DNA from: Octopus sinensis
Lineage: Eukaryota
DNA: 64,000 nt
Assembly (NCBI RefSeq): GCF_006345805.1
Contig: NC_042997.1
Coordinates: 171,864,001 to 171,928,000, forward strand
Direction: 5' to 3'
Position 1 is the first letter of the stretch. Each line of letters opens with the position of its first letter. Made by a program: the position numbers and the translations under genes. Below the pieces are notes generated by a model that searched no databases, had not been told where the DNA came from, and saw only the letters and a list, made by a program, of their open reading frames with translations. This document shows positions 1-64,000 of this stretch, piece after piece.

Positions 1-195
1 CACCATTGCCGCTGTTGGAAGTGCTGTTGTTATTGTTACATTGCATTTTATATGCATTTATTTGTAAACAAATTTCTGTGTTTTGAGGCAAATTCAGTTG
101 ATTTCAAGGAGAAATTTTCAAGAATTGCTATGGGGAAAACATGTAAAGGAAAATAACAAAGAAATGAACGCACCCCCACCCCCCCACACACATAT

Positions 196-234
<39 letters not shown>

Positions 235-310
235 AATCGTCCTGCCCATGCTAGCATGGAAAGTGGATGTTAAGCGATGATGATGATGATGATGATGACA
301 TATATATATA

Positions 311-370
<60 letters not shown>

Positions 371-524
371 AGTGTGAGTGTGTGTGTATACATATATCAA
401 AATATCTCCCATAGAAATGTAATATGGTACAATGGCTATGGAATTGGATGTTGTGCATTTGTAGTAACCTTCTTAAGACCAAACTGTTGCAGAGGTAGCT
501 ATGGGAACAAGTGTATTCGGTCCT

Positions 525-780
525 TTACTCTTTCACAAAGCCCAGCAATGAAAGAGGCCTCTGTGTAGTGGCTTAACCTGCCAGAAATAGCAGCCAAACT
601 TTCCTCGAACCACACTCTACCATATTAAAAAGGGACGATGTACCTTAGCTGATGTTGTCCTGGATATGTTGTTTATTAGAAAAATATATGATGGCCACTG
701 TCAGAATGCCTATGGTCATAATTCTGGTCAGTCAGGGTTGATCAGTGAGCTAAATATTAATAACAAGGGAGGCTTCTACA
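525..780 (+). mobile_element. SINE-like repeat remnant (family E, ...CAACAACAA-type tail)
   Basis: Segment GAATGCCTATGGTCATA...CTAAATATTAATAACAA resembles 53160-53222 (GAATGCCTTTGGTCATAGG...CACAACAACAA). Confidence 0.45.
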
Positions 781-900
781 GAGTTAATCACAGTAATTGT
801 TTCTAAGATAAGAACAAAGCTTGAAATTTTGTTTGAGGAGAATAGTCTAGTATATATATATTAACTCATTTACTTGAAGGTGTCAGGGACATTGAAGGTG

Positions 901-1312
901 CTCTCTTTTACTCTCTTTTACTTGTTTCAGTCATTTGACTGCGGCCATGCTGGAGCACCCCCTTTAGTTGAGAAAATCGCCCCCAGGACTTATTCTTTGT
1001 AAGCCTAGTACTTATTCTATCGGTCTCTTTTGCTGAACTGCTAAGTTATGGGGATATAAACACATCAACATCAGTTGTCAAGCGATGTTGGGGAGACAAA
1101 CACAGACACACAAACACACACACACACACACATATATACACATATATACGATGGGCTTCTTTCAGTTTCCGTCTACCAGATCCACTCACAAGGCTTTGGT
1201 CGGCCTGAGGCTATTGTAGAAGACACTTGCCCAAGGTGCCACGCAGTGGGACTGAACCCGGAACTATGCAGTTGGTAAGCAAGCTACTTACCACACAGCC
1301 ACTCCTGCGCCT
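901..1312 (-). mobile_element. tRNA-derived CORE-type SINE, family A, full length
   Basis: Minus strand has a tRNA-like head (AGGCGCAGGAGTGGCTGTGTGGTAAG...GGTTCAGTCCC), CORE-like CCTTGGGCAAGT, an internal (TA)/(TG) tract and a (TAAAAGAG)n tail. About 10 homologues occur in the window. Confidence 0.9.
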
Positions 1313-1319
1313 AACAGTT

Positions 1320-1482
1320 AGTATGTTGGATTCATGATCATAAGATTGCAGTCTCTATCCTTGGATGGGTGATACATTGTCTTCTTGAGTAAAACATTTC
1401 ATTTCATGATGCTCCAGTCCACTCAGCTGGTAAAAAGGAGTAACCCAGCGATGGACTTACGTCCTATCCAGGGAGGAATATA
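1320..1482 (+). mobile_element. tRNA-derived SINE, family C (CTTGAGCAAGACACTT...CTCCAGTCCACTCAGCTGG type)
   Basis: Homologous to 48500-48692, 42130-42335 and 40650-40860. Its tail is interrupted by the MITE at 1483. Confidence 0.7.
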
Positions 1483-1719
1483 CAAGGTTGGCCAAAAGTC
1501 ACCTGACAGTAAATCAAAAACCATTTAATTCCAAGATTTATTTATGTATAACAACTGAATGAGACTTCACTAATTAACAGACAACTGTTGAAAAAAATGG
1601 TGATTTTAACTCACAGTATTCAATTATTAAACATTCATAATTGGAATGAATAAATGAAACTGAATATTAAGTGTTTACAGAATTTTGATTTACTGTTGGG
1701 TGACTTTTGGCCAACCCTG
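1483..1719. mobile_element. Tc1/mariner-type MITE
   Basis: About 37-bp imperfect TIRs (CAAGGTTGGCCAAAAGTCACCTGACAGTAAATCAAAA / TTTTGATTTACTGTTGGGTGACTTTTGGCCAACCCTG), with TA on the left flank. Confidence 0.8.
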
Positions 1720-1784
1720 TTTATGCCAGCCCTATGCTCCTTGTGGAGTAATGTGAATTAGACCTTTAGCATTCAGATTAAAAT

Positions 1785-2150
1785 AATAATAATGAAATTA
1801 TTGTATACAGTGCTCAGGTGCACCACAATTTGTCAAAACTGCATATAAAGCAAATGTAGTAATGTACAAATGTCTGGAAAGTGAACAGTGTATGAGTCAG
1901 ATACATGCTTGCGTGTGTATGGAGGGGAGAAAATCAGGTGTAGTGTTGGCGAATCTCAGGAAGCATGAAAGTTTTGAAGGATGCAGTGCTTCAACAACTA
2001 ACAACTGATGCTGGCAGTTTGTTCCATGCTTCAGCAACTCTTAGCGTGAAAAATGTTTCTGAAAGTCATGGGAGCTGTGATGTTTTCTGACTTTGTAAAC
2101 ATGTTCACGGGTGTTAGACAGGTGGAGTTTGAAAAGGTGCTCAGAGCTAT
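1785..2150 (-). mobile_element. CR1-clade LINE 3' fragment
   Basis: Minus-strand translation includes FFTLRVAEAWNKLPASVV...FK (CR1 ORF2 C-terminal motif), followed by a 3' UTR and an (ATT)n tail. Confidence 0.8.
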
Positions 2151-2749
2151 TGTTGGTAATCTGCCAAATGCAATGTTTATGCATTCACATTGTTTTTAAT
2201 TAAAAATTCATCTTCTCATAGCCTTGGGATTTAAATGATGTGATTGCTTATATTTAGAATAACATTGTATGGTAGGTGTGAGAGGCTAGATCTGGCTTCC
2301 TTGAACATAAAACAGACGAAATATTTGGACTAGATGTGGCTGTTTAAATGAAGATACTATATTTTATCAACCCCAGAAGATGAAATGCATAGTTGACTTT
2401 AGTAGAAATGAACTCAGAACATAAGGAGCTGGAAAAAATTACTGCAAAGTAATTCTTTTTTCTGACAATCTAATAACTTTGCCAATTTTCTGATTTCTCA
2501 CAAAGGTCCAAGGTCACAAACTTTAGAGTAGATTTGTAGACAACTGATTAATTGGTTGTGAAATAATTACTTTGTTTGACTTGTAACCATTTTATTGATT
2601 CTGGAAGATGAAAGATAAAGTCAATATCCTGGGATTTGAACTCTGAAAGTAAAAAGGTGTGATTAAATACCATAAAGCAATTTACACAGTGCTTTGCTAA
2701 TTCACTGTTATAACAACACCAACAACAACATCAATAATAATAATGGTTT

Positions 2750-2958
2750 CAAATTTTGGTACAGGGCCAACAGTTTTTGAAGTGGGGGATAAGTTGATTA
2801 CATTGACCCCAGTACTAGACTGGTACTTATTCTATCAACCTCGAAAGGACAAAAGGCAAAGTCCACCTCAGCAGAATTTGAACTCAGTATGTAAAGTCAT
2901 GAAATGGTGCTAAATATTTTGTCTGGTGTGCTAATAGTTCTGTAATTTCACTGCCTTA
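2750..2958 (-). mobile_element. tRNA-derived SINE, family B (Deu/Nin-like central domain)
   Basis: Minus strand carries CTGAGTTCAAATT...TTTGCCTTTTGTCCTTTCGAGGTTGATAGAATAAGTACCAG. Further partial copies lie at ~2365-2460 and ~2585-2710. Confidence 0.75.
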
Positions 2959-2961
2959 TGA

Positions 2962-2993
<32 letters not shown>

Positions 2994-3560
2994 GTATCTC
3001 AAAAGGCATGGTAGATCTGCACAATATATTCACTGGCTAATTTGCAAAAACCTGGACCTGCCCCATTATAAAAACTGGTGGGAACGCAAACCACCTCCAG
3101 CACTTAAAAATGAGCATATCTCACTCTGGAACTTCACCATTCAAACTGACAGAAAGATAGATGCAAAAAGGCCGACATTATATTGAAAGACTTCAGACAA
3201 AGAACATGCCTCCTCATTGAGATGACTGTCCCAATCAATATAAATGTATCTGTCAATACCTACCAAAAACTGAGCAAGTATAAAGATCTTGAAATAGAAA
3301 TTGGCAAAATGTGGAATCTGAAGACTAAAACAATACCTGTTGTCATAGGTGCCCTAGGAATGATAGCAAAAGGAGCTACCTAGCTCAGATACCAGGAAAC
3401 CCCAAAATGGCAGAAATTCAAAAGATAGTGCTTATAGGAACTGCCCATATCCTACATAAAATACTGTCTATGTAATCTCAAATTTTAAAACAAACTTATA
3501 ATTTTCTTATGTGTTCTTACACATTTTCTAGAACAATACTATGTACAAAACCAAGTATTA
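2994..3560 (+). mobile_element. R4/Dong-type RLE non-LTR retrotransposon, 5'-truncated 3' fragment
   Basis: RPDIILKD...KYKDLEIEIGKMWNLKTKTIPVVIGALG (PD-(D/E)xK restriction-like endonuclease). It abuts (AAT)n at 2962-2993. Confidence 0.85.
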
Positions 3561-5150
3561 TTGTCACTGCTATTTACCGTTGTCTTTATTACATCTGCAT
3601 GCCTCTGGCCACTTTGTATAGCTATCCACAATGATTAGATAGTATGCACCATTCACTGGGCCAGTGTAGTCGATATGTATCCTGGATCATGGGCTTTCAG
3701 TCTTTGTGCATAGACCTATTTTGTCTGAGAGTACTTGCAGAAACATTTTTTAAAACTTACTCTTCAGACGAATTATTTTTAGAGGGACAACCATTTGTGT
3801 TTGTACAATAGAAATTTATGGGGAGGTCCCATAAATTGACTAATTCTAACCAGTTGGTACCCAACAGATTGGTTGCATTTTTAACGATGAAGACTTTCTT
3901 TCGCCTTGTATGTTTTCCCTTTAAATGTGACATTAGTCCACATTTCACCTATGAAATTTAACTTGTCTCCCATCACGCTACGAGCAGATTTTACTGTTTT
4001 TCTCAACATAGGTTTCTCTATTTTCTTCCATATGTCTATATTTATTATTGAAATATCACTTCCAGTAACCAAATGAAGTTTAATATGTATTCCATTTGTT
4101 TTTATTCGTACAAATTTTCTTATTCGGGTGCCAGTTTCTGTTTCTGCTGAGAGCACTCAAAGATTTTTAACATTTGACCTTCATAATTTTGTTATACAGT
4201 GTGAACTCTTGTGACCAATTCTTTTGCAACTGTAAGATTTTTGATTTTTAAATGGACAATCTTTTCTGAAATGTGTGCACCTCACATCCAAAACATGGAT
4301 TAGGACGTGACGCTCTTTTTTTGTTGTACTTTTCTAGGTCAGCATATCTGTATTTTTGAGGAATCCTTTTCTTGAATTCTTTCTACATCATGTTTCTGGT
4401 TTACAATCCTTTGGCATTCTTCTGCCAAGGATTGTAAGGTTAGATCTTGGTTCGCTTGTTACGATTTAGAAATAATTCTTGCCTGAATTTCTATATCTTC
4501 ACTTACTGAAAGGCCTTGTATGAAAATAAAACACAAGAAATCTCAGGTGTAAGTTCTTTGAGTTCAAAACTTTTACACATCTTGTTGACTGTTCCTCCAT
4601 ATGTGATAAAATTCTCATTCTCTTTTTTCTTTATATTCCATCACTTCATTCTAGTGTTAAATAGAGACGTTTTATCACTGTGTATGTTAGATAGTAATTC
4701 TATTGTTTCTTTAAAACAAATTTCATTGGGTTTTGGGGTGATGTGAAATTACAGTAACTTTCATGCTCTAACAGAGCTAATTTTTGCAATAACAATCTCA
4801 CTTTTTGTTCGTCCGACCAAGATTTGTAATCTTGCTTAAAAATCTCATACCTTCTGTAGTACGATGCAAAAGTTATACCCTCCTCTGGGTTATGACTGAA
4901 TTCATTAATCGAGTTCAAAACTCCATCTGGTGAACACAAACTACCTCATATTTTTGACTTGTTTGAATATAGCTCCAATAATTGTTGTTGTTGTAGCTCT
5001 TGCTATAATAGTTGGTTCTACAACTCCTGTTGCTGCTCTTGTTGCTTTTGCAACTGTATCATGGAAGCTAATAGGTCTTCCATTATTTAACAAGTAGTAT
5101 CACAAACAAATTGTTAAATAACCTACATGAGCTTCGAAACCCTCGTCATC
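3560..5150 (-). mobile_element. Ty3/gypsy LTR retrotransposon, internally deleted (gag, zinc knuckles, protease, integrase stub)
   Basis: Gag-like frame at 4700-4939, CCHC remnants at ~4200-4290, retropepsin LVTGSDISII at 3881-4156, and integrase start SRIHIDYTGPVNGAYYLIIVDSYTKWPE at ~3600-3690. No RT or RNase H is present. Confidence 0.85.
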
Positions 5151-5152
5151 AG

Positions 5153-5400
5153 CTGTTGTAGTGTAATTTATTACGTACAATACATAAGATAACCAGACAA
5201 CAGTAAAAACAATGTTATGAACTAACAAATCTCTTTACAAACCAACAATCAGTATTCCTTCTGAAATAATCAACTGACACCATTCAACTTCACTGCAAAC
5301 TAACACAAACTTCACTTGACTCTCAAATCTGAACATACTTGGATCATTACTATTTATACTTTACTCAGACCAGTCTATCTTTCACAAGGGAATGTCATAA
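5153..5400 (-). mobile_element. Partial 5' LTR of the gypsy element, with adjacent PBS
   Basis: On the minus strand the LTR ends ...CTACAACA and is followed by GCTGATGACGAGG (5140-5152), a decayed TGGCGACGAG-type PBS. The other LTR end is not found. Confidence 0.55.
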
Positions 5401-7310
5401 CTCTCATCGCATCAAAGGTGAACATGACTCTGTTAACTTCTTAGATGTTACAATGGAGATTAAAAAGGGAATTTATAAACCCTTTAATAAACCCAATGAA
5501 AACATAAAATATAAACATATTGGAAGTAATCATCCCATATCAGTAACAAATTCACTTATACATAACATTTCATAAAGAATAAACAAACTGTCAGCCAATG
5601 AAAATATTTTCAAACTTAATGACAACTACTATAACTTGGCACTTAGGAAAGTAGGGTATAATGATAAAATTAAGTTTAATAAGTCAAATATTGAATCGGA
5701 TTTAAATAGTAATTTTAATATTGCAGACTTAAAATCTAGTACTATAAACAAATCTACTTAGAACAAATGTAGTAATGGAGATTTAAAGTAGTCAAGTTGA
5801 TAAAATAACCAGAGTAGGTGATTTTAGTAGCGAGAATAAAAAAGGTGAACAATTATGTTTATAACAAAAGGAAAAATCATAAGATTGTTGATAACCAGGT
5901 TAAAAATTCTTGCACAGCTAATGGAAATGTGGATGTAGTATTCTCTAATAAAATCTCAGATTCTTTTAATATAAAATTGCCTAAAAGATAAAAGTAAAAT
6001 AAATGGATCAAAATCAGAGAATACTTACTCCTTTGAAATCAGATATAAAGGTCAAAATTATGATGTTAACTCGAAGAATACTTTATGGTTAATCGTTCCA
6101 TTTGGAAAACAGGTCAATTACAATTTTTCCAAATTGTTTAATATAGCAATTGAAAAGTATTTTCCAAGAAACCACAGATATTACAAAATTTTTAATTAGC
6201 ACAAGATTAGATTAGGTTGTTGGCTTAGTTGTAAGGTTGCACAAATTATAGCAACACTTAATATTAAGATAATATCGAAATTACAAAAAAGTGATTACAA
6301 TCAGAATAGCATAATAGCGTCAAACAATAAAGAAACTCAAATAGAAGGAAGCACTAAAAAAATTAAATGTTGTAGAAAGGGAAACAACCCAATTTAACAT
6401 AAATAATAATGTCAAATTGAATAAAAGTTCAGCTAGAACTAGAACAAAGATAATCTTATCTAAAGGAGTAAATAGTAATAGAGAACTTGATGGAAATGAA
6501 TCTAATTCTACAATGAATGATCAAGTTGAAACTAAATCTGATAGAAATATAAAAGGCTATCTTTGCAATTGTTCTAAATGGGAATCCTGTTATTCGAAAA
6601 ATATGTGTAAAACTAAAAATGTAATATATGGATGTATAGTTATATCTGAGGGTAAGGAATTCATTTACATCAGTGGGACATCATTAATTTTCAAGAAGAG
6701 ACTTGTAAATCATTTTTTAGTTCATTTAAGGACAAAAATAAAAGGTTCCAAATGAGTCTTATCAAATTAATCTGGTCTTTCAAGGATAGTAACTATATGA
6801 TTTTCCGTGAGTTAATTTGTACAACAAAACCATACAGACCTGGAACCAATAGTTGTGACCTATGTTTGGAAGAATTTTACAAGATTTTCACATCCAAGGG
6901 TAATGTAATAAATTCTAGACAGGACCAAGCATTGAGATGCTTGCACATGAGCAAATTTACATTTTCCAAATATGAGTAATTACTATTCAAACTATACAAG
7001 GTTTTGAGATGATGGACTGAAAATGATTATCCTATAAGAACTTGAAATAGAGATTGTTTGCATCTGACTTAACAGACAACTCTACATTACACAACACTAA
7101 GTGTATAAAAGAAAATCATTAAACGGCCATACTAAGGGATATCAAGTTAAGACCCTGAAGAGACTGCACCATTTTATAGTAGTGTTGCAATTGGAATGAT
7201 TACTAATCAGTGCAATTGAAACGTGTTGGTCTTAATAGACAGTATATAATTATAGAATTAAAGGTAATGCTATTGCTACTTCAGAGTAATTCTTATTTTT
7301 AATATTGTCT
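5400..7310 (+). mobile_element. Penelope-like element (PLE), 5'-truncated: RT thumb, linker, GIY-YIG endonuclease, pLTR
   Basis: VNFLDV...YKPFNKPN...SNHP (PLE RT C-terminus). CNCSKWESC...C...VIYGC...FIYISG...RL..H and CDLCLEE...INSR...CLH (PLE GIY-YIG with CCHH motif). Multiple stops and frameshifts. Ends at (TA)n. Confidence 0.9.
7147..7235 (+). ncRNA. Type I hammerhead ribozyme in the Penelope pLTR (CpG-decayed)
   Basis: Stem I TTAAGACC/GGTCTTAA (8 bp), CTGAAGA at 7155-7161, stem II GACTGCAC/GTGCAATT, GAAA at 7218-7221, then CGTGTT. Confidence 0.85.
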
Positions 7311-7385
7311 ATATATATATATACACATGCACACATATATATGTATGTATGTATAAAAGTATACACATAAAAGTATATACATTAC

Positions 7386-7546
7386 AGAAGTGGCTGTGTG
7401 GTAAGTAGCTTGCTTACCAACCACATGGTACCAGGTTAAGCCTCACTGTGTGGCACCTTGGGCAAGTTTCTTCTAGTATAGTCTCAGGCCAATCAAAGCC
7501 TTGTGAGTGGAGTTGGTAGATGGAAACTGGAAGAAGCCCATCGTAA

Positions 7547-7604
<58 letters not shown>

Positions 7605-7823
7605 ATATATATGTTTGTGTGTCCGTGTTTGTCCCCCCAACATCACTTGACAACTGATGCTGGCGTGTTTATGTCCCCGTAACTTAGCAGTTCGGCAAAC
7701 GAGGCTGATAGAATAAGTACTAGGCTTACAAAGAATAAGCTCTGGGGTCAATTTGCTCGACTAAAGGCAGTGCTCCAGCATGGCTGCAGTCAAATGACTG
7801 AAACAGGTAAAAGAGTAAAAGAA
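7386..7823 (+). mobile_element. SINE family A
   Basis: Homologous over its full length to 901-1312, with an expanded internal (TA)n. Confidence 0.9.
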
Positions 7824-8289
7824 TCTTGTGTATCTTATCATCATCATAATTTTAACATTCACTTTTACATGCTCATATAGGTTGGATAGTTTTTGTCGAG
7901 GCACATTTGAAACAGAATTGAGGAAATATTAATAACCACCTAGCCTACAAACTCTGCCTCCATACAACATGAAGGTTAGAATTTCTAAATATTAATCAAA
8001 TTGCTCATAGAACAATGAACCTCTAGAGAGAAACATATAGAACAACAATCTTTGCACCTACTCACATCCTTCTGTGAACACCAAAACACAAGATAACAAA
8101 TTGCCATGCTAACAACACCTTGACATAGCAGACTAATAACCCTCACCTTCCAAATACAAACAAGAAATATCCTAAATAAAAACAAGTAAAGACTCTGACT
8201 AGTCAAAACATATTTACATTCTTTTGTAGATCCTTAAAAATTCCATTACAAATATGTTAAGACACCCAATTACTAGGTTTTTAAAAACT

Positions 8290-8590
8290 AAATTCCGGTG
8301 GCGCATAAAAAACACCATCCATACAGAGCCAATGCCAGCACCGCCTTGACTGGCTTCCATGTCGGTGGCACGTAAAAAGCACCAACCAATCGTGGCAGTT
8401 GCCAGCCTCCCCTGGCATCTGTGCTGGTGGCACGTAAAAAGCACCCACTACACTCATGGAGTGGTTGGTGTTAGACTGGAGCCTGGTGCAACCTCCTGGC
8501 TTCCCAGACCCCGGTTGAACCGTCCAACCCATGCTAGCATGGAAAGCGGACATTAAACGATGGTGATGATGATGATGATGATGATGATGG
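8290..8590 (+). mobile_element. RTE LINE 3'-UTR-only copy (family D)
   Basis: GTGGCACGTAAAAAGCACC units plus CCATGCTAGCATGGAAAGCGGAC...(GAT)n tail. The same sequence is contiguous with RTE ORF2 at 28101-28945 and 36928-39206. Confidence 0.85.
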
Positions 8591-9048
8591 GCTAAACAAT
8601 GAACCCTTTGACCTTTACATTATCAAAGTAAAGGATTAAATCCAATAAAACCAAAAATAACTGAAACTACTGGCATATCCTAGACCTACCTACATCCTAT
8701 TTGTGAACAACTAAAAAAAGTATCCCAATAACTGAAGTAGAGACACCTAAACATACACCCCTGCTAACAAAGTTCTATGTAGATGAATAAATTCTAAGTA
8801 TTAACACAACCACAAATTTAATAAAAAAAATTAGTCTAAAACACTTCTCTACCACAACCCACCCTACAACTTAATTACCACTCCACTCAAACCCACATAC
8901 CCAAGGAAGATTTTAACTCTAACAGAGACTATACAAAGCCAACACTAACTTCAAAGCATTGCACTCTGATGATAGGTTAACTGGTTGAAACTTTGAAGTC
9001 ACTGTCAATAATAAGCTTGTTTAAGAATAATAAATATATATATATATA

Positions 9049-9776
9049 AAGACCGAAACCGAGGTATGCATTTAAGTCTGTTTTTTATTTAATTTTTCAT
9101 ATGTCCTGCCCGCCAAATTTGGTTCTGGTGTTCGCTGAATTCTTCCTCTAGAGAATTTCCCTTGTAGTTTGATCGTTTATGATCTATTTCTAGCATTCTG
9201 GCCGGCTACCTAGCAGGCCAGCCCTGCCAATATACACATATATTTGAATTTTCTCTGACTCCTCAGATTTTTTGAATGCTGGACTACTGGTTTTAAATTG
9301 ATATTAAAATTAATATTAATTTATCTCCCTCAATTTTTAAATATTTAAATAAATACGTTCCCTAGTAGTAAGCTTTACCCGCAGTGAATTATTCACTGCA
9401 GCCCTTCGCTTCAGGAGTCTCTTAGCGCGCCGGAACCAAGACATTTGAAATTTTATTCCCGATGTAATCAGTAAGACTAAGCACGTGTCTGTCTTGACAC
9501 AGAGAGCTGGGGTTAGTCTTGCGGTTTGCATCTCGAGGACGACCGAATGTACTGAAGAAGTCACGGACACTTGAATTATGCAAGTAATTCTTTTGTTAAG
9601 ACCGAAACCGAGGTATGCATTTAAGTCTGTTTTTATTTAATTTTTCATATGTCCTGCCCGCCAAATTTGGTTCTGGTGTTCGCTGAATTCTCCTCTAGAG
9701 AATTTCCCTTGTAGTTTGATCGTTTATGATCTATTTCTAGCATTCTGGCCGGCTACCTAGCAGGCCAGCCCTGCCA

Positions 9777-9783
<7 letters not shown>
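9049..9783 (+). mobile_element. Non-coding hammerhead-bearing retroelement (retrozyme-like or non-autonomous PLE), 549-nt period, about 1.34 units
   Basis: Direct repeats at 9049-9235 and 9598-9783 differ by two 1-nt indels. A complete hammerhead spans the repeat junction, (TA)n lies on both flanks, and there is no credible ORF. Confidence 0.8.
9545..9622 (+). ncRNA. Type I hammerhead ribozyme, predicted cleavage after GUA at 9615
   Basis: Stem I GAATGTA/TGCATTT (7 bp, two G-U), CTGAAGA at 9552-9558, stem II (A)GTC...GAC(C), GAAA at 9604-9607, stem III ACC-GA-GGT, A17. Confidence 0.8.
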
Positions 9784-9827
<44 letters not shown>

Positions 9828-9984
9828 ATATATATTATATATATATATGTATGTATGTATATGTATATATGATAAATTATATATATATATATGTATGTAT
9901 ATGTATATATGATAAATATATATATATAATATATATATATATATGTATGTATATGTATATATGATATATAATATATTTACTTTC

Positions 9985-10370
9985 TAAATTCAAATTCTGC
10001 CAAGGTCGACTTTGCCTTTCATCCTATCGGGGTTGATAAATTAAGTACCAGTTGTGTACAGAGGTTGATCTAATTGACTGGCCTCCTCCCACCAAATTTT
10101 AGGCCTTGTACCTAGAGTGGAAAAGAATATACAATATATGTATGTATTTAAGACAGCAAGCTAACAAAATCATTAGCATGCCAGGTAAAATGCTTAGCAG
10201 CATTCTGTCCATCTTTACATTCTGAGTTAAAATTCCACCAAGGCCAATTTTGCCTTTCATACTTTCAGGGTTGATAAAATAAGTATTGGTTGAGCACCGT
10301 GGTCAATGTAACCAAATTACCCCCCTCTGTCTCTTGAAGTTGCTGGCCTTGTGCCAAAATTTGAAACCAG
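9985..10370 (+). mobile_element. Two adjacent SINE family B copies (9985-10125 partial; 10150-10370)
   Basis: Both carry TTTGCCTTTCAT...GGTTGATAAA.TAAGTA. Confidence 0.8.
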
Positions 10371-10407
<37 letters not shown>

Positions 10408-10474
10408 ATAAATATATATATATATATTTATGCACACACACACATACACACACACATACATATATATATATATG

Positions 10475-10840
10475 TAGCATTCGGGTAGTTTCCTTCATCA
10501 TAATTTAATTGTTTGTTCCTGTCTGGGCAATAAAAGGAATTTATATTTTTCTGTTGGTCAAACCTATTCATTCTAATAATGAATTCCTGAAGAAAAGCCT
10601 AATTTTGATTTCAAAAGTATTATTTTTTCAGTTTTGTTTTTGGAATTAATTAGGCTTGGAAACAATTTGTAGAATTTTATTGGATTTGTACCAACTTTGG
10701 ATTAAAAAATCATCTATGCCTATATTTTTTCCTTTCCTTATACTTTATACTGAATATGTAGTTTTTATATATTCTTTGCTTGGATTAAACTGGTGGACTT
10801 GGATGTTTAACATCCCTTTGAAGGATTTTGGTACTTCTTG
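10475..10840 (-). mobile_element. Highly decayed Penelope-like fragment
   Basis: Minus frame SKVGTNPIKFYKLFP...KLKK resembles the PLE linker. It ends in a degenerate TGATGA-AGG-AAACTA-CCC-GAAT motif next to (TA)n. Confidence 0.4.
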
Positions 10841-10877
10841 TATATATATATATATACATATACACACACACACATGC

Positions 10878-10917
<40 letters not shown>

Positions 10918-11099
10918 TATATATATTACATATATATAACACACACAAACACACATATGCATAGATATATATATACACATGCACAAACACACACATATAC
11001 ATATTATATATATATATATATATACACACATATATTATATAATTGTTAAAGAGGAGCCCTAGTTATCCATTACAGCACTTACATAGCTAATCGTTTAGA

Positions 11100-11545
11100 T
11101 CACCTTTGAACTAAACCCCCTCAAATTCAATGACTGGCACCCATACCAGTGGAGTGCTAAGAGCACTATCCGAGTGTGATCCCTGCCAGAGCAGTTGACT
11201 GGCTTCCATGCAAAGAGACATGTAAAAATGCTGGTGGCATATGAAAAACATTTGAGCGAGGTCCTTGTCAGTGCTGCTGGACTGGCTCTTGTGCAGGTGG
11301 CATGTAAGAAACACCATTTGAGCATGGCCATTGCCAGTTCCACCTGAATGGCTCTCGTGCCGGTGGCACGTAAAAATACCCACTACACTCTCAGAGTGGT
11401 TGGCGTTAGGAAGGGCATCCAGCTGTAGAAACTCTGCCAGATCAGATTGGAGCCTAGTGCAGCCATCTGGTTCATCTGTTCTCGGTCAAATCATCCAAGC
11501 TATGCTAGCATGGAAAGTGGATGTTAAACAATGATGATGATGATG
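11100..11545 (+). mobile_element. RTE 3'-UTR copy (family D)
   Basis: Several diverged ~64-bp units plus a (GAT)n tail. Confidence 0.85.
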
Positions 11546-11626
11546 ATACCCACATACACACACACACACACACACATACACAAACATATATATAGTCATC
11601 TGACAATCCACCACCCTAAAACCAGC

Positions 11627-11846
11627 TTAACTCTTTTGCATTTCACAGATGGACCGAATATTCTAACCATTTTATGTTTGAACTGGTCAAATCTGACCTC
11701 TTACATCTTCCCTACAATGTCATTCTAAAAATAAGCAATCACATCATCAAAATCTTGAAGCTACAAGATATTGTATGATTTTTTCAAAATAATTTGAATA
11801 AATAAGCATTACATTGGACCATGCAATCTGAATGTTAAAAGGTTAA
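11627..11846. mobile_element. piggyBac-type MITE
   Basis: TTAA at both ends (11627-11630, 11843-11846) with short imperfect TIRs CTCTTTTGCATT / AATGTTAAAAGG. Related termini occur at ~1762 and ~55592. Confidence 0.6.
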
Positions 11847-12235
11847 TAATTAAAATATTGATTGTTGTAATTATCCCTTGCAAAATGATGATTATTTTCA
11901 AAATTAATTAAAACACAAATAGTGTAATTCATTAGAAATATAGTCACTTAGGATTTGTCCTTTGAAATGTGAATTTCTGTTTTTAGAGTAAGAGGGAAAT
12001 TCATAGGAACCAATTTGTCTACTACAGAGTAATAGAATTATTGTTTTCTATCTGTAGTTGCAGATGTGTTCAAGAATCCGTTTGATGAAACTTTCTCTCC
12101 AAAGACAATTCTTCTGATAAAATATCTTTGAAGACAGATTAACTAAAACTTCTGAAAAAAAAAATATATTGTCTCTATCATTAATGATAATAATACATTC
12201 TAATATTAATAATGATTATTATTATTTTAGACATT

Positions 12236-12255
12236 AATAATAATAATAATAATAA

Positions 12256-12305
<50 letters not shown>

Positions 12306-12320
12306 ATAAAAATAATAATG

Positions 12321-12360
<40 letters not shown>

Positions 12361-12365
12361 TGATG

Positions 12366-12427
<62 letters not shown>
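12236..12427. repeat. Compound (AAT)n/(AGT)n/(GAT)n microsatellite
   Basis: Read directly from the sequence. Confidence 0.95.
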
Positions 12428-14366
12428 TGCTTTCAGAAAGCATTAATGAGTACCTTGACAACCATAATTTACAACCAGAAGAGCAGAAGGGTTGCAGAAG
12501 GCGAGGAATACATGATCTATTATATATAGACAAAGCAATTCTAAATGAAGTAAAAGCTAGAAAGAAAAATTTAACAAGAGCATAGATAGATCATAGGAAG
12601 CCTATGACATGATCCCACACTCATGGATAAGTGAATGTTTGAGTATATTCAGTATAGTAGACAACATATGAGAATTAATTAGCTTTAGCATGAAGAAATG
12701 GAAAGTAGATCTATACTCAGGTGACACACTCTTACGGAAAGTTAATATCAAAAGAGGGATTTTCCAGGGGGACTCATTGTACCCTTTAATATCTGTTCTA
12801 TGTTTGATCCCTCTAAGTTTAGTATTAAAGAAGGTAAAGGCAGGTATCAGTTCAGAAATAGTAATGGAAAAATTAACCATTTGCTCTACATGGATGATCT
12901 GAAGCTTTTTAGTAAGAATGAAAAAGAGATAGATTCCTTAATACAGTCTGTAAGACTCTTCATCAAAGATATAGGTATGGAGTTTGGCATAGATAAGTGT
13001 GCAATATTAGTCATGAGAAAGGGACGGGTAGTCAATAGTGAAGGCATCCAATTACCTGATGGCCAGATATTAAAATCATTGAAAGGAGGAGAGAGTTATA
13101 AGTATCTAGGAGTATTAGAATCTGAGAGAGTACTAACTACAGAAATGAAAACGAAAATTGAGAAGGAGTACATCAAAAGGGTGAGGAAGCTAATGAAGTC
13201 AAAGCTAAATGGTCCAGATCTAGTGAAGTCTCTAAATAGTTGGCAGTATTGTTATTTAGATACTCAGCAGCTTGGACAAAAACTGAACTAGCAAAGCTAG
13301 ACAGAAGAACTAGGAAGGAATTCGATATGAATGGAGGAGTCCATCCAAGGGCAGGAGTAACAAGATTATACCTACCTAGAAAGGAAGGTGGAAGAGTGTT
13401 GCTATCAGTGGAAGACTGTGTGGAGTTAGCTAGAGTAGATATAGGCTCCTATGTAGGTAATAGTGAAGAAAGTTTATTAAAAGCTGCTAGAGTCACAGCA
13501 AGACATAGAGAAATCAAAACACCAAACAAACTTAAAAACCAGAAAAAAGAACAGAAATTATCTGACTGGCAGAAGAAGGCGTTGCATCAGCAAACAGCAG
13601 TAGTGAGATATGGTTATGGCTGCAGAAAGGGAAGATGAAGTGGGAGACAGAAAGTTTGTTAGTAGCTGCACAAAATCAAGCATTAAGGACTAATTGGATA
13701 AAAGCCAAAATAGACAAAAACCAAGTAGATTCCCACTGTAGATTATGCAAATCAAAAGAGGAAAGTGTTACTCATATAGTAAGTGAATATAGCATGCTGG
13801 CACAGAAAGAATACAAAAGATACAACAATCTAGAGAGAGAAATCCACTGGGAGCTTTGTAGAAAGCTAGGATTTGAACGTACTGATAAATGGTATGAACA
13901 TGAACCTAGTAAAGTACTAGAAAGTAAGAAGTAGAAGATGTGGGACTTTAAGATTCAGACTGACAGAGTAAGAGAAGCTAGAAGGCCTGATTTGATAGTA
14001 GTAGATAAAGAGAATAGAAAGTGTCAGATAATTGACATTACAGTCCCAAATGATGAAAAAATTAATATGAGAAGCATAGAAAAAATAGCAAAGTACCAGG
14101 ACCTAGCTATCGAATTACAGAGACTATGGAAAGTGTGAGTAAAATGTATCCCAGAAGTTATAGGTGCATTGGAAACTATCCCTAAAGATCTGAACAGATG
14201 GATGACGGAAATAGGCATAAAACCCAGTTTAGTACAGCTGCAAAAAACAGTGTTATTAGGGACAGCTAGGATACTTAGGAGGGTTCTTGGCATCTCATGT
14301 TATTTGTTGTAGCTTGATAATAGGATTCTTTTCTTTTCCAAAACTCTAATCTGTTGAGTGTATAGG
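12428..14366 (+). mobile_element. R4/Dong-type RLE LINE, 5'-truncated, pseudogenised (RT, CCHC finger, RLE)
   Basis: RGIFQGDSL.P, HLLYMDDLKLF, YKYLG, CRLCKSKEESVTHIVSE, RPDLIVVD...IIDITVP, KYQDLAIE, VIGALE. Flanked by (AAT)n on both sides. Confidence 0.92.
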
Positions 14367-14395
<29 letters not shown>

Positions 14396-14397
<2 letters not shown>

Positions 14398-14951
14398 GCC
14401 CTGTTGCAGTATCAGGCAGTGGCTCTCATGGCATCTTATCTTAACTGATTGCAAGTGTTATCATGTACATTATTTTGTCTTGGTATAAAAGATGGGTTGC
14501 AACAAATATTCTGCTCAATACCATAGATTTGCTTGTCAGTTGTTTGACCATAACCAGTTGAATATGTCCCTTAGCGGCTGACAATATGTGCATCTCTGAT
14601 CATGAGCAGAAGTAGTGGGGGAACATTATAGCCGTATGTTGAGAGGAATTCTTTGGGGTTTGAATAATTCACCTCTGGAAACATGGGTGTTTTGTTCAAA
14701 ATCCTTAAAGAACCCTTATTCAGGGACCTTTTGAGCGAGATGAATTACTCGACCAGAAGAAAATTCTAAGTGGACCCCACCTGCAAGGTCATGTGCTGTT
14801 TATCTTGATATGAGATCACCATGTCGCACACATATGGTTGTGATGCATGTGCCTAGTGTACTCTTATCAGACGTGTAGTCATGATAGGTATACTGGGCTT
14901 TGTTTACTTCACCCCAGTGTCACTTTGATGGCATGTACTGCTCTCTCACTC
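14396..14951. mobile_element. Non-coding ~555-bp interspersed element bounded by (AAT)n
   Basis: Complex non-coding block with sharp boundaries between two (AAT)n tracts. No TIR, ORF or tRNA head seen. Confidence 0.6.
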
Positions 14952-15040
<89 letters not shown>

Positions 15041-15043
<3 letters not shown>

Positions 15044-15878
15044 CTGGACTAAACTAAACGCAAAAGAAATAGACAAAGAAAAATCCCAGCAATGGTTGAG
15101 AAGCTCAGGACTCAAAGCAGAAACAGAGGGATTTTTAATTGCAGCACAAGACCAAAGCCTCCCCACCAGAAATTACCAAAAACATGTAATGAAAAGAAAT
15201 ATTACAAGTAACTGCAGAATATGTGGAGATGGACAAGAAACAATAAATCATATTATCTCTAGCTGCCCAGTCCTGGCTAAGAAGGAATATATTCACAGAC
15301 ATGACAGAGTTGGAACCTACATACATTGGAAGCTATGCCAACATTATGGAATAACAACAGAAAAAAGATGGTATAGGCACACACCAGAAAAGGTCACAGA
15401 AAACGAGAAAGCAACCATACTCTGGGATATGCCGATACACACAGATAGAGAAATTAAGGCCAACAGACCAGATATAGTTGTCAGAGATCATGAAGAAAAA
15501 AATGCTTTCTAATTGATGTATCAATACCGGCAGATGATAACGTGTCTCTAAAAGAAATGGAGAAACTCTCAAAATACAAAGACCTGGAAATAGAGGTAAC
15601 TAGAATGTGGAATCTGAAAACAGAAACAATTCCTATCATAGTAGGTGCATTAGGCATGATAAAAAAATATTCAGACAAATACATAACAAAAACACCAGGA
15701 CTTACAAACACATATAACATACAGAAAATTGCACTACTAGGCACTGCACATATCCTACGCAGAACACTTTCCATACAATAACCATCAGAGCATCACAACA
15801 AATCACAGCACATACCCAAGGCACACAGAGCTGTGCTCGGTAGTGAAGTGAAAGCACGCTATAAAAATAAAACTACTG
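15041..15878 (+). mobile_element. Second R4/Dong-type LINE 3' fragment (different subfamily)
   Basis: ETEGFLIAAQDQSL, CRICGDGQETINHIISSCP, RPDIVVRD, KYKDLEIE, IIVGALG. (AAT)n on both sides. Confidence 0.92.
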
Positions 15879-15957
15879 AATAATAATAATAATAGTAATA
15901 ATAATAATAATAATATAATAGTAATAATAATAATAATATAATAATAATAATATAATA

Positions 15958-16028
<71 letters not shown>

Positions 16029-16050
16029 TAATAATAATTATTATTATTAT
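15879..16050. repeat. (AAT)n tract with higher-order interruptions and a switch to (TTA)n near 16038
   Basis: Read directly from the sequence. Confidence 0.9.
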
Positions 16051-16280
16051 AACTGTTTCAGGAACTAGATAGGTAATTACATGCAACAATGAAACCAGAT
16101 ACAGAGGAAAGCAGGGCTTTCTGGAGAGGGATCTGGGACCAACCTGTAGAGCATAAGGATGAAGCGGATTGGCTGCATGCTGTCCAAATTAGGCTAAGAA
16201 ATATAGAAGGCCAAGAAGGCATAGAAATAACTACAGAAATGATAAAAAAGCATTTAAGAAAATTCCCAATATCAACATAA
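16051..16280 (+). mobile_element. R4/Dong-type fragment from the region upstream of RT
   Basis: PDTEESRAFWRGIWDQPVEHKDEADWL...ITTEMIKKHLRK, a typical pre-RT segment of this clade. Confidence 0.7.
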
Positions 16281-17368
16281 AATTGAAAGGCATGGTAAAA
16301 AAATTTCCAAACTATTTTAAGCCTATGACAATATAAAGTGAGAGTATTCAGTAATAATATTTTCTGTTTGTATTGTAGCTGGCAAAATATAAACTGAGAA
16401 ATTTTGTTTACTTCTTGCCTCCCAATTTCATGTTGATAATGAAAAATATTAATCTGGATAACATCAGGGTTTTTTTTACGTATGCTGTGCAATGATCAAG
16501 AGCAAGTTATTGAATGCTTTTTTTCTTTCTGAGTAAAAAACAAAAAATATATCAGCAACATAATTGTAATCTACATACTTGACAACCTAACACTGCAAAA
16601 TGTCATTAAAATGTATTTCATGTTATTAAGAAAGCTATGAGGAAACAAAGTTGGTGGGGACACCAACTGTAGTTATGAGGATTGAAATGGATTTTGTATT
16701 GTGTATTTTATGTATTCAGAGTTGTAAATCATTCAGGAAAGAAAAATCCCAAATCCCAAAAGTGTAAAATGTGAGCAATATTCAGTTTCATTTCATAATT
16801 TCATGAAAGGATATAGCATTTTTAAGCCACATGTGCACACGCTTGAAGAATATTAATAAAAACATTAATAATAATATATATATATATTTGGTAAATTAAT
16901 GTTGGAATGTTGGAAGTATAGATTTATATTTGGTTCTTTTATTTACCACTTTTTTAACTTCTATTCTTGAACACATTTATTTAGCATCACTGCATATAAT
17001 TCTCATTTCTTCACCTTGGTGTTCAACAAGAACAAGAAGTTAGGGGTACAATATACATAATTCAACTGAAAGTAAAATATATTCATAGATATAAAATCCA
17101 TAATGTTATATCACAAGTCCACCATAATTTAATTACGAGCTTAATATCTCACCCAATAATTCAAATGCCACTAATTTCCTGGTGTGCTGTTGCAAATAAT
17201 CAAATCATAAACTTCCATCTAGATCTAATTAGATGTAAGACTCTAAAAAAACTTTAACATAAAATGAAACAACAGAAAGAGTAAAACTAAACCCAGTCCC
17301 AAACAGAAATGGGGGATATAATCAATAAACTGAAGAACTTGCAAAAGACTGAACTGCAAAGGGAACAT

Positions 17369-17438
<70 letters not shown>

Positions 17439-17441
17439 CAC

Positions 17442-17474
<33 letters not shown>

Positions 17475-17478
17475 ATAT

Positions 17479-17513
<35 letters not shown>

Positions 17514-17864
17514 GCATATATATATCACAATAAAAACAATTTTCATCTAAATGAACCTAGACAGCTCATCATCAGATGCTCTATTGGAAATCATTAAGCT
17601 CATCAATTCTAGGGTGAATGGTTATCAATGCAAGTCACATGTCACCTTGCACATATAGATGGCTTTTGTATTTCATTTTTATCCTTGCTAATGGAGAAAA
17701 AGCATTTTTCTATGAAAATATGTTGAGTTAAATGGAAGTGTGATGTGTAATGTCTTCGGTGAGCTGATACAATGGCAATCTTCCATTTTGTAGTCCAGAA
17801 AAGTGAATCCGCTGAACTTGGCAGCTCTTGGCATAATAAAATTGCTTCAGATTTTGGCAAAAGA

Positions 17865-18065
17865 CCAGCAGTTTTTTAGGGGAGAGGATAAGTTGATTAC
17901 ATCAACCCCAGTTCTTGACTGGTACTTATTTTATCAACCCTAAAAAGGATAATTGGCAAAGTCGACCACAGCAGAATTTGAACTCAGAATGTAAAGAGCT
18001 AGAAGAAAGAAGTGTCAATAAAGTGTTTTGTCTGAAGTGTTAACAATTCTCTCAGCTAAATGCCC
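17865..18065 (-). mobile_element. SINE family B
   Basis: Reverse-complement homology to 47519-47757. Confidence 0.75.
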
Positions 18066-18333
18066 TAATTGGCACAATAAAATGAAAGTAAAATAATGTT
18101 CAGCAGCATTCAGCTAAAATTAAGCTACAAAAATACAAGAATTAAACTATAAAAATATTTTGCTTTGAAAGTGGAAATTTGTTTTGGAACACTAGTAGCA
18201 TCATGATCATTATCAAGAGAGGTACTACTTCTTAGGAATGGCGGAATGCCACAGCCTTAGATACGATCTTGTGCCTGGTCTCCTGTTAAAGCACCCCAAT
18301 TTTTGCCAGTTATTGGTCTGCATGCATCATCAA

Positions 18334-18450
18334 TCAACGATTTGATTTATAATTGATATATTTGTGCACATCAGCAACTGCCAAACCACTCAAAGTTAAA
18401 TCACAGTCTGCACTATGTTGATCCCAACCATACGACTTTACACATAAATA
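18334..18450 (-). CDS. Candidate terminal coding exon of an unidentified host gene (YLCVKSYGWDQHSADCDLTLSGLAVADVHKYINYKSNR*)
   Basis: Pyrimidine-rich acceptor TTTTACTTCCTTGTCCTTCTATAG, then 38 open codons to TGA in non-repetitive sequence. The other two frames stop within 12 codons. Product not recognised. Confidence 0.3.
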   Translation of the reverse strand, partial: YLCVKSYGWDQHSADCDLTLSGLAVADVHKYINYKSNR

Positions 18451-18596
18451 CTATAGAAGGACAAGGAAGTAAAATCGAACAGAAACACTGGGCAATCTCT
18501 TTAAAACTTATTTATGGGAATTTTGCAAGTGTTGTTCTCCTACACTGAAAAATCTATGCCTTAGAGAGTATTAACCTATGTTATAATTTTATTTCG

Positions 18597-18755
18597 TTGC
18601 TGTGTGGTAAGAAGCTTGCTCTCCAGCCACATGGTTCCAGGTTCAGTCCCACTGCATGGCACCTTAGGCAAGTGTCTTCTACTATAGCATCGGGCTGACC
18701 AAGGCCTTGTGATTGGGTTTGGTAGATGGAAACTGAAAGCCCGTTGTATGTGTGT
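18597..18755 (+). mobile_element. SINE family A, 5' half
   Basis: Head and CORE-like segment present. Ends at the internal microsatellite. Confidence 0.8.
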
Positions 18756-18928
18756 ATGTATTTATACAGAAAAAGAGAGAGAAAGAGAAAGAGACACAAT
18801 TTTTCAAATACCATATATACATCAATTTTTGATTTATTAAAATTATCTCCATCTCTAGAGGAGCTCAAGAGTCAATAATTCTTCAGAGTCTACATGCCAT
18901 TAAGGAAAGGAACAGGCTTATTGTCCAG

Positions 18929-19120
18929 AGATAAGAGGACTATTGTGGACATGTGTTTCTGACTAAACAACCATCATCAGCATGTTAACTGTCTGATCTT
19001 GTCTCCAGAAGCAAAGGGACTTAGACTTAGGCAAAAAAGGAATAGAACACATTTGGACAAATTTCGTGTTGTTGATGGTTACTGAGCCTGAAACACACGT
19101 CCCTGACTGTCCTCTTATCT
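18929..19120. mobile_element. MITE with ~50-bp imperfect TIRs
   Basis: AGATAAGAGGAC...GGACATGTGTTTCTG...AACCATCA versus TGATGGTT...CCTGAAACACACGTCC...GTCCTCTTATCT. Confidence 0.65.
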
Positions 19121-19427
19121 TCAGATGATAAGCATATTCTTTCCTTTATGGCATGTCAACTTTGGTGAATTCTTGAATCTTGTGATTACCTTCCCTTCTC
19201 AAATGGTGATGGTTTTAATTACCATTTGATAATTATGATACAACTTCTATAAGTGGATACTGATTTTAATAAATCAAGAATTTATCTTGTATAGTATTTG
19301 ATATATCTGTATTTCTCTATGTTGTTCTAACATACTGCTCTTTCCTCTGAGTTATTTCTCTTAACTCATTGTTTACACACACACATGCATCCACTCATGC
19401 ATGCACACACACACACATACACACACA

Positions 19428-19470
<43 letters not shown>

Positions 19471-19564
19471 TTTCTTATGCTGGTTTCTGTGTTCTGAAAT
19501 AAACTTCCAAACTTTAAGGTTCAAAGAAAACAAATCTTTCACTTTCATTTTACTGTTGAATTTC

Positions 19565-20250
19565 TAGTAAAGGATTGTTGCTGCAAGGTTCAGTGGTTTC
19601 ATTTTCTGGTTTATCAAACGAAAAATTGCTGACACAGATTCACTCCAGAAGCTTTGAAAATTAGAAGGCTGGAAAAACATTTCCAAAATAGCATCAGTTT
19701 TCATATCGATAATTTCTTCTTTTATATCTTGCAAATCTTCTTCAATATCAGACATAAATGGATTTGTTATTCTATTGTGATTTTTATATGGAATCTCAGA
19801 GAAATTTTCAAACTTGAAGTAGTTACAATTTTTTTCTAGATCTTCAAGAAAGCAATTCATGGTAGCAGCTGTTGTTTCAAAGATAAAAAGTCTCGGAGTC
19901 TAGATGTGGAGCATATGACACTATTACATGCAGTAATAAATCATATGGAATGCAGTGTGGCACTTTGAGCAAGCACTCTCTCCTTTGTCCAAACTATTCC
20001 TGTTCATCTGTTGTCATTAACAAACAATGCTGTCATTGCATCTATGACAGAAAAGAGATATTTGCACCAAGTGAAACAGTTCAAGGATGTCTATTGCAAG
20101 ATGTATGTCAGCAATGTTAGTGAATTGTGGTAGCTGTTGAATTTCATAGCTGAGTGAGTGGCCTAAGTCCTTGCCACATGCACATTGACTTTAGCTGTCT
20201 CATACCCACTCACTAATTACTGGATGAATCATCTATGTACACCTGATGGT
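19565..20250 (-). pseudogene. Decayed hAT (Buster/Charlie-like) transposase fragment
   Basis: NPF...EEIIDMKTD.ILEMFF...FQSFW resembles the hAT C-terminal region. Upstream remnants are weak. Confidence 0.55.
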
Positions 20251-20436
20251 CTATTAAAAAAAAAAGGTGCCAAAGAGAAAACTGTTAATGACATTCCAAT
20301 ATGTGGCTTTTCCAAAAATGGTTAGACTGCTTGGTACGACTGGGATTCTAATGAGATGAGCAAATGCCGAGTCTATTGTGCTTTTGCTGGTCAGCCCAGC
20401 TACTGGAAATAACTGAGTTCTTAATGTTTTTACCAT

Positions 20437-20600
20437 AGGCGCAGGAGTGGCTGTGTGCTAAGTAGCTTGCTAACCAACCACACGGATCCCGGTTCAGTCC
20501 CACTGCATGGCATCTTGGGCAAGTGTCTTCTGCTATAGCCTCGGGCCGACCAAAGCCTTGTGAGTGGATTTGGTAGATGGAAACTGAAAGAAGCCCGTTG

Positions 20601-20637
<37 letters not shown>

Positions 20638-20850
20638 GTGTGTGTGTTTGTGTGTCTGTGTTTGTCCCCCTAGCATTGCTTGACAACCGATGCTGGTGTG
20701 TTTATGTCCCCGTCACTTAGCGGTTCGGCAAAAAGAGACCGATAGAATAAGTACTGGGCTTACAAAGAATAAGTCCCGGGGTCAAGTTGCTCGATTAAAG
20801 GCGGTGCTCCAGCATGGCCACAGTCAAATGACTGAAACAAGTAAAAGAGT
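20437..20850 (+). mobile_element. SINE family A, full length, young
   Basis: Intact head, CpGs retained, complete tail. Confidence 0.92.
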
Positions 20851-21596
20851 AGAGAGAGAGGGACCTAAATGGTTAGCTGCTTGCTGATATCATCAATCCC
20901 TGACAAAATCCTGTTTAATATTTAGAACACAGTGCTTTGGCTTCATTTTCTTGACAATGAGCTGTTGTTTGGGCCTCTGCCAATATTCCTGCTACAATTC
21001 TAAGAGACTTTCAGACAATGTCTTCATTTTAAAGAATATCAATATTTTATATTTTTGAATTGACAATCAGTATAAAGATAAAAAAAAAAGTAAAAATAGA
21101 CTTAGCATTTTTAAACTCAAGAAAGAAAAATATCTTAAATTAAATACAATAGATTCTTAGCTCAAACAAAATAAAGTAAAATAAAAATGCTTTAAAAGGA
21201 ATCAAACCATTAAGAACATTTATTCATTTTGCAAAATAGACTTAGGGGAAAGAGTATTCAGTAAATTTCCTATTAGACTTGATCTCAGATGAAAAAGTAG
21301 TCTGTTAGCTGCTGCAAGATTTTGCTTTTAAAAGGTAATTTGGTAGAGTGCTGATTGGAATCAACCATATAACCAGCTGAAACATTTTTGTTTTTCGTTG
21401 TCTTTGACAATTTCTTCAGATTTAGATACTTTCAACAGAGAAGATTACAAGTCTAGGAGGGAAAAAAGTTCGATGTCACATTTCTTTTTTTTAATTTCCA
21501 CTTTCTATGTTTTATTATTATTTCTTTATTTGATTTGTGTATTTGCAAAAGTAGACATGAGTCTGCCAAATAAATTCAAGATTTCAAAATAACCAT

Positions 21597-22410
21597 AGGG
21601 CTGTGAGGTCGAAAAGCTTGCTTTGCAATCATATGGTTTCAGGATCAGTACCACTGCATGGCACCCTGGGCAAGTGTTTTTTACTATAGCCCCAGGCCTA
21701 CACATGCATTCTGAGTGAATTTGGTAAAGGCCTCCATGCCGATGGCACGTAAAAATCACCATTCAAGTGTGATCATTACCTGCGTTGCCTTACTGGCACT
21801 TGTGCTGGAGACACATGAAGAAACATTCAAGCAAGGCCGTTGCCAGTGCCGCTAGACTGGCTCCTGTGCAGGAGACACATAAAAAGCACCACCAAGCGTG
21901 GCCGTTGCCAGTACTGCCTGACTGGCCCTCATGTCAGTAGTACGTAAAAGCACCCACTACACTCTCGGAGTGGTTGGCGTTAGGAAGGGCATCCAGTTGT
22001 AGAAACTCTGCCAGATCAGATTGGAGTCTGGTGCAGCCACCTGGTTCGCCAGACCTCAGTCAAATCGTCCAACCCATGCCAGCATGGAAAGCAGACGTTA
22101 AACAATGATGATGAAACTGTGTGAAAGCCTGTTGTATATATATGTTGGTGTGTGTGGGGGGGGTGCATATGTGTATGCATATGTACATGTATCTTTGTGT
22201 TTATGTTTGCCCCTCATCATCACTTGATGACTGGTGTTGGTTTGTTTATATTCCTGTAACTTAACGATTTGGTAAAAGAAGCCAATAGAATAATTACCAG
22301 ACTTAGAATAAGTACTGGGGTTAATATGTTCCACTAAATTCTTCATGACAGTACCCCCAGCATGGCTGCAGTCCAATGACTGAAACCGGTAAAAGATAAG
22401 AGATAAAAAT
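21597..22410 (+). mobile_element. Older family-A-related SINE interrupted by an RTE 3'-UTR copy (about 21730-22115)
   Basis: The SINE breaks at GAATTTGGTAAAGG and resumes at AAACTGTGTGAAAGCC. The insert ends in (GAT)n. Confidence 0.75.
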
Positions 22411-22489
22411 GATTTTCGAAACTAAAAATGGTAAAAGTTAGAGCTAATTCTCCTTCACAGCACAAGAGAAATAACGGCAGCTTCTTTTA

Positions 22490-22870
22490 TTTCTTCTCTG
22501 TGTGGGTGTGTGCGTGTGAATGCCTTTGTGTGTGAGTGCCTCTGTGTGTGTGAGTGCCTGTGTGTGTGTGTGTGTGTGTGTGTGCATCTGTGGGTGTGCA
22601 TGTGTGTATGTGTATGTATATGTGTGTGTGTATGTGAGTGCCTGTGTGTGTGTCTGTGGATGCATTTGTGTGTGCGTGTGCATGTGCATCTGTAAGTGTA
22701 CATCTGTGTGTATGTGTGTGTATGTGTGCATCTGTGAGTGTGCATCTGTGGGTGTGCATGTGTGTATGTGTACATGTGTGTGTGTGTGTAAGTGTCTGCG
22801 CATGCATGTGTGTGTGTGTACATGTGCATGTGCATCTGTAAGTATGCATGTGTGTGTGTGTGTGTGTTGC
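22490..22870. repeat. Degenerate (TG)n/(TGCA) microsatellite field
   Basis: Read directly from the sequence. Confidence 0.9.
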
Positions 22871-23644
22871 ACAAATGAATTATGAAAGTTTCTTTTCTTT
22901 TTTATGTATGCGTATAAAAGTACATTTATTATATGAAAATCATACAGAAATATAGTAATAATATTATACTACTACCTTGATCTATATGTCCAGTACAACA
23001 AACAGCAAGTCTATATTAAGATTTTTTTAGAGAGAGAAAGAGATTCTTTACACTTTCTTTCAATAATTTCTCTGTAAAATAAAATATAATGCCAGCGCTT
23101 TAACTCTCTCTTTCACTCTCTCTGTCTGTCTCGCTCTCTCTCTCATTTTCTCCCTCTTATACACATGCTTATATATGTATATATGTACATGCAAGAAAAG
23201 AAACTTTCATAATTTATATGTAAAACTGAATTTATTGCAATGCCATCGCATTTACACAGACTCATATACTTACACTCAAACACATATACACTCAAACACA
23301 TACACTCACACACACAAACACACATACATGTTCCCACACATGCAAACACATGCACATGCACACATACACACACACACACACAGATGCGTGCATACACATA
23401 TGGAATTTTAAAAAAAATTAACAAAATTTGGCAGATCATATTTTTCACTTTTTCAAACATACATATAAAATACAAAATCTGAAAAAAAAAAAAAATCCAA
23501 AAAAGGTAAAACTTTGTAGGAAGGTAAAATTTTTTTAAAAATAGAAATCTTGAAGTTTTTTTCTCACAGAACCATAATCTTCTCTGTTGAAAATATATAT
23601 GTATATGTATATATAAATGTACTCACACACACACACCAACATTC

Positions 23645-23695
<51 letters not shown>

Positions 23696-23763
23696 CATAT
23701 ATGTACACACACACAAACACACACACACATACACTTATATACATATATATAAATATGTATGTG

Positions 23764-23810
<47 letters not shown>

Positions 23811-23959
23811 GGTGAATCCAAACAAAGAACAAACATGAAAAACAACAACACGAGGACACGGTACATGTAATGCATTATCAGGCATATATATATACATACA
23901 TATATACATACATGCATATATATCTGTAGATATATGTTTATGTATAAATGTGTATGTAT

Positions 23960-24058
23960 ATATATATGTGTGTGTGTGTGTATGTGTGTGTATGTATGTA
24001 TGTATGTATGTATGTATGTATGTATGTATGTATGTATGTATGTATGTATGTATGTATG
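23960..24058. repeat. (TG)n followed by (TATG)n microsatellite
   Basis: Read directly from the sequence. Confidence 0.95.
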
Positions 24059-25892
24059 CAAAGAAAGTGTTGTAAGAAAACTGGAGAGGTTAGAGCCAAT
24101 TATATGGCGTGCTCTGAATAGAACTTTACTTGTAATTTTATCATAAATTTTATAATTTTCACTTCTATAATTTTATAATTTTATATGGTAAAAATGTCAA
24201 GGCAATCTTTCAAACTTTACACTTATAATATAACGGATCACTGTCAAAGTAGCTGCATTGATTCAATGTGAAATGAATGCACTAATTGTCATCGTGTGAG
24301 TTTGTGTAACTATGCAGTGTGTTAGAATTGTATTATTTGAGTGCAGCTGTTTGGATGCTGGCAATTTGGCATGGATGACTGGACATAGAACCTGTGTTGG
24401 CAACAGTGCTTTTTGGCACAGGAGGCAAACACACTTCCACATACACACATACACACATAGTCACTTGTGCATGCTGAAATATACATGAAATATACATGTG
24501 CAGATGCAGAAAGTGAAAGAGAGAGAGAGGGGAGAGAGAGATTACAATTTATTAATTGAACATGGTAGACATAAACACTTTGCGTCTTCTCATACATATA
24601 AAGAGAAATAAACTCACACATATAAAAAGAATGAGAGATAGAGATAGAGATAGAGATGTATAGAAAGATAGATAAATAGATAGATAGATAGAGAGAGAGA
24701 GAGAGAAAAGTGGGGGAGAAAAGGGAAAAGAAAGAGAATGAGAGAGACAGTAAAATGTCTGATGTCAAATAAGCCAATGTCTAATTCGTGATTTTTGACT
24801 TACTGGCATCACCAAACCAGTTGTACCAAAACAGCTGTATGGTCATTTACTGTATATATAGCTACATGTGTGTATATGAGAGAGAGAAACAGAGAGAGGG
24901 ACAGACAGAATGACAAACAAACAAATAGACAGACAAACAGACAGATAGAAAGACAAACAAACAGATAAAGAGATAACCAGATGAATGGACAATCAAATAG
25001 ACGCTTGTGTTGTAGTGTTGTATACTAAATTGATTTGTATATTTTCTTTCTTGTCTTCTGCACTGAAAAACGTTCAGTTCCATAATTTATAAAAAAAAAA
25101 CAAAAAAAAACAGAAACAAAAAGCAACAATATCAAAATAAAATATATCATACCCTTTTTAAGATAAGCTCTTTTAAAATATTTTTTTTTTTGCTGGTTAT
25201 TAATAATTATTTGCTTGTCTATTACTTTCAGTTGTGCGGTTTGTTTCACTTTGACTGTCATATTATATGTACTACAAAGTTCAAATGGAGCCAGTGGTAA
25301 TTATGGAAAATATGAAGAATTTCTCATGTTTTCACCCCAAATCAGTTTTCTGGAAAATAAAATATATTTGTCAAGCTGTTGTTATGACTTACTGTTTCTG
25401 GCAGTGAAGTTGGAAAAAATACTACACTTTGATCTTAGCCAAAAAGCCAAGAAGCAATGAAGCTGAGAATAATGGAATGAGTTTTGGGATTATAATGAAT
25501 GAATGAATGAATGAATGAATGTATGTATGTATGTATGTATGTATGCATGCATGTATGTATGTATGTATGTATGTATGTATGTATGTATGTATGTATGTAT
25601 GCATGTATGTATGTATGTATGTTTGCATGCATATATCTATGCATGTATGTGTATATGTATAAATGTGTGTGTATGTATACATGTATGTGGGTATGCACAT
25701 ATATAAGTCAAAACTACCAAAATAAACATATTGTACCGAATGCAAGTCTCGAAGCAAATCATTTAAAAACAGAATTTAGCTGCAGATCACCAGTGATTTC
25801 GTAATTAACGCAGTGGTTGCCTCCTTTACTTGTCGGTGCCAGCATGATTCAAGATTTATAATGAATGAACAAAATTAACATACCTGGCGAAC

Positions 25893-25925
<33 letters not shown>

Positions 25926-25929
<4 letters not shown>

Positions 25930-26100
25930 ATCCAAACAAGAAAGCACAAAAAAACACACAACAGCGCGAGGACGTGGAACAAATATAGTATTATTGGACG
26001 CTCAGGAAAGAAGGAAAGAAGGAGGGTTTAACGTTACGAGTGGAGCTCTTCGTCGGAAACATAGGAAAAGGAAAGATCCAGAGAAGGGAAGACAGAGGAA
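25926..26100 (-). mobile_element. Short pLTR-like element with a minimal hammerhead-like motif (26026-26060)
   Basis: Homologous to 33880-34030. Minus strand reads GTTT CCGACGA A GAGC TCC ACTC GTAA CGTT AAAC. (TA)n flanks. Confidence 0.65.
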
Positions 26101-26109
26101 AATATATAT

Positions 26110-26367
26110 AGATGGCCAGCCTCGGCTGGCCCCCGTGCCGGTGACACGTAAAAGCACCGTCCGTTCGTGGCCGTTTGCCAGCTCTGTCTGGCACCTGTGC
26201 AGGTGGCACGTAAAAAACACCCACTACACTCGCGGAGTGGTTGGCGTTAGGAAGGGCATCCAGCCGTAGAAACAGTGCCAGATCTGACTGGGCCTGACGA
26301 AGCCTTCCAGCTTCACAGACCCCAGTTGACCCGTCCAACCCATGCTAGCATGGAAAGCGGACGCTAA

Positions 26368-26399
<32 letters not shown>

Positions 26400-26400
26400 A
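26110..26400 (+). mobile_element. RTE 3'-UTR copy (family D)
   Basis: Two units plus a (GAT)n tail. CpG-rich, so probably young. Confidence 0.88.
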
Positions 26401-26429
26401 GATAGATAGATAGATATATGTATGTATAT

Positions 26430-26625
26430 ATTTGTGTGTGTGTCTGTGTTTCTCCCACCACCACCACCACCATCACTCGACAACCGATGTTGGTGTGTTT
26501 TTTTTCCTTTGTAACATTAGCAGTTCAGCAACAGAGACTGATAGAATAAGTCCTGGAGTTGATTTGTTTGACTAAAGGCATTGCTCCAGCATAGCCACAG
26601 TCAAATAACCGAGACAAGTAAAAAA
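26430..26625 (+). mobile_element. SINE family A-related 3' half
   Basis: CATCACTCGACAACCGATGTTGG...GCTCCAGCATAGCCACAGTCAAAT. Confidence 0.7.
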
Positions 26626-26653
26626 TTAAAAATATTTGTATATGTGTATGGAG

Positions 26654-26690
<37 letters not shown>

Positions 26691-26755
26691 TATACATATA
26701 TATGTATATGCATATATATACACATATATTTATACACAAACACTCACACACACAC

Positions 26756-26788
<33 letters not shown>

Positions 26789-27391
26789 TGTATGTATGTA
26801 TATATATATATATATGTATAAATATGTGTGTGTATGTGTGTCTAGAAAATATTAGAAAACCTATAGTCTGGGAAATGGGATTTGAAATGGGATTTGAAAT
26901 CTTTTATCTCTGATTATCATTGACTTGATAAGTGAATGAATAGATAATTGAGTGGTTATTTCATAAGGAAATGAAGTTTATTCATAATTTTGATCCATTG
27001 CTTACAGATGATAATCAAGGATAAGAGATTTGAAATCTTATTGTCCAGACAACAGGCTGTGTTTATATTTTTGATGCAAAAAATATTGCTCTCTGTGAAA
27101 TATTTTATACTCTATTTCATTTTGTAAAGTTTTAGATTGCGCACCACACTATGTGTGTCATCCACACATACATACATATGCATACATATATGTGTGTGTG
27201 TATATACACACACACGCACGTACATTATATATACATATACATGCATACACACACTCACACACACACACATATATAAATATATACGCATGTGTGCGTGCAA
27301 GAATATAGACTTTCAGACATTCATGTAAATATTAATACATACATAGACAGCTAAAAATTATTTGTTCTATAGTTTAACATCTAAATATAAA

Positions 27392-27444
<53 letters not shown>

Positions 27445-27447
<3 letters not shown>

Positions 27448-27675
27448 GTCCGTTTTCCATGCTAGCATAGGTTGGACGGTTCAACCGGGGCCTGGAAGCC
27501 ATGGAGACTGTCCCAGGCTCTAGTCTGATTTGGCAGTATTTCTACAGCTAGATGCCCTTCGTAATGCCAATCACTCCGTGGGTGTAGTGGGTGTTTTTTA
27601 GGTGCAACTGGCACAGGGGCCAGAGCAGGCTGGCATATGGCCACGATTGGTTGGTGCAGGCGGTCCTGCGAGCCA
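27445..27675 (-). mobile_element. RTE 3'-UTR copy (family D)
   Basis: Reverse-complement homology, with (TA)n on both sides. Confidence 0.8.
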
Positions 27676-27869
27676 TATATATATATATATAGATTCAGAT
27701 GAATAAAATTATACTAATGTGTCCATCTGTTTTCATTTAATTAAATTCTCTCTTTATGCAGCTGAGGATTGCTCTACATTTAAATTGATTTAATGATTGT
27801 ATTTTTCAATTAAATGGAGTTGCTTGAAACGATCATACTGCATTACCTCTGGATATCCTTGTTGCTTAT

Positions 27870-28075
27870 TTTGTCGCCTGGCACCTGTGCTGGTGGCACG
27901 TTACCAGCACCCACTACACTCACGGAGTGATTGGGGTTAGGAAGGGCATCCAGCTGTAGAAACACTGCCAGATCGGACTGGAGCCTGGTGCAGCCTCCTG
28001 GCTTCCCAGACCCCATCAAACTGTCCAACCCATGCTAGCATGGACGTTAAACGATGATGATGATGATGATGATGA
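27870..28075 (+). mobile_element. RTE 3'-UTR copy (family D)
   Basis: One unit plus a (GAT)n tail. Confidence 0.85.
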
Positions 28076-28100
28076 TACATACATGTACATATATATATAT

Positions 28101-28943
28101 ATCATCATCATCATCATCATCATTTAGTGTCCACTTTCCATGCTGGCATGGGTTGGACGGTTCAACTGGAGTCTGTGAAGCCAGGAGGCTGCATCAGGCC
28201 CAGTCTGATCTGGCAGTGTTTCTACAGCTGGATGCCCTTCCTAATGCCAACAACTCCGTGAGTGTAGTGGGTGCTTTTTACGTGCCACCCGTACAGGTGC
28301 CAGGCGAGGCTGGCAACGGCCACGAACGGATGGTGCTTTTTACGTGTCACCGGCACCGACGCCAGTCAGGGCGGTGCTGGCAACGGCCACGATCGGATGG
28401 TTCACTTACTTGTCACCGGCACTGGTATCACAGCCGCAATTTCCATTGATGTTGATCGACTTCGATTCTGCTTTCTGATATCTGATTTGATTTGGTTTGA
28501 TTTGATTTTTTTGATTTCCACTTGCCACAACGGGTCTTCACAAGTGGAGTTTTGTGTCCCAAGAAGGAAAGGTATGTATAAGTCAACTGGCTACATACCA
28601 AGTAGAGGCCACGGGTTATGGTCCCACTAGTCTTGCTGGGTCTTCTCATGCATAGCATACTTCCATAGGTCTCGGTCTCTAGTCATTTCCTTGGTGAGAC
28701 CTAAAGTTTGAAGGTCGTGCTTCACCACCTCATCCCAGGTTTTCCTGGGTCTACCTCTTCCACAGGTTCCCTCAACTGCTAGAGTGTGGCACTTTTGCAC
28801 ACAACTATCTTCAGCCATTCTCGTCACATGACCATACCAGCGCAAACGTCTTTCTTGTACACCACAACTGATGCTTCTTAGGTCCAACTTTTCTCTCAAG
28901 GTACTTACACTCTGTCGATTATGAACACTGACATTACACATCC

Positions 28944-28945
<2 letters not shown>
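28101..28945 (-). mobile_element. RTE-clade LINE 3' end (ORF2 C-terminus, long 3' UTR, (GAT)n tail)
   Basis: [12 protein letters not shown]...[16 protein letters not shown]...DRDLWK. 5'-truncated at (TA)n. Confidence 0.92.
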
Positions 28946-29008
<63 letters not shown>

Positions 29009-29662
29009 CATATATATATATATATTATATATTTAGATATAGCTATATATATGAATAGATACATATATACATATATATGTGTGATATATGTATATATATA
29101 TATGTAGGTGGGTATGTACATACATTACACATATGCAGACAAATACATGACATAGTTGAATAGTTGAAAATTTAAAAAAAGAATATTTTGTGTGTTATTT
29201 ACAATGAAAAAAAAATTATACTAAATTTTGAAAAAACAAAAACAGTTTCTCAAAAATAACCAAAAGAAACTAAACATATACAGGTGCATTTTTACTGTGG
29301 TTGTTGTTGTTCTTTTTGTTTTCTGACTTGAATCTTTATCTCCAAAAACCAGCTGGGCTTAGATTTAAATATTCTTAGATTAGAACAAAGTTTACCAATT
29401 TTAGTAATCCATCTTAATGGCAAACCGTTATTTCATAGCAATTTATTCAAAAGCCATTTTTTAAAGGATTATTGGTTGTGGGGGTGGTGGTGATTGTGGA
29501 AGTGAGCATACAGTTGTTTACATGTATGACTGTTCCAGTATGAAAGCATGCATATATGTGTGTGTCTATGTATGTTTATGTGTGTGTGTGTCTATGTTTA
29601 TGTTTATGTGTTTGTATGTGTATATATATATAATATATATATACTATGTATATATATATAAT

Positions 29663-29699
<37 letters not shown>

Positions 29700-31108
29700 T
29701 TGGTGTTTATACATGTGTGTGCTTATGTTTATCTATATATATAGTGAGTGCGTGTGTGTATGTGTGATACCTGAAACTTAAACAGTACATGCTTGTGTGT
29801 ATAAATATGTGTGTATATATATTTATATATATATATATGTATATATATATACATACATATATTATACATAAATGTATATATATACACACATATATATACA
29901 TATATGTATATATATGCATATATTTACATATATATATTTATACAAACATGCATACATACATACATACAAACATAGACAACCACACATACACACACATACA
30001 CACATACATACTTATATATACATACTATATAGTGTGCATGTATTCATATTTACCATATAACTATTTTTATAGGACAAGGTATATATAGATATATTTACAT
30101 TTCTCACTACCACCTGTCTTGTTTACCTTTATTCATTTTGCTATGGAAAATATGACTTCTATCAAATGTAGAAGCTATTTTTTTTTTGTTAACACATTTG
30201 TTTTTTAACATACATATATATATATGCATATATACATATACACGCACATATATGTATTTATGCATGTATATATGTATGTGTGTATGTATGTTTGTATGTA
30301 TCTATGAATGTGTTTGTGTGTATGTATGCAAGTCTGTATGTGTGCATGTATGTATGTAGCATGTACATATGTGCATGTATATGTGTGTATATATGTATGT
30401 TTGTATGTATGTATATATGTATGTGTACATGTATGTATTTATGTATGTATGCGTGTATGTATGTTTTATATTTGTATGTAAGTATGTTTCTATGTATGTG
30501 TATATATATATGTGTACACATGTCTTTTTTAGTTCTTTTCAGAATCAACATATTTTGTCTGTAATTTTTTAGACATCCACTTTCATACTTATTGATTCTC
30601 TTTAAAGTTTTCACATAAATCCCCTGTATTTTGTTTACACTTTCTAAATGTTTTGCTTACAAATAAGCACCTGACATTCGACACAGGGTGTGTATATAAG
30701 TTCATCTGAACTATATTTTCTTTTTCTGTCATTGGATTATTACCATGCAGTACCACTCCCAGAGGGATTTCTGTCAATTATATCACCTACTGTTGCTACA
30801 GTCCTCTCTGTGGTTACTGACTATTCTTTAATGAATGTCTAAGTTCACCAGAGTTATGTCCCTTCTCTCAGTTATCTCGTTTATAAATTTAAATACCATG
30901 AAACAACACACACACATATATATTTGGATGTCTTTGTGAAAATAGCTTAATGTAGTTTTTAAATATAAAGGGGAATTTTTTTTAGCCATTTCTTTTTTTA
31001 AAGTTATAAATTCTTTTTATAGGATGTTAGTAACCTTTTGGAAGAATTTTTTCCCTAGTGTGGGTAGAGCACTTTCAATTAACCTTTTCAAACACACTTA
31101 CATATGTA

Positions 31109-31391
31109 TTGTTGTTTGTTCCTTCTCGAGCCATGCCTGGCTCATAAGGTCCAGTTTCCCGGTTTCTTGGTGTATAGGTTCCCCACCTGGATGGGATGCC
31201 GGTCCGTTGCAGGTGAGCTGCAAGATGCAGGAGGAAAGAGTGAGAGAAAGTTGTGGCGAAAGAGTCAGCAGAAGCCACGTGGAGCTTAGGTGTTTCACTC
31301 ATAAACACACACATCGTCTGGTCTGAGATTCGAACTTGTGATCCCTCGACTATGAGTCCGCTGCTCTAAACACTAGGCCATGTGCCTCCAC
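31109..31391 (-). mobile_element. tRNA-derived SINE, family C head with ...GGCTCGAGAAGGAACAAACAACAA tail
   Basis: A and B boxes (TGGCCTAGTGTTTAG; AGTTCGAATCTC). Tail region CATCCCATCCAGG...GAAACCGGGAAACTGG is shared with 48630-48690. Confidence 0.85.
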
Positions 31392-31482
31392 ACATGTATG
31401 TATGTATACATAATAATTGATGAAAGAAATGAAAGATAGATTTAGCACTAGTCTCTATTCAGTACAACAATCATTTTGGCCC

Positions 31483-31714
31483 ATCCTGCAACTGTCTGTT
31501 ATGCGTAGGATTTTATGCATCTAATTGTGTTCCATCAATCCGTGTTGTTGGTGTCACATCAGGTACATGCATAAAGAAGGGGATGTCCTATTAGGTATAC
31601 TGAGATGTGCTGGGCATGTTGTTTGTGCCTGCTCTATTTTGGTTATGATTGGCTACAGTTGATGCAACACAACTAGATGCACAAAATCCTACCCATAACG
31701 GATAGTTGCAGGAT
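31483..31714. mobile_element. MITE with ~56-bp imperfect TIRs
   Basis: ATCCTGCAACTGTCTGTTATGCGTAGGATTTTATGCATCTAATTGTGTTCCATCAA versus TTGATGCAACACAACTAGATGCACAAAATCCTACCCATAACGGATAGTTGCAGGAT. No TSD seen. Confidence 0.75.
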
Positions 31715-31923
31715 TGATCAAACTGGTCATCATACTGAATAAAGACTAGTACTAAAATCTATCTTCCATTTCCTTCACCAATTATTATTATCTCACTGTG
31801 GAATTCCTGATGTAGATCCAGCAGAAATATACCCCAACCATGGATGACACCAGGTAGCCCAATCTGTGAATGTGCTTTATTCAACACACTAATTGACATA
31901 TACCCATTGCTCCAAAAAATTAC

Positions 31924-31993
<70 letters not shown>

Positions 31994-31999
<6 letters not shown>

Positions 32000-32522
32000 A
32001 AGATTATTTTCCAACATAAAGTGGCAATCGAATGTTACTGCTACTTAGTACCAGGAAACATCATTTCCAGCTGGCTATACAACACACTATCTGTGTCCTT
32101 ATATTTTCGAACAAGGGAGTTTAGAATCCCCTCAACACAAAACAATATCTGTGCATCGCGATTTCTGGGTTATTTCTTTTCATCAGCACAGAATAACTGT
32201 TCACCTAGAGACTGCGCTGCTAAATTCTTGTTTGAAATATAGTTTTCAAAGTGACACACAGTCACCGATCTAATAAAATAAAAAAATTTCTATTTGTAAA
32301 TCTCTCATCGACAGACATTCAGTAACAGTACTCTAGAGTAAAGATTATTTGCCAACATAATGTGGCAGTCGAATGTTACTGTTATTTAGCTCCAGGAAAC
32401 ATCGATATTTCCTGAGGCTAAATAACAGTAACATTTTACTGCCACATTACGTTGGTAAATAATCTTTACTCTAGAGTGCTGTTACTGAATGTCTGTCGAT
32501 GAGAGATTTGCAAATAGAAATT
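31994..32522 (-). mobile_element. Non-coding PLE-like element: 341-bp period partial tandem plus a terminal inverted copy (238-bp palindrome)
   Basis: AGAGTAAAGATTATTT at 31994 and 32335. Arms 32285-32399 and 32408-32522. Hammerhead-like motif on the minus strand at 32148-32192. Confidence 0.7.
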
Positions 32523-32539
32523 ATATAAATATATATATG

Positions 32540-32734
32540 ATTCTCCATGATAGATTGCTAGACACTACACATTCTTTATTTTCTCTCCTTGTTTCTTTCT
32601 GTGTTCCTTTCTGTTGAAGAGCATAGGCTCGAAATGTTAAAGACTTTTTCACTTCCTGAATGTTATAGTAATACATCTGTTTGTTGTCTACAGCACCTGT
32701 CTTCGTCTTTTGTTGTTTTTTGTAAATTCTCACC
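32540..32734 (+). mobile_element. Short pLTR-like element with a minimal hammerhead-like motif (32607-32642)
   Basis: CTTT CTGTTGA A GAGC ATAG GCTC GAAA TGTT AAAG. (TA)n flanks. Confidence 0.6.
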
Positions 32735-32744
32735 TATATATATA

Positions 32745-32930
32745 TGCAGGTGGCACGTAAAAACACCCACTACACTCGCGGAGTGGTTGGCGTTAGGAAG
32801 GCATCCAGCCGTAGAAACACTGCCAGATCTGACTGGGCCTGACGAAGCCTTCCAACTTCACAGACCCCATTGACCCGTCCAACCCATGCTAGCATGGAAA
32901 CGGACGCTAACGATGGATGATGATGATGAT
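32745..32930 (+). mobile_element. RTE 3'-UTR copy (family D)
   Basis: Nearly the same subtype as 26190-26400. (GAT)n tail. Confidence 0.88.
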
Positions 32931-32931
32931 G

Positions 32932-32973
<42 letters not shown>

Positions 32974-33009
32974 TATATGAAAATGTATGTATATATATGT
33001 ATATATATA

Positions 33010-34030
33010 ATGCACATACACACTTTCCCCACACCCACACGTACATACATACACACTCATACACATACACACACACACACACACACGGACATACATCTAT
33101 GCACACACATATATACACACATACTCACATACACACTCACACATCCACACACATACATACTTACGTGCACACTCGCAGGCGCGCGCACACACGCGCTTGT
33201 GCCGGTTTGCGCACACATACGCGCCGCATGCACCTCGCTCTTGGACCCGACGAGACCCCCCACACCGTTCCTGGGACGTCGCTGTCGTTGGTTTTCCCAC
33301 GCCCGTCTCCGTCTGCGGACCACTCTTCCATCTTCCCCTCAGCTGGAGTCCTTTTTCCTTAACCCCCCCCTTTTTCGTTACACACACGCGCACACATATA
33401 CACACATTGCTTAAATATATACATTACTCTTACACAACATTCAATCTACTCGCCATTAATACTACCACGACACTGGACACACACACTACCACTCAACACA
33501 CGCTGGCACGCTACATACGCCCCACCCCTTCCCCTCCCTCCCTTCCTCCTTCCTTCTTTTTCTTACTACTGACCTTTGTCTGCTATGCTGACCACCGTCT
33601 CTCGCCCTACCTCACACGCCTACACACAGACGCACACACTAACACATACATATATTTTTTGTTTTTTTATCTCGCCTCACACACACACATACACACACGC
33701 ACACGCACACACTCACACATACACACACATCTGCTGTTACCAACCTTGTCTCCACTCTTTTGCCTTTAAAAACCCACTTTGCTCTTGTTATCGTAAACAT
33801 CCGCCTTTCACCATGTGTAACTCGTAAACACCAGTCGTTTTTTTTTCTCTATCCCTGTTGCCCGCTCTGGGATCTTTCTTTCCTCTCTCTTCCTTCTTTA
33901 TGTTTCCGACGAAGAGCTCCGCTCGAAACGTCATACCTCCCTGCTTCCATTTCCTGAGCGCCTATTAATAATAATACTGTAATTGTTCCATTGTTGTTGT
34001 GTTTTTTTATTTCCCGTTTGGATTAAATTA
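33010..34030 (+). mobile_element. About 1-kb CpG-rich non-coding element ending in the pLTR-like hammerhead module (33902-33936)
   Basis: The 3' ~150 bp is homologous to 25926-26100. The body retains many CpGs, has a C/A-rich strand bias, and ends at (TA)n. Confidence 0.55.
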
Positions 34031-34092
34031 TATATATATATATATATATTATATATAATAAGTAAATGTATGTATATATGTGTATATATATG

Positions 34093-34127
<35 letters not shown>

Positions 34128-34212
34128 TGTGTATATATATATATATATATATAATATATATATAATATATATAATGTATATATGTATATATGTATATGTT
34201 TATATGTATTAT

Positions 34213-34290
<78 letters not shown>

Positions 34291-34974
34291 TAGATAGATA
34301 ATAAAACCATAAAGAATGAAAATGCATCATCAATGATATATTTTACTTACGCATGTTTCAAATAGTTCAGCAAAATTCATCTATCTATTGCACATTGAAG
34401 CGTGCATGCTCAACCAGTCTATCAGTTGACTAATTGATTAACCAAAGTTACAAAGCTGTTGACAACAAATTCATTCATTTTTGCTAGATTTATTTACAAT
34501 GAGACCTTGTGGAAGAGGTTTTTTATAAACTATACATATCAGATCTATGTCCTTATTTTATCACTCAGTGTCTCTTCTAGAGTCCTGGAAGGTAGTTTTT
34601 ATATCAGATGCTATTAATTAAATAACTGCTACAGAGAGAGATAGCAACAGTATTTGGTTCTTGTCAAAATAAATTTGTACCTTAGTTTGTGATGTTCTTA
34701 AGTGCAAAATAATATAGTTAAAGGCAGAATGTATTGTCAAAAAGAATGCAAATTTAAAGGAAACTAATATCTATTAAGATTATTAGGGAATTACAGAATT
34801 TTGGCTGTATTTACATTGGATAAATTTGTATTAAGTTCAATAGCATTAAATAATATGTATGTCATTGTTCAGTTTTATTTCAAGATTTCTTGCCAATAGA
34901 GAAAGAGCCGGTTTCTAAGCAAGATCCAAGGCTCCTTCGCTGGAATTTCAACATCAACAACAGGGTATTTTGTT

Positions 34975-35352
34975 TGTATGTATGTAAGTATGTATGATGT
35001 ATGTATGTATGTATGTATGTATGTATGTATGTATGTATGTATGTATGTATGTATGGATGGATGGATGTATGTATGTATGTATGTATGTATGTATGTATGT
35101 ATGGATGGATGGATGGATGGATGTATGTATGTATGTATGTATGTATGTATGTATGTATGTATGTATGGATGGATGGATGTATGTATGTATGTATGTATGT
35201 ATGTATGTATGTATGGATGGATGTATGTATGTATGTATGTATGTATGTATGTATGTATGTATGTATGTATGTATGCATGCATGCATGCATGCATGCATGC
35301 ATGCATGGATGGATGGATGTATGTATGTATGTATGTATGTATGTATGTATGT
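34975..35352. repeat. Compound (TATG)n/(GATG)n/(CATG)n tetranucleotide array
   Basis: Read directly from the sequence. Confidence 0.95.
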
Positions 35353-35584
35353 GTGCAGAGTTGTATGTTTTGCTTTATGTATGTCTTCTCATGTATGTAG
35401 TTGCATATCTAGACATGCTCATGTATATTAAAATGCTAAACTTCTGGAAAGTTTTACAGATTTTTATAGTTATGTATGTATGTATGTATGTATATGTGTG
35501 TGTGTGTATGTATGTATGTATATGTGTGTGTGTGTGTGCATATATGTATGTATGTGTGTATGTATGTGCATATATGTACATGTG

Positions 35585-35760
35585 TAAGACAGTGAGCTGG
35601 CAGAATCATTAGCACATCAGGCAAAGTGCTAAGTGGTATTTTGTCTGTCTGTAAAGTTCAAATTCTGCCAAGGTTGACTTTGCCTTTCAGCCTTTCGAGG
35701 TCGATAAGATAAGTACCAGTTGCCACTGGGGTCAATGTAATCGACTTAACTCCTCCAGGG
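35585..35760 (+). mobile_element. SINE family B, 3'-truncated
   Basis: GAGCTGGCAGAATCATTAGC head and TTTGCCTTTCAGCCTTTCGAGGTCGATAAG central domain. Confidence 0.8.
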
Positions 35761-35999
35761 TAAGAGTATAAAAACTGCACCCTTCTGACATCTTATGTCA
35801 AGACAGTGTTGCAGAGTAGTCTCATCAAACCAGTATGATCTCAAACTTAAATTCATAGCCTCCACATCAGACCACGGTTGGTGGGGAGAACATGCTGAAG
35901 CATTTATCCTGCAGCGGATTGAACATGGGCAATCCAGTACATTTCAATGTACATATGAATGTATATATACTATTGAAAAGACAAGTTAAATAGTGAAGC

Positions 36000-36218
36000 T
36001 TTAGCTGGCAGAAACATTAGCACGCCAGGCGAAATGTGTAGCTGTACTTTACATTCTGAGTTCAAATTCTGGCAAGGTCGACTTTGCCTTTCATCTTTTC
36101 GGGGTCGATAAATTAAGTACCAGTTATGCACTGGGGTCGATATAATTGACTTAATCTGTCTGTCTGTCCTTGTTTGTCTTCTCTGTGTTTAGCCCCTTGT
36201 GGGTAGTAAAGAAATAGA
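36000..36218 (+). mobile_element. SINE family B, full length
   Basis: Head, central domain and tail ...GTGTTTAGCCCCTTGTGGGTAGTAAAGAAATA. Confidence 0.88.
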
Positions 36219-36219
36219 T

Positions 36220-36625
36220 TAGTGGTCCCCAAACTGTTTCAGACTGCCGTCCCCTTGGCACCTATGTCACACTCCAAGAACCCCCCACACACATCCTCAG
36301 CACCACAAACATAGTCCATTTTCTGCAGCAAATTCACAACAGTAGCATTTCACAAATAAGACTTAACCTAATTAATCCATTATTTTAGCTGGTTTTACGA
36401 TATGAAAAAGCAAATTTACTTCCCACTTGTAACGATGTTGTTTTCATATTTTTAATGTGATGGACGTACACTGTGTGGGGATATCAGCTTCTTGACATCC
36501 AGCATTCAATCATTTTCAGTGTTTCTTTACTTAGAAAAAATTTGGGCAACAGCACTGAAGCCCCATTCTATAAAACATGATGTTGGGAAGGCAAAAAGTA
36601 CATCATGACTCTGTTCCACAGTGAA
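36220..36625 (-). mobile_element. hAT transposon 3' end (transposase C-terminus and terminus)
   Basis: Minus frame FAFPTSCFIEWGFSAVAQ...PSH* (hAT dimerisation domain), with a TAGTGGTCCCCAAACT terminus at 36220. Confidence 0.7.
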
Positions 36626-36927
36626 GGGGGTCTCTAAAGTCTAATGACTTTCTAACACCATTAGGTTATTTCAAAGGTCTGCCCCATTGAGCAGTGGAAA
36701 TCAAATCAGACTGATGGAATAGGGAAAGAAGAGTCATTTGCTACATGGGTGGTAGTGGATGTCTCTTGAAAGTTTTCTACCTAGAAGTGGGAAAAAGAGA
36801 AATGGATGGTGGCAGAAACGGCAAGAGAAACAGCTGAGGTTAAAATCATTGCTAGTGCTTTTGCAGTGTCCAGACATCACCACTCACAGCTCATGGAATG
36901 TTTAGAGTGGAAGCAAACAAACAAATA

Positions 36928-39206
36928 TCATCATCATCATCATCATCATCGTTTAACGTCCGCTTTCCATGCTAGCATGGGTTGGACGGTTCAACTGGGG
37001 TCTGGGAAGCCCGAAGGCTGCACCAGGCCAGTCAGATGTGGCAGTGTTTCTACAGCTGGATGCCCTTCCTAACGCCAACCACTCCGAGAGTGTAGTGGGT
37101 GATTTTATGTGCCACCGACACAGGTGCCAGACGAGGCTGGCAGACGGCCACGCTCGGATGGTGTTTTTTTATGTGCCACCGACACAGGTGCCAGACGAGG
37201 CTGGCAGACGGCCACGCTCGGATGGTGTTTTTTTATGTGCCACCGACACAGGTGCCAGACGAGGCTGGCAGACGGCCACGCTCTCGGATGGTGTTTTTTT
37301 ATGTGCCACCGACACAGGTGCCAGACGAGGCTGGCAGACGGCCACGCTCGGATGGTGTTTTCTTATGTGTCACCGACACAGGTGCTAGACGAGGCTGGCG
37401 GACGGCCACGCTCGGATGGTGTTTGTTACGTGCCCTCAGCACGGAGGCCAGTCATTGCGGTACTGGCTACGGTCACGTTCGGATGGTTTTCTTATGTGCC
37501 ACCGGCACTGGTACCACAAGGATACAAATTCCATTGATGTTCATCTATTTTGATTTGGTTCGATTTGATTTGATACGATTCGATTCGATTCTCACTTGCC
37601 TCAACAGGTCTTCACAAGTGTCACAAGAAGGAAGGTATGCACAGGTGGACTGACTACGTCCCAGGTAGGGGCCATGGATTATGGCTTCACTAGTCTTGCC
37701 GGGTCTTCTCACGCACAGCATACTTCCATAGGTCTCGGTCTCTAGTCATTTCCATGGTGAGACCTAACGTCCGAAGGTCGTGCTTCACCACCTCGTCCCA
37801 GGTTTTCCTGGGTCTACCTCTTCCACGGGTTCCCTCAACTGCTAGGGATTGGCACTTTCTCACACAACCTCTCTTCATCCATTCTCGCCACATGACCATA
37901 CCAGCGCAATCGTCTCTCTTGCACACAACAACTGATGCTTCTTAGGTACAACATTTCTCTCAAGGTACTAACGCTCTGTCGAGTAAGTACACTGACATTA
38001 CACATCCATCGGAGCATACTGGCTTCGTTCCTCACGAGCTTACGCATGTCCTCAGCAGTCACGGCCCATGTTTCACTGCCATGTAGCATAGCTGTTCGTA
38101 CACATGCATCATACAGTCTGCCTTTTACTCTGAGCGAGAGGCCTTTAGTCACCAGCAGAGGTAAGAGCTCCCTAAACTTTGCCCAGGCTATTCTTATTCT
38201 AGCAGTTACACTTTCAGCGCACCCACCCCCACTACTGACTTGGTCACCTAGATAGCGGAAACTATCAACTACTTCTAGTTTTTCCCCCCGGAAAGTGACA
38301 GAAGTTGTTTTCTGCAGATTTTCGGAGGTCAGTGCTCCAGAGCACCTGCCACATACAAAAACTATCTTCCCAGTTAGCCTACCTTTGACATTGCTGCACC
38401 TCTTATGTGTCCATAGCTTACACTGGGTACATCTTATAGAGTTTCTACCTACACCTTTTCTACAGATCGAACAGGGCCATCTTCCTGATGATATTTGTGG
38501 GTTTTCTACCTTTCTACTTATTAGTACTTTGGTTTTAGCTAGGTTGACTCTAAGGCCCCTCGATTCTAAACCCTCCTTCCACACCTGGAACTTCTCCTCC
38601 AGTTCTGATAGTGACTCAGCGATTAGAGCGAGGTCGTCAGCATAGAGGAGCTCCCAGGGGCAACCGGTCTTGAATTCCTCCGTTATTGCCTGGAGGACTA
38701 TGATAAATAGGAGGGGGCTGAGTACTGAACCCTGGTGGACCCCAACCTCTACTTTGAATTCTTCTGTGTACATGTTGCCAACTCTAACCTTACTTACGGC
38801 ATCTCTGTACATGGCTTGCACAGCCCTCACCAGCCATTCATTATCCCTAGTTTCCTCATTGACCACCAGATGAGGGATCGGGGGACCCTATCAAAGGCTT
38901 TCTCCATGTCAACAAAAGCCAGGTACAGGGGCTTATCCTTGGCTAGGTATTTCTCCTGCAGCTGCCTTACCAGGAATATAGCATCAGTGGTGCTTTTCCC
39001 TGGGACAAACCAAACTGCATCTCATCTAAACTAACTCTCTCTCTAATTAGTTGGGCTAAGACCCTCTCCGTAACCTTCATTACCTGATCCAACAGCTTGA
39101 TACCTCTGTAATTATTTGTATCCAGGGCATCACCTTTACCTTTGTAGCAGTTGACTAGTATGCTGCTACACCAGTCATTGGGTATGACTCCTTCGTGTAT
39201 CACCTG
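36928..39206 (-). mobile_element. RTE-clade LINE, 5'-truncated (RT, C-terminus, 3' UTR, (GAT)n tail), frameshifted
   Basis: [50 protein letters not shown]. The 5' end lies at (TA)n 39207-39232. Confidence 0.95.
37105..37520. repeat. About 64-bp minisatellite inside the RTE 3' UTR (about 6.5 units)
   Basis: Unit starts at 37109, 37173, 37237, 37303, 37367, 37430 and 37496. The first five are nearly identical. Confidence 0.95.
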
Positions 39207-39237
<31 letters not shown>

Positions 39238-39759
39238 GTGATAATTATTCTGTAGCCATGAATAATTGTCACATATTACATTTACAGATAAATTCCTCTA
39301 TTTACATATTGAGGTCTCTTCCTTTCTTTTGTTGTCTTACCATTTTTGTCAATATATATACATAAAACAGGTGGTGATGGTGGTTGTGGTGGTGGTTGTG
39401 GTGGTGGTGATGGTCAGCAGCAGTGGCGGTGTTGTCACCGTTGTGATAACAATGATGATGAGGATGATGATGATGATGATTAATAGAGTTTGGTGGCTTA
39501 GCACAGCTAACAGACCAAGCAGCATTAACAGATCAAAAAACTAATCCAAAATATGCCATACAATGGAGTGCTGGATTTGAGTGGTCCAACCTGGGTTTGA
39601 AATGTTATTTAGACTTGTTCTTTTAAATCCTGGGTTCAAATCCTGTTAGAGTTAACTTTGCCTTCCATTAATCTCAAGGTCAGTCAAGTACCATTCAAAT
39701 GCTGAAGATGGTTAAATTTGAGCCATCCACCCCACTTCTGTCAGTGAACTCAGTGAAAG

Positions 39760-39885
39760 TTTGTGGCTTAGTGGTTAGGGTATTCAGCTTATGATCATAA
39801 GGTCATGAGTTCAACCCCTCCTCCCCCCCAGTGGCACATTGCATCCTTGAACAAGACACTTTATTTAATATTATCCCAGTCCACC
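39760..39885 (+). mobile_element. SINE family C, 5' part
   Basis: TGTGGCTTAGTGGTTAGGG head and CCTTGAACAAGACACTTTATTT. Confidence 0.7.
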
Positions 39886-39913
39886 GTGGAAGCATATGCC
39901 TTAGTGGTTAGGA

Positions 39914-40407
39914 CAGTGTTTCTCAACCTTTTTACCCATGCATAACCCTTAAAATAAATTACATATCTCAAGGAACCCTTGCACAAAAAATTATATACCA
40001 TATTTTTCTCCAATTTAAAAAAAATCATAGTTCATATGGTAAATATCATATATATACATACGTATATATATACATACGTATATATACATATACACACACA
40101 CACATAATTATATATATATATATATATATCATCATCATCATCATCATCGTTTAACGTCCGTTTTCCGCGCTAGCACAGGTTGGATGGTTCGACCGGGGTC
40201 TGGGAAGCCAGAAGGCTGCACCAGGCTCCAGTCTGATCTGGCAGTGTTTCTATGGCTGGATGCCCTTCCTAATGCCAACCACTCCGCGAGTGTAGTGGGT
40301 GCTTTTTACGTGCCACCTGCACAGGTGCCAGGGGGGGTCTGGCATCGGCCACGATCGGTTGGTGCTTTTAACGTGCCACCGGCACGGTAGCCAGCCAAGG
40401 CGGTGCT

Positions 40408-40451
<44 letters not shown>

Positions 40452-40648
40452 TTGTCCATAAATTACAGACATCACTAAATATATCCTCAATGGTTGTTAT
40501 ATTTTTTTGATAACATAATAAGTTTGATAGGATGATGTCTATATTACAATAACCAATAATATGTTGTGTATTGATAGTAATATTACGATCATGAAATTAG
40601 CATTAGCTTATCTCACTCTTTCTTGTGGAAACCCTGGGAAGCTTTTTG
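39914..40648. mobile_element. hAT-type MITE (CAGTGTTTCTCAAC family) inserted in a family C SINE head and itself interrupted by an RTE 3'-UTR copy (40128-40410, minus)
   Basis: Homologous to 54651-55229. The SINE head resumes at ~40650. The right TIR is missing. Confidence 0.75.
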
Positions 40649-40649
40649 C

Positions 40650-41075
40650 TACTTCATGATTGTAGTTTCAATTCCTGGACTGGGTGACACATTGTGTTCT
40701 TGACCAAAAAACACTTCAATTCAGGTTGGTCCAGTCCACTTAGCTGGCAGAAATGAGTAATCCTGCAATGGACCAGCATTATATATATATAAATATATAT
40801 GCCATGGAAACTGGGAAACTGGCCCTTATGAATCTACATAACTCAGGAAGGAACTCTACTTCTTTTTACCAGTTCACTCAGCTGGTGAAATGTGTAGTAC
40901 CTGTATTTCAAAGGGCCAGCCTTGTCACATTCTGTGTCATGCTGCATCTCCTTGAGAACTACATTAAGGGTACAGATGTCTGTGGAGTGCTCAGCCACTT
41001 GTATGTCAATTACACAAGCAGGCTGGATGTGTGTTCCAGCAGATTCAATCTGCTGGAACACTCATCATCATAACC
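40650..41075 (+). mobile_element. Remainder of the family C SINE, followed by a second SINE body with a different tail (from about 40862)
   Basis: CCAGTCCACTTAGCTGG...GAAACTGGGAAACTGGCCCTTATGA, then CCAGTTCACTCAGCTGG with an unrelated downstream sequence. Confidence 0.6.
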
Positions 41076-41156
41076 AATGGACTGCCAGTTAGTAACAGTA
41101 AAAATAAAGTTTCATTCTCGAATCATACCACCCAATGAGGGCCAGTTTCCTGGTTT

Positions 41157-41650
41157 CATCATCATCATCAGCATCAGCATCACCCTTTAGCATCTGCATT
41201 CCGTGCTGGCAAGGGTTAAGATGGTTTGACTGAAACTTGTAAGCTAGAGGGCTGCACCAGGTCCCAATCTGATTTGGTATGGTTTCTCTGACTGGATGCC
41301 CTTCCTAACACCAACCACCCCAAGAGTGCAATGGGTGCTTTTTACATAACACCGGCACAGGTGCCAGTTACCTGACACCGGCATATGCCATGACTATGAT
41401 TTCACTAGGCTTCATGTGTTTTCTTAATCATGGCATATCACCAAAGGTTTCAGTCACTTATCATCGCCTCCATGAGGCCCAATGTTTGAAGATTGTACTT
41501 CACCACTTTGTCTTCCTGGGTCTACTCCTTCCACAGGTTTGCTCCACAGTTAGAGGTCAGCACTTCTTTACACAACTGTCCTTGTCCACATGCATCACAT
41601 GACCATAGCAACACAGTTGTCTCTCTTACACACCATGTCATATGCCTTTT
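41157..41650 (-). mobile_element. Older RTE LINE 3' end
   Basis: Diverged homologue of 28101-28945 with a short UTR and a (GAT)n tail. Confidence 0.8.
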
Positions 41651-41658
41651 ATTCCCAT

Positions 41659-42056
41659 AGGCACAGGAGTGGCTGTGTGGTAAGTAGCTTGCTTACCAAC
41701 CACATGGTTCCAGGTTCATTCCCACTATGTAGCACATTGGGCAAGTGTCTTCTACTATAGCTTCGGGCTGAACAAAGCCTTGTGAGTGGATTTGGTAGAT
41801 GGGAACTGAAAGAAGCCCATCATATATATGTATATATGTGTATATGTTTGTGTGTCTGTATTTGTCCCCCCAATATCGCTTGACAACCGATGCTGGTGTG
41901 TTTACGTCCCCATAACTTAGTAGTTCAGCAAAAGAGACTGATAGAATATATACTAGGCTTACAAAGAATAAGTCCTGGGGTCGATTTGCTCGACTAAAGG
42001 CAGTGCTCCAGCATGGCCGCAGTCAAATGACTGAAACAAGTAAAAGAGTAAAAGAA
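41659..42056 (+). mobile_element. SINE family A, full length
   Basis: Homology over its full length. Confidence 0.92.
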
Positions 42057-42129
42057 TAAACTTTTCGCTCAAGACGCTTACACTGTCCTACATGCACACA
42101 GACATTGCACATCCAGCAAAGCATACAAG

Positions 42130-42335
42130 CTTCCATGGCATATATATTATTCCCCACATAGACAGGACACTGGTTCATTGCAGGGTTACTCATTTTCGCC
42201 AGCTGAGTGGACTGGAGCAATGTGAAATAAAGTGTTTTGCTCAAGAACATGGTGTCACCTGGTCCAGGAATCAAGACCACAATCTTATGATTATGAGCCC
42301 AGCACCCTAACCACTAAGCCATGCACCTCCACAGA
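42130..42335 (-). mobile_element. SINE family C
   Basis: GTGGAGGTGCATGGCTTAGTGGTTAGGG head and CTTGAGCAAAACACTTTATTTCAC. Confidence 0.8.
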
Positions 42336-42448
42336 GCCAGTAAGGGAACATGTGTGTACCGAATACCGCAAATAAATAAATAATTAACTCGGCTAATTCT
42401 TTCCAGGTCTTCATTTAAACACATTTATTCCTTCTCATAGAGGACAAG

Positions 42449-42543
42449 GAGAAGAAGAAGAAGAAGAAGAAGAAGAAGAAGAAGAAGAAGAAGAAGAAGA
42501 CGAAGAAGAAGAAGAAGAAGAAGAAGAAGAAGAAGAAGAAGAA
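42449..42543. repeat. (GAA)n trinucleotide tract with one GAC interruption
   Basis: Read directly from the sequence. Confidence 0.97.
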
Positions 42544-43203
42544 GCTTCTTTGAGCTTTACTCATGAAATATGAACATGATGGTGCAAGTGAGAGGTGGCA
42601 GCTGTCTTTCTCAAGTATGTGACCTTTTAATTTAGTGCCAATGTTAATTAGATTAGATTATATTGTCTTAATTTAGACTATTCCCACTACATACACAGCA
42701 CACACAAACACGCACACACACACATACACAAACACATATGCATACACATACACACACAGAGATGCACTATCTTTTAAAATGCTATCTTTGATACAAGATC
42801 TCCTGATCTCATAACAAATTCCATTCTATTGATTCACAGCTATTGAACAGCTTGGCCGGCTGGCTAGCTGGCTGGCTGGTTGGCTTGGCTGGTTACAGCT
42901 AACAATGCATGACCTCTTAACCTATTCCTCTAATTCTCATTACTACTCTTAGGTGTTAGTAACCAGAAGCTGGGATGAAAGCCTGGAAGAAGCCATACAT
43001 ATGTACATGCACATATACATGCATGCATACATACATACATACATACATACATACATACATACATACATACATACACACACACATACATACATACATATAT
43101 ATATATAATATATATATAAATGAGGGTGATAATGATATATATATATGTATATATATGTATATGCATATAAATGCATATGTTTATATATATGTATGCATGT
43201 GTG

Positions 43204-43263
<60 letters not shown>

Positions 43264-43627
43264 TATACATTCACATACACACACACACACATATATATAT
43301 AGACATACACATACATACATATACTATGCATTCGCAGACAGTGTGTGAATTCCCAATCTATATATTGTGGTATCTTAGCAAGTAAACCTACATACAAGCA
43401 AATATCACTAGCAAATTTATTACCAACATTTGCAGACTCCCTGAAGACTTATTAAACTCGGTGCCCTTCATTAATGCAGAGAGCAATATACCGAAATCTT
43501 TCGAAACGATCAAGTCAAAATGTTTAGCTTCCAAATGTTTGATTCTATGATTCTATCAATATTTCTTCATGTAAATGAACTCTCATAAATGGTTGCAGAT
43601 CTGTGTTATAATATTGTTAAAACTCAC

Positions 43628-43663
43628 TGTGTCCATAATGCATGCAACATCCATTTACTGGCG
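43628..43663 (-). CDS. Candidate 36-nt micro-exon of an unidentified host gene
   Basis: Acceptor CTCTTTCATGTTTATTCCAG and donor GTGAGT. Symmetric 36 nt, open in two frames (ASKWMLHALWT or PVNGCCMHYGH). Confidence 0.25.
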
Positions 43664-43977
43664 CTGGAATAAACATGAAAGAGCCAGAATACAACTGACA
43701 GATTCTACTGAAAATTTTTGACTCTGCAAAATTTTCGAAATGAAAATTCAGATAAATCACTAAAGTTGTTGTATGAGGGGGCATGGGGTTGTGGTGGTGA
43801 CAGTGGTAGGGGAAAATCAAAAAAAAAAGCAAAAGCAAAAACAACATCCCCTCCCCCACCGCCATCCAAAGAGATAAAAACATTGCCAAAACAAAACAAA
43901 AGCAAGAACCAAACAAAGATTTTATTTACATAGTTATTGAGCTGTTGTCTGTCTTCATATATATATATATAATAATG

Positions 43978-44135
43978 ATATATCATCATCATCATCATCA
44001 TCATCATAGATGTCAACATCATCATCATCATCCCTGCCGCCACCACCACCACCACCACCACCACCACACCACCACCACCACCACCACCACCACCACCACT
44101 ACCATCATCATCATCATCATCATCATCATCATTAT
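43978..44135. repeat. Compound (CAT)n/(CAC)n microsatellite
   Basis: Read directly from the sequence. Confidence 0.95.
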
Positions 44136-44588
44136 CTGTGATCTTCCTCCTTCTCTTCATTATTATTTATATATTCCACTCATCATTTTAATCACCATTC
44201 CTTAATGGTGACAAACCAAGTCAGTATTAAAAATCAAACGATTTTTATGAATGAAATCTTCGTTTTATAAATAACGAGGGATTCTTTTGTACCAGGAGTG
44301 AGAAAACCCTACTCAATCATGAATGAAATTTCCACCAAATTCAACTTTGAAGCCACTTCTTGCTGAAATTTCAACAAAAAACAAAAAAAAACCTTCTCAA
44401 AATAACAAAGCAAAACATTTTAAGACTTGTTTTGCTTCGTTATTTCGACAAAAACGGTAATTAAAAACAAAATCAGTAATTTAACATAAATTGCACATCT
44501 AATGAATTTGTAAAATTAATGACTCATTCATTTTCTCAGCAAGGATATCATTCCTCACCGACCCCTACAGGTGCAATTTGCCCCCTAA

Positions 44589-44625
44589 TATAAATACGGT
44601 TTTCCATCTCTCCTCAGTGCAGTTA
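44589..44625 (+). promoter_or_regulatory. Possible TATA plus Inr core promoter
   Basis: TATAAATA at 44589-44596, TCAGT with A at 44616, and GCAGTT with A at 44621. Several CpGs are retained upstream. Confidence 0.2.
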
Positions 44626-44704
44626 CTTGACCTTTTAGGAATAGTACCTTAAAAAGGGTACAATTAAAAGGTACTGCTATTTTTAAAAAAGTAAGATATT
44701 TTTT

Positions 44705-44885
44705 ATCATTCACTTGTTTCGGTTACAGGGCTGTGGTCATGCTGGGGCACCACCTTCAAGGGTTTAGTTGAACAAATCTACTGCCAGTACTTATTTTTTA
44801 AGTGTTATACTTACTCTGTCTTTTTGCTCATCTGCTCAGTTACAGGGACATAAACAAACCAGTACTGGTTGCCAAGCAGTAAAGT
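44705..44885 (-). mobile_element. Family-A-related SINE 3' half, diverged
   Basis: CACTTGTTTCGGTTACAGGGCTGTGGTCATGCTGGGGCACCACC matches the family A tail in reverse. Confidence 0.65.
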
Positions 44886-44966
44886 TGGAGGCACAAACAT
44901 GAACATACACATATACATAAATACTTACATACACACATAAATACTTACATGCATACATACACAAAC

Positions 44967-45000
<34 letters not shown>

Positions 45001-45013
45001 CACACACACACAC

Positions 45014-45410
45014 TTACATAACAGGCTGGATATTGTTGTTTGGGACAGAGGGGCAAAGGTATTACCATCATAGGGGTCAGCTACCGTGCAGATATAAATA
45101 TCTCTTTCAAAATCAAAGAAAAAGAGAATATCTATGGACAACTATTTTGAAACCTCCAGCTTCTATATTAATAATAATTGGAGCACCAGGTTTTGTTAGT
45201 AAACGCTTAAAGGAGAATCTGGATAAACTGGGATTTTCAGAAAGAGAAATAAACCAACTAATTCATATATTACAAGTGCAAGACTTTTCTCAAGTTCCAA
45301 ATGTGAATTTGTCTGTGTTAATTACATCCCAAAGATGGAGCCTTGTATCTTTGTTGGAAACCGGATCCCTCCTCAGTGGAAGATTTATAATAATTAAAAA
45401 ACAGAAGAGA
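45014..45410 (+). mobile_element. RLE-type non-LTR retrotransposon 3' end embedded in (CA)n
   Basis: Across frameshifts: HNRLDIVVWD, YRADINISFKIKEKENIYGQL, IIIGAPGFVSKRLKENLDKLGF, CKTFLKFQM*. (CA)n on both flanks. Confidence 0.75.
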
Positions 45411-45419
45411 CACACACAC

Positions 45420-45458
<39 letters not shown>

Positions 45459-45550
45459 GCATGGATGCATACATACATAAATACATACATACAAACATAC
45501 ATACACACACACATACATACATGCATGGATGCATACGTACATAAATACAT

Positions 45551-45583
<33 letters not shown>

Positions 45584-45618
45584 CACACATACATACATAC
45601 ATACATACATACATACAT

Positions 45619-45683
<65 letters not shown>

Positions 45684-45763
45684 TACATACATACATACAT
45701 ACATACATACATACATACATACATACATACATACATACATACATACATACATACATACATACA

Positions 45764-45806
<43 letters not shown>
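45411..45806. repeat. (CA)n/(TACA)n/(TAAA)n compound microsatellite
   Basis: Read directly from the sequence. Confidence 0.95.
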
Positions 45807-46149
45807 ATGTATATATAACTCTAAACCCAAATGCAGAAAGTAAAACTGATACAAAAACTGACTCTATAGAAATATAAAAATGGCATTGAATAATGATCCA
45901 AATACTGGAAAGTTCTCTTATATTCAAACTTTGCAGAACTACTAGCAGTTCATAAATTATGGTTGGTATGGGCAACTTCAAGATTGTTTGCTGGATCAAT
46001 GCAAGTGCCTTATTGAGCTACCGAGACTCAATCAAATACATTAATATTGCCTTGTCAACTGCATTTTTTCCTCAACTTTTCAAAAGCATATTGTTCTTCT
46101 TATCCTATTTAAGGTCGTCTTTATATTTTATTTTCAGTTTATAAAGGAA

Positions 46150-46415
46150 TCGGTTGGTGCTTTTTACATGCCACTGGCACAGAAGCCAGTCGAGGCGGCG
46201 CTGGCATCAGCTACGTTCAGATGGTGCTTTTTATGTAAAAAATATCCACTACACTCATGGAGTGGTAGGCGTTACAAAGGGCATCCAGCTGTAGAAAACA
46301 CTGCCAGATCAGACAGGAGCCTGGTGCAGCCTCCTGGCTTTCCAGACCCCAGTTGAACCGTCCAACCCGTGCTAGCATGGAAACCAGACGTTAAATGATG
46401 ATGATGATGATGATG
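46150..46415 (+). mobile_element. RTE 3'-UTR copy (family D)
   Basis: Units plus a (GAT)n tail. Confidence 0.82.
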
Positions 46416-46458
46416 AAAGGAATCATTTCCTAGCTTGTAGCTCCCCATTGACTACATA

Positions 46459-46845
46459 CAGCACTGGATTAACCATTAAGCAAAATAAGCATCTGCTTAG
46501 GGCATCAAGGGAAGAAGGGGGCACCACAGGAATTGTAAATGGTTTACAGCACAAAAGAAATCACTTCAAACTTGCTAAAATAATATTTGAGATGCCTTTA
46601 TGTGTTACCTATGACTAATTTTGAGGATCTGATCAAAGACTTTGCAATTCAAAAAAGTAGGAGGAAATTTTTGAAATATAGATAAAGTGGAAGTATACAA
46701 AAATAGACATTATTTTCCCTCTTACTGTTTTGTTTCATTTTGAAAAATAAAAATTTATTTTATGGTTTGTTATTGTTTATATTTTGAATTAGATAATCTT
46801 TTATGAGGGCACCAATGGGTCTCAATGGGTTTTAATCTGGACCTG
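46459..46845. mobile_element. hAT-type MITE with a perfect 8-bp TSD
   Basis: TSD ACTACATA at 46451-46458 and 46846-46853. Imperfect TIRs CAGCACTGGATTAA / TTAATCTGGACCTG. Confidence 0.85.
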
Positions 46846-47518
46846 ACTACATACTTTCATTCATTTTCTATACACACTATAAGGCCTGCTCACTTCATTC
46901 CGTGACATTGTAAGAGAGTTTCTATGTTTACAACTCATGAATTCCAAAACCTCAATACCAGTCATCAAGTCTCTCCAAGATATATGCAAAATTTGTCAAA
47001 ACACTTTTACTGAAAACGCTTCAACTGATTTACATATTTTCAATATAATGTCCATATTTCACAGCCACACAACAAAATACGCAAGAGACATGTTTTGAAA
47101 TTAGATATTTTAATGTCATTTTTTTATGTGATTGAGACAATAGTAAAGATTGTAATTTTCTAAAAGACATTCATTTATGATTCCTAAATTCTGTTTCCAG
47201 TTTTGTCCTCAAGATTTGAATCTCACTTTAACATGTTGCAGGATATTTAAAGGAAGCTATGTTTTCCTAAGTTTTACCATATACCACTATCGTAGGGTCC
47301 ACGTGAGGCATTAATTCTAGGACAGAGCTGATAAAGAATAACAGTTTTACTCAGATTTATACATCATAATCATCATCATCCTTTAATGCTTATCTCCTAT
47401 GTTGGCACGGGGTGGATGGTTTGACATGATCTGACTAGCCTGAGCGTTTGGAAGACTCCAGTACCTGCTTTCTACAGCTGGATACCCGTCCTAACATCAA
47501 CCACTTTGCAGAATGTAA

Positions 47519-47757
47519 AAGGCAGCAAGCTGGCAGAAATGTTAGCATGCCGGGCGAAATGCTTAGTGGTATTTCGTCTGCCGTTACATTCTGAGTTCAA
47601 ATTCCGCCAAGGTCAACTTTGCCTTTCATCCTTTCCAGGTCGATTAAATAAGTACCAGTTACGCACTGGGATCAATATAATCGACTTAATCCCTTTGTCT
47701 GTCCTTGTTTGTCCTCTCTTGTGTGTAGCCCCTTGTGGGTAATAAAGAAATAAGAAT
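47519..47757 (+). mobile_element. SINE family B, full length, young
   Basis: Head, central domain, and tail GCCCCTTGTGGGTAATAAAGAAATAAG. Confidence 0.9.
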
Positions 47758-47779
47758 GTATTAAGAACTTTTCTGTGAC

Positions 47780-48480
47780 ACCAGCACTAGTAAGGTCACC
47801 AAGTAATTCACAGAACATGACCCTTTGCTAGAGTGGTACTGAGGAAGTGGGCTTTGTACCAGGTGTTGAGAGGCTAAAGTATGAAAGAAGAACAGTTGTC
47901 TTGCTGTAGAGGAGATACGTGGTGACCCCAGTAGGAAAGGGAAAAAAGGGCAGTGGAGATGAAGATACAAGAAAGCTGAACAGAGAGAGAATGGCTGGGA
48001 GAGTAAGTTCATGAGAGTGTGAAGGAAGAATGATTAACAGATGAGATGAAGACAGAAGTGAATACAGTGAATGGTGACCATGGATAATGGCAAGTTTCAG
48101 TTTGAGGAGAATGCAAGGAAAATAGAAGTGAGTCATAGAAGATGAGGTGATAGGTGTTAATATATACATAAGTGTTGTAGTCCAATGCCAGACTGCTGTA
48201 ATGTCCACTCCAGTATAACAGTACAGTTAGTTAGACAAGTAAAGACATGACTATCTATGACCACTTGACTTCCTACATCACAGTATTTGTAACGACTAGC
48301 ACATACCACTTATCATGTGGGAGGAGTGTTCCATTATTGTTATTATCCCCATAACAAGAAGAAAGGAGAAGCGTGGAGAACTGCAGGATAATAAAAACTG
48401 TAGACAGATGAGAATTAAGGCGATGGGGAAAAAGTACAAGGACAGAGACAGAGGTTAGAAGTATATAGGGTATAAGGTTG
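47780..48480 (-). mobile_element. Highly decayed LINE ORF2 fragment (L2/CR1-like, tentative)
   Basis: Strong purine/pyrimidine strand asymmetry and weak endonuclease-linker-like remnants only. Confidence 0.3.
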
Positions 48481-48499
48481 GATAAAGTAAGTTACAAGT

Positions 48500-48692
48500 G
48501 GGTGGCTTAGTGATTAAGGTGTTGGATTGTGGTTTTGATTCCTGGACCAGGTGATGCATTGTGTTCTTGAGCAAAACACTTTATTTTCACGTTGCACCAG
48601 TCCACTCAGCTGGGGAAAATGAGTAATCCTGCAATGGACCAGCGTCCCATCCAGGTGGGAAACATATGCACCATGAAACTGGGAAACTAGCC
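48500..48692 (+). mobile_element. SINE family C
   Basis: TGGCTTAGTG head, CTTGAGCAAAACACTTT, CCTGCAATGGACCAGCGTCCCATCCAGG. Confidence 0.8.
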
Positions 48693-50263
48693 CAGGTAAT
48701 TTTATCTCTTTATCTTATGGCAGATATGAGAGGGTGTTCAGGGGAAAGAGGCATTTTCTGGATATATAATGGTAAGTGATAATGCTGGGAGCGTGGGATG
48801 GAGAAAAAAAAAGCGATTCCAAGAAGAGGCATAACTAGTGGCACATGAATGGGAAAGGAATATGTGCAGTTCTGCTCTCATATAATTACAGTAGCTGAGA
48901 AATAAAGCATTAATATATGTGTGTATATATGTATGTATGTGCATGTATATGTATGTATATACTTATATATATATTTGTCCATATGTATATATACACCCAC
49001 GCACATACACATATATATATATAGACATATATACAAATATATATATATAAATATATATGAAGCAACCTTAACAATAGCTAATACCTTTAATGTGTATAAA
49101 ATTTTTCCTTTCTGAATCAGTTCATAAAATAAATCACATCCTATATTGCATATATTTCCTGTGCTTTTTTTTTTCTCCTTAAAATTTCTTTTTATCTTTC
49201 AACATCAAAACTATAAACCTGAAACTGTTTTAATCAATAAAAATGCTCCAATTTGCACTTTTCTCTGCTACTTAACAAGAGAGAGATAGAAGCAGAAGCA
49301 CATATTTCTTCTTGAGCTGATTGCTTATTTCAACAGACTTATCTGTAATCCAAGCCTAGCTGTCTAATCCAATACGATAAATGCAGATGCTGTTTATTTT
49401 CATGGTGACAATCTTTAGAAGACTCTCTTTGACGTGTGTCACATTTTCAGGACACTCAAACCAGTGGAGAAGCAAGTAATCTCACTTATAGAATGTTGAC
49501 TGACCTTTATTGTCAGTAAAATCAGTTAATTTTGGTATATTTGCTTCTAACTTGAGTAAACACAAATAGGATTCTAACTACAAAATACAGCTATCAGTTG
49601 TTGACACTATGTACACAGCTGAAGTTAAACTCAAGATGGAGTACTGCTCTTGTGTACGGGATACTGCTGCAGTTATTACTATGAGTACTACTACTGCTGC
49701 TACTACTGTTATTCAGATAACTGTCTTAAGATTTGAATTTAAAGAGAAAACTACCTGACAAATTACAACCTCTAGTGTGTCAACATGCTATCTCTATCTT
49801 TCTTCTGATAATTCTACTGACATTACAATGGCATCTCCTTCTCAGAGTTACTTAAGCTTTTTGAAACATATTCATCCTTTCCTCTATTATCAATCCAACT
49901 GCATCCTATACAGATATATATATCATCATCATCATTTAACGTCCGTTTTCCGTGCTAGCACGGGTTGGATGGTATATATATATATATACATATATACATA
50001 TACACACACATACTCACACACACACATGCACAAACACAATCATCATCATCATCATTGTCGTTGTCGCCATCATTACCAATGTTTTAATGTCCACTTTTCT
50101 ATGGTTGCCTGGGAGGAAGAGAATTTGTGGAGGCAGATTTTCTACTTGATGCATGCTCTTCTAGTCACCAACTCTTACCTGTTTCCAAGTAAGGTAATAT
50201 TTCACCATAACCAGACATATTTACACAGAAGATTAAAAAATGTCAAGATACACACACACACAC

Positions 50264-50335
<72 letters not shown>

Positions 50336-50355
50336 GTATGTATATATATATTTTT

Positions 50356-50687
50356 AGACCCCCTTCGGTCATGAGTGACCATGGGTTTGCACCGAGAGAG
50401 TTACCCTCTGAGACACAAGTCTGGGCAAGGTTGTTTTATGGAAGACCAGTAGTCGTCCATGCATACCGGACTCCCCTCTCTACGCCGCCAGTGTTATCCA
50501 AGGGAAAGACAAAGGTCGATACAGCTTGGCACCTGTGACGTCGCAACTCATTTCTACAGCTGAGTGAACTGGAGCAACGTGAAATAAAGTGCCTTGCTCA
50601 AGAACACAACACGCAGCCCGGTCCGGGATTCGAGCTCACAACCTCACGATCGTAAGCTCGACGCTCTAACCACTGAGCCATGCGCCT

Positions 50688-50692
<5 letters not shown>
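50356..50692 (-). mobile_element. SINE family C head with a third tail type, young
   Basis: Intact A and B boxes (TGGCTCAGTGG; GCTCGAATCCC), CpG-rich, tail ending ...CATGACCGAAGGGGGTC. Confidence 0.88.
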
Positions 50693-50784
<92 letters not shown>

Positions 50785-50803
50785 ATCTATATATCTATCT
50801 ATC

Positions 50804-50844
<41 letters not shown>

Positions 50845-51238
50845 TATATACATATACATACATATACAAATATATATGTATATATGAGTGTGTGTGTGTG
50901 TGCGTGTGTGTGTGTGTGTGTGTGTCTGTGTATACATATATTTTTTTCTTAATATTTAGCAGAAGTAACAGAGTAACTCAAGGTCTGAGTGTTTTGTGCA
51001 TTGGCATTTATCGAACAAGTCACAGGTTGAAGGCCCATGAGTTTATATTGCTGTTGATAAATAGATAAATAAATATATTTTCCTAAAAGATAAGCACACT
51101 CTAAGATATAGAGTGGTAGAATATTTAGAGAAAGATAGTTATGGCAAGTCCATTGGTTACCCAGGGTTTTGCATCCAAGCGTTTTATGGACTTGAAACCC
51201 TGGGTAACCCAATGAACTGGCCATAACTGCCTTTCTCT

Positions 51239-51279
<41 letters not shown>

Positions 51280-51698
51280 CACACATATATAGGCTTTGAC
51301 CTCATATACACCAGCTCAATTTGATTTGTTCTCAGTTGAAAGACACCTGTTGTTATTTCTTGTTGTTTGTATTCCTAATTGTGTACCATGTTCTCTGTTT
51401 TTTATTTGTTTGCTTTTTTTTATTATCCTTGTTGCTGTACACATTTGCTAGCTTTCTTACAAAGGGGTCTAATACTCTTAGTCTAGACTTTTGGGGTGGA
51501 GACAACCAGATCAAACCATTGCAAGTGTAACTGCCCGAAATGGCTGTGACTTCTGGAACTTAACTGAGGAAAGAAAGCCACAAATGTCTTGTCTTTTTTA
51601 ATTGTCCTTCTAATTGCTGTTTCTCTTGTCCGCCTTTTTATCATCTATCTGCCCAAATGTTTTAATGTCTTCTGTTGCATTTTTGTTCCATTTATATA

Positions 51699-51914
51699 TG
51701 AGGGGGTGCTGAAAAGTCCAGGTTTTGGGTAAAAGAAAATACAGGAAGATTGGTTAATTATGATTTTATTGAATATGTTCCCTTCTCTGATTCACACACT
51801 TATTGCAGTGGTCCTTCAGTTTTTCTAAGCCCTGTAAAAGAACTTGGAAGGTTGGCCCTCCAACCAGGCCATTTGTGATACCCTTGAAGCCAGGAACGTT
51901 TCAGCACACCCTCA
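51699..51914. mobile_element. Mariner-type MITE
   Basis: TIRs TGAGGGGGTGCTGAAAAGTCCAGG / CCAGGAACGTTTCAGCACACCCTCA, with TA on both flanks. Confidence 0.82.
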
Positions 51915-52007
51915 TACATACATACATACATACATACATACATACATACATACATACATACATACACACATACATATAGATACACACACACACACACATA
52001 TATATAT

Positions 52008-52147
52008 ACTCTTTACTCTTTTACTTGTTTCAGTCATTTGACTGTGGCCATGCTGGAGCACCACCTTTAGTCGAGCAAATAACCCCAGGACTTATTCTTT
52101 GTAAGCCTAGTACTTATTCTATTGGTCTCTTTTGCCAAACCGCTAAG
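52008..52147 (-). mobile_element. SINE family A, 3' part
   Basis: Reverse-complement tail homology. Confidence 0.85.
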
Positions 52148-52162
52148 TGTATATATACATAT

Positions 52163-52233
<71 letters not shown>

Positions 52234-52437
52234 TATATATACACACACATACATATATATACACTTAGTCTTCAACTCTTTGTCAGTTCCAAGTTCTGTT
52301 CTTGGATGTTTCCTGAAGTATATCAGCTCTGTCATTGTTTTTTTCCCTTGTTTTCCTTTAATGTTTTCCTGTCTTTGGAAGATAAAGAATTGTGAGACTC
52401 TCCAAAATTTCTCATAGTGCAACGTAGCCAGTTTTGG

Positions 52438-52477
<40 letters not shown>

Positions 52478-52796
52478 AATATCATCTCACAATATTTAAC
52501 TGGTACTTAATGTATCAACACAGAAGGATGAAAGGTAAAGTTAACCTCAGTGTGCAAACAGAAGAACAAATATCATGTGTGCTGCATGGTTTTTTTAATG
52601 TTATAATCATTTCCATGGGTGGTAGAGATATTGAATTTTAAAAGATGAATCATGATGGAGAATAATTCCTCCTTCCAACTCAATATAACTCTTACATCTC
52701 TCAGTCTAGTGCATGTTTGTGTATGCATGTATGTTTGTGTGTGCTTATGTAGGTTACTTTGTGTCTGTGTATGTGTATGCACGTGTGTGTGTGTGT

Positions 52797-52832
<36 letters not shown>

Positions 52833-52881
52833 GTGTGTGTGATTATTTGTGTTTGCATATTTAGGTATATATAATCTAGGT

Positions 52882-53000
52882 ATGTGGCTTAATTGTTAGG
52901 GTATTTGGCTCACGATCATAAGGCCATGAGTTCAATTCTCAGTAATGCATTGTGTCCTTGAGCAAGATACTTTATTCCACATTGCTCCAGTCCAATCAGC
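52882..53000 (+). mobile_element. SINE family C, 5' part
   Basis: TGTGGCTTAATTGTTAGGG head and CCTTGAGCAAGATACTTT. Confidence 0.75.
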
Positions 53001-54414
53001 TTTTTACTTCATGGTGCATTAGAGAGAAAATTAAAAAATACTGTTCTCAGGGAAAATTAAAAAACATTAAATTTTAAAATTCATCCTCTTAAAAAAAGAA
53101 GAGGTCACATAATGTGATCTTGTGTTCCCTGTACATTGGAAAACAGACAGGTTTGTCATGGCTAGAATGCCTTTGGTCATAGGTCTACTCATAGAGCCAA
53201 GCTGGGGTCACACAACAACAACCACTTGGTCCAGCCTTTTGTTACGTTTTCTCATGATGTTGGATATCATATGATCTAACTTCATTTATTCTTCTCATGT
53301 CTTTCTCTATTATAGACACCTTTCAATGACAGCATATAGTACATGTCCATCCATCCATCACACATTGTCCATTTATCACTTATTGATACCAGCTGAGTTC
53401 TTTACTAAGCCTTTAATACTCAATCATTTTCTCAGTTCATATGTTTGCCTACCCTCTGTATAAATATTAACTAGCTTATCACTTTTATATGAATAGAATG
53501 GCCTCAACTGCTGCTACCAAGTATTGTGCTGTAGTGTACTGGTTCACTGCAAGAGTTATGTGGGTGTGTGCTGGGATTCTTAAAAATATAATTTAAGACT
53601 TCAAAAACCCTGTACTAAGTTGTGAACATCTTAGAAAATGTGTTTATTGAAAAATGTTTTCTTATGCAAGTATGATTAATAATTTTAACCTTGTTGTGTT
53701 GTGTTCCTGCTTTAGAAGGAATGATTTAAATGTCATCTCTGCCGGATTCCCACAAAAAGCAGTAATAAGCAACATACGTAGAAAAAGAAGATATAATTCT
53801 AAACTCAGTCAGCTGATCACATATTGCAGCTTTGTAGTCAAATGTGTTTATGACTCATTGCTAATGGTCCCCTCCATAGCTGTTACTCCTTTTGGTTTTT
53901 AATCAAAAAAGCCCTGATTTTGTGATGAGGCGAGTGTGTAATGAACCCAACACTTCATCTTATAAACAAGCAAGGCCTAGACTCTTTGCAGTTGAGGAAA
54001 TTACTCATTTCGTTTAATATCCGCTTTCCATGCTAGCATGGGTCGGACGATTTGACTGAGGACCAGTGAACCATATTTTTTCTTCAGACAAAGAATTTAC
54101 ACTTACACCAGCAATGAGAGTGATTTTGACAATCAAACAGGTGAAAGAGATGGGGTAAGTAGTGATTCAGGTGAACAAATATGGTAGATGAGATATAGAC
54201 CTATATTGTTATTCTCCTGAATTTTTTTTTTGATTCTGTTCATCAGTTTGCCTAATAAATATGGCATTCAAGAGAAAGGTCTATTATTGTTATTTTCCTG
54301 AATATTTTTGAAATTTTGTCCATTCGTTTACCTGCGCTTGTTAATCTTGAGCTGTATAAACAACCATTTATTTTTGTTCAAGAGCCCAGGTGGAGGATAA
54401 AGTTTAACACAAGG

Positions 54415-54645
54415 GCCCAGGTCTGAGAAGATTAAATTTGGATACAAGACCAACAATTTCAGTGGGAGGGGCTAGTCAAGTGTACCGACCCCAGTACTAT
54501 ATTGGTATTTTATTTTATTGGCCCCAAATGAATGAAAGGCAAAACTGACCTCAGTAAGATTTGAGTACATCACATAAGGAACTAGAAGAAATATTGTTAA
54601 GTACTTAGTTCAACATGTTAATGTTTCTGCCAGCTCACTATCTTT
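54415..54645 (-). mobile_element. SINE family B, diverged
   Basis: TGAAAGGCAAAACTGACCTCAGTAAGATTTGA matches the family B core in reverse. Confidence 0.65.
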
Positions 54646-54650
54646 ACAGG

Positions 54651-55229
54651 CAGTGTTTCTCAACCTTATTACCCTTGCATAACCTTTAAAATAAATTACA
54701 TGTCTCAAGGAACACGTGCACAAAAAAAAAATTATATACCATATCTTTCTCATATTTTTTCATCTTAGTTCACATGGTAAATGTCATATATATCATCATC
54801 ATCATCGTTTAACGTCCGTTTTCCATGCTAGCATGGGTTGGACAGTTCGACCAGGTTCTGGGAAGCCAGGGGCCTGCACCAAGCTCCAGTCTGATCTGGC
54901 AGTGTTTCTACAGCTGGATGCCCTTCCTAACACCAACCACTCCATTGAGTGTAGTGAGTGCTTTTTACATACCACCTGCACAGGGGCCAGGGGAGGCTGG
55001 CAACGGCCATGATCGGTTGGTGTTTTTTACATGCCACCAGCACGGAAGCCAGTCAAGGCAGCGCTGGCATTGGCCACGTTCAGCTGGTGCTTTTTACATG
55101 CCACCGGCACGGGTATCACAACTACAATTTATATATATATATATAAATCATGAAATTAACATTAGCTATCTCACTCTTTCTCGCAGAACCCCTAGGAACT
55201 TTTTGCAGAAGCCCAGTTGAGAAATGCTG
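54651..55229. mobile_element. hAT-type MITE with an internal RTE 3'-UTR insertion (54791-55135, minus)
   Basis: TIRs CAGTGTTTCTCAAC / GTTGAGAAATGCTG. TSD-like TTTACAGG / TTCACAGG. Confidence 0.85.
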
Positions 55230-56277
55230 TTCACAGGTATAATAAATAAAACCACAGTAAGCTACAGTTTTCTATATTTTTTTCTAAATTTCAAAATTTA
55301 AAACAGTTCTTTTTTGTTTAACTTTCCCTGTGAAGAGCACCAATACTTTTTATTTGATCTCCAGTGTGTCATAAAGTTAAAATAAAAACAACCAAAGATC
55401 AGAAGGCAGTAGCATAACTAATAACAGTTGTATTATAAATTCTAAAACAATAAAGCAGCAATTGAAAAACAGTCTTGTATAAGGTATAATGTTGTTAAGT
55501 ATTGACTGTAGAAATATTAGCTTATTTTGGAAGAGCCATATTAAAACTGATAGACAAACTGCTTGTTTCTTACCATAAGGTAAATTTTCTGTAACCCTTT
55601 AGTGTTCAGATTAATTTGTCAAATATAATGCTTATCTGTTCACATTAATTTTGATTTATTCAGGTTCAAGTAGGGTGTTCGCAATATTTGCTTGTAACTT
55701 TGTTAATTTTCTACATACAGATTTGAAATTTTGTAAATGGGTGCTTATATGCCAGTGGTTTATAGTTACATAATTTTAACTGATCATTCTGATTAAATTT
55801 GACTTTTATGGACAGGTAAATTTAATTAAAAGGTGTAAAAACAATAACATTATGAATAAACACTAAAATTCATATTCTTAATACATCTTACCTGTTTAAT
55901 TTGTAACTAAAATTATCCCAGATGTCAATTGCCAACAATTTTACATTTTACAAGATGAGGTACATTAATTTGAATTAATAAAAATACAGGTGTAATCAGT
56001 ACAAGATTTTAGTCTTTCTCTATATTTTATTCAAACATTTTCATTGAAAATAATGTACAAAACTCTTTTACTAGTCAATATAGCATTGGCTGTGTACTCT
56101 TATACAATTTAATGAATTCATTTACGTAACAGAATGCAACTAATAAAAGAAAGCTCATTAACAGGTGAGACAAAGGTGAATACAGGTGTGTAACATACTG
56201 AAAATTAATATGTATTTCTCACTTTCACATATTATTTATAATAAAATGAAAAGGAATATATGATAAAATAATATCTT

Positions 56278-56572
56278 TTTCTTTTATCTTTTATCTTTTA
56301 CTTGTTTCAGTCATTTGACTGCGGCCATGCTGGAGCACTGCCTTTTAGTCGAGCAAATCGACCCTGGGGCTTATTCTTTGTAAGCCCAGTACTTATTCTA
56401 TCGGTCTCTTTTGCCGAACCGCTAAGTGACGGGGATGTAAACACACCAGGGGAACAAACACAGACACACAAACACATACACACACATATATATATATACA
56501 TATATACGACAGGCTTCTTTCAGTTTCCGTCTACCAAATCCAGTCACAAGGCATTGGTCGGCCCGGGGCTAT
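56278..56572 (-). mobile_element. SINE family A, 5'-truncated
   Basis: Reverse-complement homology. Confidence 0.88.
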
Positions 56573-56584
56573 ATATAGTTATAA

Positions 56585-58212
56585 AATAATATAGTTATGA
56601 CATATTTCTGCCATGAAACTACCCAAAGCACCCTTTACACAAAGGCACTTTGCAAAAAGAACACATATATGAAGTCTTAATCTGATATCCTTTTGCAGTT
56701 TTTCTTTTTTGCTGTGAACACAGTCTGCAAACTTTCTTCCATTTATCTTTTCGACTTTATGAAAGTCAATATTTTCTCTGTTGACATCCACCTCAGTTAA
56801 TTTTGCTTTTCTCCCAGTTCTGTGCTTTCTAGAAGAAAAAGCCCTCACATAAGTGAGATGTAATGTCAACTTGAAAGTTCAAATGGTTGTAGTCCTTTGG
56901 TGGCTTTTTACATATACAATATATGAATTAACTATAGTTAAATTAACTAAAAACCGCAAAATGTACCTCTACCATTTCTTCCCAGGTTGACCGATATTGG
57001 TCAGATTTATCAACCCCACCCTTATATTTGTTACAACAAATATTCACTAGGGGTTTTCTCTAGGCACCAACACCAGGTTGTTCATTAGTAGACAGAAATA
57101 AAATTTGTCTTTTGTCTTTGAAAGCAGTAGCTAATAAATTTTCCTTTTGCATTTGTAAAATATCCCCTCTTTTTTTTAATTTTGTTTTCATTTCATGGGG
57201 TAAACCTTTACAGTTGCCCATAACAGTACTGCACATGTAAGTACTTACATGGGCAAGATTTTCTGCCAAAGCCATTGAAGAAAAAAATGGTCAAAATAGA
57301 GGTGTCAGTGCTGATGGTGAAATGGTTCAATAAGAGACCATACTACATCATGTCCTAATCCATGTGGTCTGTTTCCATTATATTTTCTACCTGTGTGAAC
57401 ATCGAAATTTACACAATATCCAGAGTCTGATTAGCAAACTTCTTATACCTTGATCCTCCATTTAGTGGGTTTGGCAGGCATGTACTGCCGAAAATGTACT
57501 CTGCCCTTATAGCCTATAATGGTTTCATCTACACTGAGATTTTTCCCAGGTAGATACACAGTTTTATAATTATTAAAGAGTAAATCAATTAAAGGGTGTA
57601 CTTTGTACAGGGGATCATAGTTTGGGTCATTTTCCTGGGGGCATTAGCAGAATCAAATGTAAATACTGAGATATTTTCGAATACCTCATCTTTGACATTA
57701 TACTTGAGATATGGATCACCATATCTTATATCAGGACTCCAGTAGTTCCACAGTCAAGGAAGCTGTTTAACACCAAACATAATATTGATTGTGAAAAACT
57801 CTCTCATTTCTGCAGTATAAGTTGGCTGCCTTAGTGGAACGTTTCTTCCACAAATAGAAATTACACGTTGTGCATATTTGTTTGTTTCCTCCATAACATT
57901 TTCAAAACAACTTTCCGGTAAAAGTAAAAATAGATAGTCCAATGGTCGAGCATCAGGAGGTAAATTGTGTTGTGGACCAGTGTTTTCTGGGAAATCAGGA
58001 ATAGTGATTGGTGTTGTAATCTTTGACCATCATGCCATGCTTACGATATCATTTTCATCACTTTTGTTTCCAAAATCTTCCTCGTCCAACGAATATTCGC
58101 TAATATTGATATCAGATTCATCCGAAGACAAAATACTCTTGTTTTCATTTATATTTTCTATATCATCAAGAGTAAAACCTTCAAAGTTGGAATCACTACC
58201 TGCTGACGCCAT
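56585..58212 (-). pseudogene. piggyBac transposase (PGBD-like), decayed
   Basis: Acidic N-terminus, PLDYLFLLLP...VMEETNKYA, LSVDETII..KGR..FRQYMPAKP.KW.IKV, LYFDHFFSS, ILFLST, DYN, Cys-rich C-terminus. Many stops and frameshifts. Confidence 0.9.
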
Positions 58213-58264
58213 TTCATTAAAAACTAAGGTACAGACTTCTCTTCAAACATTGAAAAAAACCCAT

Positions 58265-60326
58265 TCTTTTAAGGGGCCGACAAAGAGGTGACAACACAAA
58301 CACATGTGGGGACACATAACACAAATAAATAAAATTTCAAAATAAAATTAAAATTATGATAATATGAATGAATAACGAAAATGAAAAAAATGGAAACGCA
58401 CTGCTTGCCCCACCTCAAGCAGCATCACTTACTTCCTTTTATCTTGGGAGTCCTTTTAACATGTTCAAGTCGAGTTTTTCTAATAGTTCCTTATAACCAA
58501 TAGGATCTTTTCGGTTTGAACGGCAGTTTTTTCTAGCTGTGTCATATGAAATTGTCACCCATAATTATGACCCTAGTACTGATCTATTGCATTTCAATCT
58601 GTTTTAGGGTTAGGGTTAGAGTTAGGGTTAGGGTGAGGGAAGGGTATCTTTTTTCCTTCAGAAATGTAAATAAACCCAATCTGTTTCTTAAATGAGGGAC
58701 ATATTCATACGGCACAGAATGTTTTCACCTCAATAGACGTCATTGATTGGTTGAAATTGCAGAAATTGAAAAAAAACCCGACAAATATCTTACAAACAAT
58801 AGAATTTTCTCAATAAAGCCAAGAGAAAAAGATGTTTTATAAACACATTCTACCAGTATACGAAGTTTAAAAGTGTTTAGCGGCGTGGAAATTATTTTTA
58901 AAAAACTGACGTTCAAACCGAAAAGATCCAACTAATATTGTCCATTATCCTTTACAAGTCTGCATAAATTTTCCACTATGTATAACCTTCTTTACATTTC
59001 TTTACTTTTTCCATTTGTTTCTCTGGAAGTAGAACCCACGTGTGCCACCCTAAGGTGTTGGATATCCTTCAACATTCACAAATTTCCCTGTTTTCCATTC
59101 TGTTAGCTTACAAATCAGTTCCTTGTTCTCCCTATCCATCAAAAAATATACATAACTAGATTCACAGGGAGGGGAGTTTTGTATATTTTGTTGTGTTTTC
59201 TTTCTCTTTTTATTTGGACTGTGTAGGATGGAAATTGGTGGGTTTGGTGTCTGTAGGGAGAGAGCGAATCTGAGATGGTGTGGGTGGGGTGGATATGGCT
59301 TGGGGTTCCACTTCACAGAGTTCCTTCTTCCTCTTCTTCTTCCTCTGCTACTGTCCACATTTCTTCCTTTTTCTTTTCTTCCTCCTGTAAATCCTCTTGC
59401 TTATTCTCTAACTCCTTTTCAGCTTTTTCCAGATTTTGCTTCTGTAGAGGACAGTGTACTCTAATGTGGCCAAAAAGGCCACCTTTAAAACAACGAGGGG
59501 TTCTGCCCTCTACCCACACTTTCAAAATCATGTCACTGATAGTAACCGTCTCTGCCAATCTTTCCAGGGTTTCTACCTTGGCCTGTACAATGAGGTCTAG
59601 CATTTTTCCTTTCCACATCGACCCTTCCGTTTCTGTGACCTGGAGGATGGCCACTTTCTAGGAGGACAGCTGCCGCAACCCATGCCACATCTATATCTGA
59701 AGGGACACCCTCCACCCTAATCTTGGAAGTTCTTCTACCAAGATAAGTAGGTAGAAGGACCTCTTTGTCTTCACTGTTTACGGCTTTCCTCTTTGCTGTT
59801 CCCTCTGTTCTGAATTGTACAACGACCGTCCCGTACCTGCTTCCTCTTGCCAAAAACTCTACATCCCTCCATACCATGCACAACGCATTCTCAGTTATTT
59901 GTTCTTCCATGTGTTCGATCTCTTATCCCTCCATCGAGTAGACTTTGTATCCTATGGTTTTCTTAACCATGTCATCCATTACTTTCTGGGGTCGGGACAA
60001 CTTTACATCACCACCCACTCTGCTTGATATCTTTTGATATCTTTTCATACTTGACATGTCTATCTCCTTCTTCTTCACTTCTGTCACTTCTGCAAAACTT
60101 TTCCTTTCCAAGCACTTGTCCGTCCTGTCCACAGCCATAACTAGTTCCTCCTCCGAAGAAGACAACTCCAAACCATTCAGGTCTGAATAACACATCCTTC
60201 CACAAGCCATTGCTATCTCTCATTCATATGGAGAGAAAGCACAATCAAAAAGCCGCTGCAGAGCAGCAACAAATTTTCACTTCCAATACTTACAACCAAC
60301 AGCATCAAAAGAGCATGGAGACACAT
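58265..60326 (-). mobile_element. ORF1-only retroposon unit B (Tx1/L1-like ORF1, no RT), interrupted by a MITE
   Basis: RRM-like LLPTYLGRRTSKIRVEGVP and knuckle RCFKGGLFGHIRVHCP. Its 5' UTR and 3' UTR (GAGGTGGGGC, TGTCCCCACATG, GCCCCTT) align with unit A. Confidence 0.75.
58503..58929. mobile_element. MITE with 29-bp TIRs and internal telomere-like (TTAGGG)n
   Basis: GGATCTTTTCGGTTTGAACGGCAGTTTTT / AAAAACTGACGTTCAAACCGAAAAGATCC (1 mismatch). TTAGGG units at ~58605-58635. Confidence 0.8.
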
Positions 60327-60346
60327 AAACGTTGAAAAAAACCATT

Positions 60347-62059
60347 GATTTTTTATTACCCACAAGGGGCGAACACAGACGGGACAATACATAACATGTG
60401 GGGACATATAACAAAAAAAACATATAACAAAAAACATGTGGGGACATAAAACAATAAAAAAAAATCAATGTAGAGAATATGGGATGATAATGAAAATGAG
60501 AAAAATGCAATGAAACTACCCGGCCCCACCTCTTAGCAATTCCATTTCTGCCTTTTAACAGCTCTTATACCTTGAACCTTCTAAACTATCTTCATCATGT
60601 TCTTCCAACAATTTTTCATTTGCTAAAAGGTCTAGTAGTTTGTTCCAATCAAGTTCCACTTCCCACCAATCATATCCACTTTCATGCCTTGCCAACCTCA
60701 CCTTTTGTTCCTCTGTGGTTACCACACATTGGTGCCACCTCTTAACATTGTCATACCCCTCTGTTTCCACTTCTTTATACTCTTCCCATGTCATTACCGC
60801 CTTATATAATTCCTCATTTGAATCATCACACATTATTACAATACATTTTTTCCTTTTCTGCTTGGCTGGAGGGAGCTTGACGGTTTTTGTGTGTACTTGT
60901 TTCCTTTTCCTTTTTTTTTTGTGTTGGAGAGGAATGTGTAGGAGGGGAATGTCTGTGGGGGGAGTAGATGTGTGTAGGGGTGTGTGTCTTGGGGTTTAGA
61001 GTTCGAAACACTTGCGTTCTTTCTCTTTCTTCCAGCGACTTTTTCCCACTTGTTCTCCATTGCTACTATTTCCTCCTCCTTTTTGGTTTCTTCCACTTTT
61101 CTGGAACTCTCCAACCTCTCTTCCTTTTTCTCCTTCATATTCTTTAGTTGCTTCTCCTCTGCTTTTTTGGTCTGTGAAGGGCAGCCCACTCTAATGTGGT
61201 TCATTTAGGCCACATTTAAAGTATCTGGGGACTCTGCTCTCCACCCTGACCATCATTATCACATCATCCATAATTATTGACTCTGTAATATTTTCCAGAG
61301 TCTTGGTTGATCCTTGAACAATCAGGTTCAGTGTTTGTCGCTTCCATATCATGCTTTCCTTTTTCGTGGCCTGGAGAACCACCTATGTTGTCCCCATTTC
61401 CAAGAAGGGCAGCGTCTGCTATCCAGACCACATCAGTCTCTAGCAGAATTCCTTCTATGCTGATTCTTGTTGTTTTTAGTCCTCGGTAAGTGGGCAGAAG
61501 CACCACTTCCTCACTCTTGATGAATGTCGCTGCTGGCTTCCTTGCTGTTGCCACATCCTCTACTACTCCAAACATCAAACCTCTTGCGAGGTACATGATA
61601 TGACTCCATATCAATCTCAGAGCCTTTTCCACCTGGTCCGTAGTCACAATGTCAATTTTTCAATTACTCATCGAAAAGGTTCGGTACTTTATTGTCCTTT
61701 CCTTACGTGTCTTTTGGGGTGGGGGGACAGCTTCACCTCAAAACCATCCCGACTTACTAAATCTTTATACCTTCCAAATTTTCCATTATCCATTTCTCCT
61801 GGTATTTTGCCATGTCGGCAAAATTCCTCTTCTCCTTCATCAATTGATCATCCATCTTCAGGACTGCCTCCAACAATTCCTCTTCCAACTACGATATGTC
61901 TGAGAAGCTATAGTCTTCAACACACATTTTTTTTACTAAAGCTATCTCTCCTCTCACGAGAAAAGAAAGCACAAACAAACAAACCGCTGCAAAGCAGCAC
62001 AACACGTTCAAATACTATAGAAAAAAACACCAGTACAAAAAGCAAAGTATAAAATATAC
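60347..62059 (-). mobile_element. ORF1-only retroposon unit A
   Basis: LLPTYRGLKTTRISIEGI, RYFKCGLN.HIRVGCP, K/E-rich coil, C-terminal domain, 3' UTR and tail GCCCCTTGTGGGTAATAAAAAA. No RT. Confidence 0.78.
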
Positions 62060-62869
62060 AAACGTTGAAAAATCCATGTGGTCTAAACAATTTCACAGTA
62101 TTTATACTTGAATAATGGCAGGAAAGGCTTCATCTTGCATTATCTCAAAGCTACGAGAATTCAATTACATGATTTGTTTATTTTTTTAATAATTTCGTAG
62201 AGCAGTCTGATACGGCCGGATTTGGCCAGTTTGAACAAATACAGGGGAATTAATTTTGGCTGGTTTGAACACTTATCCTGTAACCTTCTTGTTAGGTTTA
62301 TAGGCTTGAAAGTGAAAATCTTCCAATGTATACTATATTTGATGGCATAAAATAAAATTAAATAGAAGTTAACCTCAGTGGAATTTGAACGCAAAGCACT
62401 GAGGTTGGAACAAATACCACAAAGCATTTTATTCAATACTCTGATGACTCTGCCGGGGAGAATAATTTAACGCGCATACCTACAAACAAACATACATATG
62501 TTTTATCAATATCGTATTTGTTTTTATTTTTAACAGACTAAACTTATATGGCTTTGTTAAGAATTCCTTGCACTCTTACAAGTGGCTACTGGAAGCTGAA
62601 AATGTGGTATTGCAAAGAATGTACTGATAATGAGAGAAAGCATTCTAGCTTAGATTAATAGGTTTTGACAGAAATGACAAACAAGCGTGAAAATCCACTT
62701 AAAGAGAAACATTAAAAAGTAAAAAAACTTTTACTATTTTGCAAGAAATTATATCAACAGCAGCAACAGCAGCAGTGGCAGCAGCAAACAACAATATAAT
62801 ACATGCTAGTAAGAGAGCTTTGCACAAATGTTTGACTATTAAGAGTAGCAAATAACTCTCTCTCTCTCT

Positions 62870-63178
62870 CTCTTCCTCTTAAGAGCTGTTCTTCACTCCT
62901 GCTCCAGAGCGTCGGCTGCGGGGTCATTCCAAAAAGCTCTACCTGCGACGATTTCATCTCAATCGAAGGAGAGGAGCTTTCTCCATCCGGGTTGCGGATC
63001 CGTGGAACAAGCTGCCAGACGAGATGGTGAAGATGCCGACGACCGCTTTGTTCAAAGCCTCCCTTGACCTCAAGTGGCCTGAACTCTTTACATGAACACC
63101 ACCCTGTACTTAACTCCATGTCCCCCTACATGGCCTTGCTATTTGCTTTTGAGCCAAATTAACTAACTAACTAACTAA
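62870..63178 (+). mobile_element. CR1-clade LINE 3' end, young
   Basis: RLRGHSKKLYLRRFHLNRRRGAFSIRVADPWNKLPDEMV...FKASLD, CpG-rich, (TAAC)n tail. Confidence 0.9.
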
Positions 63179-63282
63179 CACTTTCAAGAATACTCCACCA
63201 TCTTAGAAAAGAATTCATTGGATAATCTGGTTCTGGATTCCCAACCTATGGATAAAATATGAGTTGGTCACAACTTGGAATA

Positions 63283-63655
63283 ATCATCATCATTGTTCGA
63301 CCATGGTCGAGACAATGGAATTTACCATGCTACGCCAGACTTCACGGTCCATCATAGCATTACGGAGGTCCTGTTGCTGGATGCCCGTATCCCTGGAGAT
63401 TACATCAGGGTAGGAGAGTGTGTGCCCTCTGGTATTGCGAGTAAATGGCTTCCAGAGGAGAAGAGTAGAAATTGCCTCGTTTTCAGCTCTACAACAATGT
63501 CCAGCAAACTGGACTCTCCTACCTTTCACAAGAGATGACACAGGTGGTAGTTTCCCATATATTTGCATTTTGGTTGGATGACGCTTCCACGAGAGATTTT
63601 GAGCTCTCATAAGGAGGATTAATAATGGTTTCAAATTTTTGCACAAGGCCAGCAA
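63283..63655 (-). mobile_element. RTE-like LINE 3' end (family distinct from 36928-39206)
   Basis: RRVQFAGHCCR...LLWKP...YPDVISRDTG...MMDREVWR, followed by a (TGA)n tail. Confidence 0.82.
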
Positions 63656-63659
63656 ATTT

Positions 63660-63760
63660 CAGGGAGTGGGTAAGTCAATTTCATTGACTCCCCCGTGTTC
63701 AACTTGTTCTTATTTCATTGACCCTGAAAATATGAAAATGAAAGTCAACCTCGGCAAAAA
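63660..63760 (-). mobile_element. SINE family B fragment
   Basis: TATGAAAATGAAAGTCAACCTCGGC matches the family B core in reverse. Confidence 0.55.
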
Positions 63761-64000
63761 TAGTTGAAGACAGGTGTGGTGAATAGAATTGAACCTAAGA
63801 CCACATGATCATAAAGTAAGTTTCTCAACTGCACAGCCATATCTGCATATTAATAACAATTGTTTTTTATTGGTTTGTTGTAAAATTATAACTTTAAAAT
63901 TGAAAATTTCACATAAACTAATTATATCTGCAATCTACATGATCAAATCTGCAATTTTCTAAAGCAATTTTGAGAAAGCTGTACCCAGATAAAGAAAAAG

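What the first reader, a model, noticed from the sequence alone, without database searches (positions are those of the whole stretch)
58245..62077. Tandem RT-less 'half-LINE' units delimited by a thrice-repeated junction motif, next to a piggyBac ORF: candidate site-specific hyperparasite
Seen: two diverged ~1.7-kb paralogues lie head to tail. Each has a 5' UTR, a single ORF1-like frame (RRM-like segment, CCHC knuckle, coil, shared D..N.EL...W...V..EGY C-terminal domain), a 3' UTR and a tail, with no endonuclease or RT. The motif ATGG(A/T/G)TTTTT(TT)CAA(C/T)GTTT occurs before unit A (62060-62077), between the units (60327-60346) and after unit B (58245-58265). A pure 5' end or pure 3' end would give two copies, whereas three fit successive target-site duplications. 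Known: HAL1 elements encode only ORF1, and Xenopus Tx1L/Tx2L insert site-specifically into TTAA-type DNA transposons. Inference: a non-autonomous, sequence-specific Tx1-like family that targets a piggyBac and re-inserts at its own duplicated target. I know of no description of this in molluscs but cannot check.
Basis: partly seen in the sequence, partly recalled or inferred. Interest (0 to 1): 0.8.

Follow-up and report, generated by a model that had tools for sequence, protein, structure and literature searches.

The report
ORF1-only LINE units homing into piggyBac
Two dead copies of a reverse-transcriptase-less "half-LINE" sit one behind the other at one precise 19-bp site in the 5' leader of a piggyBac transposon of an octopus genome. 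The family they belong to inserts into fixed sites of other mobile elements, much as Tx1-type LINEs are known to do in vertebrates.

Summary
Two units about 65-70% identical lie head to tail on the minus strand (A 60346-62059, B 58265-60326). The motif ATGGnTTTTTTCAAYGTTT bounds them three times.

About 18 of 24 other piggyBac copies that keep this region carry the motif once, flanked by exactly the sequences that flank the array here. At least eight other piggyBac copies carry A-like or B-like units at the same position and in the same orientation, but with different content and order.

The units are ORF1-only derivatives of a LINE family that is abundant and partly intact in this genome. That LINE has an ORF1 of about 335 aa and an ORF2 of 1132 aa with APE endonuclease, RT and zf-RVT domains. 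Units and LINE share ORF1 homology (E=1e-51) and a 3' tail of about 60 nt. No unit copy has an ORF2. All carry an extra orphan C-terminal domain of about 90 aa that evolved under purifying selection.

Other unit subfamilies sit at fixed sites with their own duplications: a mariner leader, a SINE head and a fourth repeat. The autonomous LINEs also share flanks.

In piggyBac and mariner the site begins about 30 nt after a TATA box and is followed by the same 9-mer, TTTGAAGAG.

Verdict: a new variant of a known kind, with Tx1-like behaviour and a HAL1-like architecture. Membership of the Tx1 clade was not tested by phylogeny.

The parts
55595..55611 (+). 3' terminus of the host piggyBac. Read on the + strand it is TAA|CCCTTTAGTGTTCAGAT, the inverted copy of the family's 5' end TTAA|CCCTTTAGTGTTCAAAC.
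55612..58212 (-). Decayed piggyBac transposase region. The ATG is at 58212, and the frame has many stops and shifts.
   Evidence: The region is 82-87% identical to about 40 genomic copies. The family copy L051 matches DDE_Tnp_1_7 at E=2e-82 and also zf-Tnp_2.
58213..58244 (-). piggyBac leader downstream of the insertion site (GAAGAGAAGTCTGTACCTTAG...).
   Evidence: It is contiguous with the motif in empty copies.
58245..58264 (-). Junction motif copy 3: ATGGGTTTTTTTCAATGTTT.
58265..60326 (-). Unit B, an ORF1-only LINE derivative: 5'UTR, RRM-like region (about 59533-59910), degenerate CCHC (59451-59492), K/E-rich and P-rich linkers, C-terminal domain split by a MITE, 3'UTR and tail.
   Evidence: Its ORF fragment matches the ORF1 of LINE L085 at E=2e-22. 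The closest relatives, 77-78% identical, lie at other loci.
58503..58929 (.). MITE nested in unit B: 427 bp, 30-bp inverted ends 97% complementary, with an internal (CCCTAA)n-like run.
   Evidence: Another copy, 83% identical, lies in L058.
60327..60345 (-). Junction motif copy 2: ATGGTTTTTTTCAACGTTT.
60346..62059 (-). Unit A, an ORF1-only LINE derivative: 5'UTR with the GCTGC..GCAGC hairpin word, RRM-like region (61264-61596), degenerate CCHC (61181-61223), linkers, C-terminal domain (60555-60833), 3'UTR and conserved tail (about 60346-60410).
   Evidence: Its ORF fragment matches the LINE ORF1 at E=6e-14. Relatives 80-84% identical lie in other piggyBac copies.
62060..62077 (-). Junction motif copy 1: ATGGATTTTTCAACGTTT.
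62078..62280 (-). piggyBac 5' region upstream of the insertion. It holds a degenerate 5' terminus (TTA|CAGGATAAGTGTTCAAACC at about 62280) and the conserved TATAAATA at 62099-62106, whose first T lies 29 nt before the A of ATGG.

Best explanation
The array is two independent, old insertions of two diverged subfamilies (A and B) of a non-autonomous, RT-less LINE derivative.

What each unit encodes (shown). One protein: an ORF1 homologous to that of an autonomous LINE in this genome (two RRM-like modules and a CCHC knuckle), fused to a family-specific C-terminal domain of about 90 aa. The unit ends in the same tail of about 60 nt as the LINE.

How it moves (inferred). The LINE's ORF2 protein (APE endonuclease, RT, zf-RVT) binds the shared tail in trans and copies the unit RNA into the genome by target-primed reverse transcription.

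Where it lands (position and orientation shown; nick positions inferred). Subfamilies A and B land at one defined site in the 5' leader of a piggyBac family, always in the sense orientation. The bottom strand is nicked at ..CCAT/GTGG.., and the top strand about 19 nt downstream, just before GAAGAG. This duplicates ATGGTTTTTTTCAACGTTT.

Why the units are in tandem (inferred). Each insertion regenerates the target on both sides, so a second insertion into either copy gives a head-to-tail array with n+1 motifs.

Why this site (inferred). It begins 30 nt after the piggyBac TATA box, at the predicted transcription start. An inserted unit would therefore be transcribed from the host transposon's promoter and would end at its own AATAAA, which silences that piggyBac copy. 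The same layout recurs in a mariner family.
For: Empty and filled sites.
- About 18 of 24 piggyBac copies that keep the region have the motif once, between the window's two flanks.
- Filled copies at the same position and orientation have different content: A then B here; B' then A' at C3:117.09M (L002/L044); A alone at C3:101.96M (L004); an internally deleted A at C20:11.38M (L005); a rearranged A at C11:36.74M (L039); B-like units at C20:21.0M (L057), C3:126.8M (L032) and C1:77.26M (L107).

Independent insertions, not a local duplication.
- A and B are about 30-35% diverged. Each has closer relatives at other loci, 80-84% for A and 77-78% for B. The piggyBac copies differ from one another by only about 13-15%.
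- In the piggyBac tree the filled copies are interspersed with empty ones in a star-like clade.

LINE origin.
- An intact unit ORF (L007) matches the ORF1 of LINE L085 at 38% identity over 235 aa, E=1e-51.
- L085 has an intact ORF2 of 1132 aa with Exo_endo_phos, RVT_1 and zf-RVT.
- Its best solved relative is human L1 ORF2p, E=1e-11, against 1e-4 for R2.
- The tail is shared by units, LINEs and a SINE.

Single long-lived lineage. No ORF2 occurs in any subfamily, and the C-terminal domain is kept in all of them. dN/dS is 0.24-0.34 between subfamilies, with dS saturated.

Target specificity across the family.
- Mariner leader: motif CTTATTCTTAGTGCAAGT, once in 18 of the 19 other mariner copies that kept the anchor word (L072 carries a unit tail there) and five times in a tandem array that includes an RT-bearing copy.
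- SINE head: a 16-nt duplication AGAATCGTTAGCACGC in six of six copies.
- A fourth repeat, shared by subfamily E.
- Six of ten young autonomous LINEs share one 3' flank.

Promoter-proximal position. TATAAATA plus 21 nt in piggyBac and TATAAAAG plus 22 nt in mariner precede the motif. Both motifs are followed by TTTGAAGAG.
Against: - No RT-bearing copy was seen at the piggyBac site in the filled loci I could read. A partner with this endonuclease specificity is therefore inferred, not shown.
- The young autonomous LINEs that I sampled use other targets.
- A true 19-bp duplication cannot be told from 'target once plus an element-borne leader or 3' read-through' on these decayed copies. Motif copies at one locus are not identical.
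- The transcription start is predicted only from TATA spacing. No transcript data were available.
- The SINE target is a Pol III unit, so promoter borrowing cannot explain every target.
- One B-like copy (L106) and the partial A-like copy L003 are not inside a full piggyBac.
- Only about 30 of at least 464 candidate piggyBac places were read.
Confidence: 0.78

Rival explanations
1. RNA-guided homing rather than endonuclease specificity. The ORF2p supplied in trans nicks loosely. The site is chosen because unit transcripts start in the host leader and read through their weak 3' end into the downstream motif copy. The RNA then carries target sequence at both ends, which anneals to other piggyBac copies during priming and 5' joining. 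On this reading the three motifs are not classical target-site duplications.
For: - The units have no endonuclease of their own, yet different unit subfamilies have different targets.
- AATAAA lies only 6-9 nt before the unit's end and there is no poly(A). A cleavage site 10-30 nt further on would fall inside the next motif.
- The motif starts at the predicted transcription start of the host promoter in two unrelated hosts.
- L003 carries 20 extra nt of piggyBac upstream sequence in a context that is not piggyBac.
Against: - In the SINE target the duplicated 16 nt start at SINE position 15, not at its first base. That looks like staggered nicks, not a leader.
- An RT-bearing LINE sits at the mariner site in the same array as the units, so a matched autonomous partner is plausible.
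- The autonomous LINEs themselves share flanks.
- piggyBac and mariner share the word TTTGAAGAG at the same offset, and the main LINE target has TTCGAAAAG there. This suggests that a protein reads the DNA.
Confidence: 0.2
2. There was one ancestral insertion, or very few, into a single piggyBac copy. The composite then spread by piggyBac transposition, segmental duplication or gene conversion, so the shared site does not reflect site-specific retrotransposition.
For: - The composite keeps both piggyBac termini, so it could be mobilised in trans.
- L005 and L027 are a segmental duplication that shares flanks beyond the TTAA.
- All filled copies fall in one piggyBac clade of 13 rows.
Against: - The filled loci differ in which subfamily is present and in what order: A; A then B; B' then A'; B-like alone.
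- Within that clade the filled copies are interspersed with empty ones on a star-like tree.
- A-like copies differ from each other (16-20%) slightly more than their piggyBac hosts do (13-15%).
- The same behaviour recurs at three other kinds of repeat.
Confidence: 0.08
3. The units are original cargo of this piggyBac family (a captured gene). The 'empty' copies are deletions caused by recombination between the direct 19-bp repeats.
For: Direct repeats flanking a segment can mediate precise deletion.
Against: - The youngest, nearly identical piggyBac copies (L050, L051, L053, L059) are all empty.
- The units have LINE ORF1 homology and the LINE 3' tail, and they occur with their own duplications in mariner, SINE and other contexts.
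Confidence: 0.02
4. A and B arose by local tandem duplication of a single inserted unit through unequal crossing-over.
For: The arrangement is head to tail with a repeated junction.
Against: - A and B are about 30-35% diverged, while the surrounding piggyBac is only about 13-15% from its relatives.
- Each unit has much closer relatives at other loci.
Confidence: 0.01

Closest known systems
Tx1 (Tx1L) LINE inserted in Tx1D, a non-autonomous piggyBac, in Xenopus laevis; and the Tx1 clade in general (Keno, Kibi, Koshi, Mutsu), as summarised in PMC4494074
   Same: An L1-group LINE (APE endonuclease, RT, C-terminal zinc motif; ORF1 with a CCHC knuckle) that inserts at a fixed site and in a fixed orientation inside another repeat, here also a piggyBac-superfamily transposon. 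Related lineages use different repeat targets.
   Different: - The elements in the window have no ORF2 at all.
- The target is the 5' leader of a transposase-coding piggyBac, not a non-autonomous one.
- The host is a cephalopod.
- Clade membership of the partner LINE was not tested by RT phylogeny. The only indirect support is that L1-Tx1 is the sole L1-type class in the table of recently active LINE families of Octopus vulgaris (PMC13282606).
Tx1-Mar LINEs and SINEU elements inserted in Mariner-N4_AMi in crocodilians (Kojima 2015, PMC4494074)
   Same: Autonomous LINEs and their non-autonomous dependants share a preference for one site in a mariner. Tandem and nested arrangements occur there. 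That paper suggested transcription from upstream host promoters for SINEU.
   Different: - There the dependants are short, non-coding SINEs with snRNA heads. Here they are protein-coding units of 1.7 kb.
- Many SINEU copies lie in the opposite orientation to the mariner. Here the insertions are in sense and about 30 nt after a TATA box.
HAL1 (half-L1) of mammals (Smit 1999; Bao and Jurka 2010; cited in PMC5753468)
   Same: A non-autonomous LINE derivative that keeps ORF1 and the 3' end, has lost ORF2, and has amplified as a family.
   Different: - HAL1 derives from mammalian L1, arose several times, and is not described there as site-specific.
- The octopus units share a conserved extra C-terminal domain in every subfamily, which points to one origin and a long life.
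- They are target-specific.
rDNA-specific and telomere-specific LINEs that rely on co-transcription with the target and on 3' read-through (R1, R2, SART, TRAS). This comparison is from my own knowledge.
   Same: Fixed site, fixed orientation, no promoter of their own, and a target copy regenerated at the junction.
   Different: - R2 uses a restriction-like endonuclease.
- Those targets are host genes or telomeres, not the promoter-proximal leader of another transposon.

Membership tests
Non-LTR retrotransposon of the L1 group (the autonomous partner, e.g. L085) | An ORF2 with an N-terminal APE-type endonuclease, a reverse transcriptase and a C-terminal zinc motif | tested here: met
   L085 ORF2, 1132 aa and intact, matches Exo_endo_phos at 2.8e-14, RVT_1 at 1e-30 and zf-RVT at 1.7e-9. 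Its best PDB relative is human L1 ORF2p at 1e-11, against R2 at 1e-4.
Non-LTR retrotransposon of the L1 group (the units in the window) | Encodes its own RT and endonuclease | tested here: not met
   No RT or endonuclease occurs in A, B or in more than 25 relatives. Their homology spans run about 1.45-2.0 kb. The units are non-autonomous.
Tx1 clade | The RT domain groups with Tx1, Keno and relatives in a phylogeny (for example by RTclass1) | not testable with these tools
   No reference Tx1 or L1 RT sequences were on hand. Indirect support only: L1-Tx1 is the only L1-type class in the table of recently active LINE families of Octopus vulgaris, with a mean insertion length of about 5.4 kb (2,288,644 bp in 421 insertions; PMC13282606). 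L085 is 5.15 kb.
Tx1 clade | Target-specific insertion into repeated sequences, with related lineages using different targets | tested here: met
   Targets seen: piggyBac leader, mariner leader, SINE head, a fourth repeat, and shared flanks of autonomous copies.
HAL1-like (ORF1-only LINE derivative) | An ORF1 homologous to that of an autonomous LINE in the same genome | tested here: met
   An intact unit ORF (L007) matches the L085 ORF1 at 38% identity over 235 aa, E=1e-51. The window's fragments match at 6e-14 (A) and 2e-22 (B).
HAL1-like (ORF1-only LINE derivative) | A 3' end shared with the autonomous partner | tested here: met
   The core ..TTGTCCCnTCTnTGTTnGCCCCTTGTGGGnAATAA.. is conserved in units, LINEs and a SINE.
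HAL1 proper | Derived from mammalian L1, with an ORF1 made of coiled coil, RRM and CTD | tested here: not met
   The genome is an octopus. The ORF1 is of the type with RRM-like modules plus a CCHC knuckle. The resemblance is in architecture only.
LINE ORF1p with RRM and zinc knuckle | An RRM fold followed by a CCHC knuckle | tested here: met
   Pfam zf-CCHC at 8e-6. The AF2 model has two beta-alpha-beta-beta-alpha-beta modules (core pLDDT 75-84), and its Foldseek top hits are tandem-RRM proteins at E=9e-5. Pfam finds no RRM, and model confidence is moderate.
Target-site duplication by target-primed reverse transcription | The same short sequence on both sides of the insert and once at empty sites | tested here: met
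   for piggyBac, for mariner, for the SINE. The alternative, an element-borne leader or read-through, is not excluded for piggyBac.
piggyBac superfamily (the host element) | A TTAA target, CCC...GGG-type inverted termini and a DDE_Tnp_1_7 transposase | tested here: met
   TTAA|CCCTTTAGTGTTCAAAC at the 5' ends of many copies. The inverted copy lies at window 55595. DDE_Tnp_1_7 at 2e-82 in the family copy L051.

The most novel reading that the evidence does not exclude
A protein-coding but RT-less and endonuclease-less retroelement lineage (ORF1 plus an orphan, selected C-terminal domain) chooses its own insertion sites. It would do so through its RNA ends or through its ORF1-CTD protein, and not through the borrowed endonuclease. 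Its subfamilies have specialised on the first 20-30 transcribed nucleotides of other transposons (piggyBac, mariner, a SINE). Each new copy would then capture a ready-made promoter and switch off its host element. That would be a true parasite of parasites with programmable homing.
Probability: 0.2. Interest if true: 0.8.

Novelty: new variant of a known kind. Interest (0 to 1): 0.58.

Why it matters
Target-specific LINEs of the Tx1 type are known to nest in DNA transposons, and ORF1-only 'half-LINEs' are known from mammals. This family combines the two. My searches of the held papers found no description of such a combination, or of this family in cephalopods.

Three points make it useful:

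- The units have no endonuclease, yet their subfamilies use different fixed targets. That gives a natural experiment on what sets target choice in this LINE group: the endonuclease, the RNA ends, or the ORF1-type protein.

- The site falls at the predicted transcription start of two unrelated DNA transposons. This suggests lineage-level selection for landing behind a borrowed promoter, with the side effect of silencing the host transposon.

- The partner LINE has many copies with an intact 1132-aa ORF2. The questions may therefore be open to experiment in octopus.

For annotation, these composites explain why some piggyBac and mariner copies in octopus genomes appear to carry CCHC 'genes'.

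Tried and rejected
- Exact-pattern search for the tail-plus-motif junction across the genome. It found only the two best-preserved loci, which I already knew. The copies are too decayed for this, so it was dropped as a census method.
- C-terminal domain. Pfam gives nothing. There is no homologue among 1.84 billion representative proteins. AF2 on a six-sequence alignment gave pLDDT 43, so no fold search was run on it. Its function is unknown.
- Names of ORF2 homologues in the large protein collection were uninformative ('hypothetical', 'exonuclease III'), so they gave no clade assignment.
- L003 (C14). This A-like copy has 20 extra nt of piggyBac upstream sequence, no tail and a local duplication. 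It looked like a retrotransposed read-through copy but the locus is rearranged, so I count it neither for nor against.
- A second LINE in the C18 region (LINE#1) has a different tail and is only about 65% identical. It was rejected as the partner.
- I compared T-run lengths and variants among motif copies to separate a target-site duplication from an element-borne leader. The result is suggestive only: both copies at L002 share a TTTCTT variant.
Wider flanks of the B-like copies, the tandem LINE array on C9 and the hosts of the autonomous LINEs could not be read.

Full report
**Setting.** The window is G000:C1:171864001-171928000 of a 2.72-Gb genome in 13,516 contigs. The only protein relatives of the unit ORF are from Octopus bimaculoides. 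The best named relative of the partner LINE is from Argonauta hians. I therefore treat the genome as an octopus.

**Observation.**
- On the minus strand the sequence reads, in order: piggyBac 5' region, motif, unit A, motif, unit B, motif, piggyBac leader, transposase ORF.
- The motif pattern matches at the stated places and is expected 0.05 times by chance in the window.
- MAFFT gives 70% mean column identity between A and B, weakest in the 3' third.
- Both units are dead. Their frames are cut into pieces of 60-125 aa, and each CCHC knuckle has lost one cysteine.
- Unit B carries a 427-bp MITE with 30-bp inverted ends at 58503-58929. This explains its extra length.

**The host element.**
- Aligning the 5' regions of other genomic copies shows that the family starts TTAA|CCCTTTAGTGTTCAAACC.
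- The window holds a degenerate version of this end at about 62280 and the inverted copy at 55595. One piggyBac therefore spans about 55595-62280, and the two units lie inside it.
- A better-preserved copy of the family (L051) matches DDE_Tnp_1_7 at E=2e-82 and also zf-Tnp_2.

**Empty-site test.** I searched the genome with the piggyBac part plus the end of unit B and read the 5' junction of 29 other copies.
- About 18 of the 24 copies that keep the region read ...caagTATAAATActgtgaaattgtttagaccac ATGGTTTTTTTCAACGTTT GAAGAGAAGTCTGTACCTTAG... This is the window's sequence upstream of unit A, the motif once, and the window's sequence downstream of unit B.
- This includes the youngest, nearly identical copies (L050, L051, L053, L059). 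The consensus piggyBac is therefore empty.
- The units are thus an insertion into the piggyBac leader, with the motif present on each side of each unit.

**Other filled sites.**
- All A-like copies found with unit A (80-84% identical) lie at the same position in other piggyBac copies: L002, L004, L005/L020, L021/L024/L039 and L027.
- B-like units lie at the same site in L057, L032 and L107.
- The content differs from locus to locus: A then B here; B' then A' in L002/L044; A alone in L004; an internally deleted A in L005; a rearranged A in L039; B-like alone or first in L057 and L107.
- Orientation is always the sense of the transposase.
- L005 and L027 share flanks beyond the TTAA, so they are one segmental duplication.
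- In a maximum-likelihood tree of the piggyBac parts, the filled copies sit among empty ones in a star-like clade.
- A and B each have closer relatives elsewhere than each other. They are far more diverged from each other than the piggyBac copies are among themselves.
- Together this excludes a local duplication and makes a single insertion spread by piggyBac unlikely. It fits repeated insertion into one sequence.

**What the units are.**
- An intact relative (L007) has a 294-aa ORF with a Pfam zinc knuckle.
- A ten-sequence alignment gave an AF2 model with core pLDDT 75-84 and two beta-alpha-beta-beta-alpha-beta modules. Its best PDB matches are tandem-RRM proteins.
- The last 75 nt or so of the unit recur at many places at 83-90% identity.
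- Following two of those places led to a region on C18. There, three tandem units follow a 5'-truncated LINE that carries RT. Other LINEs nearby have an ORF1 of the same family.
- A search with the ORF2 C-terminus found tens of thousands of candidate places. Many have an uninterrupted frame of 1132 aa.
- One copy (L085) is a complete 5.15-kb element. It has an ORF1 of about 335 aa, an ORF2 with Exo_endo_phos, RVT_1 and zf-RVT, and the same tail.
- The L007 ORF matches the L085 ORF1 at 38% identity over 235 aa, E=1e-51. The window's own fragments match at 6e-14 and 2e-22.
- Among solved structures the RT is closest to human L1 ORF2p.

**No ORF2, and an extra domain.**
- In every subfamily the distance from ORF1 to the tail fits a unit of about 1.45-2.0 kb.
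- All subfamilies carry a C-terminal domain of about 90 aa (..NEEL..W...K.V.T.GYDN...WH.CV...Q....GY..WE.D.DW..LP...YE.LLEE.G.D.LEGS.YK). It is absent from the LINEs.
- Between subfamilies dS is saturated and dN/dS is 0.24-0.34. Between two A copies it is about 1.85, on few changes. This is the usual pattern of selection on active lineages followed by neutral decay after insertion.
- The domain has no detectable relative, and its fold could not be predicted.
- The units are therefore one long-lived non-autonomous lineage, not repeated accidental deletions.

**Target specificity beyond piggyBac.**
- Mariner. In the C18 array every junction is YCTTATTCTTAGTRYAAGT, and the array ends in front of a mariner transposase that matches SETMAR at 5e-22 and Mos1 at 3e-20. 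Of the 19 other mariner copies that kept the anchor word, 18 read ..cttgcTATAAAAGcaggtagtaattttaccttgtc CTTATTCTTAGTGCAAGT TTTGAAGAGTGCAGTTCG.., with the motif once. The remaining one, L072, has a unit tail at that site.
- SINE. Subfamily D lies in the head of an abundant SINE that shares the LINE tail. The layout is GGCGGCGAGCTGGC AGAATCGTTAGCACGC [unit] AGAATCGTTAGCACGC CGGGCGAAATGC.., in six of six copies. The repeat starts inside the SINE, so it is a real target-site duplication.
- A fourth repeat. The copies of subfamily E share both flanks.
- Autonomous LINEs. Of ten young copies, six share the 3' flank ACATGGAGGAAAGCACCTTCGAAAAG. Two share a second flank, and two share a third. Several are preceded by another tail.
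- Fixed targets and tandem arrays are therefore a property of the whole family, autonomous members included.

**Position of the site.**
- In piggyBac the motif starts 30 nt after the first T of TATAAATA. In mariner it starts 31 nt after the first T of TATAAAAG. That is where transcription would be expected to start. This is inference from standard TATA spacing.
- Both motifs are followed by the same 9-mer, TTTGAAGAG. By my estimate the chance of this at a matching offset is about 2e-5.
- The main target of the autonomous LINEs has TTCGAAAAG at the same distance.
- I read this as a sign that a protein recognises DNA just 3' of the duplicated stretch. I also think lineages whose site lies behind a transposon promoter were favoured, because every new copy there is transcribed.
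- The SINE target does not fit the promoter idea, so I hold that idea at about even odds.

**Comparison with what is known.**
- Tx1 of Xenopus sits in the piggyBac-type Tx1D. Tx1-Mar and SINEU sit in a mariner of crocodilians. Other Tx1-clade lineages use snRNA genes or microsatellites (PMC4494074).
- HAL1 is the ORF1-only derivative of mammalian L1 (PMC5753468).
- L1-Tx1 is the only L1-type class in the table of recently active LINE families of Octopus vulgaris (PMC13282606), and it is listed among the ancient coleoid repeats (PMC8967140).
- The octopus LINE paper I read deals with RTE and Dong elements only (PMC9115989).
- My searches found no description of ORF1-only, target-specific elements, or of this family.

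**Verdict.** The finding is a new variant of a known kind. Its behaviour is that of the Tx1 clade and its architecture is that of HAL1. It adds a selected orphan domain and promoter-proximal targets in other transposons.

Noticed in passing
window 58503-58929: A 427-bp MITE with 30-bp inverted ends (GGATCTTTTCGGTTTGAACGGCAGTTTTTT) is nested in unit B. It carries an internal run of telomere-like CCCTAA repeats. A second copy, 83% identical, lies in L058.
   Followed up: partly
L012, L013, L018, L022 and others (e.g. L013:1200-1410): An abundant SINE starts GGCGGCGAGCTGGCAGAAACGTTAGCACGCCGGGCGAAATGC and ends with the same tail as the LINE (..CCCTTGTGGGTAGTAAAGAAATA). It is probably a third kind of dependant on the same LINE, and it is also a target of unit subfamily D.
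   Followed up: partly
G000:C9:76606933-76623892: LINE ORF2 ends recur four times at a spacing of about 3573-3578 bp, with a fifth 5243 bp further on. This is a tandem array of 5'-truncated autonomous LINEs.
   Followed up: no
L003:1150-3100 (G000:C14:28611827-28616344): An A-like unit is preceded by only 20 nt of piggyBac upstream sequence, and beyond that by unrelated DNA that looks like a splice donor (cag|gtaagt). It lacks the tail and has a local duplication of about 60 nt. It may be a retrotransposed read-through copy or a rearrangement.
   Followed up: partly
L085:1230-1300 and L105; L101; L025:1400-1500: TATA-like boxes (TATAAAG, TATAAATA) also lie 25-40 nt upstream of the 5' junctions of several autonomous LINE copies and of an E-type unit. 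L085 and L105 share the upstream host sequence. This suggests that promoter-proximal landing is general in the family.
   Followed up: partly
L106 (G000:C4:76326700-76326940): A B-like unit outside piggyBac is preceded by GGAAATTTCTTCGAACATTTG, which resembles the piggyBac motif. It may be an off-target insertion at a look-alike site. Its 3' flank was not read.
   Followed up: no
/scratch/C18m.fa 6086-8155 (G000:C18, minus strand of 25309400-25329700): Two 754-bp arms, 99% identical and inverted, lie 563 bp apart just upstream of the truncated LINE in the mariner array. This is probably a young foldback or a transposon with long inverted ends.
   Followed up: no
window 62900-63610, minus strand: Just outside the piggyBac 5' end lies the C-terminal end of an unrelated LINE-like ORF (..DREVWRSMVNSIVSTMVEQ*) and a further ORF fragment. 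These are other decayed retroelements.
   Followed up: no
tails in L085-L104 compared with units: Upstream of the conserved tail core, the LINEs have CTGA-CCCCACA-TCAG where the units have ATGT-CCCC-ACAT. A small C-rich-loop hairpin seems to be kept with different stems. Covariation was not tested.
   Followed up: no
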